This document shows positions 1-64,000 of a stretch of DNA of 64,000 bases, one piece after another. Position 1 is the stretch's first letter. Each line of letters opens with the position of its first letter. The position numbers were made by a program, and so were the translations under genes. Source of the DNA: Dehalococcoidia bacterium (GTDB lineage Bacteria; Chloroflexota; Dehalococcoidia; UBA2979); contig OZ244720.1 in assembly GCA_965219085.1 (NCBI GenBank), positions 2,752,001-2,816,000 on the forward strand. Reading direction: 5' to 3'. A model generated the notes under the pieces. That model saw only the letters and a program-made list of their open reading frames with translations, was not told the origin of the DNA and did not search any database.

Positions 1-22
1 TGGTGATGTAGCGGTAGTCCAT
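1..22 (-). CDS. 5' end of a gene running off the window (MDYRYIT...), possibly enoyl-CoA hydratase family
   Basis: AAGGAG RBS then ATG at 22 on the minus strand; only 7 codons visible. Confidence 0.4.
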
Positions 23-120
23 GGGTCTCCTTTGCTGGCTGTATCCCGGTCAGAGGTTCGTAGCAGACTCACGCCCGCGCGGCACTCGACGCACCACGGG
101 AGCGCAAGGACCAGAACGGC

Positions 121-148
121 CAAGGGCCCCTCGTGAGAGGGGCCCTTG
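121..148. terminator. GC-rich hairpin downstream of the thiolase gene
   Basis: CAAGGGCCCCTC-GTGA-GAGGGGCCCTTG, perfect 12-bp stem. Confidence 0.7.
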
Positions 149-171
149 GGTAGTGAGCGCTGTGCCGTCGG

Positions 172-1497
172 CTAGTCGGCGCTGGACGCCCAGATCATGA
201 AGTCGCCCATCTGCGGCATCGGGCCGCCGGAGACGCCGACCTCGGGCTGTCCGCCCTTGAGGTGCACCTGGCGGTCACCGGCGCGGCCCTGGATCTGCAG
301 GATGCTGTCGGTGTGCATCCAGAAGCGCGTGCGCCCGGCGCCCACGTTGCCACCGCTGGGCGAGATCGGGGTCGGGCCCTCGATGCTGATGTCGCCCTGG
401 TAGAAGTCGAGCGCCTCGCCGCGCTTGATGCCGGCGAAGCCCAGGCCCTCCAGGTGGTAGTTGTGGAACGTCGCGAAGCCGTCGTACATGTTCTCGAAGT
501 CGAGGTCGGCGGCGTTCACTCCGGAGCCCGCGTACAGCTTGCGGGCGGTGGAGTCGGTCGCCTGCTCCGCGATGTCCAGCGTCGGGCGCGTGCCGAACCG
601 CGGCCGCGTCGTCGCGTGGTTCAGGATGTAGGCCGGCTTCTGCGCCATGTCCGCGGCCTTCTCGGCCGACGCGAACACGTACGCGACCGCGACGTGGATC
701 GGCATGTCGTGGTCGAACAGGTTCAGCGGCTCGACGATCCAGCGGGCGTTCAGGTAGTCCTCGACCGTCACCTCATCGGGGCGGTGCTGAGCGAAGAAGC
801 CCTCCGGGAACAAGAGCCCGTTGCGCTTCGAGTTCACGATGAACTGGGCCATCTTGTCGTGGCTCTGGTTGTACTTATGCATGTACTCGGTGAACTGGAA
901 GCCGTCGTTCGTGCCGGCGCTGGTGCCCCACGGGTTCGTCCACACGCCGGGGCCCTCGACGGTGTTCTGCGCGTTGCGCCCGCCCTGGTAGTAGCGGCCG
1001 GGGAAGTTGTGCCATGCCTTCACGACGAGGCATACGGAGGTCAGTCCGCGACCCACCGCTTCAGCGGCGACGCAGATCGAGTTCGACATGCACACGGGGC
1101 CGTTCATCTTGAACGTGAGGTTCGTCAGCTCCGGCATGTTGTTGACGATCCAGTCCCCGCTCAGCGAGGCGACCCCGTCCATGGGGTTCTCGCCGGGCTC
1201 GAACTGCGAGAGCACGTCCTCGGGCAGCGGGTCGCCCTCGGGCCACCACGCGCCGGTCGTCGTCGAGGGGTCGAGGACGAGGCCGTCGACCTGGTCCGGC
1301 GTGATGCCGGCGTCCTCGATGGCGTTGCGGATCGCGAGGAGCATCCACGCGCCGATGCTGGTCTCGGCCTGGCCGTCCCAGCGGCGTGCGGTGGGGGAGT
1401 GGCCGATGCCGACCGCGGCGACCTTGCCGCGGTGCTCCCAGAGGCCGCCCCCTTCCTGCGTGCGGTAGAAATCAGCAGGTGCGTTTTCGGTTGGCAT
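172..1497 (-). CDS. Thiolase-like (SCP-x / lipid-transfer type) protein
   Basis: VAAVGIG, YDGF and SPSGGNVGAGR motifs, QIQGRAGDRQV C-terminus; ATG at 1497 after GAAAGGGAAA. Confidence 0.8.
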   Translation of the reverse strand: MPTENAPADFYRTQEGGGLWEHRGKVAAVGIGHSPTARRWDGQAETSIGAWMLLAIRNAIEDAGITPDQVDGLVLDPSTTTGAWWPEGDPLPEDVLSQFEPGENPMDGVASLSGDWIVNNMPELTNLTFKMNGPVCMSNSICVAAEAVGRGLTSVCLVVKAWHNFPGRYYQGGRNAQNTVEGPGVWTNPWGTSAGTNDGFQFTEYMHKYNQSHDKMAQFIVNSKRNGLLFPEGFFAQHRPDEVTVEDYLNARWIVEPLNLFDHDMPIHVAVAYVFASAEKAADMAQKPAYILNHATTRPRFGTRPTLDIAEQATDSTARKLYAGSGVNAADLDFENMYDGFATFHNYHLEGLGFAGIKRGEALDFYQGDISIEGPTPISPSGGNVGAGRTRFWMHTDSILQIQGRAGDRQVHLKGGQPEVGVSGGPMPQMGDFMIWASSAD

Positions 1498-1654
1498 GCG
1501 TTTCCCTTTCCCGGTGCGCGGTCTCCGGATGATCTTATCTGCCTGCGCCGGACGGGTCACGCCGCCGGCTGCGCTCCGATTCTAGCGCGTACATCGAGCG
1601 TTGTGGCGCATCGGCGCCCCGAGGGGGCTGCCGATGCGCCATAACGCAGTGGCT

Positions 1655-2767
1655 CTACACGACGACCGGCGAGCCGGCCATGCGCTCCATGGTGTCCTGG
1701 GCTTCCTCCATGAGGTCGAAGATGACCTGCCGGGCGGGCTTGATGCCCTTGATGTGACCAACACCCTGGCCGGCCGCGGGCCCGCTCCAGTCCTCGAGGT
1801 GGGCCTCGTCGATGGACTGCTTGATCTTCGCCACCAGCATCGGCTGGAGCGGCATCGGCAGCGGGTCCGGCGCCTCGGGCGAGTCCCACGCCTCGGTCCA
1901 CTTGGACCGCACCTGCCGCACCGGCTTGCCCGAGGTCGCGCGCGACTGCACGGCGTCCTCGATCACGGCGTCGACGAGCTTCTGCTTGGCGTACATCTCG
2001 GTCTCGGACTCGTTGGTCGCCTGCCAGATGGTGCCGCACCAGATGCCGTCGGCGCCGAGGGCGATCGCGGCCGCGATGTGGCGGCCGGTGGTCACGCCGC
2101 CGGCGGCGAGCACGATGCTCTCCGGGCGGATCTCGTCGCGCGCCTTCGTCACCTCGGGCACGAGCGAGAAGGTGCCGATGCGGCCACTGTGGCCGCCGGA
2201 GTCGCCGCCCTGGGCGATGATCGTGTCAACGCCGGCCTCGAGCTCACGCACGGCCTGGCGGCGCAAGCCGATCAGGCCCCACGCCTGCGTCCCGGCGTCG
2301 TGCAGCCGGTCCATGATGAACGCCGGGCTGCCGAGCCCGGAGGCGAAGATCGGGACCTTGTGCTCGAGGATGACCTCGAGCTGCTTCTGGGCGCGATCGA
2401 AGAGACCGGGGTCGATGGTTCCGGTCGGCTCGTTCTTGGGCTCGGGCATCTCGTTGTCGCGCATCAGCCCGTCGACGAAGTCGCGGTGCTCCTGCGGGAT
2501 CATGGCCTCGAGGTCCTCGAGGTTGCCCTGCACGAACGAGGCCGGGATGATCAGGTCGATGCCGAACGGCTTGTCGCCGACGCGCTCCTTGATCCAGCGG
2601 ATGTCGCTGTCGAGCTCATCGGGTGTGGAACTGGTGGCGCCGAGCACCCCGATGGCGCCGGCGTTACTGGCGGCGGCGATCACGTCTTTCGTGTGTGCGA
2701 AAGCGACAATCGGGAACTCGGCCCCGTACTCCTCGCACAGTCGCGTGCGCAGCGGATCTCCGGCCAT
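1655..2767 (-). CDS. Nitronate monooxygenase / FabK-like FMN enzyme
   Basis: AQGGDSGGHSG, LAAGGV, ALGADGIWCGT, PAAGQGVG motifs. Confidence 0.9.
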   Translation of the reverse strand: MAGDPLRTRLCEEYGAEFPIVAFAHTKDVIAAASNAGAIGVLGATSSTPDELDSDIRWIKERVGDKPFGIDLIIPASFVQGNLEDLEAMIPQEHRDFVDGLMRDNEMPEPKNEPTGTIDPGLFDRAQKQLEVILEHKVPIFASGLGSPAFIMDRLHDAGTQAWGLIGLRRQAVRELEAGVDTIIAQGGDSGGHSGRIGTFSLVPEVTKARDEIRPESIVLAAGGVTTGRHIAAAIALGADGIWCGTIWQATNESETEMYAKQKLVDAVIEDAVQSRATSGKPVRQVRSKWTEAWDSPEAPDPLPMPLQPMLVAKIKQSIDEAHLEDWSGPAAGQGVGHIKGIKPARQVIFDLMEEAQDTMERMAGSPVVV

Positions 2768-2964
2768 GGTTCACCTCCCGTGGTGGTACCGGGACGGCGA
2801 GCCCTCCGGCGCGCCGCGCACCGGGCATTGCGCGCCCTCGTCCGGTTGACCGGGCGCGCTCTATCACAACGCAATATACACGCGGTGGGGAGAGATGCGG
2901 AGAATCCTGTTCGCGAACCGCGGCTCCGGGCTCGGCTCGTTGCGTGCCGGGGCACCAACGCTAG

Positions 2965-3293
2965 CAGGGTGCTGAAAAAGGCGCGGCCATCTGGCAGGAT
3001 AGCGAAGGCGGCGGGGGCGTAGCCTGGGAGGCAGCCCCGTGCGAGGCGACGCTGAGCGTCAGACCAACATGTTGCTGGCGGTGACGCCGGACTCCTTCAT
3101 CCCGGACGACCACCCGATCCGCCGCATCAAGCCGATCGTCGATGCAGCGCTACAGCGGCTCTCGCCGCTCTTCGGCACGATGTACGCAACGAGCGGGCGG
3201 CCCTCGATCCCGCCCGAGCACCTGCTCAAGGCGAGCCTGCTGATCGCGCTCTACTCGATCCGCAGCGAGCGCCAGTTCTGCGAGCGGCTGCGC
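2965..3293 (+). mobile_element. Truncated IS5-family (DUF772-type) element: left end plus first ~85 codons of the transposase
   Basis: CTAG followed by CAGGGTGCTGAAAAAG (2965-2980); ORF from 3039 reads IPDDHPIRRIK...GRPSIPPEHLLKASLLIALYSIRSERQFCERL, then similarity stops; no DDE domain or right end. Confidence 0.85.
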
Positions 3294-3387
3294 TCTTCGC
3301 AGCGGAGTGTAACGCGCCGCAGGGCCAAGGCGCGTTCAATCGATGCGCTACCATCCCCCCGTCCCGACCTCGAGGGAGGAGCAGCGC

Positions 3388-4209
3388 GTGGCGAGCATTG
3401 GCAGGCGGGTCCTGGGCAGTACCGGCATCGAGGTGGCCGAGCTGGGGCTCGGGGCCATGGACACGCCCACCTCGCAGGAAGGCCCCGCCACCTTCAAGGC
3501 CGCCCTCGACCTCGGCATCGACTTCGTCGACACCGCGCGCGAGTACTCGGGCAGTGAGTTCCTCATCGGCGAGGAGGTCCGCGCGCGCGGCAGCAAGGAC
3601 TTCGTCGTCGCTTCCAAGACCTTCAGCCACAACATCAACGGCAGTCAGCGCGACGTCGACCGCTCGATGGCGATGCTCGGCGTCGACCGCATCGACGTGT
3701 ACCAGCTCCACGACATCTCGACGCAGGCGGCGTGGGACGAGGTGATGGGCGAGGACGGCGCGCTCGAGGGGCTCCAGATCGCTCAGTACCGCGAGCTCAT
3801 CGGCCACATCGGCATCTCGACGCACAGCCTCGACGTGGCCCGGCTCGCCATCGAGAGCGGGGCGTTCGAGACGATCATGCTCGAGTACTCGGCGTTCTAC
3901 ACCGAGACCGCGCCGCTCATCGACCTCGCCGCCGAGCGCAACGTCGCGGTGATCGTGATGCGGCCGCTCGGCGGATCGGGGCGCACGAGCGCGATGCGCA
4001 CGCGCATCGGCGACGGCTACGACGGGCCGCTGACGGCGCCGAACCTGCTCCGCTACGTGCTCTCGAATCCCGCCGTCTCGGTCGCCATCCCCGGCGCGCG
4101 CTTCCCCTCGCGCATCGAGGAAAACGTAGCGGCCGCGCGCGCCTTCGAGCCGATGGATGCAGCCGAGAGGCGAGAACTCGAGGAGGAGGCGGCGCGCTAC
4201 TACTACTAG
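3388..4209 (+). CDS. Aldo/keto reductase
   Basis: LGLGAM, GIDFVDTAREY, IDVYQLHD, IGISTH, MRPLGG motifs; GGAGGAG RBS before GTG 3388. Confidence 0.9.
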   Translation: MASIGRRVLGSTGIEVAELGLGAMDTPTSQEGPATFKAALDLGIDFVDTAREYSGSEFLIGEEVRARGSKDFVVASKTFSHNINGSQRDVDRSMAMLGVDRIDVYQLHDISTQAAWDEVMGEDGALEGLQIAQYRELIGHIGISTHSLDVARLAIESGAFETIMLEYSAFYTETAPLIDLAAERNVAVIVMRPLGGSGRTSAMRTRIGDGYDGPLTAPNLLRYVLSNPAVSVAIPGARFPSRIEENVAAARAFEPMDAAERRELEEEAARYYY

Positions 4210-4262
4210 CGCGTCCACATTCGTCTGCCCTTAGTTGAGGTGTATCATCCAAGACCCGGGGG

Positions 4263-4739
4263 GTGTTGTGGATGGCCGACTCAACCCTTGACCTAGCCTA
4301 TGAAGCCGTTATGGCGTCCTACGACCATGTCATGGATAGGTTGAATGCGCTGAATGCACAGATGGACCAGTGGGTCTTCATCTCCCTGTCCATCGTGCCT
4401 CTCGTCCCCTTAACCATCATGGCCTCGGATCGCCCGGCGAGTTTGGGATGTCCTCTCGTCATAGCTGGGATTGGCTTGGTGCTTTCCAGCAGCGCGTACT
4501 GTTCTGCGCGCCTCCGAGGACGGGCCATCCCCATCTCGCCCACTAGTCTAACGAATGAGTGGCTCCAGATGGATCCCGATGACTTCCAGCGGGAGATGAT
4601 CCATTGGAGAGCTAACCACTTCGAGCGCTTGATGACAGCTGTCGACTGGAAGCGGAATACGACCTACGTCATGTTCGGAGGACTAGCGATCGAGATCCTT
4701 GGACTCTCGGTCTGGGCGTTCCAGCAGGTCGGCGGTTAG
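4263..4739 (+). CDS. Hypothetical 3-TM membrane protein, lower GC
   Basis: Helix-TM-TM-loop-helix-TM layout; atypical codons; TATCAT -10 upstream; the ATG a few codons in may be the true start. Confidence 0.65.
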   Translation: MLWMADSTLDLAYEAVMASYDHVMDRLNALNAQMDQWVFISLSIVPLVPLTIMASDRPASLGCPLVIAGIGLVLSSSAYCSARLRGRAIPISPTSLTNEWLQMDPDDFQREMIHWRANHFERLMTAVDWKRNTTYVMFGGLAIEILGLSVWAFQQVGG

Positions 4740-4954
4740 CCTCTCTCTGGCTCACGGGGCGGGGGACGTTGGGGCTCAGGAGCTTCTCGAACTGGCTCAT
4801 CACCAAACTCACGGCGGCCCGGATCTGGGTCTGATTTCGTCCAAGGCTCACCGCCTCCAGGACGTCCGGGGTCACTCGTCGTGGGTCTGGGGTTCGTCAT
4901 TCGTCCCTTCCTCGTTGGGAGCAGGTTTCAGCGTAACATGACCTTCTTACTGAC

Positions 4955-5185
4955 GTGACCCTATATCGCCGCGAGCACGATGAGAGTGAGCGCAAGACCG
5001 TGCCAGTGCTCCTAGAGCTTCCATCACCGACGCCGACCTTCGATGGCAGCGGCAGCATCGACCACATCGCCCTGAGTGACGATCTGGCGTCCGAGTCCAT
5101 GGAGGCGATCAGCAACGTCCACGAAGGACATCGACTGTCCGATCACTTCGGAGTTGCTGCCAGCCTGTCTGCCACATCGGCATGA
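4955..5185 (+). pseudogene. C-terminal remnant of an endonuclease/exonuclease/phosphatase (EEP) gene
   Basis: IDHIA...SDHFGV, the two last EEP catalytic motifs, with no N-terminal part. Confidence 0.55.
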
Positions 5186-5195
5186 ATCGAGCGCG

Positions 5196-5846
5196 ATGAC
5201 CAACTCGCACGGCCCGTTCCCGGCCCACTTCTTCCGCCGCGCCGACGAGTCCGACGACGCGGTCTTCTACCAGCCGCCGCGCTTCGTCAACCACATCGAC
5301 CGCGCCACCATCAACGCCCTCACCGATTTCTACCGCGAGGCGATCCCGGCCGGCGCGCGCGTGCTCGACCTGATGTCGTCGTGGGTTTCGCACCTCCCGG
5401 GCGACGTCGAGTACGCGCGCGTGGCGGGGCTCGGCATGAACGAGGCGGAGTTGGCCGACAATCCGCGACTCGACGACCACGCGGTGCACAACCTCAACCG
5501 CACGCCCGAGCTGCCGTACGGCGACGGGGAATTCGACGCGGTCCTGAACGCGGTGTCGATCCAGTACCTCACGCGGCCGCTCGACGTGTTCGCGTCGGTG
5601 CGGCGGGTACTGCGGCCGGGCGGCCTCCACGCCATCGCGATCTCGCACCGCATGTTCCCACAGAAGGCGGTCGCGGTCTGGCAGGCGCTGACCCCGGCCG
5701 ACCGCGTGACCCTCGTCGGCTCGTACTTCGCGCTGACGCCGGGGTGGGGCGAGCCGATCGTGGTCGACCGCTCACCGCCGGACGCCGACCCGCTGTGGAT
5801 CGTCGTCGCGCGGACGGTCGAGATCAGCGACGAGGCGGGCGAGTAG
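5196..5846 (+). CDS. Class I SAM-dependent methyltransferase (type 11)
   Basis: DESDDAVFYQPPRFVNHID, VLDLMSSWVSH, VSIQYL, RVLRPGG. Confidence 0.9.
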   Translation: MTNSHGPFPAHFFRRADESDDAVFYQPPRFVNHIDRATINALTDFYREAIPAGARVLDLMSSWVSHLPGDVEYARVAGLGMNEAELADNPRLDDHAVHNLNRTPELPYGDGEFDAVLNAVSIQYLTRPLDVFASVRRVLRPGGLHAIAISHRMFPQKAVAVWQALTPADRVTLVGSYFALTPGWGEPIVVDRSPPDADPLWIVVARTVEISDEAGE

Positions 5847-5912
5847 CGCGCACGTTGCCGCGTCGGGCGAGCCGGTGCACGATCCCCGCGGCACGCACGG
5901 CGCTTGAGAGGG

Positions 5913-5996
5913 CTGCGGGGTATCCCCGCGTACGAAGATACTGCGGGGTATCCCCGCGTACGAAGATACTGCGGGGTATCCCCGCGTACGGAGACG
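5913..5996. repeat. Tandem 28-bp repeat x3 with internal palindrome
   Basis: CTGCGGGGTATCCCCGCGTACGAAGATA at 5913, 5941 and 5969 (third copy diverges at its end). Confidence 0.95.
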
Positions 5997-6003
5997 CATA
6001 GGC

Positions 6004-7641
6004 ATGAACGGCATCGAGGCGATCGCGCGCATCCTCAAGATCGAGAGCGTCGAGTGGCTGGCCTGCTACCCCAGCAACCCGCTCATCGAGGCGGCTGCGC
6101 GGGAGGGCATCCGCCCCATCGCGTTCCGCCACGAGCGCGGCGCGATCATGGCCGCCGACGGCTACAGCCGCACCAGCGACCGTCAGCGCTTCGGCGTCGT
6201 CGCCGTACAGTCGCAGGCGGGCGCGGAGAACTCGCTCGGTGGTATCGCGCAGGCGTTCGCCGACAACGTGCCGATCCTCGTGCTGCCGGGCGGCGTGAAC
6301 CTCAACCAGATCGCAGTGCGGCCGAACTTCTCGGCCGTGCAGAACTACGGCAGCGTCGCGCGACGCGTCGAGGCGATCTACACGCCGGAGCAGATCCCGG
6401 CGGTCATGCGGCGGGCGTTCCACGCGCTGCGCAACGGCCCGCCGGGCCCCGTCGTGGTCGAACTGACCGCCGACGTGATGTCGCGCGAGGCGCCCGAGTC
6501 GGCGCTCGACTACACGCCGCCGGCGCTCGTGCGCCAGGCGCCGGAGCCCGATGCCGTGCGCGCGGCGGTCTCGCTGCTGCTCGACGCCGAACGGCCGTTG
6601 ATCTGGTCGGGCGGGGGCGTGCTCTTCGCCCGCGCGACGGCGCAACTGCGCGCGCTGGCCGAACTCCTCGACGCACCCGTGTTCACGACGATGCCCGGCA
6701 AGTCGTCGTTCGACGAGCGCCACCCGCTCGCGGTCGGCGCGGGGGTGGGCACGACGACGCTCGCGGCGCATCGCCGCATCGGCGAGGCCGACGTGCTGCT
6801 CGCGCTCGGATCGAGCCTGACGCGCACCGGCTACGGGCAGTCGATCCGGCCCGGCACGCGCATCATCCACAACACCGCGAGCATCGAGGACGTGAACAAG
6901 GACGAGACCGCCGAGGTCGCCCTCCCCGGCGACGCCGCGCTCGTCATCGAAGCGCTGATCGAGGAGCTGCGCGAGCGCCTCGGCGACGACGTGCGCGAGG
7001 AAGGCGTCGCGGCCGGGATCGCTGCCGACCGCGACTCGTGGCTCGCCGAGTGGACGCCGCTGCTCGAGTCCGACGAGGTCCCGATCAACACCTACCGCGT
7101 GATCCACGAGATCGATCGCGTGCTCGACCGCGAGCGCAGCATCGTCACGCACGACGCGGGCGCGCCGCGCGACTCGATCGTGCCGTTCTTCACCGCGACG
7201 ACGCCGCACAGCTACGTCGGGTGGGGCAAGACGACGCACCTCGGGTTCAGCATCCCGTTGATGATCGGCGCGAAGCTCGCGCACCCCGACCGCTTCTGCC
7301 TCAACCTGATGGGCGACGGCGCGTTCGGCATGTCCGGCATGGACATCGAGACCTCGGCGCGCGCGGGCGTGCCGATCACCACGGTCGTGCTCAACAACGG
7401 CGGGATGGCCACCTACCCCGGCGGCTTCCCGACCGCGCGCGAGCAGTACGGCGTCTCGCACATGACCGGCAACTACGCGCAGATCGCCGAGGGCATGGGC
7501 GCCGTGGGCATCGAGGTTCTCGAACCCGGCGAGCTCGCGCCCGCGCTCGAACGGGCGCAGCAACTCAACGCCGAGGGGCGTACGGTGCTGATCGACGTGC
7601 ACTCGAACATGGAGGGGCGTCGCTCGCGTTTCGATCGCTGA
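6004..7641 (+). CDS. Thiamine-diphosphate-dependent enzyme (acetolactate synthase-like)
   Basis: RHERGAIMAADGYSR, GPPGPVVVE, GDGAFGM...LNN ThDP motif. Confidence 0.9.
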   Translation: MNGIEAIARILKIESVEWLACYPSNPLIEAAAREGIRPIAFRHERGAIMAADGYSRTSDRQRFGVVAVQSQAGAENSLGGIAQAFADNVPILVLPGGVNLNQIAVRPNFSAVQNYGSVARRVEAIYTPEQIPAVMRRAFHALRNGPPGPVVVELTADVMSREAPESALDYTPPALVRQAPEPDAVRAAVSLLLDAERPLIWSGGGVLFARATAQLRALAELLDAPVFTTMPGKSSFDERHPLAVGAGVGTTTLAAHRRIGEADVLLALGSSLTRTGYGQSIRPGTRIIHNTASIEDVNKDETAEVALPGDAALVIEALIEELRERLGDDVREEGVAAGIAADRDSWLAEWTPLLESDEVPINTYRVIHEIDRVLDRERSIVTHDAGAPRDSIVPFFTATTPHSYVGWGKTTHLGFSIPLMIGAKLAHPDRFCLNLMGDGAFGMSGMDIETSARAGVPITTVVLNNGGMATYPGGFPTAREQYGVSHMTGNYAQIAEGMGAVGIEVLEPGELAPALERAQQLNAEGRTVLIDVHSNMEGRRSRFDR

Positions 7642-7686
7642 TCGCAGGCGAAGGGATCCCGATCAGGGACACGGGAAGGGAACACG

Positions 7687-8475
7687 ATGCGTCCGAACAC
7701 GGTGAAGCGCGCGTGGCGCGCCGGTGAACGCACGATCGGCGCGTGGCTCGGGACGCCCTCGGCGCACGTCGCCGAGTCGATGGCGCACGCGGGCTTCGAC
7801 TGGCTGTGCATCGACATGCAGCACGGCGTGATCGACTACAACGACACCGTCAACATGCTGCGCGGCATCTCCACGACCGACACCATCCCGTTCGTACGCG
7901 TCCCCTGGAACGACCCACCGACGCTGATGAAGGTGCTCGACGCCGGAGCGTACGGCGTTGTGATCCCCCTCGTGAACAACCGCGAGGAGGCCGAGCGCGC
8001 CGTGTGGGCGTGCCGCTACCCACCGCAGGGCGGCCGCTCGTTCGGGCCTGCGCGCGCGACGATGTACGCGGGCGAGGGCTACGTCTCCGAGGCGAACGAC
8101 GAGATCGCGGTGATCTGCATGATCGAGACCGCCGAGGCGCTCGACAACCTCGACGACATCCTCAGCGTCGACGGGGTGGACTGCGCCTACATCGGCCCCT
8201 CGGACCTCGCGTACGCGATCGGCATGCAGCCGGCGGGCGACAACCCCGATCCGAGGCACCAGGCGACCGTGCTCGGCATCCTCGAGGCCTGCAAGCGCCA
8301 CGGCGTGGCGCCGGGCTGCCACACCGGCAGCGTCGAGTACACGACGAAGTGGCTCGACGCCGGATTCCAGATGGTCACGCTCGGGGCGGACGGCGCGTTC
8401 ATGCGCAGGGCGGCCGACGCAGACCTCGCCGCCGCGCGCGAGCAGACGGGCGTTCCGCCGCTGCGGGGGGACTAG
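7687..8475 (+). CDS. HpcH/HpaI aldolase family protein
   Basis: GFDWLCIDMQHG, LDAGAYG, RYPPQGGRS, MIET, IGPSDL. Confidence 0.92.
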   Translation: MRPNTVKRAWRAGERTIGAWLGTPSAHVAESMAHAGFDWLCIDMQHGVIDYNDTVNMLRGISTTDTIPFVRVPWNDPPTLMKVLDAGAYGVVIPLVNNREEAERAVWACRYPPQGGRSFGPARATMYAGEGYVSEANDEIAVICMIETAEALDNLDDILSVDGVDCAYIGPSDLAYAIGMQPAGDNPDPRHQATVLGILEACKRHGVAPGCHTGSVEYTTKWLDAGFQMVTLGADGAFMRRAADADLAAAREQTGVPPLRGD

Positions 8476-8477
8476 CC

Positions 8478-9560
8478 ATGCCGAACGTGGACGCCGCCGA
8501 GCTGACGAGCTATATCACGCGCATCTTCGAGTCGCTGGGCGCGCCCGCGGCGGATGCCGACAATGTCGCCTCGCACCTCGTCGACGCAAACCTGAAGGGG
8601 CACGACTCGCACGGTGTGATCCGCGCCTCGCAGTACGTCGCGCGCACGCAGGAGGGTCGCTACGTGCCGGGCACGACGCCCGTCATCGAGCAGGACACGG
8701 CCACCACGACCGTCGTGAACGGCAACTGGAACTACGGCCAGGTCGTGGGGCGCTTCACGATGGACGCCGCCATCACGAAGGCGCGCGACCAGGGCGTCTC
8801 GGTCGCTGTCGCGCACCGAGGCGGTCACGCGGGACGCATCGGCGCGTATGGCGAGCAGGCGGCCGCGGCAGGTATGATCGCCATCGCCTGCGTGAACCTG
8901 CACGGCGGCGGCCAGCTCGTCGCGCCGTTCGGCGGCGGGCGACGCCGCCTCGGCACGAACCCCATCGTCTTCGCCGCGCCCACACCGGACCCCGAGGCCC
9001 CGTTCGTGCTCGACATGGCGACCTCCGTCGGCGCCGAGGGCAAGGTGCGCGTCGCGCGCAACCGCGGCGCCGAGCTCGCGCCCGGCTGGATCCTCGACGG
9101 CGAGGGTCGCCCCTCGACGGACCCGCTCGACCTCTACGGCGGCGACCCGCCGGGATCGAGGCAGCCGGGCGCGCTGCTGCCCGTCGGCGGCCCGGTCGGC
9201 TACAAGGGCTTCGGCCTGTCGATGGCCGTCGAGTTCCTCGCTGGTGCGCTGCTCCCGACGGTGACGACGCGGCCCGACGACGAGGTGGGCGGCAACGCGA
9301 TCTTCATGACGGTGATCGACCCGGAGCACTTCGCCGGTCGAGGTCCGTTCGAGGAGAGCCTGTCGAACCTCATCGAGATGGTGAAGGAGCCGCCGTTCGC
9401 CGAGGGCTTCGACGGGGTGATGACGGCCGGAGAGCCGGAGCGCCGCCGCAAGGCGGAGCGCCTGGCGAACGGCATCGACATCGAGGACTCGACGTGGAAC
9501 CAGCTCATCGAGGCCGCGGCCTCGGCGGGCGTCGGCCCGTACGACGGGGCGATGCAGTAG
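8478..9560 (+). CDS. Ldh_2 family oxidoreductase (malate/L-lactate/sulfolactate dehydrogenase type)
   Basis: KGHDSHGV, HAGRIGAY, GTNPI, LDMATS, YKGFGL. Confidence 0.92.
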   Translation: MPNVDAAELTSYITRIFESLGAPAADADNVASHLVDANLKGHDSHGVIRASQYVARTQEGRYVPGTTPVIEQDTATTTVVNGNWNYGQVVGRFTMDAAITKARDQGVSVAVAHRGGHAGRIGAYGEQAAAAGMIAIACVNLHGGGQLVAPFGGGRRRLGTNPIVFAAPTPDPEAPFVLDMATSVGAEGKVRVARNRGAELAPGWILDGEGRPSTDPLDLYGGDPPGSRQPGALLPVGGPVGYKGFGLSMAVEFLAGALLPTVTTRPDDEVGGNAIFMTVIDPEHFAGRGPFEESLSNLIEMVKEPPFAEGFDGVMTAGEPERRRKAERLANGIDIEDSTWNQLIEAAASAGVGPYDGAMQ

Positions 9561-9621
9561 GCCCCCGTGGGCTCGACACACCAAACTCCCATGCTTCAGA
9601 TGCGAGGAGGAGGCGCCGCGC

Positions 9622-10122
9622 ATGGAGGCAACCGGGCTCTTCGAGAATGCGATCGAGTGGTTGCGGGAGCACTACGCGGAATTCCGATTCTTCGCGGAGC
9701 GCGATCTCGTCTGGACCGTCCAATGCCGGCTCCTGGAGCAGATAGAAGACGGCGACCTCGCCTTTCGCGTCTTCAATGACCAGAGGGTTGGTAGCAGGCG
9801 AGCCGACCTTGCAGTGATGGAAGGCGACACCGTCGTGGTTGCCGTGGAGTTCAAGTACGAACCCAGTCACGAGCGCGACGATCGTCAAGGCGGGGACATC
9901 AGGCACACCAAATTCCCCGTCGTCGATTGGGGAGAAGTCTGCACGGACATTGACCGTGTCCATGAGTTTGTGGCGCAACATCGCGCCCGAGCGGCGTACT
10001 CGATCTTTGTGGACGAAGGAGGGGCGTTTCGTGAGCGCCCAACCCCCGCAGGAAGTCACTGGTGCGAGTGGGGCGCAGGCCTATCGGTGCTCTGGTCACA
10101 TTGGCGCGCGGTTCAACCCTGA
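9622..10122 (+). CDS. Hypothetical PD-(D/E)XK-like nuclease
   Basis: E...ADLAV...AVEFKY motif order; lower GC; GGAGG RBS. Confidence 0.6.
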   Translation: MEATGLFENAIEWLREHYAEFRFFAERDLVWTVQCRLLEQIEDGDLAFRVFNDQRVGSRRADLAVMEGDTVVVAVEFKYEPSHERDDRQGGDIRHTKFPVVDWGEVCTDIDRVHEFVAQHRARAAYSIFVDEGGAFRERPTPAGSHWCEWGAGLSVLWSHWRAVQP

Positions 10123-10147
10123 TCGGCGAGGGCTCGATGCGGTAGGG

Positions 10148-11122
10148 CTACCGCGAGTTGATCACTTCAGGGTTGACGATCGCGGGCGGGGTCTCGCCCG
10201 CGAGCACGGCAAGCACGTTGTTCACCGCGAGCTCGCGCATCAGGTAGCGCGTCTCCCCCGTCGCCGTGCCGATGTGCGGAAGCACGATCACGTTCGGCAG
10301 GCCCGGCAGCGGGTCGGCCGGGTCCGGCGGCTCCACCTCCAGCACGTCGAGCGCCGCGCCGGCGATCGAGCCCGCCTCGAGGGCTTCGCGCAGCGCGGCC
10401 TGATCCACGACCGGGCCGCGCGAGGTGTTCACCAGGTAGGCGTCGCTGCGCATCAACGCCAGCTCGCGCGCGCCGATGAGGCCGTGCGAGGTGGCGTTGA
10501 GGTCGGTGTGCAGGCTCACGAAGTCGGACTCGCGCAGCAGGTCGTCGAGGGGGCGGTACTGGCTCTCCGGCGCGCCTTCGGGCAGGTCCTCGAACACATC
10601 GGTCCACAGCGTGCGCATGCCGAGCAGCTGCATGCGCCGCGTGACCTCGCGGCCGATGCGGCCGAAGCCGACCACACCGAGGACCTTGCCGCCGATGTCG
10701 TGCCCGAGGGGCAGCCGCGGGGCGCGTTCGGCCCAGCGGCCGCTGCGCGCGTAGGCCTCGTACGGGAAGAGCTGGCGCGCGAGCGCCACGATGAGCGTCA
10801 TGGTGAGGTCGGTGACGGCGGTGTTGAGCACGCCCGGCGTGTTGCAGATCGCGATCCCGCGCTCGGTGGCGAGTGCCACGTCGAAGTTGTCGTAGCCGAC
10901 GCCCGTGCCGGCGACGACGCGAAGGTGCGGGGCAGCATCGAAGAGCGCGGCGCCCGCTACACGCAGCGGCGACATGATGACGCCTTGCGCGTCGCCGAGC
11001 GTGGCGTGGAGTTCGTCGTCGGGCGCTGTGGGCTCGACGTGCCGGACCTCGCCGACAGCTTCGAGGCGTGCGAGGAATTCAGTTTCGACGGGCGTGGCGA
11101 CGCAGATCGTGGGCCGGCTCAC
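10148..11122 (-). CDS. D-isomer-specific 2-hydroxyacid dehydrogenase (glyoxylate reductase-like)
   Basis: GVGYDNFD, GFGRIG, NTSRGPVVD, ALDVLEVEP, PHIGTAT; alternative start 11149. Confidence 0.92.
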   Translation of the reverse strand: MSRPTICVATPVETEFLARLEAVGEVRHVEPTAPDDELHATLGDAQGVIMSPLRVAGAALFDAAPHLRVVAGTGVGYDNFDVALATERGIAICNTPGVLNTAVTDLTMTLIVALARQLFPYEAYARSGRWAERAPRLPLGHDIGGKVLGVVGFGRIGREVTRRMQLLGMRTLWTDVFEDLPEGAPESQYRPLDDLLRESDFVSLHTDLNATSHGLIGARELALMRSDAYLVNTSRGPVVDQAALREALEAGSIAGAALDVLEVEPPDPADPLPGLPNVIVLPHIGTATGETRYLMRELAVNNVLAVLAGETPPAIVNPEVINSR

Positions 11123-11205
11123 GTCACCCCCCGCCGAGGCGCCCGACATCGAAGCGCCGTGTACTGAAGCGTCTGTATTGAACGCCTGTGTCGAGGCGCC
11201 GGGCA

Positions 11206-11227
11206 GGGGCGGGCCGGAGCCCGCCCC
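11206..11227. terminator. Hairpin downstream of acyl-CoA dehydrogenase
   Basis: GGGGCGGGC-CGGA-GCCCGCCCC. Confidence 0.6.
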
Positions 11228-11246
11228 CCATTCGGCGACGACTCGA

Positions 11247-12473
11247 CTAGCCGCGCGGCAGGCCGAGCCCGCGCGTGGCGATGATGTTGCGCTGGATCTC
11301 GCTCGATCCGCCGGCGATGGTCAGCACCACCGCGTGCACGTAGACCTGCGTCGGCTCAGCAGCCACCGCCGAGCGCGGGTCGTCGCCGTCCCAGATGTTC
11401 GAGTAGAGCCCGAAGGCCTTCATCCCGGCGCGGGCGACCCGCTGGCGCAGCTCGGTGTAGAACATCTTGCCCATCGACGCCTCGTAGTTGGGCAGCATCC
11501 CGGCCGCCTGCATCGAGGCGACGCGGAGCGACAGGTTGAACATCACCTCGGACGCGATGTAGGCGTCGGCGATCTCGGCGCGGGCGCGCTCGAGGCCCCC
11601 GTGCTCGCGCTGTGCCTCGCCGTCGGGCGAGTGGGCGTGCTCGATGATGCGGTCGAGGAACTGCTGGTTCTCGATCGCGCCGCCGATGCCGGAGCGCTCG
11701 TAGTCGAGCAGGGTCATGCCGACGTACCAGCCGCGGTTTTCCTCGCCGATCATCTGGTCGGCGGGGACGCGCACGTCCTCGTAGAAGGTCTCGTTGGTGG
11801 CGTGGCGGAAGCCCATCGAGACGATGGGGCGGACGGAGATGCCGGGCGTCGTCCTGTCCATCACGAAGAACGAGATGCCGCGGTGCTTCGGGGCGTCCGG
11901 GTCGGTCCGGAACATGCCGAAGATCCAGTTGGACTTGTGGCCCGAGGAGGTCCACATCTTCTGGCCGTTGATGACGTACTCGTCGCCGTCGCGCACCGCG
12001 CGCGTCTGCAGCGAGGCGAGGTCCGAGCCGGCGCCCGGCTCGGAGAAGCCCTGCGCCCACAGCATCTCGCCGCGCAACGTCGGCGCGAGGAACTTCTGCT
12101 TCTGCTCCTCGGTGCCGTGCACGAGGATCGTCGGGCCGAGGAGGCGCAGGCCGCCGCCGCCGACCGGTGGCGCGCCGGTGTAGGCCATCTCGGAGTTGAA
12201 GATGAACTGTTCCATGCTGGTCAGGCCGGCGCCGCCGTATTCCGTGGGCCAGTGCGGGGCCGCCCAGCCGTGCTCGGCAAGGGCGTCCGCCCACGCAAGC
12301 GCGGCCTCGCGGGCGTTGTCCTCGCCGATGGCGATGTCGGCCTGCCAGTCGTTCTCGCCGGAGGGGTCGGCCTCCTGGGCGCGCGCCTTGTAGAAGGCGG
12401 GCAGGCGCGCATCGATGAACGACCGTACTTCGTCCCGGAATACGGCTTGTGCGTCTGAGTCGGCCCAGTCCAT
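11247..12473 (-). CDS. Acyl-CoA dehydrogenase
   Basis: WAQGFSEPGAGSDLASL, NGQKMWTS, TIAGGSSEIQRNIIA; AAGGAGG RBS before ATG 12473. Confidence 0.93.
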   Translation of the reverse strand: MDWADSDAQAVFRDEVRSFIDARLPAFYKARAQEADPSGENDWQADIAIGEDNAREAALAWADALAEHGWAAPHWPTEYGGAGLTSMEQFIFNSEMAYTGAPPVGGGGLRLLGPTILVHGTEEQKQKFLAPTLRGEMLWAQGFSEPGAGSDLASLQTRAVRDGDEYVINGQKMWTSSGHKSNWIFGMFRTDPDAPKHRGISFFVMDRTTPGISVRPIVSMGFRHATNETFYEDVRVPADQMIGEENRGWYVGMTLLDYERSGIGGAIENQQFLDRIIEHAHSPDGEAQREHGGLERARAEIADAYIASEVMFNLSLRVASMQAAGMLPNYEASMGKMFYTELRQRVARAGMKAFGLYSNIWDGDDPRSAVAAEPTQVYVHAVVLTIAGGSSEIQRNIIATRGLGLPRG

Positions 12474-12655
12474 GGAACCTCCTTGTTCGTCTGAATGCGC
12501 GGCGATGATACCCGCTGGCCATAGCACGCGCCGCACGTTGAAGCGTCCGTGAGCCGGGCGTCGCCGGGCCTCGGAGCGCCTCGCGCCCCCTGGGCGGGTC
12601 GACGCCTACAATCGCGCGTACGTCCCGCCGCGCCGCGGGACGCCGGGAGACGCGC

Positions 12656-13990
12656 GTGGCACAGGCACAGACCAACGGAGCGTCTGCCCCGCGCATCGAG
12701 GAGCGCCGTCCGGGGCGCATGGACGCGCTGCGCATCCGCGACTTCCGGCTCCTCTTCATCAGCACGGTCAGCTCCGGCTTCGGCCAGTGGGCGCAGATGA
12801 TCGGGCTGAACTGGCTCGCCTACGTGCTCAGTGGCGAATCGGCGACGCAGCTCGCGCTCGTCGCCTCGGCCGGCGGGGCGGCGCGGCTCGTGGCCGGCCC
12901 GGCGATCGGGGTGATCCTCGATCGCTACGCCCGCCGCAACGTGCTCGTGTGGACGACGGTGCTGAGCGCGGTGAAGGGCGTCGCGCTGGGCGTGCTCGTC
13001 GTCACGGACCTCGTCAACATGCCGATGGTCTACGTCTTCTCGGTGCTCGAGGGCGCCGTCAGCATGGCGAACCAGAACGCCCGGCAGGCGTTCGTCTACG
13101 ACGTGACCACGGAAGGCACGCTTGCCAACGCCGTGGCGCTGAACTCGATCGCGCAGAACATGGCGCGCATCGCCGGGCCGCCGCTGACCGGGATGATGAT
13201 CGGGCTGCTCGGCACGGCCGCGCCGTTCCTGTTCATCGGTGTGGTGATGCTGATCGCGACCGTGTTCACGCTGGCGATCAGCACGAACACACGGCAGGCC
13301 GCGCCGGATCGCGAGAACCCGCTGCGCAGCATGTGGCTCGGCGTCGCGTACGTGTCGAAAGATCGCGCGATGCTCGGGCTGATCCTGACCTCGGTCGTGC
13401 CGGCGTTGACCGTCTACCCCTACGTCCAACTCCTGCCCGTCTTCGCCGAGGAGGTGCTGGGCGCCGGCGCGACGGGGTACGGACTGCTCGCGGCGGCGAT
13501 CGGGTGGGGCTCGTTCTCCGGGCTGGTCGGGCTTTCGATCTACGGCGACGTGCGACGCAAGGGTCTCGTGCTGCTGTTGTTCTTCATCGGCTACGTCGGC
13601 TCGCTGATCCTGTTCACACAGTCGAACGTGCTGGTGCTGGCGCTCGTGTTCCTGGTCTGCGCCGGGCTGTTCCACGGCGTGGCGATCACCCTCGCCCAGA
13701 CCCTCGTCCAGCTGCTCGCCCGCAACGATATGCGTGGCCGCGCGACCTCGCTGTTCGCGATGGGCTTCGGGCTCATGCCCCTCGGCGCGCTGCCGATGGG
13801 ACTCGCCATCGACGCCTTCGGGGCGCAACACGCGGTCGGCGGCTTCATGATGGTGTCGTTCGTGTTCTTCATCTTCCAGGCGCTGACCTGGAAGTCGCTG
13901 CGCGGCGCCGGCTCGCCGCTCCGCCAGCCGACGCACGTCGCGATGCACCTCGTCGAGACTCCCGCGAGCGTGGCTGAGCCTGTGCGATAG
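12656..13990 (+). CDS. MFS transporter
   Basis: About 12 hydrophobic segments, GVILDRYARR motif A, MRGRA. Confidence 0.9.
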   Translation: MAQAQTNGASAPRIEERRPGRMDALRIRDFRLLFISTVSSGFGQWAQMIGLNWLAYVLSGESATQLALVASAGGAARLVAGPAIGVILDRYARRNVLVWTTVLSAVKGVALGVLVVTDLVNMPMVYVFSVLEGAVSMANQNARQAFVYDVTTEGTLANAVALNSIAQNMARIAGPPLTGMMIGLLGTAAPFLFIGVVMLIATVFTLAISTNTRQAAPDRENPLRSMWLGVAYVSKDRAMLGLILTSVVPALTVYPYVQLLPVFAEEVLGAGATGYGLLAAAIGWGSFSGLVGLSIYGDVRRKGLVLLLFFIGYVGSLILFTQSNVLVLALVFLVCAGLFHGVAITLAQTLVQLLARNDMRGRATSLFAMGFGLMPLGALPMGLAIDAFGAQHAVGGFMMVSFVFFIFQALTWKSLRGAGSPLRQPTHVAMHLVETPASVAEPVR

Positions 13991-14005
13991 GGCGCCACGA
14001 GGCGA

Positions 14006-15361
14006 TCAGGTGGGCCGCGCGCCCACGTGGTGCATGCCGCCGTGCGTCGTCGCCCCCATGGTCGCGGAGGCGAGCGGCGCGGCGGCGGGCTCAGCCTCAT
14101 CCGGGTTCTCGTAGGGCCGACGCCGGATGAGCAAGATCGCGAACGCCGCCACGGCGGAGAGCAGGCCGTAGGTCGTGAACACCGGCACGAAGCTGCCCGT
14201 GCGGTCGAAGACGATCCCGGCGATGATCGGTGAGATGACGGCGACCGGCATCGCCACGGCGTTCACGAGCGCGTTGATGGTCGCGAACCGCCTCGGGCCG
14301 AAGAAGTCGGCGACGATCGCCGTGTGCAGCACCACCCACGCCGCCTGGCCGAACGCGAACGTCGCGTAGTACGGCACGAGCAGCCAGAGGCGTCCGCTCG
14401 ACACCGAGGCGAGCACGACGATGCCGACGGCCTGTAGCGCGAACGCCGCCATCAGCAGCCTTTGCCGCCCGATACGGTCGCCGAGCAGGCCGCTCGTCGG
14501 GCGGAAGATGACCTGCGAGAAGGCATAGCCGACGCCGACCGATGTCGCGTACCCGACCCCCAGACCCTGCTCGCGCAGGTGCGGGAACTGGTAGACCACC
14601 CAGCCCTGCACCGTCGCGACGTTCGCGCACTGCGCGAGCGCGAGCAGGTAGAAGGCTGGGGTGCGCAGCGCCTGCCCGACGCTGTCGCCGGTCATCGCGA
14701 ACGGCGTCGCGCCCGCGTGTCGCGCCCGGAGCGGCTCGCCGTCGGGTTCGAGGCCCATCACCGAGGGGTCGTTGCGCATGGTGAAGGTGAGCGGCAGCGC
14801 GATCACGAGGATCAGGCCGGCCGAGACGACGAGTGTGCCGCGCCACCCGAAGGTGGTGATGAGGACCGCGATCAGCGGGACCAGGGCGAAGCCCGAGCCG
14901 TTCCCGGAGTTGAGGAAGCCCATCGCGCGGCCCCGCTTGACCTGGAACCAGCGCACGATCAGCGCCGAGTAGGGCATGAAGGTGCTTGAGCTCTGCCCGA
15001 TCGCCAGCACGATGCTCGCGCCGTAGTACATCGGGAGCGAGCGCGCCTGCGAGAGCAGCACGAGGCCGATGGCGAGGACCACCAGGCCGGCGCGCGCCAT
15101 GATCCGCGGCCCGAAGCGGTCGATGAACGCCCCGGCGAACGGCCCGAACACGCCCTGCTCGAGCGCGCGGATCGAGAAGCCGGCGGCGACGGCGGCCGTG
15201 GTCCAGCCGGTCTCCTCGCGGATCGGCTCGATGAAGACGCCGAAGCTCCAGATCGCCATGCCGGAGACGAGGAAGTTGGAGGTCGCGCCGGAACCGACGA
15301 TGTACCAGCCGAAGTAGAGGCCCCGCGCGCGTGAGCTGAGTGAGCGGGGCGGTGCCGTCAT
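14006..15361 (-). CDS. MFS transporter (monocarboxylate/OFA-like)
   Basis: FGWYIV, GAFIDRFGPR, WFQVKRGRAMG, GLLGDRIGR. Confidence 0.9.
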   Translation of the reverse strand: MTAPPRSLSSRARGLYFGWYIVGSGATSNFLVSGMAIWSFGVFIEPIREETGWTTAAVAAGFSIRALEQGVFGPFAGAFIDRFGPRIMARAGLVVLAIGLVLLSQARSLPMYYGASIVLAIGQSSSTFMPYSALIVRWFQVKRGRAMGFLNSGNGSGFALVPLIAVLITTFGWRGTLVVSAGLILVIALPLTFTMRNDPSVMGLEPDGEPLRARHAGATPFAMTGDSVGQALRTPAFYLLALAQCANVATVQGWVVYQFPHLREQGLGVGYATSVGVGYAFSQVIFRPTSGLLGDRIGRQRLLMAAFALQAVGIVVLASVSSGRLWLLVPYYATFAFGQAAWVVLHTAIVADFFGPRRFATINALVNAVAMPVAVISPIIAGIVFDRTGSFVPVFTTYGLLSAVAAFAILLIRRRPYENPDEAEPAAAPLASATMGATTHGGMHHVGARPT

Positions 15362-15401
15362 GCGCTCCTTTATTCGCGACCGCGGGTCTTACGGCAAGCC
15401 T

Positions 15402-15513
15402 GCGGCCGGAGGCCGCATGATCGTGCCCGCGGCCGGAGGCCGCATGATCGTGCCCGCGGCCGGAGGCCGCATGATCGTGCCCGCGGCCGGAGGCCGCATG
15501 ATCGTGCCCGCGG
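15402..15513. repeat. Tandem 27-bp repeat x4 with internal palindrome
   Basis: GCGGCCGGAGGCCGCATGATCGTGCCC at 15402, 15429, 15456 and 15483, all identical. Confidence 0.95.
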
Positions 15514-15626
15514 TGCGTAGTAGGTTACGCCTCGCCGCCGAGCACTCGGCGCGAGGCAGCGGGACATCACCAATCCGGAGCACGTGCGGGGCGCCCCCCA
15601 CATTCCGAAGCACAGGGAGGCATGGG

Positions 15627-16418
15627 ATGAGCGAGCAGCAACTCGAAGGCAAGGTCGCAATCGTGACGGGCGCGAGCCGCGGCATCGGCGAGTCGATCGC
15701 CCACTCGCTGGCGCGCGACGGCGCGAAGGTCGTCGTCGCGGCCCGCACCGAGGAGGTCACCGACCCGCGCCTCCCCGGCACCATCCACTCGGTCGCCGCG
15801 GCGATCGAGGCCGAGGGCGGCGCCGCGCTGCCCGTGGTCACGAACCTGCGCGACCCGGAGAGCATCTACGGCTGCGTCGAGCGCACCGTCGAGGAGTTCG
15901 GGCGGGTCGACATCGTCGTGAACAACGCGGCGATCCCCGTGCCGGGCGACATCGAGACGGTGCAGGACCGCCACATCGACCTGATGTGGCAGGTCGACAT
16001 GCGCGGCCCGGTGCTGATGTGCAAGGCGGCGGTGCCGCACATGAAGGCCGGGGGCGGCCACCTCATCAACATCTCCTCGAGCGCGGCGATCTTCCCCGGC
16101 CCCGGGCCGTACGACGACGATGGCATCGGCGGGCTGTTCTACGGGATGGTGAAGGCAGGGCTGGAGCGCTTCACGCAGGGCCTCGCGATAGATCTCCAGA
16201 AGTACCGCATCGCCGCCAACGTGCTGTCGCTGAACTACGTGATCCACACGCCGGGCAACATCTTCGCCGGCAACGACCCGGAGAACCCAAACCTGGACTT
16301 CGACAGTGCGGAGTGGATGGGCCGCGCGGCGGTGTGGATCAGCCGCCAGCCGGCCGAGTACACGGGCCACATCGTGTTCGACCACACGATGCGGTACTGG
16401 CTCCAGGATATCGAGTAG
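15627..16418 (+). CDS. SDR family oxidoreductase
   Basis: TGASRGIG, NNA, YGMVK; GGAGG RBS. Confidence 0.92.
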   Translation: MSEQQLEGKVAIVTGASRGIGESIAHSLARDGAKVVVAARTEEVTDPRLPGTIHSVAAAIEAEGGAALPVVTNLRDPESIYGCVERTVEEFGRVDIVVNNAAIPVPGDIETVQDRHIDLMWQVDMRGPVLMCKAAVPHMKAGGGHLINISSSAAIFPGPGPYDDDGIGGLFYGMVKAGLERFTQGLAIDLQKYRIAANVLSLNYVIHTPGNIFAGNDPENPNLDFDSAEWMGRAAVWISRQPAEYTGHIVFDHTMRYWLQDIE

Positions 16419-16591
16419 CCTCCAGCGCGCGGCGCTGCGGTCCACTGCCGGGCCTGCCCGGCGAAGCGGTTCGCCGCCCACGTCCGCGTTGATTGGGTCG
16501 CCGAAGCGCGCGATCAGCGTCTTCGCGTCCACCATCGCGCGGAGGTTCGCTCCACGGCCTTACGATGGGGGCGGACGCTTACGCGTGCCCG

Positions 16592-17437
16592 TCAACTCAT
16601 CACCGCGGTGTCGGGCTGATTGGCCCATTCGTTGAACGATCCCGCGTAGTTCGACGCCCGGTCGTAACCGAGGATCTTCAGGACGAGCGCAGCGAGACCC
16701 GCGCGCGCACCGCCCCCTCAGTACGTCGCGACAGCGACCTCAGGTGTGATTCCCTTCGCCCCCAGCAGGGTGGTGAGCGTGGTCGCGGGCTTCAACGTTC
16801 CGTCGTCGGCATCGAACAGCTCGGTCCACTCCAGGTGGATGGCCCCCGGGAGGTGCCCGAGCCGGGGCGGAGGATTGAAGCCAGGCGTTGTCCCCTCGAA
16901 CTCCCCGAGGCTGCGCACGTCCCAGAAGACCGCCTCGTCATCGTCGACCATGGCCCTTGCCTGGTCCAGCGAGCAGTAGACACCCTCGGTCAGGCGAGGC
17001 GTGAACGTTCGTGGTTCGTGGGACGCAGGGTCGGTCGAAAGCGGCAACTCCTCGCGCGTCCACTTCGTGAACCCACCGTCGAGGAAGCGGGTATCGGGGT
17101 GGCCGTAGTACAGGAATGCCCAGGCGGTCATGCCCGCCATTTGCAGGAACGCGTCGGCCGAGCCGTAGACCACGACCGAGGTGTGCTCGTCGATCCCAAA
17201 CGCCCCGGCCAGTTCGGCAAAGGCTGCGGGCTCCGGCATCTCCGGTCCAGCCCGCAGTCCCCCGAGGCCGAACCCGTTGAGGTGGACGGCGCCTGGAATG
17301 TGGCCGGCGGCGTAGTCCTCTCTAGAACGAGCATCGACCACGCGCACGGTCGGATCGGACAGGCGACTCGCGAGCCAACCGGTCTCGGCCAACAGCTCTG
17401 GATGAGGGTAGCCTCGCTCACTAACGGGAATGGACAT
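16592..17437 (-). CDS. Two-domain rhodanese/sulfurtransferase, predicted selenoprotein (Sec at codon 240 of 281)
   Basis: GHIPGA, LDGG, WDVRS, GHLPGA; in-frame TGA 16718-16720 in VATY*GGGAR, followed by LGY...NYAGSFNEW rhodanese C-terminal signature up to the stop at 16592. Confidence 0.88.
16681..16717 (-). promoter_or_regulatory. Putative bacterial SECIS element
   Basis: GGGGGCGGUGCGCGCGCG-GGUCU-CGCUGCGCUCGUCC directly 3' of the UGA folds by eye into a stem-loop; GGUCU begins 19 nt after the UGA. Confidence 0.75.
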
Positions 17438-17485
17438 GCACGGCTCCAATCGGTCTTCACTGCGGTAGCGGCACGAGTGGCCGCA

Positions 17486-17524
17486 GGGCGGCTAGAACTC
17501 GATCGGGCCGCCGGGGTCGATCAC
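17486..17524. repeat. 39-bp direct repeat, copy 1
   Basis: GGGCGGCTAGAACTCGATCGGGCCGCCGGGGTCGATCAC, identical to 18919-18957. Confidence 0.95.
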
Positions 17525-18861
17525 TCGTCGGTTTCAGGCGCGCCGATGTCCGCGGCTTCTGCTGGCGGCTCCGACTCACCTTCCTCGGTTTGTCGGGGGA
17601 GTCTGGGCGCGGGCGGCTTCCAGGCTTCGAGGTTCTGGGTGACCGTCCGGTAGAACTCGTCCAGGAGCGACGTGATGGAGCCGATGAACGATCGCGCGCC
17701 GGTTCCCCGCGCCATTCCCATGTCCCGCGTCAAGGTGACCCGGAACGCGCGAGGGGCGATTCGCCGGTCCTCGAGGAGCGCCTCGTCGGGATGCTCGGTC
17801 AGCGCGTGAAGCAAGGCTGACGTGGTGACGGATCGGGACTCAAACGACGCGTCCACGCGGAGACTGCCGGGCGCGTCAGATCGCAACTGACGCACGAGCC
17901 AGTTGATCCGCGTCCGAGGCCGCCCGTCGCCTGGGGCGTCGACCTGCAGCGACGCTGAGATAGTGCGTGTCTTCAAGTCGGCGCTGAGATTGATGTCGGC
18001 GACCGCAGCCGGCACGCGCAAGGTGCATTCGAGGACACCAGCCTCAGCCAGGGTCCTCGCCAATCGCGTCCGGCGACCGGCGACGTCGCGCCGGTCGCGG
18101 CGTGCGAGCACCTGCTGCACATCGGCGCCGAGCTCGCGGCCCAGTTGAAGGCAGAGGTAGCGGGAGAGTTCGTCCCATCGCTCGACTACATCATCGACAC
18201 CGTCGTCGCTCGGTCCAAGGGTGCCGGCTCGGGCGCTGTCGCGGATGGCCGTCCAGTGCTGCCCCATGTCCTCGAATTGCATCGCCCCGGAGCTCGGGTG
18301 CTCGAGGTATGCGATGAGTTCGGCGAGTATCCATGCCTGCTCGGGGTCGGCAACGCCGCGGTGGTCGTGCTCCATGACGGCCTCGGTGAGCAACGCTACC
18401 CACGAGATGTGGTGCAACTCGACGCGCCGCAGCTTTCGCCGGTCTACTTCAACCGGATGGTCGCCCGTTGCGGGCATGATCTGATTCGAAATGGTGACCA
18501 CCGCGTCGAAACCGTGCTCCCGGGCGGCGTCGAGATACGACTCAACCTGGGCCCGATCCAATTCGCTCGTTCCGGTCTTCACTTCGACGAGGGCCACCCA
18601 GGTGCGCCGCCCGCGGCGTACCCGGAGAAGGCCGTCGGGACGTACGACCGTCCCGTCGGCCATCTCCAGCGGAACTTCGATATAGGTCTCAACCGGCCCG
18701 GCGGGTGCGCCGAAGCGTCCCCGCAGGATCGACCTGCCGAACTCATCGACGGCCCCGAGCACGCTGAGCAGGGCGGACGTTGCGCGGGCCTCGCGCTCGC
18801 GGTCCCCTCTGATGCCCGAAGTCGGAATCAAGCGCGCAGGTAGCCAAGCCTCGGCTGTCAC
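17521..18861 (-). CDS. PD-(D/E)XK nuclease-fold protein (so-called stress response protein type)
   Basis: IEV...RPDGLL...LVEVKTG...QVESY...TISN motif order. Confidence 0.7.
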   Translation of the reverse strand: MTAEAWLPARLIPTSGIRGDREREARATSALLSVLGAVDEFGRSILRGRFGAPAGPVETYIEVPLEMADGTVVRPDGLLRVRRGRRTWVALVEVKTGTSELDRAQVESYLDAAREHGFDAVVTISNQIMPATGDHPVEVDRRKLRRVELHHISWVALLTEAVMEHDHRGVADPEQAWILAELIAYLEHPSSGAMQFEDMGQHWTAIRDSARAGTLGPSDDGVDDVVERWDELSRYLCLQLGRELGADVQQVLARRDRRDVAGRRTRLARTLAEAGVLECTLRVPAAVADINLSADLKTRTISASLQVDAPGDGRPRTRINWLVRQLRSDAPGSLRVDASFESRSVTTSALLHALTEHPDEALLEDRRIAPRAFRVTLTRDMGMARGTGARSFIGSITSLLDEFYRTVTQNLEAWKPPAPRLPRQTEEGESEPPAEAADIGAPETDE

Positions 18862-18918
18862 GACGCCTCCAAGGGTCGAGGCCTCGTCGCCGTGGGCGGC
18901 GAGGCGAGTCGCGCGGGT

Positions 18919-18957
18919 GGGCGGCTAGAACTCGATCGGGCCGCCGGGGTCGATCAC
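18919..18957. repeat. 39-bp direct repeat, copy 2 (3' end of the small gene 18925-19146)
   Basis: Identical to 17486-17524; encodes VIDPGGPIEF* on the minus strand. Confidence 0.95.
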
Positions 18958-19146
18958 GGCGCCGTCGGTGCCGATCACGGCGGGGCGCTCGTTGCAGTAG
19001 ACCTCGGACTCGCAGTGGTCGAACGTGAACGCCGCGCGGTTCTTGTCGTAACGGATCGTCCATGTGCCGAGCGCGTGGCCCTCGCGGCCTGCCTTCGTCT
19101 CGCGCTCCAGCACCTCGATCAGCGCTTCGAGTTCCTTGGTGCCCAC
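18925..19146 (-). CDS. Small hypothetical protein (73 aa)
   Basis: GGGAGG RBS before GTG 19146; host-like codon usage. Confidence 0.7.
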   Translation of the reverse strand: MGTKELEALIEVLERETKAGREGHALGTWTIRYDKNRAAFTFDHCESEVYCNERPAVIGTDGAVIDPGGPIEF

Positions 19147-19320
19147 GTCGTACCTCCCGGGTGCGTAGTCGTTTCGTACGGGTCGAGGATACCGAAGCCG
19201 CGACCGATGTGGGAGCCGTGCTCGCACCCGCCGGGCTGGGAGGGGCCGTTGGCGCGGCTCGGGGGGTGCGTCATCTTCCGCTCGCCCGCACCATCCCTAC
19301 AATGAGCCGGGGGAGGCAAC

Positions 19321-20397
19321 GTGGCCAAAGCGACCACCGGCAACTACTTCGAAGACCTCGTCACCGGGCTCGAGATCCGGCACGCCGTCCCCCGGACTGT
19401 CACCGAGGGCGACGCGGCGCTCTACATCGCGCTCACCGCGGACCGCTACCCCTTGCACTGCAACGCCGAGTTCGCCCGCTCGCTCGGCTTCGAGCGCGAG
19501 ACGGTGAACGACCTGCTGGTCTTCCACACGGTGTTCGGCAAGTCCGTCCCCGACGTGTCGCTCAACGCCGTCGCCAACCTCGGCTACGCCGACGTGCGGT
19601 TCGGCGCGCCCGTGCTGCCCGGCGACACGATCAGCTCCACCACCACGGTGCTCGGACGCCGCGAGGCGCGCGGCGGCGAGACCGGCGTGGTGTGGGTGCG
19701 CACCACCGGCGTGAACCAGCGCGGCGAGGAAGTCCTGACGCTCATCCGCTGGGTGCTCGTCAACAAGCGCGACCCCGCATCGCCCGCCGCCCTGGACGAC
19801 GCGCCCGAGGTGCCCGAGTCCGTCGCGCCCGAGGCGCTGCACGTGCCGGACCAACTCGACCTCTCGGCCTTCTCGGCCGAGATCACGGGCGGCCGCGCGT
19901 GGTGGGACGACTACGCGCCCGGCGAACGCATCGACCACGTCGAGGGCATGGCGATCGAGGAGGCCGAGCAGCAGATCATCACGCGCCTCTACCAGAACAC
20001 GGCGCGCGCGCACTTCAACGCCCATGCGCTGCAGGGCACGCGCTTCGGGCGTCGCGTGATCTACGGCGGGCACATCATCTCGGTGGCGCGGGCGCTGTCG
20101 TTCAACGGCCTCGAGAACGCGGTGCGCGTGCTCGCCTTCAACGGCGGCACGCACAGCAACCCGACGTTCGCGGGCGACACGCTCTTCGCCTGGACCGAGG
20201 TGCTCGACCGCATCGACCTCGGCCGCGACGACGCCGGCGCGCTGCGGCTGCGCCTTGTCGCGACGAAGGACGCCGACCCGGTAACCGAGGACGTCCCGCT
20301 GCGCGTCACCGACGAGAGCGGCCGCGAGCGCTACCACCCCAACGTCGTGCTCGACCTCGACTACACCGTGCTGATGCCGAAGGCCCCCCGGGCGTGA
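19321..20397 (+). CDS. mch: Mesaconyl-CoA hydratase / 2-methylfumaryl-CoA hydratase (double MaoC)
   Basis: HAVPRTV, FGKSVPDVSLNAVANLGYA, YQNTARAHF, IYGGHIISVARALSFNGL match Mch as I recall it. Confidence 0.85.
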   Translation: MAKATTGNYFEDLVTGLEIRHAVPRTVTEGDAALYIALTADRYPLHCNAEFARSLGFERETVNDLLVFHTVFGKSVPDVSLNAVANLGYADVRFGAPVLPGDTISSTTTVLGRREARGGETGVVWVRTTGVNQRGEEVLTLIRWVLVNKRDPASPAALDDAPEVPESVAPEALHVPDQLDLSAFSAEITGGRAWWDDYAPGERIDHVEGMAIEEAEQQIITRLYQNTARAHFNAHALQGTRFGRRVIYGGHIISVARALSFNGLENAVRVLAFNGGTHSNPTFAGDTLFAWTEVLDRIDLGRDDAGALRLRLVATKDADPVTEDVPLRVTDESGRERYHPNVVLDLDYTVLMPKAPRA

Positions 20398-20432
20398 CGA
20401 AACAGATAGGGCGCTTGCGAAGGAGACCGACG

Positions 20433-22079
20433 ATGACGACGACCCAGGTAGATGCCGTCACGACCGCCCGCGAGCTCGTCGACACGGCGAAGCGCGCGAT
20501 CGACGCCGCCGTTACGCACGGCTCCGAGGTGACGGAGGGTGGCCGGGGCATCGACGACCACCAGGTGCACACCGAGCGCGTCGCCTACCTCGCCACTCAG
20601 GTTCGCGCCGCGCGCGAACTCGTCGCCTACGCCGAGCGCCTGCGCGAGTATGGCAGGGCCGACGAGGTGGCCGAGGAGGCCGCGATCATCTACGCCGCCG
20701 AGGCCGCCCACGCGGTGCGCTCGGCCGTCGACACGGCGCCCGAGGACTTCGGCATCGGCGAGGCAGCGGAGGCGCTCGACTCGGCGGAGACACGCGCCGC
20801 CATCCGCGCCGGCCTCGACGAGGCGCGCGTGCGCGCCCTCGGCCGCACCGCCATCGCCGCCAACGGCGTCAACAACGCCGACCTCGAGGACGAGACGGCG
20901 GCGCTGACGCGCGACGCCGCCCGCGACTTCGCGCGCAACGAGGTCGCGCCGATCGCGCAGCAGATCCACCGCGAGGACTTGCTCGTCCCCGACGACCTGA
21001 TCACGAAGTTCGCCGCGCAGGGCTTCTTCGGCTCCTCGATCCCCGAGGAGTACGGCGGTACCGGTATGGGCTACCTGCCGATGGTCGTGATGACCGAGGA
21101 GCTCTCGGCGGCCTCGCTGGGCGCGGCCGGCTCGCTGCACACGCGACCCGAGATCCTCGCGCACGCGCTGCAGACCGGCGGCACCGAGGCGCAAAAGCAG
21201 GAGTGGCTGCCCAAGCTCGCCTCGGGCGAGGCGCTCGTGGCGATCGGGGTGACGGAGCCCGACGTCGGGTCGGACAACGCCAACCTCCAGTGTCGCGCCA
21301 CGCCCGCCGAGGTCGATGGCCGCAGAGGCTGGCGCCTCAACGGCGCAAAGGCGTGGAGCACCTTCTCCGGCCGCGCCGACGTGATCGCGATGCTCGTGCG
21401 CACCAACCCGAACGTCGAGGCGGCGGGCCGCGGGCTCTCGGTCTTCATCGTCCCGAAGGACCCGCACTACGGCTACGAGTGGCGCCAGACGCAGCCCGAG
21501 GGCGGCTCGATGACCGGCACCGCGAACCCCACGCCCGGCTACCGCGGGATGCACTCCTACACGATCGCCATCGATAACTACTTCGTCCCCCACGAGAACC
21601 TCGTCGGTGAGGACGAGGGGCTGAACCGCGGGTTCGCGCTGCAGATGGGCGGCTTCGCGGTCGGGCGGCTGCAGACCGGCGCGCGCGCGTGCGGTGTCGC
21701 GCAGGCCTCGCTCGAGAAGGCCTGCCAGTACGTCAACCAGCGCGAGCAGTTCGGCATGCCGATCGGCAAGTACCAGCTCACCGAGCACCGCATCGGCGAG
21801 ATGGTGGCGCGCATCGCCGCGGCGCGTCAGCTCATCTACGCCGCCGCGCGCAACTTCAACTCGCGCGGCATCGAGGCGCCGATGGCGAAGCTGCTGGCGT
21901 GCGACATCGCCGTGGCCACCTCGCAGGCCGCGCAGCAGCTACACGGCGGCTGGGGCTACTCCGAGGAGGACCCGATCGCCCGCTACGTCATCGACGCGCT
22001 GGTGCTGCCGATCTTCGAGGGCGTCAAGCCGATCCTCGAGCTCAAGGTGATCGGCCGCCAGCTCTTCGCCGCGAGCTAG
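20433..22079 (+). CDS. mcd: Acyl-CoA dehydrogenase, (2S)-methylsuccinyl-CoA dehydrogenase-like
   Basis: About 548 aa with N-terminal extension; GSLHTRPEI, GYRGMHSY, RLQTGARA; adjacent to mch. Confidence 0.75.
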   Translation: MTTTQVDAVTTARELVDTAKRAIDAAVTHGSEVTEGGRGIDDHQVHTERVAYLATQVRAARELVAYAERLREYGRADEVAEEAAIIYAAEAAHAVRSAVDTAPEDFGIGEAAEALDSAETRAAIRAGLDEARVRALGRTAIAANGVNNADLEDETAALTRDAARDFARNEVAPIAQQIHREDLLVPDDLITKFAAQGFFGSSIPEEYGGTGMGYLPMVVMTEELSAASLGAAGSLHTRPEILAHALQTGGTEAQKQEWLPKLASGEALVAIGVTEPDVGSDNANLQCRATPAEVDGRRGWRLNGAKAWSTFSGRADVIAMLVRTNPNVEAAGRGLSVFIVPKDPHYGYEWRQTQPEGGSMTGTANPTPGYRGMHSYTIAIDNYFVPHENLVGEDEGLNRGFALQMGGFAVGRLQTGARACGVAQASLEKACQYVNQREQFGMPIGKYQLTEHRIGEMVARIAAARQLIYAAARNFNSRGIEAPMAKLLACDIAVATSQAAQQLHGGWGYSEEDPIARYVIDALVLPIFEGVKPILELKVIGRQLFAAS

Positions 22080-22098
22080 CACCACGAGGGCGGGACGG

Positions 22099-22554
22099 AT
22101 GCGCATCGCGATCGCCTCGGACCACGCGGGGTTCCGCTACAAGCAGCGGATCGCCGAGGAGCTTGCGCGCCTCGGCCACGAGGTCGTGGACCTCGGCGCC
22201 GACTCCGAGGAGCCGAGCGACTACCCGCTGTTCATCCGCCCGGCGGCCGAGGCCGTCGCCTCCGGCGACTGCGAACGCGGCATTGTCCTGGGCGGGTCGG
22301 GCAACGGCGAGGCGATGGTCGCCAACCGCGTGCGCGGCGTGCGCTGCGCGCTCTGCTGGAGCGTCGAGTCGGCCGAGCTGGGGCGACGCCACAACGACGC
22401 CAACATGATCTCGATCGGGCAGCGCATGGTGCTGCTCGATGTCGCGCTGGCGATCGTGCGCACCTGGCTCGACACGCCGTTCGACGGTGGGCGGCACGCG
22501 CGCCGCATCGCGCAACTCGACGGCGAGCCGGTGTCCGGGGAGGCGTCGCGATGA
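22099..22554 (+). CDS. rpiB: Ribose-5-phosphate isomerase B
   Basis: SDHAG, DYP, GGSGNGE, HNDAN, FDGGRHARRI. Confidence 0.93.
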   Translation: MRIAIASDHAGFRYKQRIAEELARLGHEVVDLGADSEEPSDYPLFIRPAAEAVASGDCERGIVLGGSGNGEAMVANRVRGVRCALCWSVESAELGRRHNDANMISIGQRMVLLDVALAIVRTWLDTPFDGGRHARRIAQLDGEPVSGEASR

Positions 22555-22847
22555 CCACCCGGGGCTGGTCGAACCGACGGAGCAAGAAGCTCGTCCCCGA
22601 GCCCGCGTTCGCCGAGGGCCACGAGCACACGACCGAGTGCGACGCGCTCTACGAGGAGTGGAAGCGCTACCACATCGCTGTGATCGACCAGGCCGGCCAC
22701 TTCCGCCGCGATCAACGCCTCCTCGCCCGCCACGAGCGCGAGCGCTTCGAGCGCCAGCTCGTGGCGCTGGGCTGCTCGGGCGAGGCGCGGCGACGCGTCG
22801 AGCGCGACGCCGAGATCGCCGAGCACGGCCACGGCAAGCTGACGTAA
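22551..22847 (+). CDS. Hypothetical protein
   Basis: ATGA overlap with rpiB; host codon usage; HEH..C...C residues. Confidence 0.7.
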   Translation: MTTRGWSNRRSKKLVPEPAFAEGHEHTTECDALYEEWKRYHIAVIDQAGHFRRDQRLLARHERERFERQLVALGCSGEARRRVERDAEIAEHGHGKLT

Positions 22848-22864
22848 CGGCCGAGGGGAAGACC

Positions 22865-23803
22865 ATGCCCGACGCACGGCTCCCCGCACCCGACGAGTGG
22901 CCGACCTGGGCGCTCGTCGACCGCGACCTGCTCGTGCACACGCGCGACGAGCGGCCGTTCCTCGAGACCGCCGCGGCGCTCGTCACCGAGTTCGGCGAGC
23001 TGACCGCGCTCCTCGCGCGGACGCACGAGCAGCCCGACGGAGTCCCGGTGCGGCAGGGCCGCAACGAAGCGATCCTCTCCGGGCTCACGACGCGGATCGT
23101 GAAGCTCACGCGCCGCCTCGCCGCCGAGACATACGAGGGCCGGGGCGAGCTCCAGCTCCTCATCGACCGCGAGATCTTCACCTCGACGGCCGCGCTCGCC
23201 TACCTGCTGCGCGGTCGTCGCGACCGCTTCGAGGCGTTCGTGCGCAACAGCCTCCACGCCGACCGCGACGTGTGGCAGCACCTCGACAACAACCGCGACC
23301 TGCGCGCCGGCGACAACCTGCCGCAGGAGACGCGCATGCGCCGGCGGCTTGAGCGATCGTTCGGCCTCGCCGGCATCCACCCGCCCGAACTCGAACTCGA
23401 CGAGGATTCGGAGTGGCCTGACGTGAGTGGGCAGGTGCGGGCTATCGGCGAGCCCGACGCGTACCGCATGCACCAACTCGGCGCCGACGAGGTGCACGGC
23501 GTGTGGAACGAGCTGGTGACGCACCACCTGCGCACCGACGACGACGGCCTCACGTGGCTCGGCCCGAAGCTCGGCTGGTCACCGGCCGTGGTGCAGCCGC
23601 TCACCGCTGTCGCGATCCAGGGCAGCCGCGTGATGGCGGCCTACGCGCGCCACCTCGGCCACGAGGTCGCCGCGGCGTTCCGCGACAAGTACCTCGACCT
23701 CGCCGGGCGCGCCGCGCTCACCGACCGCCTGCACGAGGAGTACCTCGAACGCGTCGACATCAACCTCGAGCTCGGCGGGTTTGTCGGTCAGGACGACGAC
23801 TGA
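22865..23803 (+). CDS. Hypothetical alpha-helical protein, DUF5677/HEPN-like
   Basis: DREIF...LAYL and EVHGVWNELVTHHL resemble DUF5677 motifs; GAGGGG RBS. Confidence 0.55.
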   Translation: MPDARLPAPDEWPTWALVDRDLLVHTRDERPFLETAAALVTEFGELTALLARTHEQPDGVPVRQGRNEAILSGLTTRIVKLTRRLAAETYEGRGELQLLIDREIFTSTAALAYLLRGRRDRFEAFVRNSLHADRDVWQHLDNNRDLRAGDNLPQETRMRRRLERSFGLAGIHPPELELDEDSEWPDVSGQVRAIGEPDAYRMHQLGADEVHGVWNELVTHHLRTDDDGLTWLGPKLGWSPAVVQPLTAVAIQGSRVMAAYARHLGHEVAAAFRDKYLDLAGRAALTDRLHEEYLERVDINLELGGFVGQDDD

Positions 23804-23824
23804 CCGACGCCGCGCCGCGCGGCG

Positions 23825-24331
23825 CTACTGCGGCGCGGCGACCGCCGGCGGCGGCCGAGTCGCGACGAAGTCCTCGACGTAGAGCAGGTTGTCGCCCGCG
23901 CGGCGCACGACCTTGAGCAGGTCGTCCATCGTCGAGACCTCCTCGAGCTGCTCGTCGACGAACCACTGCAGGAAGCCACGGGCGAGGTGGTCGTGCTCCT
24001 CGATGGCGAGGTCCATGAGGTCGTTGAAGACCCCGGCCACGCGCACCTCGGCGTTGAGCGCGAGCTCGACCGCCTCCTCGACGGACTCGAAGTCGGCCTG
24101 GCCGGCCGGGATGGCGGGCACGTCGACGGTGCCGCCGGCCTCGGTGACGTAGTCGACGATCTTCTGGGCGTGCATGAGCTCTTCGGAGGCCTGTTGGCGG
24201 AAGAGGTTGGAGAGCTGTGGGAGCGCCTCACGGCTGAAGTAGGCGGAGACCATGGTGTACTGGATAGCGGCCCAGTACTCGTTGACGAGTTCCTCGCTCA
24301 GTTCCCTGGCCATGCGTTCGGAGATCAGCAC
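23825..24331 (-). CDS. Ferritin
   Basis: QASEELMHA, FLQWFVDEQLEE ferroxidase motifs; GGAG before GTG 24331. Confidence 0.9.
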   Translation of the reverse strand: MLISERMARELSEELVNEYWAAIQYTMVSAYFSREALPQLSNLFRQQASEELMHAQKIVDYVTEAGGTVDVPAIPAGQADFESVEEAVELALNAEVRVAGVFNDLMDLAIEEHDHLARGFLQWFVDEQLEEVSTMDDLLKVVRRAGDNLLYVEDFVATRPPPAVAAPQ

Positions 24332-24488
24332 CGGATGCTCCAATCCGTTCGGGTGACAGAGCAGATGATACGTCGTCTGACTGTTGAGAGAATGGGTGGC
24401 GCCACTCGGGGGTAGGTCTGAGTCGGCGTAGTGCGCGATTGGACGCGCCTGGCGCGGATGCAGGGGGAGCGAGGTAGGATCCAGACCC

Positions 24489-24839
24489 GTGGCCGAAGAA
24501 CGACCACCAGATGCTCCCGTGTTCCGTGTGCTCGACTACGAGGGCGTCGATGTCGTGTGCTCACTCGACCAGTGGGTCACGAAAATCGAGGGCGCTCACC
24601 CGGATATGGCTGGGCGGGAACGCGATGCGGTGGATGCAATCCAGCGCCCGACGCTCGTTCTGCGGGACCGCGACCACACAGACCGCAAGCACCACATGGC
24701 ACGCACGCCCACCGGTCACTGGCTCAAGGTCGTCGTGGTCTATGAGATGGAGCGGCGTTCGGGCCGCGTGCTGACGGCGTTCCTCCACCGTCGACTGCGA
24801 GCCGGAGACACCGTGCTGTATCCTCGAACCGAGGACTGA
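24489..24839 (+). CDS. Putative toxin, BECR/RelE-like RNase fold (PBECR2-like)
   Basis: W..I...HPDM...P..V..D...LKVVVVY...GRVLTAF. Confidence 0.6.
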   Translation: MAEERPPDAPVFRVLDYEGVDVVCSLDQWVTKIEGAHPDMAGRERDAVDAIQRPTLVLRDRDHTDRKHHMARTPTGHWLKVVVVYEMERRSGRVLTAFLHRRLRAGDTVLYPRTED

Positions 24840-24842
24840 GCG

Positions 24843-25280
24843 ATGGAGACCAACGCGCCCATGCCGACCTTCGACCCGCGGAGCATCCGCGAGATCATCT
24901 TCTGCTACTGGGACCGGCATGACGACATCGCGAGCATCCACATCAACGAGCGTCGCGCCGCGTTCACGATCGAGGGCGACCACGGCATCCACCTGCGGGA
25001 GGCCGACGGCGACATCGTTGGCCTGGACGTGCATGACTTCGGGCGCGCCTACCCGCGCAGCGCCGCACTCGCGCGAGTGGCCCTCCCCGCGATTGCCGAG
25101 ATCGAAGCGTTCGCGGGCCGCAAGCTCGCCGAGAGCTTCGAGGTGCGGGCTACGGCGGAGCAACTCCCGAGGACGACGCAGATGCTCATCTTCGTAATCG
25201 CCCACGCCCTCGCCGCCCACGCGGCCGAGCTCCGCGCCGAGCGCGCCGGAGTCGCCCACGCGTTCCTCGCCGCCTCGTAG
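24843..25280 (+). CDS. Putative antitoxin, DUF2283-like N-terminus
   Basis: YWDRHDDIASIHI...DGDIVGLDV; 3 nt after the putative toxin. Confidence 0.55.
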   Translation: METNAPMPTFDPRSIREIIFCYWDRHDDIASIHINERRAAFTIEGDHGIHLREADGDIVGLDVHDFGRAYPRSAALARVALPAIAEIEAFAGRKLAESFEVRATAEQLPRTTQMLIFVIAHALAAHAAELRAERAGVAHAFLAAS

Positions 25281-25295
25281 CACCGACGCGAGTCG

Positions 25296-25973
25296 CTACT
25301 GTCCGGGGATTGGAAGGACTACTTCCTCGGGGCCCGCGCGGTCCGTCCACCACGTTGTCCGCCAATGTGTCGCGTTTGATTGAACCTTGTGGCGCGGACC
25401 CTCGATCGTGCTGTCGGGGAAGAATGGTGCATGCTTTTGCAGCACCCACTTGAGGATTCGGGTCCCACCCATGACCGGGACTTCCTGCATGTCCCACCCT
25501 GGTTTGTCTCCGAAGAATCCCGGCTCGTGTTCATCGAATGCCAAAGTGGCGCCTTCATGGCTGACTAGACTTACTTCCAAGCGGAATGCATTGATCAGCG
25601 CACTATCTTTCTCGTTCCGAAAGACGACCCAGGTATGATCGACTGGGTACGCGCTGCCACCGTCATGAAACTCGCTTGCACGGCGTACCTCGACGCTTAA
25701 TCTCTGATCCGGGAAGACGGTGCGGACTTCCAAGTACGCTGCCACGAGCGCGATGACTGCCGCGAGGACTCCGAAGAAGGCTACCCATGCTGAGGCTAGC
25801 CCAAGTGGAGCGGCCGGCCCTGGGGCCGGCCAAGGTGCCCAACCCGGTTTCGGCGTCGCCAGCAACAGAAGCACGAACGCTACGGCAGCAACCGCAAGCG
25901 CGAACCAGATCAACCAGATCGCACTACGATGCCCCCTCAGCAACGCTACTCGTGGCACTCGATGGCGGCGCAT
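25296..25973 (-). CDS. Hypothetical 2-TM protein with soluble C-terminal domain, lower GC
   Basis: Two hydrophobic helices followed by about 140 soluble residues; atypical codons. Confidence 0.6.
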   Translation of the reverse strand: MRRHRVPRVALLRGHRSAIWLIWFALAVAAVAFVLLLLATPKPGWAPWPAPGPAAPLGLASAWVAFFGVLAAVIALVAAYLEVRTVFPDQRLSVEVRRASEFHDGGSAYPVDHTWVVFRNEKDSALINAFRLEVSLVSHEGATLAFDEHEPGFFGDKPGWDMQEVPVMGGTRILKWVLQKHAPFFPDSTIEGPRHKVQSNATHWRTTWWTDRAGPEEVVLPIPGQ

Positions 25974-25990
25974 AGTGGGCCTCGCCGCGG

Positions 25991-26218
25991 TTACTCCTCG
26001 TACAGCTTCACCACCCGCACCGCATCCCCCGCCACGTCGATGCAGAGGTCGCACAGCGTGCACTCGTCGAGGTTGGCCTCGACCGTTTCGACGCGGGCCG
26101 CGTCGCCCTCGCCCTCGATGGTGAAGATGTCGACCGGGCACACCTCGGCGAGGCGGCCGCGGAGGTCCGCGTCCTGCTGTACCGAGTCGTCGATGTCGAC
26201 GCGAATGAACATCGCCAT
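25991..26218 (-). CDS. 4Fe-4S ferredoxin family protein
   Basis: CPVDIF and CTLCDLC. Confidence 0.85.
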   Translation of the reverse strand: MAMFIRVDIDDSVQQDADLRGRLAEVCPVDIFTIEGEGDAARVETVEANLDECTLCDLCIDVAGDAVRVVKLYEE

Positions 26219-26220
26219 GG

Positions 26221-27138
26221 TTAGGACCCGCTCCCGTTCGACGCCTCGATGCGCTCGCGGAGCAGCGCCGGTATCTCCTCGATGCGCTCCGCGACGGCGA
26301 TGCCGGCCGCCTCGAGGCGCGCGATCTTGTCGGTCGTCGTGTCCGCGCGGCCCTCGACGATGGTGCCTGCGTGGCCGAAGCGCATGCCTGGCATCTCGTC
26401 CATGAAGCGCCCGGCCATGAACGCCACCACCGGCAGCCGCGAGCCGTGTTCGGCGATGTGCTCGGCGAGCTGGGCCTCCATCGGCCCGCCCGGCTCCGAG
26501 TAGATCGCGAGGCCCTGCGTTTGCTCGTCGGCCTCGAACAGCGGCATCAGCTCGGCGTACGTCGAGCCGATGATGGCGTCGCCACCGATGGAGATTGCGG
26601 TGCTCACGCCGAGCCCGGCCTCCGACAGCGCGTTCGAGATCTCGGTGGTCATGCCGCCGGAGCGCGACATCACGCCGATGATGCCCGGCTGGAACGCGCG
26701 CTGCGTGGCGTCGGCGGCGCCGCCGATGCCGCCCATCTTCGACTTGCCCGGCGCGATCAGCCCGAGGCAGTTCGGGCCGATGATGCGGGTGCCCTCCTGC
26801 GCGGCGTACTCGACGGCGCGGGCGACCTCGGCGCGCGGGATGCGCTCGGTGACCACAACGATCAGCTTCACGCCCGCCTCGACCGCTTCGAGGATGGCGT
26901 CGGTCGCGAAGGCAGGCGGGACCGCGACGATGGCGCCGTCGATCTGCTCGCGCTCGGTGAAGGCGCGCACAGTGTCCTCGACGGGCACGCCGTGGACCTC
27001 GCGCCCCTTGCGGCCGGGCGTGACGCCGCCGACGACCTTCGAGCCGTAGTCGAGCAGCTCGCGCGTCATGGTGACGGCCTCGCGGCCGGTGATGCCCTGG
27101 ATGATGAACGTGCTGTCGGCGTCGATGAGGATGGACAT
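26221..27138 (-). CDS. SucD-like CoA ligase alpha subunit (probably malate/citrate-CoA ligase type)
   Basis: QGITG, GGVTPG, IIGPNCLG, SRSGG, FGHAG phospho-His. Confidence 0.88.
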   Translation of the reverse strand: MSILIDADSTFIIQGITGREAVTMTRELLDYGSKVVGGVTPGRKGREVHGVPVEDTVRAFTEREQIDGAIVAVPPAFATDAILEAVEAGVKLIVVVTERIPRAEVARAVEYAAQEGTRIIGPNCLGLIAPGKSKMGGIGGAADATQRAFQPGIIGVMSRSGGMTTEISNALSEAGLGVSTAISIGGDAIIGSTYAELMPLFEADEQTQGLAIYSEPGGPMEAQLAEHIAEHGSRLPVVAFMAGRFMDEMPGMRFGHAGTIVEGRADTTTDKIARLEAAGIAVAERIEEIPALLRERIEASNGSGS

Positions 27139-27140
27139 CG

Positions 27141-28346
27141 CTACGTCCCCTGCATCTTCGCGACGGCGCGCTGCGCCGCCTCGTGCATCGAGACCGAGCG
27201 GTCGACGTACTCCACGCCGTAGCGTTCGAGGATCTTGACGCCCTCTTCCTCCCACGAGCCGGGGATGCGGAAGATCGTGATCGCCTCGGCGGGGTCGTAG
27301 CCGGCCTCGATGACGCCCTTGATGACGCCGCGGGCCATGATGTCGACGCGCGTGTTGGAGACGACGTTCATCATCACCGCGATCTTCTCGACGCCCGGCT
27401 TCGACATCACGAGCTTCGCCAGCCCGGCGGCCTTCGCGACCGAGGGGTTGCCGCCGATCTCGCAGTAGTTGGCCGGCCTGCCACCGGCCGAGCGCACGGC
27501 GTCGAAGAGCGTGAGCGAGCCGCCGCCCGCGCCGATGATGAGCCCGAGGTCGCCGTCGAACTCGACGACGCGGCCCGCGACGCCGCGCGTGTCGGCGGCG
27601 TCGACCTGCGCGCCGGCGATCTCGAACTCCGTCGGCGGACGCGCCTGGCGCGTGTCCTCGTCGGCGACGCCGAGCTCGCCCAGCAGCGCTGCGTGCGCGC
27701 CGCGCGCCTCCTCCTCCATGTCCATGTGCGAGTCGAGCGCGAGGAACGAGCCATCCTCAAGGCGCCCGATCGGGTTGATCTCGGCGAGCGTGAGGTCGTA
27801 CTCGAGGAAGACGCGCGTGAGCGCGGCGACGATGCGGCTCAGCCGCCCGAGCGCGCCGCCGGTCACCCCTGTCTTCGAGACCGCGAGCTTCGCCTCGAAG
27901 TCCGAGAACGGCCGCAGGTTCGAGATGTGTGTGCGCGAGAGGTGCTCGGGGTGCTGCTCGGCGACCTCCTCGATGTCGATGCCGCCCATGTCGCTGAAGA
28001 TGACGACCGGGCGCTTGGCGCTCGCGTCCCACGTGACGGCGGCGTAGTACTCCTGCGCGACCGGCGAGGCCTGCTCGACGAGCACGCCCATCGGCTGCTG
28101 CCCGTTGATCTCGAGGCCGAGGATCGCCTCGGCGAGCTCGCGCGCCTCGTCGGCGGACTCGGCGAAGCGGACGCCGCCCGCCTTCATGCGGCCGCCGCTT
28201 AGCACCTGCGACTTGATGATGACGCGTCCGCCGATCTCCGAGGCGGCATTGGCGGCCTCGTCGGGGGTGGTCGCGAGGTGGCGTTGTGGGAGTGCGACGC
28301 GGTGGCGCGCCAGCACCTGCTTGGCTTCGTGTTCGTAGAAGCGCAT
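27141..28346 (-). CDS. SucC-like ATP-grasp CoA ligase beta subunit
   Basis: YEHEAK, KSQVLSGGRMKAGGV, EINP; GAGGGS and PANYCEIGGNP differ from canonical SucC. Confidence 0.88.
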   Translation of the reverse strand: MRFYEHEAKQVLARHRVALPQRHLATTPDEAANAASEIGGRVIIKSQVLSGGRMKAGGVRFAESADEARELAEAILGLEINGQQPMGVLVEQASPVAQEYYAAVTWDASAKRPVVIFSDMGGIDIEEVAEQHPEHLSRTHISNLRPFSDFEAKLAVSKTGVTGGALGRLSRIVAALTRVFLEYDLTLAEINPIGRLEDGSFLALDSHMDMEEEARGAHAALLGELGVADEDTRQARPPTEFEIAGAQVDAADTRGVAGRVVEFDGDLGLIIGAGGGSLTLFDAVRSAGGRPANYCEIGGNPSVAKAAGLAKLVMSKPGVEKIAVMMNVVSNTRVDIMARGVIKGVIEAGYDPAEAITIFRIPGSWEEEGVKILERYGVEYVDRSVSMHEAAQRAVAKMQGT

Positions 28347-28350
28347 CGGG

Positions 28351-29424
28351 CTACTCCTCGCTTACCGGCTCGTCGAGGCGGTAGAGCGCGGCCATCTGCG
28401 GGTCGCGGTCGGCGATGAGCTTCGCCACGTCGAGGATGACCTGGGCCTGCTTGTAGGTGGCGTCGTCCTGCATCTTGCCGTCGAGCATGACCACGCCCGA
28501 GCCGTCGCCCATGACGTGGTCGATGCGGCGCGCGAACGCCACCTCGTCGGGCGCCGGGCTGAACACGCGATTCGCGATCTCGACCTGGCTCGGGTGCAGC
28601 GACCACGCGCCGACGCAGCCCATCAGGAACGCCGCGCGGAACTGGTCCTCGCACGCCACGGGGTCGGCGATGTCCCCGAACGGGCCGTAGTACGGCAGCG
28701 CGCCCGCCTCGACGCAGGCGTCGACCATGCGTGCGATCGTGTAGTGCCAGAGGTCCTGTTGTGCGGTCGCGCGCGGTGCGTCCGGGTCGTCGGCGTCGGG
28801 GTCCTCGCGCACGAGGTAGCCCGGGTGGCCGCCGCCGACGCGTGTGGTCTTCATGCGCCGCGAGGCGGCGAGGTCGGACGGGCCGAGGCTCATGCCCTGC
28901 ATGCGCGGGCTGGCCTGCGCAATCTCGTCGATGTGGTTCACGCCGCCCGCCGTCTCGAGGATGGCGTGGATGAGCAGCGGCCGCTCAATCCCGTGCCGGC
29001 CCTCGAGTTGCGCGAGCAGCTGGTCGGCGTAGTGGATGTCCCACGGGCCCGTGACCTTCGGGATCATGATCACGTCGAGCGTCTCGCCGATCTCGCCGAC
29101 GAGTTCGGTGAAGTCCTCCAGCACCCACGGGCTGTCGAGGCTGTTGACGCGCGTCCACAGCGAGCAGTCGCCGAGGTCGGCGGTCTGGGCGACCTCGATC
29201 AGGCCGCGGCGCGCCTCGACCTTGCGGTCGGAGGGGACGGCGTCCTCGAGGTTGCCGACCAGCACGTCCACCGTCTGCGCCATCTGCGGCACGCGGGCGC
29301 GCATGCGCTCCTGCGAGGGGTCGAAGAAGTGCAGCGAGCGCGACGGGGTGATCGGGATCTCGCCGACGGGTGCGGGCGCTCCGAGCGCCAGCGGTTTGCG
29401 GAATTCGCGGGGACTGCGGCGCAT
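28351..29424 (-). CDS. mcl: Malyl-CoA/beta-methylmalyl-CoA lyase (Chloroflexus type)
   Basis: [50 protein letters not shown] match Chloroflexus Mcl as I recall it. Confidence 0.9.
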
Positions 29425-29551
29425 GAAGGGCCTCCACGTGTCGGCTGTTGTCGCGACCGCGCGAGGCGTGCGGCCGGTCCGGGGATACGGGCCGTCGGCA
29501 AGCTAGCGAGCGGCCGGGGTAGGGTCAACGCTTGGCTCGCGCGTGCCCATC

Positions 29552-30466
29552 CTACTCGCGCGTCGCCGCGTCCGCGCGTGGGCGACGGGTCAGCAAGCGG
29601 GGCCGCTCGGAGTCCAGGAACACGCGATCGAGCAGCGCCGCGGGCACGAGGATCGCGAGCCCGGCCGCCGCAAGCCAGAGCGCGTTGCGCACGCCGCCGC
29701 CCAGCAACGAGCTCGCGATCTCCCGCGCCTCGTTGCCGACCACGTCGTCCTCGCCCAGGAACCCGACCCCGACGCGCAGCGCGACCGTCGGCACGATCAC
29801 GAGCGCGGCCGCCGCGACCGCGACAGCGCCAAGCCGAACGAACCGGCCGAGCCCGACCGTGAGCAGCAGGCCCAGCGCGGCGAGGAGCACGCTCAACCGG
29901 CCGAGTGGGGAGACATAGTCCGCCCAGCGATCGTGGCGGTGCGCGGCCAGTCCGTCGATGACGGCCTGCATGAGGCCGGCGCTCGAGAGTCGGGAGACCG
30001 CGGGCAGGTCTCCGCTCGGGTCGGCGAACGCGCCGCTGCCCTCGGCCCGCACCAGCGCGGCACTCTCCGCGAGCAGGCTCGCGCGCAGCGCCGATGGCGT
30101 CGGCGCCCCGGACGCCGATACCTGCACGTCGAGCGGGTAGCCGGGCACGTCGACCGCCCCTCCGGCGGCGACCTGCGAGGCGATCCCGGCGCTGTGGACC
30201 TCGAGGAGCCCGTCGATCTCGGTGAGCACGGCGATCGCGCGCTCCAGCGCGGGCAGCGCAGCCTCCTCGCTGGTTGCCTGTGCGGCGCTGTAGGCGGCCA
30301 GCCAGGCGGCGAGCGTGAGCATGAGCAGCACAGCGGCGATCCAGCCGAGCACGTCGCGGATGCCGCTCCCGGGAGCGAACTCGGTGAAGCCCGGAGATGT
30401 CTCGCCCCAGTCCTCGCCCTCCTCGGGGTGCGGATCGATGGGCGGCAGCGGCCCGCGCGAGCTCAC
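29552..30466 (-). CDS. Hypothetical membrane protein
   Basis: GTGA overlap with the upstream gene; about 4 hydrophobic segments. Confidence 0.7.
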   Translation of the reverse strand: MSSRGPLPPIDPHPEEGEDWGETSPGFTEFAPGSGIRDVLGWIAAVLLMLTLAAWLAAYSAAQATSEEAALPALERAIAVLTEIDGLLEVHSAGIASQVAAGGAVDVPGYPLDVQVSASGAPTPSALRASLLAESAALVRAEGSGAFADPSGDLPAVSRLSSAGLMQAVIDGLAAHRHDRWADYVSPLGRLSVLLAALGLLLTVGLGRFVRLGAVAVAAAALVIVPTVALRVGVGFLGEDDVVGNEAREIASSLLGGGVRNALWLAAAGLAILVPAALLDRVFLDSERPRLLTRRPRADAATRE

Positions 30467-31032
30467 GGGCGGCGCACCACTCGGGTACCGAGCAGGATTT
30501 CGGACGACGTGCGCCAGTCGCCGGGCATCAGGGCTCGCCACGAGCGTCTGCGCCACACGTTCATCATGATCAAGCCTATCCCGCCGCCCAGGAGCTCGAT
30601 GCAGTAGACGACTACTACCACGAGTATCGCGAGCGCTGCGTACACGAGCCCGGCCCCAACCAGGACCGTCGCCGTCAGCCACGCCCACAGCGGCGCTGAT
30701 ACCGGGTGCAACAGCAGCCTCGCAACACGTCGCCTCGGGCCGCCCTCGACGGCAAGCCCGAGCCGGGCCTGCCCGAAGGTGGCGCCGCGCAGGTACATGC
30801 GGCCGGCCTGCCACGCCGCCCACGCAGGTGCGGTCGCGCCGATGAGCGCGGCGGCCACCAGCGCGTCGCCGGCTGGCGCATCGTAGCGGCCCGCCTGCGT
30901 GCGCAGCAGGAGCCACCCGAGCGCCAGGAGCCCCGCCACGACGACCATGAGCAGTAGCGCCATCCAGTCGATCAACAGGGCGAGCAGCCCCGCTACGAAT
31001 CCGGGCTGCCGCTCGTCTCGGGTCTCGGCCAC
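30463..31032 (-). CDS. RDD-family membrane protein
   Basis: ALLIDW, GATFGQARLGL, C-terminal LGTRVV; TATGAT 6 nt before the GTG. Confidence 0.7.
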   Translation of the reverse strand: MAETRDERQPGFVAGLLALLIDWMALLLMVVVAGLLALGWLLLRTQAGRYDAPAGDALVAAALIGATAPAWAAWQAGRMYLRGATFGQARLGLAVEGGPRRRVARLLLHPVSAPLWAWLTATVLVGAGLVYAALAILVVVVVYCIELLGGGIGLIMMNVWRRRSWRALMPGDWRTSSEILLGTRVVRRP

Positions 31033-31100
31033 ACCGCGATCATACGGCCCGATGCCCGCGCGCGCGCTCACCGGGCGCGGCGGCGCGGTACGGTGGATCG

Positions 31101-32228
31101 GTGCAGTGGCCATCGATGTCTGTACGGGTCGCCGTCGCCGCGTTCGCGCTCGCCTTCGGGCTCTGGCTGAGCCTGTTCGCGCTGCGCGAGGCACGCGCCG
31201 GCGACGACTTCGACCTCGTCCGCTGGGAGTTCACTACTGTCGCGAACAAGGCGCTGTTCTCGATCGGCGCACCGGTCCGCGACGACCCGTCCGCCGAGGG
31301 CGCCGTGCGCCGCTACTTCAGCCTCGATGACCGCTACGGCGCCGAGGCGCGGAGGCTCGAGAACACTGTCGAGGCCGTGGTCGAGGGCCGCGTCGACGCC
31401 GCGATCCGCGAGGCGGGTATCGATTCCCCGTTCGGCTTGCCCGGCGCGCTCGCCGTCTGGCCACCGGTGGACATCGAGCTCACCCGCTCGCCGCGCGTGC
31501 TGGTCAGCTCGCCGCGCGCGGAGATCAAGCGTGTCGAGGATCGCCTGCTGCGCGCGGACCTCACCACGCGCGAGCGCGACAGCATCGAGCTGGGCGCGGA
31601 GGCGAGCGACCCCTCGATCTCCGTACTCGCCGTGCCCACGGGCGGCGTGGCGACGTACCCGGCGATCGTGCGGGCCTCGGCGAGCTACCGCTCGCTGGTC
31701 GCGACGGCCGCGCACGAGTGGGTGCACCACTACCTGGCCTTCTACCCGCTGGGTCGGGCGATCTACGAGGACCCCGACGGGCTGACCATCAACGAAACCG
31801 TCGCCGGCATCGCGGGAGACGAACTCGGCGAGATGGTGCTCGCGCGGCACGGTGACCCTGTCCCGCCTCGCGCGCCGACGACCGCGCCCACCATCGACCG
31901 CGACGAGGAGTTGCGGGAACTGCACACCGAGGTGAACTCGTTGCTCGCCGCGGGCCGGATCGCGGAGGCGGAACGGCGGATGGAGGAGGTACGGCAGCTC
32001 CTCGAGGACCACGGGGTCTACGTCCGCCGCATCAACCAGGCGTTCTTCGCCTTCTACGGCACGTACGCATCGCGACCCGACGCGATCCACCCGCTCGGCG
32101 CCCAGCTGATCGAGATACGCGGTCGAGCGGGCTCGTTGGCGCGCTTCCTGGAGCTCGTGCGAGGGGTGAGCAGTGCCGTCGAGGTGGAGGAGCTGCTGGA
32201 GCGACTGCGCGCGCCGGGCGGACGGTAG
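31101..32228 (+). CDS. Secreted or membrane-anchored HEXXH zinc metallopeptidase-like protein
   Basis: N-terminal hydrophobic helix, AHEWVHH...NETVA. Confidence 0.7.
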   Translation: MQWPSMSVRVAVAAFALAFGLWLSLFALREARAGDDFDLVRWEFTTVANKALFSIGAPVRDDPSAEGAVRRYFSLDDRYGAEARRLENTVEAVVEGRVDAAIREAGIDSPFGLPGALAVWPPVDIELTRSPRVLVSSPRAEIKRVEDRLLRADLTTRERDSIELGAEASDPSISVLAVPTGGVATYPAIVRASASYRSLVATAAHEWVHHYLAFYPLGRAIYEDPDGLTINETVAGIAGDELGEMVLARHGDPVPPRAPTTAPTIDRDEELRELHTEVNSLLAAGRIAEAERRMEEVRQLLEDHGVYVRRINQAFFAFYGTYASRPDAIHPLGAQLIEIRGRAGSLARFLELVRGVSSAVEVEELLERLRAPGGR

Positions 32229-32230
32229 CG

Positions 32231-35200
32231 CTACTCGCCGTTTCGGACGGTCACGGTGACGCGCGTCTCGGCGACGTTGTCGTCCTTGTCCCGCACGGCG
32301 AGACGGATGGTGTAGACACCGTCGGCGACCGTGGTCGTATCCCAGGACCCGAGGGGCCCCGTGATGCTGATCCGGCTATCGCGACGGAGATTCGTCCACT
32401 CGGCAGGTTGCCTGCCTTCGCCGACGTCGATGGTCACCTGGCGCAACTGGATGGCGAACGCGACGCCGCGCAGGGTGACCTGACCGGACAGCTCTGCATC
32501 CGACTGTGGTTGCGCGATCTGTGCGATCGGCGCACGGTCGTACCCCGCCGCCTCGTCGCCGTTGCTGACCGAGACGGGCGCCGAGAACCACAGGCGCCCG
32601 CGCTCGGCGTCCTCGAGGCGAATCCGCAGCGTGTACGCGCCATCCGTCAACGCTGTCGTATCCCACTCAGCAAGCACCCCGGCCGTCACGGGATCGCTGG
32701 ACTCTTGCAAGAGCTGCCAGGAGGCCGGATTCGACCCGCGGCCCCATTCCACGGCGTAGGACACGAACTCGGGCGACGTCGCGCGCCCTCCGATCATGAC
32801 CGAGCCCGAGACGTCCTCCGAGCCATCAGGCGAGGAGATGAACACGAACTCCCGCGCATCCGTGGTGATCTCGAGGGGCGCGAGCTGGTGCGTGATGTCC
32901 ACTTCCGCCGCCCACTCATCGAGACCGTCCCACTCCTCGATCTCTTCGGGGGGCAGCACGAGTCGCACTTCGCGCGACACGAAGGTCGCCGGGGTGTCCG
33001 GGGCGGCCAGCAGCCCGGTGCGCGTGTCGATGTCAACCGGTTGCCACCACGTGTCCTCGAGGCGAGCGAGGTCGTCATCGTCGCCCTCCAACAGCTCCTC
33101 GGCGAACAGGCCGGTGTAGCGCGCGGCCGTAGGACAGTACTTCGTGGGGAGCATGCCGGACGGCCAGCAGAGCTCGCGCGATTCGATCCCGCCGGGGCTC
33201 TCGAACGTGCTCGGCGCAATCTGGAGATGGTCATGCGCGAAGGCCATGAAGTCCCGCCACGACCGCCACGAGATGCGCGTCGAGGTGATGTTGACCATCG
33301 GAGAGTTGTCGGCGTTGCCTGCCCACACCCCCGCCACCAGGTCGGGCGTGTAGCCGAACGCCCACGTATCGCCGATCTCGCGCGAGTCCTCGTACGGCTC
33401 GCTTGTGCCGGTCTTCTGCGCCGACGTCCGGCCCGGCAGGTTCAGGCCGCCGCATCCGAATGTGAGGCACTGCGTATCGGGGTCCGACAGGATCGCCGTG
33501 ATGAGGTACGCGAAGTTCGGCCCGACGACGCGCCGCTCGGTCGGCTCCTCGAACTGGTACAGCACCGTGCCGGCGTGGTCGCTCACGCGCAGCAGGGCCA
33601 CAGGGTCGATGGTGCGCTCACCCGGGTCGTAGCGCTCGAGGGCGTCCTGCCCGCGCATCACGCCGTTGTTCGCGAGCACGCTGAAGGCGAGGACCATGTC
33701 CTCGAGCTTCACGTCGACGCCACCGAGCGTGAGCGAGGGCCCGTAGCCGAGTGGGTTGTCGAGCGTCGTGATCCCCACCTGCTTGTAGACGGCCATCGTG
33801 TTCTCGACCCCGGCGAAGAGGATCGCCTTGAATGCCGGGATGTTGAGCGAGTTGCCCAGCGCGTCGCCGGCCGGGATGACGCCCTGGTAGGTCCCGCTCG
33901 GGTTGCGCGGCTGGAAGAAGTCGCCCGTTGCGGGGTCGATGACCTTCGTGGGCGTGTCGAGGATGCCGGCGCCGGTGCTCCAGCCCTGCATGAAGGCCGT
34001 CATGTAGGTGAACGGCTTGAGCGTCGAACCGGGCGAGTTCAACGAGATCGCGTTGTCGTTGCGGCCCTCGATGTCCTCGCGGAAGTAGTCGCGGCTGCCG
34101 ACGTAGACGAGGATCTGTCCGGTCTTCGGGTCCATCGCGTAGAACGCGCCGTTGTGGCCGTCGGAGCTCTCCTCGAACTCGGAGATCTTCTCCTCGAGGA
34201 TCCGTTCGGCCTCGCGCTGCAGTCCGAGGTCGAGGGTGGTGACGACCTCCAGCCCGTCCTCGTAGAGGGCGCGCTCACCGAAGCGTTGCGAGATCTCCTC
34301 GGCGATGCGCCCAAGGATGAAGTGCGGCGCCTCGATGTCGAAGCGGTTGGCCTTGAACTCCAGCTCCGTGCTGCGCGCGCGGGCCGCCTCGACCTCGCCG
34401 ATGATGCCGTGCCGCACCATGAGGCCGAGCACCTCGTGCTGGCGGGCAATCGCGATCGCCTCGTTCGTGAGCGGGTTGTAGCGCGCGGGCGAGGCGGGAA
34501 TGCCTGCCAGGAGCGCCGCTTCCGGGAGCGTCAGCTCGCTCGCCTGCTTGCCGAAGTAGCCCTCGGACGCCGCCTCGATGCCGACGTAGATGCCGCCGTA
34601 CGAGATCGAGTTGAGGTACCACTCGAGGATCTGATCCTTCGTGTAGCGCTCCGTCAGCTCCAGCGCGATCGCCGCCTCCTTGAGTTTGCGTTCGACGGTG
34701 CGCGCGGCGCGCTCTTCCTTCGGGATGTACACGTTCTTCGCGAGCTGCTGTGTGATCGAGGAGCCGCCGGTGCCTTCGAAGAAGTCCGAGCCACCGAACG
34801 GCGAGAGGTTCTCGACCCCGGCGCGCGCGAGCCCGCGCACGTTGAGCCCGTTGTTCTCGTAGAAGCTGGCATCCTCGGTGGCGATGGTCGCGAGCACGAC
34901 CCAGCGCGAGATGTCCTCGAGCGGGACGGGGCGGCGCAGACCGCCGAACTCGTCGATGAATTCGTAGAGCAGGACGCCGTTGCGGTCGTAGATGCGGGCC
35001 CCGCCGCGCGGGAGATCCGCCAGCAACTGCTCGGGCGGCACGACGTTGATGACGAACTCGTCGTACTTCTTCTTCCCGTAGAGCAATGAGCCGCCGGCCG
35101 TGGCGACGGCGCCGACGACGAACAGCGCGAGGAGCCCCGCCAGGATCCAGACCCAGCGTCCGAGGTGCAGCCCGCCGCCGTTGCCGTTCGAGCGGCGCCG

Positions 35201-35239
35201 GCGGGATCGCCGTCGCAGTACGCGTCGCGTCGGGGTCAT
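32231..35239 (-). CDS. Class A penicillin-binding protein with two C-terminal Ig-like repeats
   Basis: EDASFY, GGSSITQQLAKN, RKLKE, STLK, SLN, KTGT; two ...WDTT...DG.YT.R repeats. Confidence 0.93.
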   Translation of the reverse strand: MTPTRRVLRRRSRRRRSNGNGGGLHLGRWVWILAGLLALFVVGAVATAGGSLLYGKKKYDEFVINVVPPEQLLADLPRGGARIYDRNGVLLYEFIDEFGGLRRPVPLEDISRWVVLATIATEDASFYENNGLNVRGLARAGVENLSPFGGSDFFEGTGGSSITQQLAKNVYIPKEERAARTVERKLKEAAIALELTERYTKDQILEWYLNSISYGGIYVGIEAASEGYFGKQASELTLPEAALLAGIPASPARYNPLTNEAIAIARQHEVLGLMVRHGIIGEVEAARARSTELEFKANRFDIEAPHFILGRIAEEISQRFGERALYEDGLEVVTTLDLGLQREAERILEEKISEFEESSDGHNGAFYAMDPKTGQILVYVGSRDYFREDIEGRNDNAISLNSPGSTLKPFTYMTAFMQGWSTGAGILDTPTKVIDPATGDFFQPRNPSGTYQGVIPAGDALGNSLNIPAFKAILFAGVENTMAVYKQVGITTLDNPLGYGPSLTLGGVDVKLEDMVLAFSVLANNGVMRGQDALERYDPGERTIDPVALLRVSDHAGTVLYQFEEPTERRVVGPNFAYLITAILSDPDTQCLTFGCGGLNLPGRTSAQKTGTSEPYEDSREIGDTWAFGYTPDLVAGVWAGNADNSPMVNITSTRISWRSWRDFMAFAHDHLQIAPSTFESPGGIESRELCWPSGMLPTKYCPTAARYTGLFAEELLEGDDDDLARLEDTWWQPVDIDTRTGLLAAPDTPATFVSREVRLVLPPEEIEEWDGLDEWAAEVDITHQLAPLEITTDAREFVFISSPDGSEDVSGSVMIGGRATSPEFVSYAVEWGRGSNPASWQLLQESSDPVTAGVLAEWDTTALTDGAYTLRIRLEDAERGRLWFSAPVSVSNGDEAAGYDRAPIAQIAQPQSDAELSGQVTLRGVAFAIQLRQVTIDVGEGRQPAEWTNLRRDSRISITGPLGSWDTTTVADGVYTIRLAVRDKDDNVAETRVTVTVRNGE

Positions 35240-36033
35240 GCGGCGCCCCGCACGCGCAGCACCAGCAGGTGCGACAGCCCGAACCGGCGCCACCGCGTCT
35301 CCTCGGCGCGGTAGCAGACCGCGCGCACGACACGCGCGAGCCGCGGCCAGCGGGCGGCGATGTTGTCGAAGCCGGGATACACGTAGCCGTGCTCAAGGAC
35401 CTCGAGGCCGGAGGCGGCCAGCAGCGGCGCCCAGTCGCCTGCCTCGTAGACGCGGGCGTGCGGCACCAGCCGGTCACGCAGGCGTCGCGGCAGCCAGTTC
35501 ACGAGCGGGATGTTGCCGAACACGTACCGGCGGCGCAGGAAGATGCCGTGCGTCTCGAACGGGTAGAGCCGGTTCGGGGCGAAGATCACGGCGCGCCCGC
35601 CCGGGGCCAGCACGCGCGCCACCTCGCGCAGCGTCTCGACCTCGTCGGCGACATGCTCGATGACCTCGTTCAGCACCACGACGTCCAGTGAGCCGCTCGC
35701 GAACGGCAGCGTCTCGCCCGCGGCGGCGACGAGGCCGCGCGCGCCGCGCGCGCGTCCCTCGGCGAGGCGGGCGCGCTCGATGTCACAGCCGAGCGCCGAG
35801 GCGCCGGCCTGCCCGAACGCGCGCACGTACTCGCCGACCCCACAGCCGAGGTCCAGCACGCGCCGGCCGGCGAGCGGGACGTGGCGCTCGATGATCGCGA
35901 GGCGGCGCTGCTGGCCCGATCGCCAGACGAAGCTCGGGTTGCCCAGCCGCGCGGCGTCGGGCGCTTCGAGGTCCCTCGCCGGCCGCGCGGCCGGCGATTC
36001 GTGGGGTGTGACCGGTGGGGCCTGTTCAGCGAT
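35236..36033 (-). CDS. Class I SAM-dependent methyltransferase (start uncertain, candidate ATC 36033)
   Basis: VLDLGCGVG, EVIEHV, RVLAPGG. Confidence 0.85.
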   Translation of the reverse strand: MAEQAPPVTPHESPAARPARDLEAPDAARLGNPSFVWRSGQQRRLAIIERHVPLAGRRVLDLGCGVGEYVRAFGQAGASALGCDIERARLAEGRARGARGLVAAAGETLPFASGSLDVVVLNEVIEHVADEVETLREVARVLAPGGRAVIFAPNRLYPFETHGIFLRRRYVFGNIPLVNWLPRRLRDRLVPHARVYEAGDWAPLLAASGLEVLEHGYVYPGFDNIAARWPRLARVVRAVCYRAEETRWRRFGLSHLLVLRVRGAA

Positions 36034-36191
36034 CGCTTTGCTCCCGGCCGATGGTGGGGCAGTGGGGGAGTGGCTCCGATCGTATCCGCTGACCGGCGGC
36101 GACGCGAGCGCCAGCGTGGCTATGGTGCGACCCGTTATTTCGCACATATAGTGAGCGCACGGTTTCCGCTCCGATCGCCACGAGGTGCGCC

Positions 36192-36479
36192 CTGGAACTC
36201 ACCGCCGCCGACGTACGCCATATCGCGCAGCTTGCCCGCGTCGCGCTCAGCGACGACGAGGTCGAGCGCTTCCGCCCGGAACTGTCGAGCATCCTCGAAC
36301 ATTGCCAGGCCCTCAACGGCGTCGACACCGCCGACGTGCCGCCCACGGCCCAGTCGTTCAACCTCGTCAACGTCGAACGCGCCGACGAGCCGGCGTCCTC
36401 GGAGCCTACCGAGGATGTGCTGTCCAACGCTCCCCGCCGTGAGGCCGACTACTTCCGCGTGCGCGCGGTGCTCGACTAG
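36192..36479 (+). CDS. gatC: Asp-tRNA(Asn)/Glu-tRNA(Gln) amidotransferase subunit C (CTG start; absent from ORF track)
   Basis: ELTAADVRHIAQLARVAL...VDTADVPPT...VLSNAP...YFRVRAVLD*, directly upstream of gatA. Confidence 0.92.
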   Translation: MELTAADVRHIAQLARVALSDDEVERFRPELSSILEHCQALNGVDTADVPPTAQSFNLVNVERADEPASSEPTEDVLSNAPRREADYFRVRAVLD

Positions 36480-36486
36480 GCGCGCC

Positions 36487-38025
36487 GTGACGTCAGACGC
36501 CGCCGACCAGGCTCCCATCGACCTCGATCGAGCCGCGCACGAGCACGCCGCGGCGTTGCGCGCCGGCGCGTACACAGCGCGCGCCCTCGCCGAGGCCACG
36601 CTCGACCGCGTCGAGGCGCAGGAGCCGGCGCTCAACGCCTACGTCACGCTCACCCGCGAGGAGGCGCTCGCGCAGGCGGACGCCGCCGACGCGCGCATCC
36701 GCGCCGGCGATGCGGCCCCGCTGACCGGCGTCCCGATCGCGCTCAAGGACGTGCTCTCCACGCGCGGCGTCCAGACGACCGCCGGCTCGCGCATGCTCGA
36801 GGGCTTCGTGCCCGTCATCGACTGCACCGTGGTGGCGCGGCTGCGCGAGCAGGGCGCGGTCTTCGTCGGCAAGGCAAACATGGACGAGTTCGCGATGGGA
36901 TCGTCGACCGAGCACTCGGCGTACGGCGCGACGCGCAACCCGTGGGACCTCGAGCGTGTGCCGGGCGGCTCCTCGGGCGGGTCGGCGGCGACGGTCGCCG
37001 CCGGCGGCGTGCCGATCTCGCTCGGCACTGACACCGGCGGATCGATCCGCCAGCCCGCCGCGCTCACGGGCATCCTCGGTCTCAAGCCCACGTACGGCCG
37101 CGTCAGCCGCTACGGCGTTGTCGCCTTCGCGTCCTCGCTCGAGCAGGTCGGGCCCTTCGGCCGCGACGCGCGCGACGTGGCGACGCTGCTCCAGGCCATC
37201 GCCGGCCACGACCCCAACGACTCGACCACCGCGCTCGCGCCCGTGCCCGACTACCTCGACTCGCTCGGTCGCGGCCTCGACGGCCTGCGCGTCGGCGTCC
37301 CCGCCGAGGCGATGTCCGAGGGCCTCGAAGACGGCGTGCGCGAGGCGTTCGAGCAGGCCGTCGACGCGCTGGGGCGCGCGGGCGCGCACGTCGACCGCGA
37401 TGTCGCACTGCCATCGATCGACGTGGCGTTGTCGGCGTACTACATCATCGCGCCAGCCGAGGCCTCGGCGAACCTCGCGCGCTACGACGGGGTGAAGTAC
37501 GGCTACAGCGTCCTCGACGGCGACTCGATGTGGGAGGAGATGGAGCAGACGCGCGGACGCGGCTTCGGCGACGAGGTCAAGCGGCGCATCATGATCGGCA
37601 CCTACGCCCTCTCCGCCGGCTACTACGACGCCTACTACCTCCAGGCGCAGAAGGTGCGCACCGTCATCCGCCGGGAGTTCGACGCAGCCTTCGCCGACCA
37701 CCACCTGATCGTCACGCCCACCTCGCCGGGCGTGGCGTTCCCCCTCGGCGCGAAGCTCGACGATCCCCTCGCGATGTACCTCAACGACCTGTTCACGATC
37801 CCGGTGAACATCGCGGGCAACCCCGGGCTGAGCGTGCCGTGTGGCTTCTCCGAGGGCCTGCCCGTCGGACTACATCTCATCGGCGCGCCGTTCGCCGAGG
37901 CGACGCTGCTGCGCGCCGCGCACGCGTTCGCCGAGGTGACGGACTGGCACGCGCGCCGGCCGCCCGCTACGGCGATGTTGAGCGATACTGTGCCGAATGT
38001 GGTGGGTGATGGAGGCGTTTCGTGA
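36487..38025 (+). CDS. gatA: Amidotransferase subunit A
   Basis: DEFAMGSS, PGGSSGGS, GTDTGGSIRQPA, EVKRRIMIGTYALSAGYYDAYY. Confidence 0.96.
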   Translation: MTSDAADQAPIDLDRAAHEHAAALRAGAYTARALAEATLDRVEAQEPALNAYVTLTREEALAQADAADARIRAGDAAPLTGVPIALKDVLSTRGVQTTAGSRMLEGFVPVIDCTVVARLREQGAVFVGKANMDEFAMGSSTEHSAYGATRNPWDLERVPGGSSGGSAATVAAGGVPISLGTDTGGSIRQPAALTGILGLKPTYGRVSRYGVVAFASSLEQVGPFGRDARDVATLLQAIAGHDPNDSTTALAPVPDYLDSLGRGLDGLRVGVPAEAMSEGLEDGVREAFEQAVDALGRAGAHVDRDVALPSIDVALSAYYIIAPAEASANLARYDGVKYGYSVLDGDSMWEEMEQTRGRGFGDEVKRRIMIGTYALSAGYYDAYYLQAQKVRTVIRREFDAAFADHHLIVTPTSPGVAFPLGAKLDDPLAMYLNDLFTIPVNIAGNPGLSVPCGFSEGLPVGLHLIGAPFAEATLLRAAHAFAEVTDWHARRPPATAMLSDTVPNVVGDGGVS

Positions 38026-39260
38026 CGAGCCCCGCCCGCACCCTGCAATCGGCCGACGTACCTGAGCCGGGACATCGTGCGCGCCGCGGACACAACTCGG
38101 CCACCGTCACCGCGCTCCCGGCTTCGGGGATCCGGCGCTTCTTCGAGCTGCTCGATGAGACGGCGGGCGTCATCTCGCTCGCCGTGGGGCAGCCCGACTT
38201 CCCCACGCCGGCGCAGATCACGAACGCCGCCTCCGACGCCATGCTCGCCGGTCACACCGGCTACACCAGCAACTACGGCCTGCCCGAACTGCGCGAACGG
38301 CTGAGCAACCACATCGAGCACCGCTACGGCGTGCGGTACAACCCGGCGCGCGAACTGATGATGACCACCGGCGTCTCCGAGGCGCTCGACCTCGCGATGC
38401 GGGCGCTCCTCGACCACGGCGACGAGGTGCTCGTGCCCGAGCCGGCGTACGTCGCCTACCAGCCCGTGGTGCTGCTCGCCGGCGGCCACTACGTGCCCGT
38501 GCCGACCGATCCCGAGTCCGACTTCGTGGTCACCGTCGAGGCGCTCGAGGAGCGCCTGACGCCCGCGACGAAGGCGATCCTGCTCGGCTATCCCTCGAAC
38601 CCCACGGGCGCGGTGCTGGAGCGCCCCACCATGGAGGCGATCGCCCGCTTCGCCGCGAAGCACGACCTGTTCGTCATCGCCGACGAGCTGTACGACCGCC
38701 TCGTCTACGGCATCGAGCACGTCTGCTTCGCCTCGCTCGACGGGATGTGGGAGCGCACGATCCTGCTCGGCGGCTTCTCGAAGGCCTACGCGATGACCGG
38801 CTGGCGGCTTGGCTACGCCGCCGCTCCCCCGGACATCCTCGAGGCGATGATGAAGGTCCACCAGTACGTCATGATGTCGGCCCCCACCGCCGCGCAGTAC
38901 GCCGCCGTCGAGGCGCTCGACAGCGGCGAGGAGGACGTGCGCGGCATGCTCGCCGAGTACGACCGCCGCCGCCGCATGGTCGTCGGGCGGCTCAACGCGA
39001 TGGGCCTCGACACCGTCGAACCGCGTGGCGCGTTCTACGCCTTCCCCGACATCCGCTCGACCGGCCTCGACGACTTCACGTTCGCCGAGACCCTGCTGGC
39101 CGAGGAGCGCGTGGCCGTGGTGCCCGGCTCGGCGTTCGGCGAGAGCGGCGCCGGGTTCGTGCGCATCTGCTATGCCGCCGACTACGACGACATCGCCGAG
39201 GCGATGGACCGCACCGAGCGCTTCGTCGCGCGCCGCCGGTCGATGGCCGGGGCGTCGTGA
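38022..39260 (+). CDS. Class I/II PLP aminotransferase
   Basis: GQPDF, NPTG, DELY, GFSKAYAMTGWRLG. Confidence 0.93.
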   Translation: MTSPARTLQSADVPEPGHRARRGHNSATVTALPASGIRRFFELLDETAGVISLAVGQPDFPTPAQITNAASDAMLAGHTGYTSNYGLPELRERLSNHIEHRYGVRYNPARELMMTTGVSEALDLAMRALLDHGDEVLVPEPAYVAYQPVVLLAGGHYVPVPTDPESDFVVTVEALEERLTPATKAILLGYPSNPTGAVLERPTMEAIARFAAKHDLFVIADELYDRLVYGIEHVCFASLDGMWERTILLGGFSKAYAMTGWRLGYAAAPPDILEAMMKVHQYVMMSAPTAAQYAAVEALDSGEEDVRGMLAEYDRRRRMVVGRLNAMGLDTVEPRGAFYAFPDIRSTGLDDFTFAETLLAEERVAVVPGSAFGESGAGFVRICYAADYDDIAEAMDRTERFVARRRSMAGAS

Positions 39261-39994
39261 CCTCGCTGCCGTCCGGCGGCCCGCCGGAACCACCGGGCGG
39301 TGACGACGACCTCGTCCTCTCGATCCAGAACGTCAACGCGCAGCCCGGCGAACACCCGGGCGAACTCACCCTCGAGATCGAGACGACACGCGGGCAGATC
39401 CGCGGCACGCTCCATCCCTGCGAAGGCAAGACCGGCTGCGCCATCTACGTGGGCGGCGCCGCTGAGGGTAACGCCGAGGGCCCCGCGGACTCCGTCTACC
39501 TGCGCCTCAGCCGTGAGCTCATCGCGCGCGGGGTGACCTCGCTGCGCATCCACTACCGCGAGCCGGGCGAGTTCACGGAGTGCGTGCTCGACACGCTCGC
39601 GGCCTGCTCGTTCCTGCGTGGCATCGGCGCGGAGCGCGCCGTGCTCGTGGGGCACTCGTTCGGCGGGGCGGTCGTGATCAAGGCGGGTGAGCTGGCGCCC
39701 CTCGCGAGCGCGGTAGCAGCGCTGTCGCCCCAGCGTCACGGCACGCAGGAGGTGGAGAAGCTCGGCAAGCCGCTGCTGCTCGTCCACGGCTCGGCGGACC
39801 GCGTGTTGCTGCCCGAGGCCTCCGAGGACATCTACAGCCGCGCCCAGGAGCCCAAGCGCCTCGAGATCCTCGAGGGCGGGAGCCACGCCCTCACCGAGGT
39901 CGCCGCCGACGTGCACTCGCTGCTCGGCGACTTCATCGCCACCGCCGTCGGCGATCCCGAGCCTCCGGCCGGGGAGCCCTCGAACGGCTCGTAG
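39257..39994 (+). CDS. Alpha/beta hydrolase
   Basis: GHSFGG, HGSAD, GGSH triad motifs. Confidence 0.88.
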   Translation: MTSLPSGGPPEPPGGDDDLVLSIQNVNAQPGEHPGELTLEIETTRGQIRGTLHPCEGKTGCAIYVGGAAEGNAEGPADSVYLRLSRELIARGVTSLRIHYREPGEFTECVLDTLAACSFLRGIGAERAVLVGHSFGGAVVIKAGELAPLASAVAALSPQRHGTQEVEKLGKPLLLVHGSADRVLLPEASEDIYSRAQEPKRLEILEGGSHALTEVAADVHSLLGDFIATAVGDPEPPAGEPSNGS

Positions 39995-40056
39995 TCCGCA
40001 TCCCGTCCCCTCAGCCTGCTAGACTCCGCGCTCGCGTACGTAATGAGCGAGGGGTT

Positions 40057-41016
40057 GTGATGGCGGATCTTGGCGTGTGGACGGTGGACGGTGGGGCGCC
40101 GCGGCGCGTGGGTCGCTCGGGCGTCGATCTGGAGCAGCATCTCGAAGACTGGATCGCGCGTGACGCGTCGCTGCTCGCGGATGGGCTCACGGTCGTCGGC
40201 CGCCAGGTACGGCTCGAAGGCGGCCCCCTCGACCTGCTTGCCATCGACTGGCAGGACCGGTGGGTGGTCATCGAGCTCAAGCGCGAGCGGCTCTACCGAG
40301 ACGCCCTGGCGCAGGCCCTTGACTACGCGTCCTCGATCGCCGCGATGGGCGGAGATGATCTCGCCGAGCTGCTCGGCCCGGGGCTTGCCAACCTCGGCGA
40401 TGCAGAGGAACTCTCCCGCACAGTTCGAGGTCAGTTGGACGGGGAGGAGGGTGGCCGCGAGGTAGCCGTGCTGCTCGCGGGCGTCGGTGTCGACGCCGGA
40501 CTGGAGCGCATTGTTGCGCACCTTGGCGGTTACGGAGTGCCGATCACGATCGTGAACTTCGATGTGTTTGAGCCCGAAGGCGGCCCGCGCTTGCTGCTCC
40601 GGGCGGTCACCGAGGAGCAAACCGAGCCGCGGGCCCCTCAACCACGGCGGACCGTCGAGCTGATTCGCGAGCGCGCCGCACAAGCCGGCGTGACGGCCGA
40701 GTTCGCGCGTTTTGTGGGGATGGCGGAGCAGGCGGGTCTTGCTGTGCAACCACAGAAGCACTCAGTGAGGATCGCGCCCCCGGCGAATCGCACCCGCTAC
40801 CTCATGTACGCGCGGCCCGAATCAGGGGGCATCGTGATCAGCGCGGGTGCTACGGATTTCGCCGAGTTCTTCCCTCACCTCACCGAGGAACGGGCGAAGG
40901 CGGGTCTCGGCGCCGAGCGCGAGGGCCGGCACCTATCGGGCGCAGAGCTGGATGCTCGGCTCAATCAGATCGAGGCGTTCCTGAAGACGCTGCCGAGCCC
41001 GGCCGACTCCGAGTAG
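40057..41016 (+). CDS. Endonuclease NucS (DUF91)-domain protein
   Basis: LEQHLEDWI, GRQV, LDLLAID, VVIELKR, QALDYA. Confidence 0.8.
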   Translation: MMADLGVWTVDGGAPRRVGRSGVDLEQHLEDWIARDASLLADGLTVVGRQVRLEGGPLDLLAIDWQDRWVVIELKRERLYRDALAQALDYASSIAAMGGDDLAELLGPGLANLGDAEELSRTVRGQLDGEEGGREVAVLLAGVGVDAGLERIVAHLGGYGVPITIVNFDVFEPEGGPRLLLRAVTEEQTEPRAPQPRRTVELIRERAAQAGVTAEFARFVGMAEQAGLAVQPQKHSVRIAPPANRTRYLMYARPESGGIVISAGATDFAEFFPHLTEERAKAGLGAEREGRHLSGAELDARLNQIEAFLKTLPSPADSE

Positions 41017-41034
41017 CGCGCCGAGGGCGCACCC

Positions 41035-42108
41035 TCAGTCGTCGAGGTAGTTGAGGCCGAGGGCTGAGCGCACGTCGACCATCGTGTCCTGGGCCACCGT
41101 GCGGGCGTATTCGGTGCCGCGTGCCAGCGCGGCGCGCACCTCGCGCGGGTTCGCCTCGTAGTGCGCGCGGCGCTCGCGGATCGGGTCGAGGAAGGTGTTG
41201 AGCGCCGCTGCCAGCTTCCGCTTCACCTCGACGTCGCCGACGGTGCCCGCGCGGTAGCGCTCCTTGAGGTCATCGACCTCCGCGGTGTCGGGGTTGAAGG
41301 CGTCGTGGTACATGAACACCGGGTTGCCCTCGACGTGGCCGGGGTCGGTGGCGCGCAGCCGCGTCGGGTCCGTGTACATGCGCATCACCTTGCGCTCGAC
41401 CGTCTCGGCGTCGTCCTTGAGGTCGATGGTGTTACCGAGCGACTTGCTCATCTTCGCGCTGCCGTCGATGCCGACGAGGCGCGGCACGCGGCCGACGAGG
41501 CCGCGCGGCTCGGGGAACACCTCGCCGAAGCGGCGATTGAAGCGCCGCGCCGTCTCGCGCGTCATCTCGATGTGCGGCATCTGGTCCTCGCCGACGGGCA
41601 CGAGGTGCGCGCGCGGCATGAGGATGTTGGCGACCTGCATGATCGGGTAGGTGAAGAACGCCACCGGCACCGCGCCGCGCTCACGCACGACCTGCCGCTT
41701 GCCCGAGCGCTCGGCCTCCTCGAACGACATGCCGCGCTCCTCGAGCTCGTCCATCTCGGCCTTGAGCGTCGGGTTGCGTTCGAGCCGCCCGAGGCCGATG
41801 AACCAGCTGAGCAGCGTGGTGAGCTCGGCGTGCTCGGGCACGAGGCTCTCGATCACGAAGTGGGAGCGCGCGGGGTCGAGCCCGACGGCGAGCCAGTCGG
41901 TCGCGACCTCGATCACGGCCTCACGGACGCGGTCGATGTCGTCGGCGTGGTCCGAGACCTGGTAGTCGGCGATGAGGAAGAAGCACTCGTACTCGTCCTG
42001 GAGCCGCAGCCAGTTCTCGAGCGCGCCGGCGTAGTGGCCGAGGTGGAGTGCGCCCGTGGGCCGTACCCCGGTCAGGATCCGCTGTCGCTCCTCGCTAGCC
42101 TCGCTCAT
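41035..42108 (-). CDS. trpS: Tryptophanyl-tRNA synthetase
   Basis: TGVRPTGALHLGHY, VPVGEDQ, KMSKS. Confidence 0.96.
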   Translation of the reverse strand: MSEASEERQRILTGVRPTGALHLGHYAGALENWLRLQDEYECFFLIADYQVSDHADDIDRVREAVIEVATDWLAVGLDPARSHFVIESLVPEHAELTTLLSWFIGLGRLERNPTLKAEMDELEERGMSFEEAERSGKRQVVRERGAVPVAFFTYPIMQVANILMPRAHLVPVGEDQMPHIEMTRETARRFNRRFGEVFPEPRGLVGRVPRLVGIDGSAKMSKSLGNTIDLKDDAETVERKVMRMYTDPTRLRATDPGHVEGNPVFMYHDAFNPDTAEVDDLKERYRAGTVGDVEVKRKLAAALNTFLDPIRERRAHYEANPREVRAALARGTEYARTVAQDTMVDVRSALGLNYLDD

Positions 42109-42130
42109 CGCGCATCCTCCTCGCGCGTCG

Positions 42131-42172
42131 AGGGTATCGCGAGTGGGGGAGGGCGGCGAGGGAGGGGGTGCG
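42131..42172 (-). repeat. trpS promoter region, copy A of a 3-copy repeat
   Basis: AGGGTATCGCGAGTGGGGGAGGGCGGCGAGGGAGGGGG; similar copies at 42921 and 43412; TACCCT -10-like hexamer on the minus strand. Confidence 0.8.
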
Positions 42173-42279
42173 TGGCGCCACGCTGCCGATCGCTGCCGGG
42201 CGCCGGTGAGCCGGTGAACGTCGATCCCGCTCGCGGGCGCCGGTGATCGCGAGGCGCGGCCCTAGCTGCCGGGATCGGG

Positions 42280-42897
42280 CTAGAACATGCGGCCGTCGTC
42301 GTCGACGAGGCCCCGCACTGCGGCATCCGCCGCAGCCAGATCGAACGCGTCCACGTCCAGCGGGAGGTCGATGAACTCTTCGGCCCACTCCCTCAGTTCC
42401 GCGTCCTGCTCCGAGGAAGCGTTGGTCAACGCCTCGCGCAACTCGTGGTAGCCGTAGACGCCTCCGCAATCTTCCGGCGGACATGCGCCGCGTCCGGCGA
42501 TGCAGGCAGGCGCGTCCGGTCTCGATTGCTCGCCGGTTCGGACCGCCATGAGCTCGATACGGTGTTCCCAGGAGTCACCGAAATCGTACTCGTAGCGGAG
42601 CGTGTCGCGGGGCGCGCGCAGGACGTCCGCCACGACCACATCGGACTCGTCGGCATAGCCAAGCTCATCGAGGCTGGAGTCACCGTACGTGACTCCATCG
42701 GGCGCGGTGAACGCATGCAGGTGCGAGTTGGTCCAGCCCATGGCGGCCTGGATGACCAGATGGAGGTCGGCGAGCGTCGTCCGGTCCGGGATCACCACGC
42801 GCCGTTCGATATCCGGGTCGGCATCGACAAGGGCGATCAATATCTCGTACTGCCGATGTGCGCCCGGCGCAGGCGCACCCGAGTTGTTCGTCGCCAT
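42280..42897 (-). CDS. Plasmid pRiA4b ORF-3 family protein
   Basis: TLADLHLVIQAAMGWTNSHLHAF, YEYDFGDSWEH, ACPPEDCGG. Confidence 0.92.
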   Translation of the reverse strand: MATNNSGAPAPGAHRQYEILIALVDADPDIERRVVIPDRTTLADLHLVIQAAMGWTNSHLHAFTAPDGVTYGDSSLDELGYADESDVVVADVLRAPRDTLRYEYDFGDSWEHRIELMAVRTGEQSRPDAPACIAGRGACPPEDCGGVYGYHELREALTNASSEQDAELREWAEEFIDLPLDVDAFDLAAADAAVRGLVDDDGRMF

Positions 42898-42920
42898 GAT
42901 GCCCCTCCCGCTCTCACGCA

Positions 42921-42962
42921 AAGGTATCGCGAGTGGGTCAGGCGGGCGAGGGAGGGGGCGCC
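42921..42962 (-). repeat. Copy B of the trpS promoter repeat
   Basis: AAGGTATCGCGAGTGGGTCAGGCGGGCGAGGGAGGGGGCGCC, about 35/42 identical to copy A. Confidence 0.8.
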
Positions 42963-43289
42963 ATGCGGGTCACCGCGGGACCGAGACGGCGTTGATCAGC
43001 GGCGACGATCGACGGCTGCGCCAGGCTATCGAGAGCTCGGAAGCGACGGCCGAGGTCATGTCTTCCCACGCGATGATCGCGGCGCTCACGCGGCCCATCG
43101 ACGAGCGCGAGTACATGTCGCCCTCCGAGTTCACCGAGTGATGCGCCCGGGCCGGCTCCGCTGCCAATCCGGGTGCGGGCCGAGGTAGACGACTCGCACG
43201 ATCCGCTCGCCCCACGTTCGGAGTTCCGCCCGGTCGCGGCGGCGGAGCCGGACGGTGTAGGGCGGCGGCGTCGCTTCTTCCGCTGGCAC

Positions 43290-43440
43290 GCGCCGGCGTA
43301 GTGGCCGAGGTGGAGGGCGCCCGTGGGCCGTACCCCGGTCAGGATCCGCTGCCTGTCGTCGCCGTTGCTCGTCATGGCGTCGCCTCGCCCTCGCCTTCAC
43401 GTTGCAGGCCGAGGGTATCGCGGGTGGGGGGAGGGGGGCG
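43290..43440 (-). pseudogene. Duplicated trpS 5' end with promoter copy C
   Basis: Encodes MTSNGDDRQRILTGVRPTGALHLGHYAGA; DNA nearly identical to 42021-42085, then diverges. Confidence 0.9.
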
Positions 43441-43498
43441 AGAGTGGAGCGGATTGGGTGGCGGCGCACCATTCGGGTGCGCCGCCACCCGCGGCCCA

Positions 43499-43819
43499 CT
43501 ACTGCCGATTGCAGGGCGGGTCGTACATGTCCCGAATCGCCTTCTCCTCGGCGAGGCGAGCCGCGCGCCCGGAGTAATTGATTCGGGCTGTGATGTGCGT
43601 ACCGCGGTTCCTCGTCACGCAGGGGAACCGCTCGTGCCCGCTGTGCACGCGATTCGCCAGGCTGTCAGTCTCGCCAGCGTAGAGCGCATAAAGGAGCCCA
43701 GTGCGAGGGTCTTCGCGCGCCCACACGTAATTTCCAGGCTGATCGGCCAGCGGGGTATCGATCGGGTAGACGTTGTACGTATACCCGGCCCATCTGACCG
43801 TTTGCGTTTGGGTTGTCAA
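43499..43819 (-). CDS. Minimal GIY-YIG-like nuclease (106 aa)
   Basis: PGNYVW...LYAGET.SLANR...H...E...I..YDPPCN; TTG start after AGAAAGAAAG. Confidence 0.7.
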   Translation of the reverse strand: MTTQTQTVRWAGYTYNVYPIDTPLADQPGNYVWAREDPRTGLLYALYAGETDSLANRVHSGHERFPCVTRNRGTHITARINYSGRAARLAEEKAIRDMYDPPCNRQ

Positions 43820-43836
43820 GACAACTTTCTTTCTGC

Positions 43837-43850
43837 CGAACCATCGTTCG
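43837..43850. promoter_or_regulatory. LexA (SOS) box, Gram-positive type
   Basis: CGAAC-CATC-GTTCG, perfect CGAAC-N4-GTTCG. Confidence 0.6.
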
Positions 43851-43911
43851 GCGGGTTCTTGAGATGCTGGGTTGGGGTGGCCGCGGAGCGCGGCTGGTGT
43901 AGTATCTCGCT

Positions 43912-43984
43912 GGTCGGAGTTCCTTTCCGATCTTCGGCATCGGGGATTGTGCTGATGGGCGCTTCCCCGATGCCCTTGCGTTTT
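43912..43984 (+). ncRNA. Candidate cis-antisense small RNA
   Basis: TAGTAT at 43900-43905, hairpin with GTTCCTT loop, 11-bp terminator-like stem 43936-43974 followed by CTTGCGTTTT. Confidence 0.4.
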
Positions 43985-44020
43985 CGACACTCGCAGTGGC
44001 CGTGGCCCCGCGTCGTGCGC

Positions 44021-44482
44021 TTACTGATCGGCCCCCGTGCGACTGGCCCTGCTCTTCGGCAACGGATTGTCGAGCGAGAGTGCAAACACACCGTCATCGG
44101 CATCCTCCAGCCGGAAGGTGTGGTTCTCCTCCGGCAGTAGGTCGTAGTAGAGCAGCACGCTACGTGCAGACATAGAACTGCTCCCCGTGTCAGTGCCGTC
44201 GACCGTCCGCGACGGCTTCAGCGGGATAGCACCAGCTGCATCCCTCAGCGCTCTGCGCAATCCAATCTGCCGATCCCGCTCATTATATCCGATTCTGACG
44301 GCCGGTGGGTTGCCCAACATCTGGACTGCCACGTCATTCAGCGTCATCGAGCCAGACTTGGTCAGGGAGCACGTCGGGAACGAACGCGCTCCCCGCCCGC
44401 TCCCCTCGAACCAGTCAAAGCCGCTGGACGAGGGGGATTCCCGGTTTGGCACGGGCGTCGGATCCGCTTCTGTCGGCACCAT
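44021..44482 (-). CDS. Hypothetical beta-rich protein, possibly AbrB-like DNA-binding
   Basis: GGAGGAG RBS, TTGACA upstream; SLTKSGSMTLN..AVQMLG.P.AVRIGY pattern. Confidence 0.6.
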   Translation of the reverse strand: MVPTEADPTPVPNRESPSSSGFDWFEGSGRGARSFPTCSLTKSGSMTLNDVAVQMLGNPPAVRIGYNERDRQIGLRRALRDAAGAIPLKPSRTVDGTDTGSSSMSARSVLLYYDLLPEENHTFRLEDADDGVFALSLDNPLPKSRASRTGADQ

Positions 44483-44615
44483 ACTCTCTCCCTCCCCATC
44501 ATCTTGCGTGATCCACCAGCGTTGTCAAGACACAATCTGCGTTCACTCCGCCACGCACAGTGATGATCCGTGCGTGTCTGTGTCCTGGTGCGCCGATGAT
44601 CGAGTGCAGTGCGGA

Positions 44616-45509
44616 CTACCCGAGGAGCGACAGCGCGTCTTCGAGGTCGGCCGCCTGGATGTCGGCGAACAGGTCGACCAGCGGCTTGAGGTGCCCGTCG
44701 TCCGCGGCTTCGAGGGCGTCGAGGTACGGGTCGCGGTGCTCCTCGTCGCGGATCACGAGCACGAGGTACTCGCTCCTCAGGAATACGGCCGCCGTCAGCG
44801 CTCGCGCGACGCGGCCGTTGCCGTCCTCGAACGGGTGGATCTGCGCGAAGCGATGGTGCAGCCACGCCGCCTCGACTTCGGCACACACGCCCTGCGCATT
44901 GTGCTGCGCATGCCAGGCGAGCAGCCGGTCCATCTCGTCTTGTACAAACTCGGGCGGGCAGTACTCGTGGACGCGTCCGTCGGGGCGGATCGGGTTGTTC
45001 GGCAGCCGCTTCCACGCGCCCTTGAGCAGCGGTGCGGCGAAGCGACGCCCCTGCGCGTCGATCGCGTCTCGCGTGTCCTGGTGCTCGGTCAGGCCGCGGT
45101 GAAGCTCGCGGATGTAGGAGCTCGTCAACGCTCGCCTGCCGCCGACGAGGTCCATCACCATCTCCAGCGAGGCGCGCTGATCCTCGATCAGGAGCCGGGC
45201 CTCGGTCGTGAGACGACCGTCCGCGCGGAACTGCTCCATCGCGTCGAGGCCCACCTCTGCGAGCGCTATCGTGACGACTCGGTCGACGCTGTATAGCCGC
45301 TCGATGATGCCCGTCTCGATCGCCCACACCGTCATCAGGCGCTCCTGCACCTGTCGCACGCGGTCCGGGGCGGCCAGCCGCTCGCGGGCCGCCGTCCAGC
45401 GTCCGTGCACGTCGTGCAGGTCGGGGCGGCAGAGCGAGCGCCAGCCCGCCGGGAGATCGGCGATGGGCTGCCAGTGGTGGGCGATGAGCGAGCTGCCGCC
45501 AGGCGGCAT
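44616..45509 (-). CDS. Fic family protein
   Basis: HPFEDGNGRVAR intact Fic motif. Confidence 0.92.
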   Translation of the reverse strand: MPPGGSSLIAHHWQPIADLPAGWRSLCRPDLHDVHGRWTAARERLAAPDRVRQVQERLMTVWAIETGIIERLYSVDRVVTIALAEVGLDAMEQFRADGRLTTEARLLIEDQRASLEMVMDLVGGRRALTSSYIRELHRGLTEHQDTRDAIDAQGRRFAAPLLKGAWKRLPNNPIRPDGRVHEYCPPEFVQDEMDRLLAWHAQHNAQGVCAEVEAAWLHHRFAQIHPFEDGNGRVARALTAAVFLRSEYLVLVIRDEEHRDPYLDALEAADDGHLKPLVDLFADIQAADLEDALSLLG

Positions 45510-45514
45510 CGCCG

Positions 45515-47176
45515 TTACATTCGGTCCGGCGCCGAGATGCCCATCAGCCCCAGTGTGCGGGCGAGGGTGATGCGCGTGGCTTCGAGGAGGAGGAGGCGCG
45601 CGCGGCTCAGCGGTTCGTCGTCGGTGAGCACGCGGCACTGCGTGTAGAAGATGTGGAACGACTGCGCCAGCTCCTGCGCGTAGTGCGGCAGGCGGTGCGG
45701 CGCCAGCTCCTCAACGGCCTCCTCGAGCGTCTCCGGGAGCAGCAGCAGCTTGCGGATCAGCGCCTGCTCCGCCTCGTGCGTGAGCAGCGAGGGCTCCGCG
45801 CCCTCCGCCGACAGCCCCTGCTCGACGGCGTTGCGCAGCACGCCCGCGATGCGTGCGTGCGCGTACTGCACGTAGTAGACGGGGTTCTCGTCGGTCTCCC
45901 GCTTGGCCAGCTCGAGGTCGAAGTCCATCGTCGAGCCCGGGGAGGAGAGCAGGAAGAAGAAGCGCGCCGCGTCGCGGCCGACCTCGTCGACGACCTCGCG
46001 CAGCGTCACGAGCTCGCCCGCGCGCTTGGAGAGCGGCACCACGGCGCCTGCGCGCTTCAGCGTCACGAGCTGGTAGAGCAGCACGTCGAGCGCGTTGCCG
46101 TCGCCGCCGGTGGCGGTGATGCCGGCCTTCACGCGCGAGACGTGGCCCTGGTGGTCGGCGCCCCACACGTCGATGACGCGGTCGAAGCCGCGCAGCATGA
46201 ACTTGTCGTAGTGGTAGGCGATGTCCGTGGCGAAGTACGTCGGGACGCCGTCGGAGCGGATCAGCACGTTGTCCTTCGACTCGCCGAGCTGCGAGGAGGC
46301 GAACCACACGGCGCCCTCGCGCTCGACGATGTGGCCCTGCTCGCGCAGCAGCGCCAGCACGGTGCCGTAGGGGCCGCCCTCGCGCTGCAGCGAGCGCTCC
46401 TCGAACCAGCGGTCGTAGCGCACGCCCATCGCCTCGAGGTCCTCGCGGATCTGCTCGACCATGAGGCGGATGCCCTCGTCGCCGAGCTGCGGGTCGGGGG
46501 GCTCGCCCTCGGGGCGCAGGAGGGCGTCGCCGTGCTGCTCGCGGATGCGGGCGGCGATGTCGCGCATGTACTCGCCGGGGTAGCCGTTCTCGGGGATCTC
46601 GGCCTCGCGGCCGAAGAGCTGCTCGTAGCGCGCGTAGAGCGTGCGGGCGAAGACGCCGACCTGCGAGCCGGCGTCGTTGATGTAGTACTCCTCCTGCACC
46701 TCGTGGCCCGTTGCGCGCAGTACGTTGGCGAGGGTCGAGCCGATGGCCGCGCCGCGCCCGTTGCCGACGTGGACGGGGCCCGTGGGGTTGGCGGAGACGT
46801 ACTCGACCTGGGTCTTGCTGCCGCGGCCGATGTCGAGCGGCGGCCACGCCTCGCCGGTGTCGGCGATGACGCGCGCCTGCCCGGCGGCCCACGCGGGGTC
46901 GAGGTAGAGGTTGAGGAAGCCGGGCGGAGCGACGCGGACCTCGGAGACAGCGGGGTGCGCGGGCATGCGCGCGCGCAGCGCCTCGGCCACATCGAGCGCC
47001 TTCATGCGCGCGAGGCCCTGGATGCGGAGCGGCAGGTTGGCGGCGAAGTCGCCGTGTTCGGGGCGCTGCGGGTGCTCGAGGCTGACATCGGGCGCGGCGA
47101 ACGGGGGCAGGTCGCCGGCGTCTTGCGCGGCGGCGAGCGCCTGTTGGACGAGTTCGCGCAGTTCGTCTCGGATCAC
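45515..47176 (-). CDS. argS: Arginyl-tRNA synthetase
   Basis: EYVSANPTGPVHVGNGR, GADHQG, LSKRAG, YVQYAHAR, GISAPDRM. Confidence 0.97.
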   Translation of the reverse strand: MIRDELRELVQQALAAAQDAGDLPPFAAPDVSLEHPQRPEHGDFAANLPLRIQGLARMKALDVAEALRARMPAHPAVSEVRVAPPGFLNLYLDPAWAAGQARVIADTGEAWPPLDIGRGSKTQVEYVSANPTGPVHVGNGRGAAIGSTLANVLRATGHEVQEEYYINDAGSQVGVFARTLYARYEQLFGREAEIPENGYPGEYMRDIAARIREQHGDALLRPEGEPPDPQLGDEGIRLMVEQIREDLEAMGVRYDRWFEERSLQREGGPYGTVLALLREQGHIVEREGAVWFASSQLGESKDNVLIRSDGVPTYFATDIAYHYDKFMLRGFDRVIDVWGADHQGHVSRVKAGITATGGDGNALDVLLYQLVTLKRAGAVVPLSKRAGELVTLREVVDEVGRDAARFFFLLSSPGSTMDFDLELAKRETDENPVYYVQYAHARIAGVLRNAVEQGLSAEGAEPSLLTHEAEQALIRKLLLLPETLEEAVEELAPHRLPHYAQELAQSFHIFYTQCRVLTDDEPLSRARLLLLEATRITLARTLGLMGISAPDRM

Positions 47177-47278
47177 AGTGGGGACAGTCTATCGCGAGGG
47201 GCGGTGGGGGTCAGGATCGAGCGCCGCCCGAGGGCCGCGAGCGCGGTGGTATGGCGCAGGTGCTGGTACACTTGGCAC

Positions 47279-47458
47279 ATGGACAGGAACGAACGCCCTC
47301 ACCCGTCCGGGCTGCTCGCGTGGTTCCCCGCCTTCGTGAAGCGCGCGCTGGGCCAGAAGTCCGAGCCGACCGTCGAGTCCGAGCACCCGCCGTTGCGCGA
47401 CAAGCCCGGCCCGTCCGGCCTGCCCCCCGCTCCGCCACGAGTCGTGAGGCGGGGTTAG
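47279..47458 (+). CDS. Small Pro-rich hypothetical protein (59 aa), probably leaderless
   Basis: TGGTACACT extended -10 ends 6 nt before ATG 47279. Confidence 0.45.
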   Translation: MDRNERPHPSGLLAWFPAFVKRALGQKSEPTVESEHPPLRDKPGPSGLPPAPPRVVRRG

Positions 47459-47477
47459 AGGCCCGTTGGTCGCTGCC

Positions 47478-47987
47478 CTAGAGTGAGGCGACGACCACGA
47501 CGGTGACGCTCGCGGCGATGGCTTCCGCGATCACGGCAGCGGCGAGGCGCTTGTATCGCCTGTCCTTCGTCTCGATCCGTTCGGCGTTGGCCTCAACCGA
47601 CCAAAAGATGCTTTCGGCCATCCACTGCCTCGCCCGAAGCTCCGCGTTGTCCGCCGAAACCCTGAGCAAGCGTGCACCGTCGGGGCCAAGATACAGATTG
47701 GCGAACTCCTGGCACCGGAAGAAGAGCAGCACGGCGATGAGAAAGATACCGATCACCACGGCCGCCGCCGCGACGAGCCACCACTGATTACTCCCCCCGC
47801 TCAACTGAAACGTGCTGGCCCCCGAGAAGAGCGCGAGGACCGCAACGGCGAGCGTGAGCGCTCGCTCCGCCTTCGCATCGATGTTCTTGATCGTTTGAAG
47901 CTGCTCGTCGAGGCTCCACAGGGCGAACTCGAGGGCCGCACCAGCGCCTTCGTATTCTAAATGTTGTTCCGAATCATCAGTTGCCAC
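47478..47987 (-). CDS. Hypothetical 3-TM protein, Pycsar-effector (DUF5706)-like layout
   Basis: IDAKA before TM1, TM2, then N...I..K before TM3; TACAAT 6 nt before GTG 47987. Confidence 0.65.
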   Translation of the reverse strand: MATDDSEQHLEYEGAGAALEFALWSLDEQLQTIKNIDAKAERALTLAVAVLALFSGASTFQLSGGSNQWWLVAAAAVVIGIFLIAVLLFFRCQEFANLYLGPDGARLLRVSADNAELRARQWMAESIFWSVEANAERIETKDRRYKRLAAAVIAEAIAASVTVVVVASL

Positions 47988-48017
47988 CAACCGATTGTAG
48001 CCGACATCGGTACTACC

Positions 48018-50276
48018 CTACCCGCACTTCGTGTACCCGCACGACCGGCACAGCAGGCACCGCTCCGCGTACCCCAGTTGCGCCCCGCAGTCCGGACACG
48101 TCAGCCCCGACGCGGTCACGACCGGCGCCCGCTGCAAGGCATCGGGATCGGCGCCTGTGTCCTCGCCGCCTTCAACGCCCGCAGATCCAAAGTGCAGCCG
48201 CAGCCAGCGGAAGATGTAGTCGAGGATGCTTGTGGCGAACGGGAGGTCCTCGTTCGCCGTCGGGCCCGCCGGCTCGAAGTGCGTGCGCTCCAGCTTCTCC
48301 GCCAGTTTGTCGAGCGGCACGCCGTACTGGAGGGCGATCGAGGTGAGGATGGCGATGGCGTCGGTCAGGCCGGAGACCGTTGAGCCTTCCTTCGAGATCT
48401 TCACGAACACCTCGCCGGGCGCTCCGTCGTCGTAGAGCCCGACGGTGATGTAGCCCTCCTGCTCGCCGACCCGGAACTTGTGGGTCACGGCCGGTCGCTC
48501 GTCAGGGAGGCGCCTGCGGCCGTCGGCTGCCCTCGCCGCCGAGGGGGCGCGCTCGCCGGTCGCGAGCACCTGCTGCGCGCGCGAGCCGTCGCGGTAGACC
48601 GTCACGCCCTTGCAGCCGATCTCGTGCGCGCGGAGGAACACCGCGCGCACGTCGTCGGGGGTGGCGGAGTGCGGGAGGTTCACGGTCTTCGAGACGGCGA
48701 GGTCGGTGTGGCGCTGGAACGCCGCCTGCATCGCGACGTGGCGCTCCCAGCCGATCTCGTGCGCGGTGGCGAAGAGCCGCCGCACGCGCTCGGGCACGGC
48801 CGCCTGCCCGGCCAGGCCCGCACCCGCCGCAAGCTCCCCGATCAGCTCGGGCGAGTGGAACCCGCCGGCGCGGGCCGCTCCGGCGAACGCCTCGGAGACC
48901 TCGTCGAGGAGCGTCCCGTCCTGCATGCGCCGCGTGTGGGCGAGCGAGTACAGCGGCTCGATGCCCGAGGAGGCGCCGGCGATGATCGCGATCGTCCCGG
49001 TCGGTGCGATGCAGGTGCGCGTCGCGTTGCGGTAGTGCGGGCCGTCGTCCGCGTAGATCGAGCGCTCCCAGTTCGGGAAGACGCCCTTTTCCGCGCCGAG
49101 CGCAGCCGAGGCTGTGTCGGCGGTGCGCGCGATGCGGCCCATGAGCTCCTCGGCGAAGTCGAGCGCTTCGTCGGAGTCGTAGGGGATGCCGGCGGCGATG
49201 AGGAGATCGTGGAACCCCATCACGCCGAGGCCGATCTTGCGGTTGCCGCGCACGGCCGCCGTGATCTCGGGCAGCGGGTACGAACCGGCGTCGATGACGT
49301 TGTCGAGGAAGCGCATGGCGAGCGTCACCGTCTCGTCGAGGGCGGCCCAGTCGACCGCGCCGGCGTCGGCGTCCCAGAAGCGCGCGACATGGATTGAGCC
49401 GAGCGTGCAGGCCTCCCACGGCAGCAGGGGCACCTCGCCGCACGGGTTCGTCGCCGCGATCGCGCCGAGCGCGGGCGTGGGGTTCGCGCGGTTCACGGTG
49501 TCGAGGAACACCATCCCGGGGTCGCCGGTCTGCCAGGCCGACCCGGCGATCTCGTCGAGCAGCGTGGCGGCGTCGGCGCTGCCGCGTGTCGCCGCGGCGT
49601 GCGGGTCGACGAGGTCGATCGAGCCGCCGCTCGCCGCGGCGTCGATGAAGGCGTCGGTGACGGCGAGCGAGAGGTTGAAGCGCTGCGCGCTGACGCCGTC
49701 GTCCTTGGCATGGACGAAGTGCCGGACGTCGGGGTGGTCGATGCGCAGGATGGCCATGTTGGCGCCGTCGCGCTTGCCACCCTGCGTGACGAGCCGCGAG
49801 ACGTCGTCGTAGTGGCGAAGCACCGAGACGGGGCCGCACGCGGCGCCGTGGGTGGTGGCGATCGGCTCGCCCTCGGCGCGCAGGATCGAGAAGTCGAAGC
49901 CCGTGCCGCCGCCCCACTTCTGGACCATCGCTGCCGCCTGCGCGGTCGACATAATCGAATCGAGTGAGTCCTCGATGGGCAGCACGAAGCAGGCGGCGAG
50001 CGTGCCGCGGTCCGTCCCGGCGTTCATCAGCGTGGGCGAGTTGGGCAGGAAGCGCAGCGCCGCCATCTCGTCGTAGAAGCGCTGCGCCCACTGCGCGCGC
50101 AGCTCCTGCGTCGCCTCGACCGAGGCGATCGACTCGGCGACGCGCGCGAGCATCTGCTCGGGCGTCTCGACGACCGCGCCGTCGTCGCCGCGCAGCAGGT
50201 AGCGGCGCTCGAGCACCGTGCGGGCGTTGTCGGTCAGGTCGATGGGGTGGGTGATGACGGGAGGGGTGGTGACCAT
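48018..50276 (-). CDS. nrdJ: Class II (adenosylcobalamin-dependent) ribonucleotide reductase with TSCPD and Zn-ribbon C-terminus
   Basis: PNSPTLMNAG, AACF, TNPCGE, ACTLGS, APTGTI, KGVTVYRDGSR, terminal CxxC pairs. Confidence 0.93.
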   Translation of the reverse strand: MVTTPPVITHPIDLTDNARTVLERRYLLRGDDGAVVETPEQMLARVAESIASVEATQELRAQWAQRFYDEMAALRFLPNSPTLMNAGTDRGTLAACFVLPIEDSLDSIMSTAQAAAMVQKWGGGTGFDFSILRAEGEPIATTHGAACGPVSVLRHYDDVSRLVTQGGKRDGANMAILRIDHPDVRHFVHAKDDGVSAQRFNLSLAVTDAFIDAAASGGSIDLVDPHAAATRGSADAATLLDEIAGSAWQTGDPGMVFLDTVNRANPTPALGAIAATNPCGEVPLLPWEACTLGSIHVARFWDADAGAVDWAALDETVTLAMRFLDNVIDAGSYPLPEITAAVRGNRKIGLGVMGFHDLLIAAGIPYDSDEALDFAEELMGRIARTADTASAALGAEKGVFPNWERSIYADDGPHYRNATRTCIAPTGTIAIIAGASSGIEPLYSLAHTRRMQDGTLLDEVSEAFAGAARAGGFHSPELIGELAAGAGLAGQAAVPERVRRLFATAHEIGWERHVAMQAAFQRHTDLAVSKTVNLPHSATPDDVRAVFLRAHEIGCKGVTVYRDGSRAQQVLATGERAPSAARAADGRRRLPDERPAVTHKFRVGEQEGYITVGLYDDGAPGEVFVKISKEGSTVSGLTDAIAILTSIALQYGVPLDKLAEKLERTHFEPAGPTANEDLPFATSILDYIFRWLRLHFGSAGVEGGEDTGADPDALQRAPVVTASGLTCPDCGAQLGYAERCLLCRSCGYTKCG

Positions 50277-50316
50277 CGCAGCGCCGTCCGTTCGAGCCGA
50301 GGGGAGCGCAGCTATC

Positions 50317-50330
50317 AGAACATGCGTACG
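50317..50330. promoter_or_regulatory. Possible LexA box upstream of nrdJ
   Basis: AGAAC-ATGC-GTACG, one core mismatch to GAAC-N4-GTTC, 41-54 nt upstream of the ATG. Confidence 0.5.
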
Positions 50331-50385
50331 ATAACCGCGCAAGCACCTCAGCGCCTGCATCGATCTTAGCGCGTCACGATACTCC

Positions 50386-50408
50386 CGTGCCGCCCCGGGC
50401 GGCACGGG
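50386..50408. terminator. Hairpin between nrdR and nrdJ
   Basis: CCGTGCCGCC-CCG-GGCGGCACGG. Confidence 0.55.
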
Positions 50409-50461
50409 GTGCCCGCCGGCCGCGAGCACGCGACGACGGCAGGCGGTTCGTCGGTGCGCGC

Positions 50462-50998
50462 TCAGCGGCTGGCGGCGGAGGGGGCGCTTTCAATCGGCGT
50501 CGGCGCGAACGGCAGCTCCTCGAACAGCGGGGGCTGCTCGACCGGCGGCATCGGGCTGTATTCGAGGCGTTCGAGCTCGTCGAGCATGTCGTCGATCGAG
50601 ACGAACTGGCGGTACGCGGACGCGAACCGGATGTAGGCGATGGGGTCGAGCACACGGAGGTGGCCGATCACGATCTCGCTGATCACGCGGCTCGATACCT
50701 CGTCGCGGCCGGACACTCCGATGCGGCGCTCGACGTCGTCGGCGACGGCCTCGATGGCGCCTGCGGCGAGGTCGCGCTTGCGGGCGGACACGCGGAGGCT
50801 TTCGAGCAGCTTCTCGCGGCGAAACTCCTCGCGGCGGCCGTCGCGCTTGCGGACCTGCACGCGGGAGGTTTCGGCCTGCTCGAAGGTCGTGAAGCGCAAG
50901 CCGCACTCAGGGCAGGCGCGGTTACGGCGCACTCCTCTCCCGTTGAGTTCGTGATCGACGACTGTCGTCGTGGCATGACCGCACGTGGGGCACTGCAT
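50462..50998 (-). CDS. nrdR: Transcriptional repressor NrdR
   Basis: MQCPTCG...RRNRACPECGLRFTTFE, ATP cone, AYIRFASAYRQF. Confidence 0.95.
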   Translation of the reverse strand: MQCPTCGHATTTVVDHELNGRGVRRNRACPECGLRFTTFEQAETSRVQVRKRDGRREEFRREKLLESLRVSARKRDLAAGAIEAVADDVERRIGVSGRDEVSSRVISEIVIGHLRVLDPIAYIRFASAYRQFVSIDDMLDELERLEYSPMPPVEQPPLFEELPFAPTPIESAPSAASR

Positions 50999-51149
50999 CG
51001 CTGGCGCGTTTCCCTGGGGGAGGAAGTGGTCTGGGAGTGAGATGCAGTACACACCGCCACGCGGCGCGCGGCAACGGCTACCGTCCACAGTCTGTTGCGA
51101 ACCTGTCCAACACGCCGCCGCCGGGCGTTCGCAACTCCGCGTGCGCAAC

Positions 51150-51175
51150 GAGAGGCGGCCTCAAGGCCGCCCCTC
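51150..51175. terminator. Hairpin downstream of ftsZ
   Basis: GAGAGGCGGCC-TCAA-GGCCGCCCCTC. Confidence 0.6.
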
Positions 51176-51202
51176 GCGTCTTCGCAGCGGGTGGCGAGGC
51201 TG

Positions 51203-53146
51203 CTACCGCATCGGGAACGTGCGACGCAGGAACGTCGGCAGGTCGGCCTCCGTGAGCGTGTCCGGCTCGCTCGCCGGCAGATCGGCGAGCCGGTGCGGAG
51301 GCTCCTCGACAGCGTCCATGAGCGAGCCGACCGACTGGCGCACCGCGCTGAAGCCAGTCGCGACGACGGTGATGCGCACCTCGTCGCCCATCTCCTCGTC
51401 GATGGCGGTACCGAAGATGATCTCCGCCTCGGGGTCCACGACCTCGGCGATCGTGCGGGCTGCGTTGTTCAGCTCCGACAGCCGCAGGTTGGACGGGCCC
51501 GTGACGTTGAAGAGCACGCCCGTGGCGCCGGTGATGTCGACCTCGAGCAGCGGGCTCGCGATCGCCTCGCGGGCCGCCTCGGCGGCGCGCTGTTCCCCGC
51601 GGCCGACGCCGATCGCCATCAGCGCCGGGCCGGCGTCCTCCATCACGCGGCGCACGTCCGCGAAGTCGAGGTTGACGACGCCCGGGACGGTGATCAGCTC
51701 GCTGATGCCCTGGATGCCCTGGCGGAGCACGTCATCGGCCATGTTGAACGCCTCGGTGAGCGACACGTCGTCGTTGCCGAGCTGCAGCAGGCGGTCGTTC
51801 GGGATCACAATCAGCGTGTCGACCTTGCCCTGGAGGTCGCGCGCGCCCTCCTCGGCCTGCTGCCGCCGCTTCGCGCCCTCGAAGGCGAACGGCTTGGTGA
51901 CCACGCCGATGGTGAGGGCGCCGAGCTCGCGCGCGGCCTCGGCGACGATCGGGGCCGCGCCCGTGCCGGTGCCGCCGCCGAGGCAGGCGGTCACGAACAC
52001 CATCTCCGCGCCCCGCAGCGCCTCCATGATCTCCTCGCGCGACTCCTCGGCCGCGCGCGAGCCGCGCAGCGGGTCGGAGCCGGCGCCGAGGCCCTTGGTG
52101 AGGCGGTCGCCGATGCGCACCTTGATCTCGGCGTCGCAGCCATCAAGGGCCTGCAGGTCGGTGTTCATCGCGACGTACTGCACGCCGGGCAGGCGCTGCG
52201 AGATCATGCGGTTCACGGCGTTCGACCCGCCGCCCCCCACGCCGACGACCTTGATCGGGGGCAGCGTGTCGTAGTTGTCGGTCATGTTGGGCGTTCCCTT
52301 CGGTGCTTCGGTGCGCCTGGGTGCTGCTTGTTCACGGCTTGTGGGTGCTGCTGCTTCGGGACTCGATGGCGCCTTGGGGGTGGGGAGCTCCGCCTGGCGA
52401 GCTCGCGGCGGCTCCGTCGCGGCGACGGGAGGCTCGATGACGGCGTCGGGCTCTGCCTCTTCGGCCACGGGGGGCTCGGCCGCAGGCGCCGGCTGCTCGT
52501 CAACGGCGGGCTCGGCCGCAGGCTCCTCGACTGGCTCCGGCTCCGCGTGCTCGCCAGGGGTCGGTTCTGTCTCTGGTTCTGCCTCTGCCGCAGCGGCTTC
52601 CGGCTCGGTGGCGTCCGCTGCCGCCGGCTCTACCGAGGCCTCGGGCTCGGGTCGCCCGGCGATCGCCGGTTCCGGCTCTTCGGTGACGGGCGGGGCCGCT
52701 TCAGCGACAGCCGGCTCGGGCGATGCCTCGGCCACGGCCGCTTCGGTGACCACCGGCTCGGGCGTGGGCTGCGGCTTCGCCGGCGAGGTGTCGCCCGGGC
52801 CGACCCGCGCGGCCCGCGCGGCCAGCGGGGTCGGCACAGCCTGCGTGGTGCGATCGAACTCCTCGTCGAACTCCGAGGCCGCTTCGGCCGGGATCGGCGT
52901 CACGTCGAGGTCCACTCGTGCGTCGGCGGCCGGCTGCTCCTGCGGCGGCTCCTCGACGGAGTCATCGGCAGGCTCGTTCCGCACCGCGAGCCGCATGGGC
53001 GGCCTCGGCGTGGCCGCCCTGGGGCGCTCGCTCTGCTTGCGTGCCTGCTCGAGGTAGTCGAAGAGCGTCGATGCGTCGATGGATGAGGCGGTCTCGTTGC
53101 GCTGTTCGGCGCGCGCCTCTGTTCGCTCGTCGGCGGCGTGCGTCAT
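51203..53146 (-). CDS. ftsZ: Cell division protein FtsZ; core 51203-52285 plus in-frame 287-aa N-terminal extension
   Basis: [24 protein letters not shown]-terminal DLPTFLRR. Confidence 0.95.
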
Positions 53147-53259
53147 CGGTCAGTCCTTCCCTGCGTGTTGGGGAGTGGTCCGACGGCGACGCAGGGGCAG
53201 TCCCGCGCCGGGGGAGTTCCGTCCGGCTATCCGGTTGTTCGCGTGGTGTGGTGTGTGGT

Positions 53260-54504
53260 TCATTGCGGCAGCACCGCCCGCACGACCTGCGCGACCTTGC
53301 GCGCGAGTCCCCTGACGGCTCCGCCGCGGGGTCGCCTGGCGACGGGACGGAGCATGATTTCCTGCTCGCGCAGCGCCCACCGCAGCAGCCCCACCGGCGT
53401 CGAGTAGGCCGGTTCGTGGAGCACGTCCGACATCCCCGCCAGGTGCCGCGGTCGTCCGACGCGCGCCGGCAGTTGCAGCACCTCCTCGGCCAGCAGGTCG
53501 ATGCCAGGCAACGACGCGGCGCCTCCGGTGAGCACCACGCCGGCGGCCAGGAGTTCCTCGGGCGAGCCACGGCGGATCTCGGCCCGCACCATCTCCAGCA
53601 TCTCCTCCGTGCGCGCCTGCAATACCTCTGCGATGAGCCGCCGCGCCACCGCCTTGTGACCTTCGGAGCCAAACGCGTCGACCTCGACCGTCTCGTCCTC
53701 CTCAACCATCGAGGGGAGAGCGTGCCCGTACTCGCGCTTCGCCTGCTCGGCCGCGGGCTGCGGGATGCGCAGCGCCATCACGAGGTCGCCCGTCATCTGC
53801 GCGCCGCCGACGGGCAGCACGGCCGTGTGCGCCACCGCGCCGTGCACGTACACCGCGAGGTCGGTCGCGCCGCCACCGATGTCGACGACGGCGACGCCGT
53901 GCTCCAGCTCCTCGGGGTTGACCGCGGCCTGCGTCGAGGCCAGCGCATCGAGGATGAGCGAGTCGACGCGGACGCCGGCGCCTTCGACGCAGCGCAGCAG
54001 GTTGTGGATGGCGGAGCTGCCCGCCGTGACGATGTGCGTCTCGACGTCGAGCCGCGAGCCGAACATGCCGCGCGCGTCGACGACGTGGTCCTGACCGTCG
54101 ACGACGTAGTAGCGCGGGATGACGTGCAGCACCTCGCGGTTGTTCGGGATGTTCACGATGCGCGCGCTCTCCAGCGCGCGCCCGACATCGCCCGTCGTGA
54201 TCGCCTGGCGCGGGTCGGCGATGGCGACGATGCCGCGCGAGTTCATCGAGGAGACGTGCGGCCCCTTGATGCCGATGTGGGCGGAGAGGATGCGAGTCCC
54301 CGAGGCGCGCTCGGCGCGCTCGACGGATGAGGCGATGGCTTCCATGGCGGCGTGGATGTTGTCGACCATGCCGCGGTTGAGGCCCTGCGACGGCCCCACG
54401 CCGACGCCGAGGATGCGGATCTCGTGCGGGTTGGCGAGTTCGGCCACGACCGTGCAGATCTTGGTCGTGCCCACATCGATAGCCGCGAAGGTGGCGTTCG
54501 CCAT
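53260..54504 (-). CDS. ftsA: Cell division protein FtsA
   Basis: IDVGTTK, DIGGGAT, GVVLTGG, C-terminal amphipathic helix. Confidence 0.95.
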   Translation of the reverse strand: MANATFAAIDVGTTKICTVVAELANPHEIRILGVGVGPSQGLNRGMVDNIHAAMEAIASSVERAERASGTRILSAHIGIKGPHVSSMNSRGIVAIADPRQAITTGDVGRALESARIVNIPNNREVLHVIPRYYVVDGQDHVVDARGMFGSRLDVETHIVTAGSSAIHNLLRCVEGAGVRVDSLILDALASTQAAVNPEELEHGVAVVDIGGGATDLAVYVHGAVAHTAVLPVGGAQMTGDLVMALRIPQPAAEQAKREYGHALPSMVEEDETVEVDAFGSEGHKAVARRLIAEVLQARTEEMLEMVRAEIRRGSPEELLAAGVVLTGGAASLPGIDLLAEEVLQLPARVGRPRHLAGMSDVLHEPAYSTPVGLLRWALREQEIMLRPVARRPRGGAVRGLARKVAQVVRAVLPQ

Positions 54505-55439
54505 CAGTGCATTACCAGGTGGCGGCCGAACCGCAAGTCGATCTCCTGTACGTCTCGCTCCTCCTCGGCGAGTTGGTTGAGCAGCGCCCCCCAGGCCGCG
54601 ACTTTGAAGTCGTAGTTGTGCGAGTCGCCGAAGACGGCGTCGGGGCCGCCGGCCACGCGCACCACCAGCCCGCGGTCGGCGTGGAACTCGAAGCGCTCGA
54701 CGTGCACCCCGAGCCGCTGCGAGCGGGCGTCGGCGACGAGACGGGTCACGGTCTGCACGGTGTCGGGGTCCATCGAATCGCCCGCCTGCGGCGGCAAGGT
54801 GCCGGTCACGTCGATGATGGTGACTGCGTCCTCGCTCGGCGGTCGTCCGCGCTCGATCACGAGCCCGCCGGCATCGATCACCGCGCGCTGGCCGGCGCTC
54901 TCCCAGTAGCCCCAGCCCTGGTGCTCGGTCACCCCGATGCGCACGCCCCGCGGCCAGTCGCGCTCCACGGTGGCCGCCTTCACCTCCGGTAGCGTGGCGA
55001 CGATCCGCTGGGCCGCGGCCTGGGTGTCGACCACGAGCAGCGAGCGCCCGCCGAGGTCCGCGGCCTCCACGACCGCATGCGGGTCGGCGATGCCGACGCC
55101 GCTCACGTCGACTTGCCGCACACGTAGCGAGTCGCCGGAGACGAGCACGTACCCACCGAACGTTGCACCCGCCGAGACTGCGATCACGGCCACCACGGCG
55201 GCGATCCGCAACCACGGCAGCGTTCGCAGCCGCGCGCGCACACCAACGCGCGGCAGGCGACGCGGCCTGCGGCCGAGGTGGTAGCGCCGCTCGCCCTGCG
55301 CGGCCTGTTGCAGCGCCGGATGCTTGCGCTCGCGGCGGCCCACCCACAGTTGCGGCATGCGCTTGCGGCGGCCCTGCCGGTCGGGCGACCCGTGTCCCCT
55401 AGGCATACGACCGGGCCTCCTCGTGGCGTTCGAGGCCAA
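54504..55439 (-). CDS. ftsQ: Cell division protein FtsQ/DivIB (start uncertain)
   Basis: TM helix, POTRA-like region, C-terminal IDLRF; position in the dcw cluster. Confidence 0.85.
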   Translation of the reverse strand: MASNATRRPGRMPRGHGSPDRQGRRKRMPQLWVGRRERKHPALQQAAQGERRYHLGRRPRRLPRVGVRARLRTLPWLRIAAVVAVIAVSAGATFGGYVLVSGDSLRVRQVDVSGVGIADPHAVVEAADLGGRSLLVVDTQAAAQRIVATLPEVKAATVERDWPRGVRIGVTEHQGWGYWESAGQRAVIDAGGLVIERGRPPSEDAVTIIDVTGTLPPQAGDSMDPDTVQTVTRLVADARSQRLGVHVERFEFHADRGLVVRVAGGPDAVFGDSHNYDFKVAAWGALLNQLAEEERDVQEIDLRFGRHLVMH

Positions 55440-56484
55440 GGTCGACGAGCCGCGTGATGAGCGAGGCGTAGTCGACGCCGGCCTCGCCCCAGAGCCGCGG
55501 GTACATCGAGATCGGCGTGAAGCCGGGCAGCGAGTTGACCTCGATCAAGCGCACCGTGTCGGGCTCGCGGACGATGAAGTCGACGCGGGCGAGACCCGCG
55601 CAGCCGATCGCGCGGAACGCCTGCACGGCGGTGTCCTGCACGCGCGTGGCGAGGCCGTCGCTCAGGGGGGCGGGGACGAGCAGGTCCGTGCTGTCGTCCT
55701 CGTACTTGGCTTCGTAGGTGTAGAACTCCGCGTGCGGGCGGATCTCGCCGAGCGGGGAGGGCTGCGGGTCGGTGTTGCCGAGCATGGCGCACTCGACCTC
55801 GCTGCCGTCGATCGCCTCCTCGAGCAGCACCTTGCCGTCATAACGTGCCGCGAGTTCGAGGGCAGGCCCCAGGTCCTCGCGCGAGACGACTTTACTGACG
55901 CCGATCGATGAGCCGCCGTTCGCGGGCTTCGCGAACGAGGGGTAGCCGATGGCGCGCTCGATGTCGGCGAGCGACTCGCGGCACGGGGCGTCGCCGGCGA
56001 GGTCACCGAGCTCGTTGCCTTCGAGCACCACGTAGATCGGCTGGGGGATGGCGTGCGCGGCGAAGACGGCGCGCATGTGCGCCTTGTCCATGCCGATCGC
56101 ACTCGCGGCGACGCCGGAGCCGACGTACGGGATGCCCATCACCTCGAGCATCCCCTGCAGCGAGCCGTCCTCGCCGGAGCGGCCGTGCACGATGGGGAAC
56201 ACCACGTCGATCGCCGCGAGTGAGGCGGTGACGCCCGCAGAGACGGCCAGGCCAGATCCCTCTTCCATACCGAGGTCGCGCGTCTGGCCCGCCTCGACGC
56301 GTTCGAGGCGGCGACGTGTCTCGTCGGGGGTAAGCCAGGCGCCGTCGCGCGTGATGCCGAACGGCACGACTTCGAAGCGCTCGGCGTCCGCCTCGCGCAT
56401 GATCGAGCGCGCCGAGACGACCGAGATCTCGTGCTCCGGGCTACGCCCGCCGAAGATCACGCCGAGTCGCACGCGCTCGCTCAC
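55399..56484 (-). CDS. ddl: D-alanine--D-alanine ligase
   Basis: FGGRSPEHEIS, HGRSGEDG, GSSIGV, YEAKY, EVNSLPGFT. Confidence 0.95.
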   Translation of the reverse strand: MSERVRLGVIFGGRSPEHEISVVSARSIMREADAERFEVVPFGITRDGAWLTPDETRRRLERVEAGQTRDLGMEEGSGLAVSAGVTASLAAIDVVFPIVHGRSGEDGSLQGMLEVMGIPYVGSGVAASAIGMDKAHMRAVFAAHAIPQPIYVVLEGNELGDLAGDAPCRESLADIERAIGYPSFAKPANGGSSIGVSKVVSREDLGPALELAARYDGKVLLEEAIDGSEVECAMLGNTDPQPSPLGEIRPHAEFYTYEAKYEDDSTDLLVPAPLSDGLATRVQDTAVQAFRAIGCAGLARVDFIVREPDTVRLIEVNSLPGFTPISMYPRLWGEAGVDYASLITRLVDLGLERHEEARSYA

Positions 56485-57920
56485 GGCGTGCTCCCCTCGG
56501 CCGGCGCGACGCCGAGCAGGCGGTCGCGCACGAGCGGCAGCAAGGCGTCGATAGGGCCTGCGCCGATGGTGAGGAACACGTCGCCGGGCCCCAGCTCGCG
56601 GACGGCGGCGTCTGCCGCCTCCTCGAACGAGGCGACGTAACGCGCGGGCGGCTCCGCGATCTCGGCGGCCAGCGCCGCGCCGTCGATGCCCTGGTCCGGG
56701 GTCTCGCGCGCCGGGTAGGTCGGCGCGACGATCAGCGCGTCGAGGCCCTCGAAGCAGGTGCGGAAGCCATCGAGCAGGTACTGCGAGCGCGAGTAGGTGT
56801 GCGGCTGGAAGCAGCCGACGACGCGCCGGCCGGGGTAGCGCTGCCGCGCCGCGCTGAGCGTCGCGCGCACCTCGGTGGGGTGGTGCGCGTAGTCGTCGAC
56901 GAGCGTGACACCCGCGGCCTCGCCGAACACCTCGAAGCGCCGCCGCGTGCCGGTGAACTCGGCGATCGCCTGTGCCGCGCGGTGGAAGTCCACGCCAGCC
57001 CGCATCGCCACCGCGAGCGCGCCCAGGGCGTTCGTGACGTTGTGCCTCCCCGGGACGCGCAGCTCGATCTGCCCGAGCTCGGCGCCATCGAGGAGCACCG
57101 TCGCGGCGAGGCCACCGAGCGCCCCCGGCCGCACGTGCGTCGCGCGCCACTCGGTGTCCGTCGCGAGGCCGTACAGCTCGACGCGCGCACCGGCAGCGCG
57201 CTGCTGCGCGCCCAGCTCGGCCGCCCACGGCGAGTCCGCGCACACGAAGAGCGTGCCGTCCTCGCGGACGCGCGCGGCGAAGGCCGCGAACGCCTCGCGC
57301 AGCCGCTCCGGCGTGCCGTAGTAGTCGAGGTGATCGGGCTCGATGTTCGTGATCAGCGCGAACTGCGGCTCGTACTCCAGGAACGCCTCGGCGTACTCGT
57401 CGGCCTCGACGACCGCGAGGTCGCCCGCGCCGTCGCGCGCGTTCCCGCCCAGGTCGGGCGAGTCGCCGCCGAGCAGCACGAGCGGGTCGAGGCCGCCGCG
57501 TTCGGCCAGCAGCGCGGCCAGCGCCGTCGTGGTGGTCTTGCCGTGGCTGCCGGCGATGGCAAGCACGCGCCGGTCCTGCAGCAGCCGCTGCACCATCTCC
57601 GCGCGCACGACCACCTCGATGCCGCGCTCGCGCGCCGCGGTCAGCTCGGGATTGTCGGCGGGCGCCGCCACGGTGGCGACGACGAGCTCCGCGCGCCCGA
57701 CGTTGGACGCGGCGTGCCCCTCGTAGACCGTCGCGCCCTGTTCCTGGAGGCGGCGCGTGTAGTCGGACGTGGCGAGGTCGGAGCCGGTCACGACGTGCCC
57801 GCGGGCGAGCAGGATCTGGCCGATCGCCGAGAGGTGGACGCCGCCCGCGCCCACGAGGTGCACCCGCCTCGGGATCGCCGCGCCGTCCGCGCGCCCTCGC
57901 GACCTGCTGAGCGTCATCAT
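56481..57920 (-). CDS. murC: UDP-N-acetylmuramate--L-alanine ligase
   Basis: AGSHGKTTT, EADE, DHLDYY, DDYAHHPTE, FQPHTYSR. Confidence 0.95.
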   Translation of the reverse strand: MMTLSRSRGRADGAAIPRRVHLVGAGGVHLSAIGQILLARGHVVTGSDLATSDYTRRLQEQGATVYEGHAASNVGRAELVVATVAAPADNPELTAARERGIEVVVRAEMVQRLLQDRRVLAIAGSHGKTTTTALAALLAERGGLDPLVLLGGDSPDLGGNARDGAGDLAVVEADEYAEAFLEYEPQFALITNIEPDHLDYYGTPERLREAFAAFAARVREDGTLFVCADSPWAAELGAQQRAAGARVELYGLATDTEWRATHVRPGALGGLAATVLLDGAELGQIELRVPGRHNVTNALGALAVAMRAGVDFHRAAQAIAEFTGTRRRFEVFGEAAGVTLVDDYAHHPTEVRATLSAARQRYPGRRVVGCFQPHTYSRSQYLLDGFRTCFEGLDALIVAPTYPARETPDQGIDGAALAAEIAEPPARYVASFEEAADAAVRELGPGDVFLTIGAGPIDALLPLVRDRLLGVAPAEGSTP

Positions 57921-58993
57921 GCCGCCAGCTCCAGCAGCGTGTCGGCGAGCTCCTGGGCCGCGTGGGGGCGGGCGAGGCTCGACATCGCCGCGGCCATCGC
58001 GGCGCGTTGCGCGCCGTCCTCGAGCAGCCTCGCCACCTCGTCACCGAGGCGTTCGAGCTCGTCGCCGCCGAGCACGACGGCTGCGCCTTGTGATGCGAGG
58101 AAAGTCGCGTTCGCGCGCTGGTCGGAGAAGCCGCCCGGGACCACGATCGCCGGGAGCCCGGCGGCCGGCAGCTCGCCCAGCACGGAGGCGCCGGCGCGCG
58201 TGACGGCGAGGTCGGAGGCGGCCATCGCCCACGCCATCTCCTCGGTGTACGCGCGCAGCTGGTAGCGCTGCTGGCGCCAGGACGAGAGCTGCTCGCGCTC
58301 GTGGGCGAGCCACGCCTCCTCGTCGCGACCGGCGATGTGGATGATCTGCGCCTGGTCGAGCAGCGGTTGCAGCGCGTTCGCGATCGCGAGGTTGATCGTG
58401 TGCGCGCCCTGCGACCCGCCGGTCACGAGCAGCGTCGTCACCGTCGGGTCGAGGTTGAAGCGGCGCGCGCCCTCTTCGCGCTCGGCTTCGGCGAACTGGC
58501 GGCGCACGGGGTAGCCGGTCACGGTCGCCTTGTCCGGGGGCAGGTACTCCAGTGAGCCGTGGACGGAGCACGCGACCCTCGTCGCCTGGCGCTGGAGCGC
58601 CCGCACGGCCCAGCCGGGTCGGACGTCGGGGAGGAACAGCAGGAGCGGGATGCCGCGCCGCCTTGCCGCGCGCCCGACGGGTGCGGCCGCGTAGCCGCCC
58701 GTGGCGAAGACTGCGTGCGGGGCGTCGCGATCGAGCCAGCGCAGCGACTCGCGGTAGCCGAGTGCGAGCTGGATCGCGCCCCGCGCCATGCGCCACGGCG
58801 AGCGTGACCGCACCGGCGCGGCGCGCACCGCGCGGTACTCGAAGCCCTCGGCCTCGGCGACCGCGCGCTCGGGGCCGTGGGGGGTGCCGTAGTAGAACAG
58901 CTCGACGTCGGCGCGTTCGCGCAGACGCTCGGCCACCGCCACCGATGGGTAGGCGTGGCCGCCGGTGCCGCCGCCGGTGAGCACGAACTTCAT
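57917..58993 (-). CDS. murG: MurG glycosyltransferase
   Basis: GGGTGGH, TGGY, GGSQGA, RAGAS. Confidence 0.95.
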   Translation of the reverse strand: MKFVLTGGGTGGHAYPSVAVAERLRERADVELFYYGTPHGPERAVAEAEGFEYRAVRAAPVRSRSPWRMARGAIQLALGYRESLRWLDRDAPHAVFATGGYAAAPVGRAARRRGIPLLLFLPDVRPGWAVRALQRQATRVACSVHGSLEYLPPDKATVTGYPVRRQFAEAEREEGARRFNLDPTVTTLLVTGGSQGAHTINLAIANALQPLLDQAQIIHIAGRDEEAWLAHEREQLSSWRQQRYQLRAYTEEMAWAMAASDLAVTRAGASVLGELPAAGLPAIVVPGGFSDQRANATFLASQGAAVVLGGDELERLGDEVARLLEDGAQRAAMAAAMSSLARPHAAQELADTLLELAA

Positions 58994-60198
58994 CGTGATG
59001 CCGCCGCGGCGCGGCGGCGTCCCTTCCGCGCCTCGCGCACCACGCCGCGCGAGGGCGGCTCGTTGGCCGGGTCGTCCAGCGCTGCGTAGCGGGACACGGA
59101 GAGCAGCACGCCGATCGCGGTGAGCGTGACCGCCAGCGACGAGCCGCCGTAGGACAGGAAGGGGAGCGTGATGCCGGTGAGCGGGATCGAGCGCGTCACG
59201 CCGCCGACGTTGATCAGCACCTGCAGCGCGATCCACATCAGGATCCCCGCCACGAGCAGCGACCCGAACGGGTCGGCCGCGCGCTGCATGATCCGTAGCC
59301 CGCGCCACAACAGCAGCGCGAACAGCAGCAGCACGACCGTCACGCCGATGTACCCGAGCTCCTCGCCGATGATCGAGAGGATGCCGTCGGTGTGCGCTGC
59401 GGGTACGAAGAAGAACTTCTGCCTCGACACGCCGAGGCCGAGACCGGTCCAGCCGCCCGAGCCGAACGCAATGAGCATCTGCAGCGTCTGGAAGCCGTAG
59501 CCCGCGGGGTCCGCCTCGGCGGAAGTGAACGAGAGGATACGCGTCATCCCGTAGCCGCCGACGACCACGAACGCGGCAGTGAAGCCGACGGCCGTGACCA
59601 CGAGGGCCAGCAGGTGCGTGAGCCTGGCGCCCGAGACGAAGAAGAGCGTGCCCGTGATCGCCGCGATGAGCAGCGCCGTCCCCAGGTCCGGCTCGAGCAG
59701 CACGAGCGCCGTCACCAGCCCGACCATGGCGACGAACGGCACGACGCCGAGCGCGAAGTTGCGCACGGTCGGCCCCTTCGCAGCGAGCCAGGCGGCGAGG
59801 TAGACGATGACCGCCAGCTTGGCGAGCTCGCTCGGCTGGCCCGAGAGCGGCCCGATCTCGATCCAGCGCGTTGGTCCGCCCTCGACGGCGCTGACGCCGA
59901 TGCCCGGCACGAGTGCGGCGCCGAGGCCGGCCAGCGCGAGGAGCATGAGCAGCGGGCTCACCCGCCGCAGCCAGCGGTAGTCGATGAAGCTCGCGGCGAA
60001 CATGCCGGCGCAGCCGACCGCCGCCCACAGCACTTGCCGCTTGATGTAGAAGTCCGAGTCCCCGTGCGCTACGTACCCCAGCGCGTACGACGCCGAGTAG
60101 ACCGCGATGAGTCCGATCACGAGCAGCATGATCACGATCGTCACCAGCACCCAGTCCGGGCCGTGACGCTTCGGCGCGGCGAGCTGCTTGAGCGTCAC
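58990..60198 (-). CDS. ftsW: SEDS peptidoglycan polymerase FtsW
   Basis: QPSELAK, EPDLG, HTD, GEELG, GITLPFLSYGGSS. Confidence 0.95.
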   Translation of the reverse strand: MTLKQLAAPKRHGPDWVLVTIVIMLLVIGLIAVYSASYALGYVAHGDSDFYIKRQVLWAAVGCAGMFAASFIDYRWLRRVSPLLMLLALAGLGAALVPGIGVSAVEGGPTRWIEIGPLSGQPSELAKLAVIVYLAAWLAAKGPTVRNFALGVVPFVAMVGLVTALVLLEPDLGTALLIAAITGTLFFVSGARLTHLLALVVTAVGFTAAFVVVGGYGMTRILSFTSAEADPAGYGFQTLQMLIAFGSGGWTGLGLGVSRQKFFFVPAAHTDGILSIIGEELGYIGVTVVLLLFALLLWRGLRIMQRAADPFGSLLVAGILMWIALQVLINVGGVTRSIPLTGITLPFLSYGGSSLAVTLTAIGVLLSVSRYAALDDPANEPPSRGVVREARKGRRRAAAASR

Positions 60199-61604
60199 GA
60201 CGCGCCTCCCGTGATCGCCTCGACCGCCGCGCGGAACGCGGCGCCGCGCTGTTCGAAGTTGCGGTACGCGTCGAACGACGTGCCGGCCGGCGAGCACAGC
60301 ACCACGTCGCCCTCGCGCGCGAGCTCGGCCGCCGCTGCGACGGCGGCCTCGACGTCATCGACCTCGCGCAACTCGGGACGATCGCCGTCGCGCGCGGCGC
60401 GCACGGCATCGAGGAACACGGGGCCCGCCTCGCCGAAACCGACCACCGCGCGGCAGCGCTGTACCGCCTCGCGCGCGAGCTCGCCGAGCGGGAGGTGCTT
60501 GTCGCGCCCGCCGAGCAGGAGCACCGCCCGCTCGTCGAAGGCGCGCAGCCCGGCGAGGGTGCGTTCCGGCGTCGTGGCAATCGAGTCGTTGACCCACGTC
60601 ACCCCGCGCGCCCGGGCCACCACCTCGAGGCGGTGGGGGACGCCGCGGAACGTGCGGATCGCTTGCGCGGCCGCGTCGTCCTCGACACCGAGTTGGGCGG
60701 CCAGGCCCACGGCGGTGACGACGTTGGCGACGTTATGGTCGCCGCGCAGGGGAATGTCCCCGCGCCCAATCACGGGGTGCTCGCGCCCGTCCTCGACGCG
60801 CACGACCACGCCGCGGGAGACGGTCGCGCCGTCGCCGGGGAGCGCCCGCTCGACGGAGGTGTAGCGCACGAGGCCCGGCGCCTCCTCGGCGAAGCCCGCG
60901 GCGACCTCGTCGTCGATGTGGAAGACCGCGACGTCGTCGGGCTGCTGGAACTCGAAGATGCGCCGCTTGAGGCCGACGTACGACGACCACGAGTAGGCGT
61001 CGAGGTGGTTGGGGGTGACGTTCGTCACGCACGCGATGTGGGGGCTCTGCTCGACCGACTCGAGTTGCGTGTGCGACAGCTCGAGCACGACGTTCGTCGT
61101 CGGCTCGATGCGGTCGAGCAGGCCCAGCAGGCCGACGCCGATGTTGCCACCGACGACATAATCAGCACCCGATGCTTCGAGCATCGCGCCGACGAGGGCC
61201 GTGGTGGTGGTCTTACCGGACGAGCCGGTGATGCCGGCGACGGGCGCGGGACACGTCTCCAGGAACAGCCGCGTCATCGACGAGATCGGTACGTCGGCGC
61301 GGCGCGCGGCGCGCAGCGCCGGTAGATCCTGCGGGACGCCCTGCGAGGCGAAGACGGTGTCCGCGCCGACCATGTCCTCCTCGCGATTCGCGCCCAGCGA
61401 CAGCGTCACGTCGAGGTCGGAGATGGCGTCGAGGGCATCGCGGAGCTGCTCGGCGGGGCGCGCGTCGGAGACGGTGACGCGGGCTGCGCGCGGCGCGAGG
61501 AATCGAACGAGATCGATGCCCTCAATGCCGAGGCCGACGACGGTCACGCGGGTACCCTCGTAGTTATGATCAGGCGCCAACGCACGTTTATGGTTTCCGT
61601 ACAC
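60195..61604 (-). CDS. murD: UDP-MurNAc-L-Ala--D-glutamate ligase (start approximate)
   Basis: ITGSSGKTTT, GGNIG, HRLE, NDSIAT, SFDAYRNFEQRG. Confidence 0.95.
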   Translation of the reverse strand: MYGNHKRALAPDHNYEGTRVTVVGLGIEGIDLVRFLAPRAARVTVSDARPAEQLRDALDAISDLDVTLSLGANREEDMVGADTVFASQGVPQDLPALRAARRADVPISSMTRLFLETCPAPVAGITGSSGKTTTTALVGAMLEASGADYVVGGNIGVGLLGLLDRIEPTTNVVLELSHTQLESVEQSPHIACVTNVTPNHLDAYSWSSYVGLKRRIFEFQQPDDVAVFHIDDEVAAGFAEEAPGLVRYTSVERALPGDGATVSRGVVVRVEDGREHPVIGRGDIPLRGDHNVANVVTAVGLAAQLGVEDDAAAQAIRTFRGVPHRLEVVARARGVTWVNDSIATTPERTLAGLRAFDERAVLLLGGRDKHLPLGELAREAVQRCRAVVGFGEAGPVFLDAVRAARDGDRPELREVDDVEAAVAAAAELAREGDVVLCSPAGTSFDAYRNFEQRGAAFRAAVEAITGGAS

Positions 61605-61611
61605 GCTTATA

Positions 61612-62577
61612 TCACACCGCCAGAGCCAATGCGATGCCGACCATCGCGCCGGCGAAGGCAAATAGCCATAACCGCAGCACCACCTGCGGCTCGCTCCACC
61701 CGATGAGCTCCATGTGGTGATGCAGCGGTGTCATACGGAAGAAGCGCCGCCCACCTGTCGTCTGGAAGTACGCGATCTGGATGAGCGTCGAGCCTGCCTC
61801 GACGACAAACACGATCCCGATGATCGGGAGCAGCAGCCAGTGCCCGGTCATGAGGGCCACGGTCGCCAGCGACGCGCCGAGCGGCAGTGCGCCTGTGTCG
61901 CCCATGAACAGCGAGGCGGGGTGGACGTTGTACCAGAGGAACCCCAGCAGCGCCCCCGTCACCGTGAATGAGAACGTCGCGAGGAACGCCTGCTCCTGCA
62001 TGAACGCGATCACCCCGTACGCCGCGAAGGCGACCGCGGCGGTGCCGCCGAGGAGCCCGTCGAGCCCGTCGGTGATCGAGACGGCGCTCGTGGTCGCGAT
62101 GATCGTGACCACGGCGATTGGGATGTAGAACAGCCTGAGCTCGTACCCGCCGAGCCACGGGACGTTCACGCTCCGCGCGTCGAGGAGGAAGTAGAGGATC
62201 AACGACACGGCCAGCGCGAGACCGACCATGTAGACGAACTTGAGGCGCCAGGTCAGCGCCCGTCGTCCCGGGAAGCGGTCGACGAGCGTCCCCATGTCGT
62301 CGAGCGCGCCGACGATGAGGCCGGAGATCACGACGCCGAGCGGCAGCAGGATGCTGAGCCGGTCGAAGAGGTTGGTGGGGATCGTCACGATCGCCACCGC
62401 GCCGAAGATGAGCAGCCCGCCCATGGTGGGCGTGCCGGCCTTCACGTCGTGCGACGAGGGGCCATCCTCGGAGATGGCCTTGCCGATCCGCTGGCCGACG
62501 AGCCAGCGCACTACCCAGCTGCCGCCGAGCAGGGCGACCACGAACGCGGCGCTCCCGGTGAGCAACGCATCCGTCAT
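61612..62577 (-). CDS. mraY: Phospho-N-acetylmuramoyl-pentapeptide transferase
   Basis: KAGTPTMGG, TDGLDGL, FMGDTG, PLHHHMEL. Confidence 0.96.
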   Translation of the reverse strand: MTDALLTGSAAFVVALLGGSWVVRWLVGQRIGKAISEDGPSSHDVKAGTPTMGGLLIFGAVAIVTIPTNLFDRLSILLPLGVVISGLIVGALDDMGTLVDRFPGRRALTWRLKFVYMVGLALAVSLILYFLLDARSVNVPWLGGYELRLFYIPIAVVTIIATTSAVSITDGLDGLLGGTAAVAFAAYGVIAFMQEQAFLATFSFTVTGALLGFLWYNVHPASLFMGDTGALPLGASLATVALMTGHWLLLPIIGIVFVVEAGSTLIQIAYFQTTGGRRFFRMTPLHHHMELIGWSEPQVVLRLWLFAFAGAMVGIALALAV

Positions 62578-64000
62578 GGCACGGGCTCCCCGGGTGCATC
62601 GGCGTCCCGCGCACGCGAGGCGAGTCGCGACTCCACTGCCGCCACCACCGTTTCCAGCGCGAGTGCGCGCGACCCCTTCACGAGCAGCGCATCGCCCGGC
62701 CGCAGCGTCGCGATCAGCGCCCGCGCCGCCGCCTCCTTCGAGTCGGCGTGCTCGGCGGCTTGCAGCCCGCAACCCTGCGCGGCCTGTGCGATGCGCGAAG
62801 CGAGGTCGCCGACCGTGAACAGCACGTCGGCGACACCCGCGGCGCGACGGCCCACCACGTCGTGCGAGGACTCGGCGAGGTCGCCGAGTTCGAGCATGTC
62901 GCCGAGCAGCGCGAGCTTGCGCCCCGGCATCTCGGCCAGCAGGTCGAGCGCGGCGAGGGTCGCCGCCGGGCTCGCGTTGTAGGTGTCGTCGAGCAGCGTG
63001 ACGCCGCCCGGCAACTCGCGGACCGTGAGCCGTAGCGGCACGTCGAGCGCCTCGAGGGTGGAGCAGACCCCGTCGAGCGGTATGTCCTCGGTGAGCCCGG
63101 CCGCGGCGGCGGCGAGCACGTTCGGCAACAGGTGCGCGCCGGGCAACGGCACGCGCACGCGCCGTTGCTCGCCCCGAGCGTGCAGGGTGAAGGCGAAGCC
63201 GGCAGCGCCCAGCGGTTCGAGGTCCGTGCCGCGCACGTCGGCGTCCCCGACGGTGCCGAAGCGCGTCACCGGCGCGGCGGTGTGTGCGGCCATCGCCGCT
63301 ACCACGGGGTCGTCGATGTTCAGCAGCGCGTGGCCGTCGGGCGGCAGCGCCTCGACGAGCTCGCGCTTCGCGCGAGCGATGGCGTCGAGCGAGCCGGCGC
63401 GTTCGAGGTGCACCGGCCCCACGTTGAGCACGATGCCGGTGCGCGGGCGCGTCCACGTGCAGAGCAGCGCGATCTCGCCGGTGGTGTACATGCCGTGCTC
63501 GATCACCGCGCGCCCGGTCTCCGGCCGCAGTTCGAGCAGGCAGAGCGGCACGCCGATCTCGTTGTTGTAGTTGAGCTCGCTGGCCTGCACGCGGAATCGC
63601 CGGGCCAGCACGGAGGCGGCCATCAGCTTCGTCGTCGTCTTGCCGACGTTGCCCGTGACGCCGACGACCTCGGTCGCCGGCAGGGCGGCGCGCCACGCGG
63701 CCCCCAGCTCCTGCAGCGCGGCGAGCGGCTCGTCGACGACGAACAGCGTGGCGCCTTCGATGGCCGCGGGTTCGGCGGGCGGTGCGCTCACGAGCACGCC
63801 CGACGCGCCACGCCGGACGGCGTCGGCGGCGAACCCGGCGCCGTCGGCATGCTCGCCGGGCAGCCCGACGAACAGGTCGCCGGGGCCGGCCCGTCGCGAG
63901 TCGATGACGGCGCGCGTGAAGCGCGCGCCGGGGCCGCGGCGCTCCCGCAGCCGGCCGGCCAGCACGCGGCCGACGAATGCGGCGTCGAGCTGCGGGGCAC
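62574..64000 (-). CDS. murF: UDP-MurNAc-tripeptide--D-Ala-D-Ala ligase (5' end beyond window)
   Basis: IDSR, VTGNVGKTTTK, NNEIGVP, DDTYNASP, GDMLELG, LVKGSR. Confidence 0.94.
   Translation of the reverse strand, partial: APQLDAAFVGRVLAGRLRERRGPGARFTRAVIDSRRAGPGDLFVGLPGEHADGAGFAADAVRRGASGVLVSAPPAEPAAIEGATLFVVDEPLAALQELGAAWRAALPATEVVGVTGNVGKTTTKLMAASVLARRFRVQASELNYNNEIGVPLCLLELRPETGRAVIEHGMYTTGEIALLCTWTRPRTGIVLNVGPVHLERAGSLDAIARAKRELVEALPPDGHALLNIDDPVVAAMAAHTAAPVTRFGTVGDADVRGTDLEPLGAAGFAFTLHARGEQRRVRVPLPGAHLLPNVLAAAAAGLTEDIPLDGVCSTLEALDVPLRLTVRELPGGVTLLDDTYNASPAATLAALDLLAEMPGRKLALLGDMLELGDLAESSHDVVGRRAAGVADVLFTVGDLASRIAQAAQGCGLQAAEHADSKEAAARALIATLRPGDALLVKGSRALALETVVAAVESRLASRARDADAPGEPVP

Follow-up and report, generated by a model that had tools for sequence, protein, structure and literature searches.

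Rhodanese-related sulfurtransferases that carry selenocysteine (Sec) are known from surveys and catalogues of selenoproteins. The 2005 study of the Sargasso Sea selenoproteome placed a 'Rhodanese-related sulfurtransferase', represented by 3 sequences and assigned to COG2897, among its new families (PMC1088965), and the GOS paper lists sulfurtransferase entries under COG2897 and cd01449 (PMC2398784). Catalogue tables describe a rhodanese-related sulfurtransferase with a UxxG motif (PMC9312934; PMC13188914), and BSepDB contains Dehalococcoidia assemblies with 46 and 49 selenoproteins (PMC13326102). As portrayed in the passages concerned, the catalogued COG2897, or SseA-type, selenoprotein combines two domains with Sec at the position of the homologues' Cys; the family also has Cys homologues and is known from environmental assemblies. 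These passages, gathered in a search not aimed at that question, contain no experimental work on a Sec-rhodanese, and in them a selenol at the persulfide-carrying site of a rhodanese is a prediction only.

The gene described here is a further member of this Sec-rhodanese family (COG2897, UxxG), which has been predicted since 2005, and represents no new category. The likeness to the catalogued family is one of description, drawn from architecture and motif: the protein has two rhodanese domains, its predicted Sec takes the place of the homologues' Cys, and its U-G-G-G fits UxxG. The original prediction for this locus correctly stated that Sec-containing rhodaneses had already been proposed computationally, a record that begins with the Sargasso Sea survey (PMC1088965). 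It overstated the novelty of the gene, as Sec-containing COG2897 rhodaneses with UxxG already stand in the catalogue tables cited above.

The gene lies on the minus strand of a 64,000-nucleotide stretch of DNA, hereafter the window, which corresponds to C1:2752001-2816000 in a genome consisting of a single contig of 3.306 Mb (Table 1). Its start codon, as read from the sequence, is the ATG at 17437..17435. Under translation table 11, the open reading frame (ORF) spans 16718..17449 and closes with ...VATY at the TGA at 16720..16718. This TGA, codon 240, is the sole one in frame within the gene. The original prediction held that the frame runs on past it, and translation of TGA as U indeed gives a protein of 281 residues, in which 41 residues are added past VATY (GGGARAGLAALVLKILGYDRASNYAGSFNEWANQPDTAVMS) before a second TGA at 16594..16592. 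The G+C content at third codon positions is 0.80 in the rhodanese gene and 0.87 in the long ORFs of the genome.

Table 1. Features of the predicted Sec-rhodanese locus, in window positions.
Feature	Position	Strand	Description
Complete predicted selenoprotein gene	16592..17437	minus	281-residue two-domain rhodanese, M1..S281, with U240; includes terminal TGA 16594..16592; TGA translated as U
Likely ribosome-binding site GGAG	17444..17447	minus	Precedes the ATG at 17437 by 6 nt; read directly, putative role
N-terminal rhodanese domain	17054..17380	minus	PF00581, 68.4 bits; C1:2769054-2769380; Pfam stretch, residues 20-128
C-terminal catalytic rhodanese domain	16619..16969	minus	PF00581, 48.8 bits; C1:2768619-2768969; 1 TGA inside
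UGA codon 240, predicted Sec codon	16718..16720	minus	First residue of the active-site loop U-G-G-G-A-R; aligned with the catalytic Cys of 1uar
Predicted SECIS hairpin	16680..16716	minus	+5..+41 from the U of UGA, 37 nt; RNAfold; fdhF layout
Conserved upper part of the hairpin	16687..16708	minus	+13..+34, bulge at +18
Apical loop GGUCU	16695..16699	minus	+22..+26, 18 nt past the UGA; presumed SelB contact, by analogy with fdhF

The product has the tandem rhodanese (SseA/COG2897) architecture, as indicated by two PF00581 domains (E 1.6e-34 for the 281-residue protein), by the span of its match to NF008557 and by its predicted fold. In tandem rhodaneses, the N-terminal domain is the non-catalytic one. 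The AlphaFold2 model of the full-length protein, for which 16 sequences served as input, has a pLDDT of 91 and a pTM of 0.90. In this model, U240 ends the strand formed by residues 235-240, ahead of the helix at 244-255, which is the rhodanese active-site position. The 41 residues beyond the TGA contribute two helices, with a strand between them, to the catalytic domain. Consequently, a product ending at Y239 would be left without an active site. The model also superposes on the structures of bovine rhodanese and of M. tuberculosis SseA and CysA, and its fold matches 3hzu.

Two described enzymes, the Thermus thermophilus rhodanese (1uar) and Azotobacter vinelandii RhdA (1e0c), share the fold of the model (TM 0.84-0.89 in Foldseek; 0.87/0.89 to 1uar and 0.84/0.88 to 1e0c) and 33% sequence identity. 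They also share the loop pattern nucleophile-X4-Arg, and the nucleophile of the window protein aligns with the Cys of 1uar in phmmer. In contrast to these enzymes, the window protein has Sec in place of Cys, and the interior of its loop is Gly-Gly-Gly-Ala, whereas theirs is charged or polar. The claim that the TGA sits at the catalytic Cys of the active-site loop thus agrees with the alignment, in which the codon falls on the Cys of 1uar and on that of 11 homologues. U240-G-G-G likewise places the UxxG motif on the catalytic Cys column, as defined by 1uar and 30 aligned loci.

The top NCBIfam match is the SseA-type NF008557, which covers residues 18-280 with 107.5 bits. Because this score lies under the equivalog cut-off of 250 bits and the loop is not CGSGVT, 3-mercaptopyruvate sulfurtransferase (MST) was rejected as an identity. 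The loop of MST is CGSGVT. The original prediction had set the UGGGAR loop apart from that of MST, and both the sub-threshold NF008557 score and the loop pattern, which is that of the thiosulfate-type 1uar and 1e0c, agree with it. Two further families, NF041203 (rhodanese_LYCAU, CxU) and NF045694 (TsoB), combine a rhodanese domain with Sec as the window protein does. Membership was rejected for both, with scores of 20 bits (cut-off 115) and 15.6 bits (cut-off 805), respectively, and with differences in the position of Sec and in the motif.

The residue at the nucleophile position was compared across homologues identified in a read-through search of 60 relatives and the genome itself, which returned many matches with exactly one TGA. 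Among 30 aligned homologous loci, the catalytic column holds TGA in 19 and a Cys codon in 11; only Cys or Sec occurs there. The loop U-GGGAR-AG is common to the closest relatives (G004 and G015, 78% identity; G029, 69%), and the next group, at 55-57% identity, has C-NGGAR-GA. A wider scan of contigs added orthologues with 66-78% identity, titled Acidobacteriota, Myxococcales/Deltaproteobacteria, Longimicrobiales/Gemmatimonadetes and Dehalococcoidia. The motif Y-[U/C]-GGGAR was found in 15 of the 16 loci scanned (L060 was unmatched), 14 of them distinct, as L022 and L055 are apparently the same sequence. The Cys/TGA pairs to which the original prediction looked for support are therefore present among homologues, and pairs with GGGAR occur in the protein database too. 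Far from carrying TGC or TGT throughout, the close homologues with Y-[U/C]-GGGAR have TGA in 15 of 15 loci.

The sequence downstream of the TGA diverges in the manner of a translated frame. Against L022, the 42 codons of the post-TGA part include 9 with synonymous-only changes and 4 with amino-acid-changing ones, and the differences fall on codon positions 1, 2 and 3 in the numbers 3, 3 and 10. The 238 upstream codons include 58 of each kind. Judged from these substitutions, the post-TGA stretch is constrained as coding sequence, at least as much as the upstream part. These observations bear on the idea that the locus is a pseudogene or a sequencing error, in which a nonsense mutation or a wrong base in a Cys rhodanese has left a dead fragment of 239 residues. 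Standard gene calling, which closes the ORF at the TGA, would fit such a fragment, as would hairpin statistics that are not compelling alone. The idea is nonetheless extremely improbable, and we rejected it on the conservation of the TGA and of the frame beyond it. The same TGA recurs in independent assemblies, which speaks against a base-call error, and is found in all 15 motif loci, titled as four or more phyla. Furthermore, the same residue is the last one in 105 of the 120 nearest database proteins, the frame past the TGA is under purifying selection, and a full set of Sec machinery is present in the genome.

Public protein collections record this gene in shortened form, in line with the expectation that annotation pipelines would call it truncated. 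In a collection of 5.8 billion proteins, the best 120 include 105 whose last residue is the one aligned with Y239, just before the TGA residue, and the remaining 15 are full-length with Cys, so that the Sec form outnumbers the Cys form by 105 to 15 in this set. The full-length proteins comprise two that read C-GGGAR-GG (P0004, 74% identity; P0005, 70%) and 13 that read C-NGGAR-GA. The 105 short proteins presumably stop at a TGA, as do the 15 loci whose DNA was examined. One of the database proteins bears the name 'rhodanese-like domain-containing protein [Dehalococcoidia bacterium]'.

Decoding of UGA as Sec calls on dedicated machinery, which the original prediction expected elsewhere in the genome, having seen no selABCD in the window. 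No sel genes lie within the 64-kb window, and the full set was found outside it in the one-contig genome. The tRNA-Sec matches Rfam RF01852 with 73.7 bits (cut-off 47) and is called by ARAGORN as SeC with anticodon tca. The matches to selA, selB and selD are likewise above their cut-offs: selA scores 543 bits; selB (301 bits) is a 619-aa open frame about 16 kb past the end of the window; and selD (366 bits) lies at C1:475684-476619 on the plus strand. The selD gene has an in-frame TGA of its own, at genome position 475714, within ...CGGUAGK. On this gene content, the genome depends on selenium, and its SelD is itself a selenoprotein by the same reading of the code. A PF00384 search for a Sec-containing formate dehydrogenase gave three matches in the genome, none of them with an internal stop.

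The TGA form and the machinery also travel together among relatives. selA is present in 19 of the 20 relatives' genomes that have a TGA-bearing rhodanese, the exception being G052, which is 71% complete. Conversely, 11 genomes lack a selA match, and the TGA form occurs in G052 only among them. For this count, the catalytic column was checked in all but three rows, and the second copy in the genome itself was checked as well. Cys forms of the same clade occur in genomes that lack a selA match.

These data also weigh on the notion that the UGA is read through without Sec, through near-cognate incorporation of Trp, Cys or Arg or some other recoding. Such read-through draws what credit it has from the assignment of the inserted residue, which is made from sequence alone, and we consider it very unlikely. 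The codon occupies the position of the catalytic nucleophile, where homologues have only Cys or Sec; the TGA forms co-occur with selA; and the hairpin that follows is laid out as a known SelB-binding element. Moreover, this genome uses TGA as an ordinary stop, which terminates 657 of 1516 long ORFs as well as the rhodanese gene itself. The same count of 657 in 1516 rules out a global reassignment of TGA.

The hairpin resembles the reference bacterial element of its kind in layout. The original prediction described a 37-nt stem-loop after the UGA, with a GGUCU apex beyond an 18-nt spacer, and likened it to the SECIS of E. coli fdhF. RNAfold folds nucleotides +5..+41 in this manner, with GGUCU at +22..+26, and the first 50 nt from the UGA have a fold energy of -22.4 kcal/mol. 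In this structure, a bulged C at +18 separates the 3-bp apical stem (+19..21 paired with +27..29) from a 5-bp stem beneath. For comparison, 48 nt from the codon-140 TGA of fdhF in E. coli K-12 (NC_000913.3) were folded, and the likeness proved accurate in layout. In both genes, the hairpin lies within the coding sequence immediately past the UGA, GGUC begins at +22, the 5' arm has a single bulged base at +18, and three base pairs make up the apical stem. The two differ in the RNAfold loop, which has 5 nt (GGUCU) in the window gene and 4 nt in fdhF, and in the bulged base, which is C in the former and U in the latter. The stem of the window gene is also much richer in G+C, with -22.4 kcal/mol over 48 nt against -14.9 kcal/mol for fdhF. 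The contacts of SelB in fdhF are G23 and U24 of the loop together with the bulged base.

Comparative data place this hairpin with the TGA form of the gene. It is present at all 15 orthologous TGA loci, with the GGUCU loop unchanged in 15 of 15, and was not seen at the same place in the 3 closest genomic Cys forms (L025-L027). Among more distant Cys forms, L045 (G034:C1:759258-760052) keeps the hairpin typical of TGA forms and has one in-frame TAG elsewhere in its match. The upper stem is near-invariant, so that there is no real covariation to score, and some orthologues have a broken lower stem. In an analysis of synonymous-site conservation across 12 orthologues, the value for the SECIS codons (0.20) differed little from that for the rest of the gene (0.26). 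The stretch with the SECIS was outside the 8 most conserved windows, and the whole gene is low in synonymous divergence. A scan of 16400-17000 against Rfam, at E up to 10, gave no SECIS family and four matches at chance level.

By itself, the energy of the hairpin is weak evidence. When the sequence was shuffled with dinucleotides preserved, z was -2.28, and 5 of 200 shuffles folded as well. When the 14 codons after the UGA were resampled with synonymous codons at the genome's codon usage, z was only -0.73, and 119 of 500 resamples were as stable. The weak resampling value arises because a Gly/Ala-rich stretch in a genome of 70% G+C folds well with any codons. Across the aligned loci, resampling gave a negative z in 17 of 19 TGA forms and a positive z in 9 of 11 Cys forms, counts that come from related, not independent, loci. 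The Cys forms L045 and L047 also fold well, and L047 was equalled or beaten by 1 of 500 resamples. It is thus the homologues and the machinery that make the case for Sec; the hairpin agrees with this case and lies where one would expect it. The position of the TGA is beyond chance, because it is conserved across many genomes.

Taken together, the locus is very probably a real Sec-encoding gene in which UGA-240 is recoded through its SECIS. SelB-GTP carrying Sec-tRNA(Sec) would bind the hairpin that starts just past UGA-240, presumably through contact with the loop. Sec would then be inserted by the ribosome in place of termination, giving the full 281-residue tandem-domain rhodanese. In this enzyme, the U240 selenol would replace the thiol of the catalytic Cys at the start of the six-residue loop U-G-G-G-A-R. 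What we infer of its chemistry and substrates follows the rhodaneses: attack by U240 on a donor of sulfane sulfur would give a Se-S (selenopersulfide) intermediate, from which the sulfur would be handed to a thiol or another acceptor. By analogy with known rhodaneses, such double-displacement sulfur transfer on U240 seems reasonably probable, though well short of assured.

The selenol could instead serve selenium handling, in which case U240 would carry a Se-Se (perselenide) adduct and pass it on, for example towards SelD, and not transfer sulfur. In vitro, selenium can be bound by rhodaneses, and some enzymes of selenium metabolism contain rhodanese domains. A role of this kind would suit a genome whose SelD appears to be a selenoprotein and which keeps two Sec-rhodanese genes, and in NCBIfam the window protein weakly resembles, below threshold, the rhodanese regions of ExtH and MnmH. 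We nevertheless regard it as unlikely. The gene is unlinked to selD, selA and selB and has no conserved neighbour; the selenium-related rhodanese families of NCBIfam score far under cut-off (42 bits where 200 are required, and 18 where 241 are required); and Cys forms of the same clade occur in genomes with no selA match. Sulfur transfer on U240 remains the preferred account of the enzyme's activity, with selenium trafficking as the less probable alternative.

The second Sec-rhodanese of the genome, at C1:1597310-1598119 on the minus strand, is 40% identical to the window protein and has the loop Y-U-QGGIRAAF. Its UGA is likewise followed by a hairpin, with the loop GUUC at +24. In the genus, the widespread type is this U-QGGIR paralogue (L032, L034, L036, L039 and L040) and not the type encoded in the window; of the 18 other genomes searched within the genus, just 2 contain the latter. 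A further sequence likeness links the window gene to selD, in which a stem-loop at +15..+28 contains the 9-mer GGGUCUCGC that is also present in the SECIS core of the window gene. In selD, GGGUCUCGC sits 6 nt nearer the UGA than in the window rhodanese.

Genes around the rhodanese encode an MFS transporter, a short-chain dehydrogenase, a 446-aa ORF, a MaoC hydratase and an acyl-CoA dehydrogenase. Across the short flanks of 16 loci, the search for conserved neighbours returned only the gene itself and ORFs overlapping it. As the neighbours are not conserved, they give no pointer to a substrate and no operon context for function. The 446-aa ORF (17521-18861) is on the same strand, 84 nt upstream of the rhodanese; it has no Pfam or PADLOC match and was not found beside the orthologues. 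Just upstream of the short-chain dehydrogenase gene, at 15398-15513, is a 27-bp tandem repeat of 4.3 copies with 98% matches, which reads as PAAGGRMIV repeats in one frame. Elsewhere in the window (49552-49649, plus strand), ARAGORN calls a 98-nt 'tRNA-???' with the four-base anticodon gtcg, which could be a spurious call or an atypical tRNA.

The U-GGGAR type is patchily distributed in the genus. Orthologues L051-L059, titled Acidobacteriota, Myxococcales, Deltaproteobacteria, Longimicrobiales and Gemmatimonadetes, have 71-78% protein identity and 75-80% DNA identity to the window gene and are as close to it as the same-genus copies are. This patchy distribution, together with unshared neighbours, 75-80% DNA identity to orthologues titled as other phyla and the dominance of the Sec form in its clade, suggests horizontal spread of the U-GGGAR rhodanese along with its built-in SECIS. 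A bolder and more tentative reading, rather unlikely on present data, sees the U-GGGAR rhodanese as a self-contained, horizontally mobile selenoprotein cassette with its own fdhF-type SECIS. If it were true, SelB proteins from distant phyla would read a single SECIS layout, and a persulfide-carrying site with selenium would confer a strong, transferable advantage, possibly in selenium trafficking.

The likeness of the hairpin to that of fdhF means that the window gene may be a practical candidate for selenoprotein expression in E. coli. The gain is mainly one of annotation: this gene, the second Sec-rhodanese and selD of the same genome are all shortened by ordinary gene callers. Since 105 of the 120 nearest entries are shortened in the same way, protein databases lack the catalytic half of an enzyme that is widespread in the environment.
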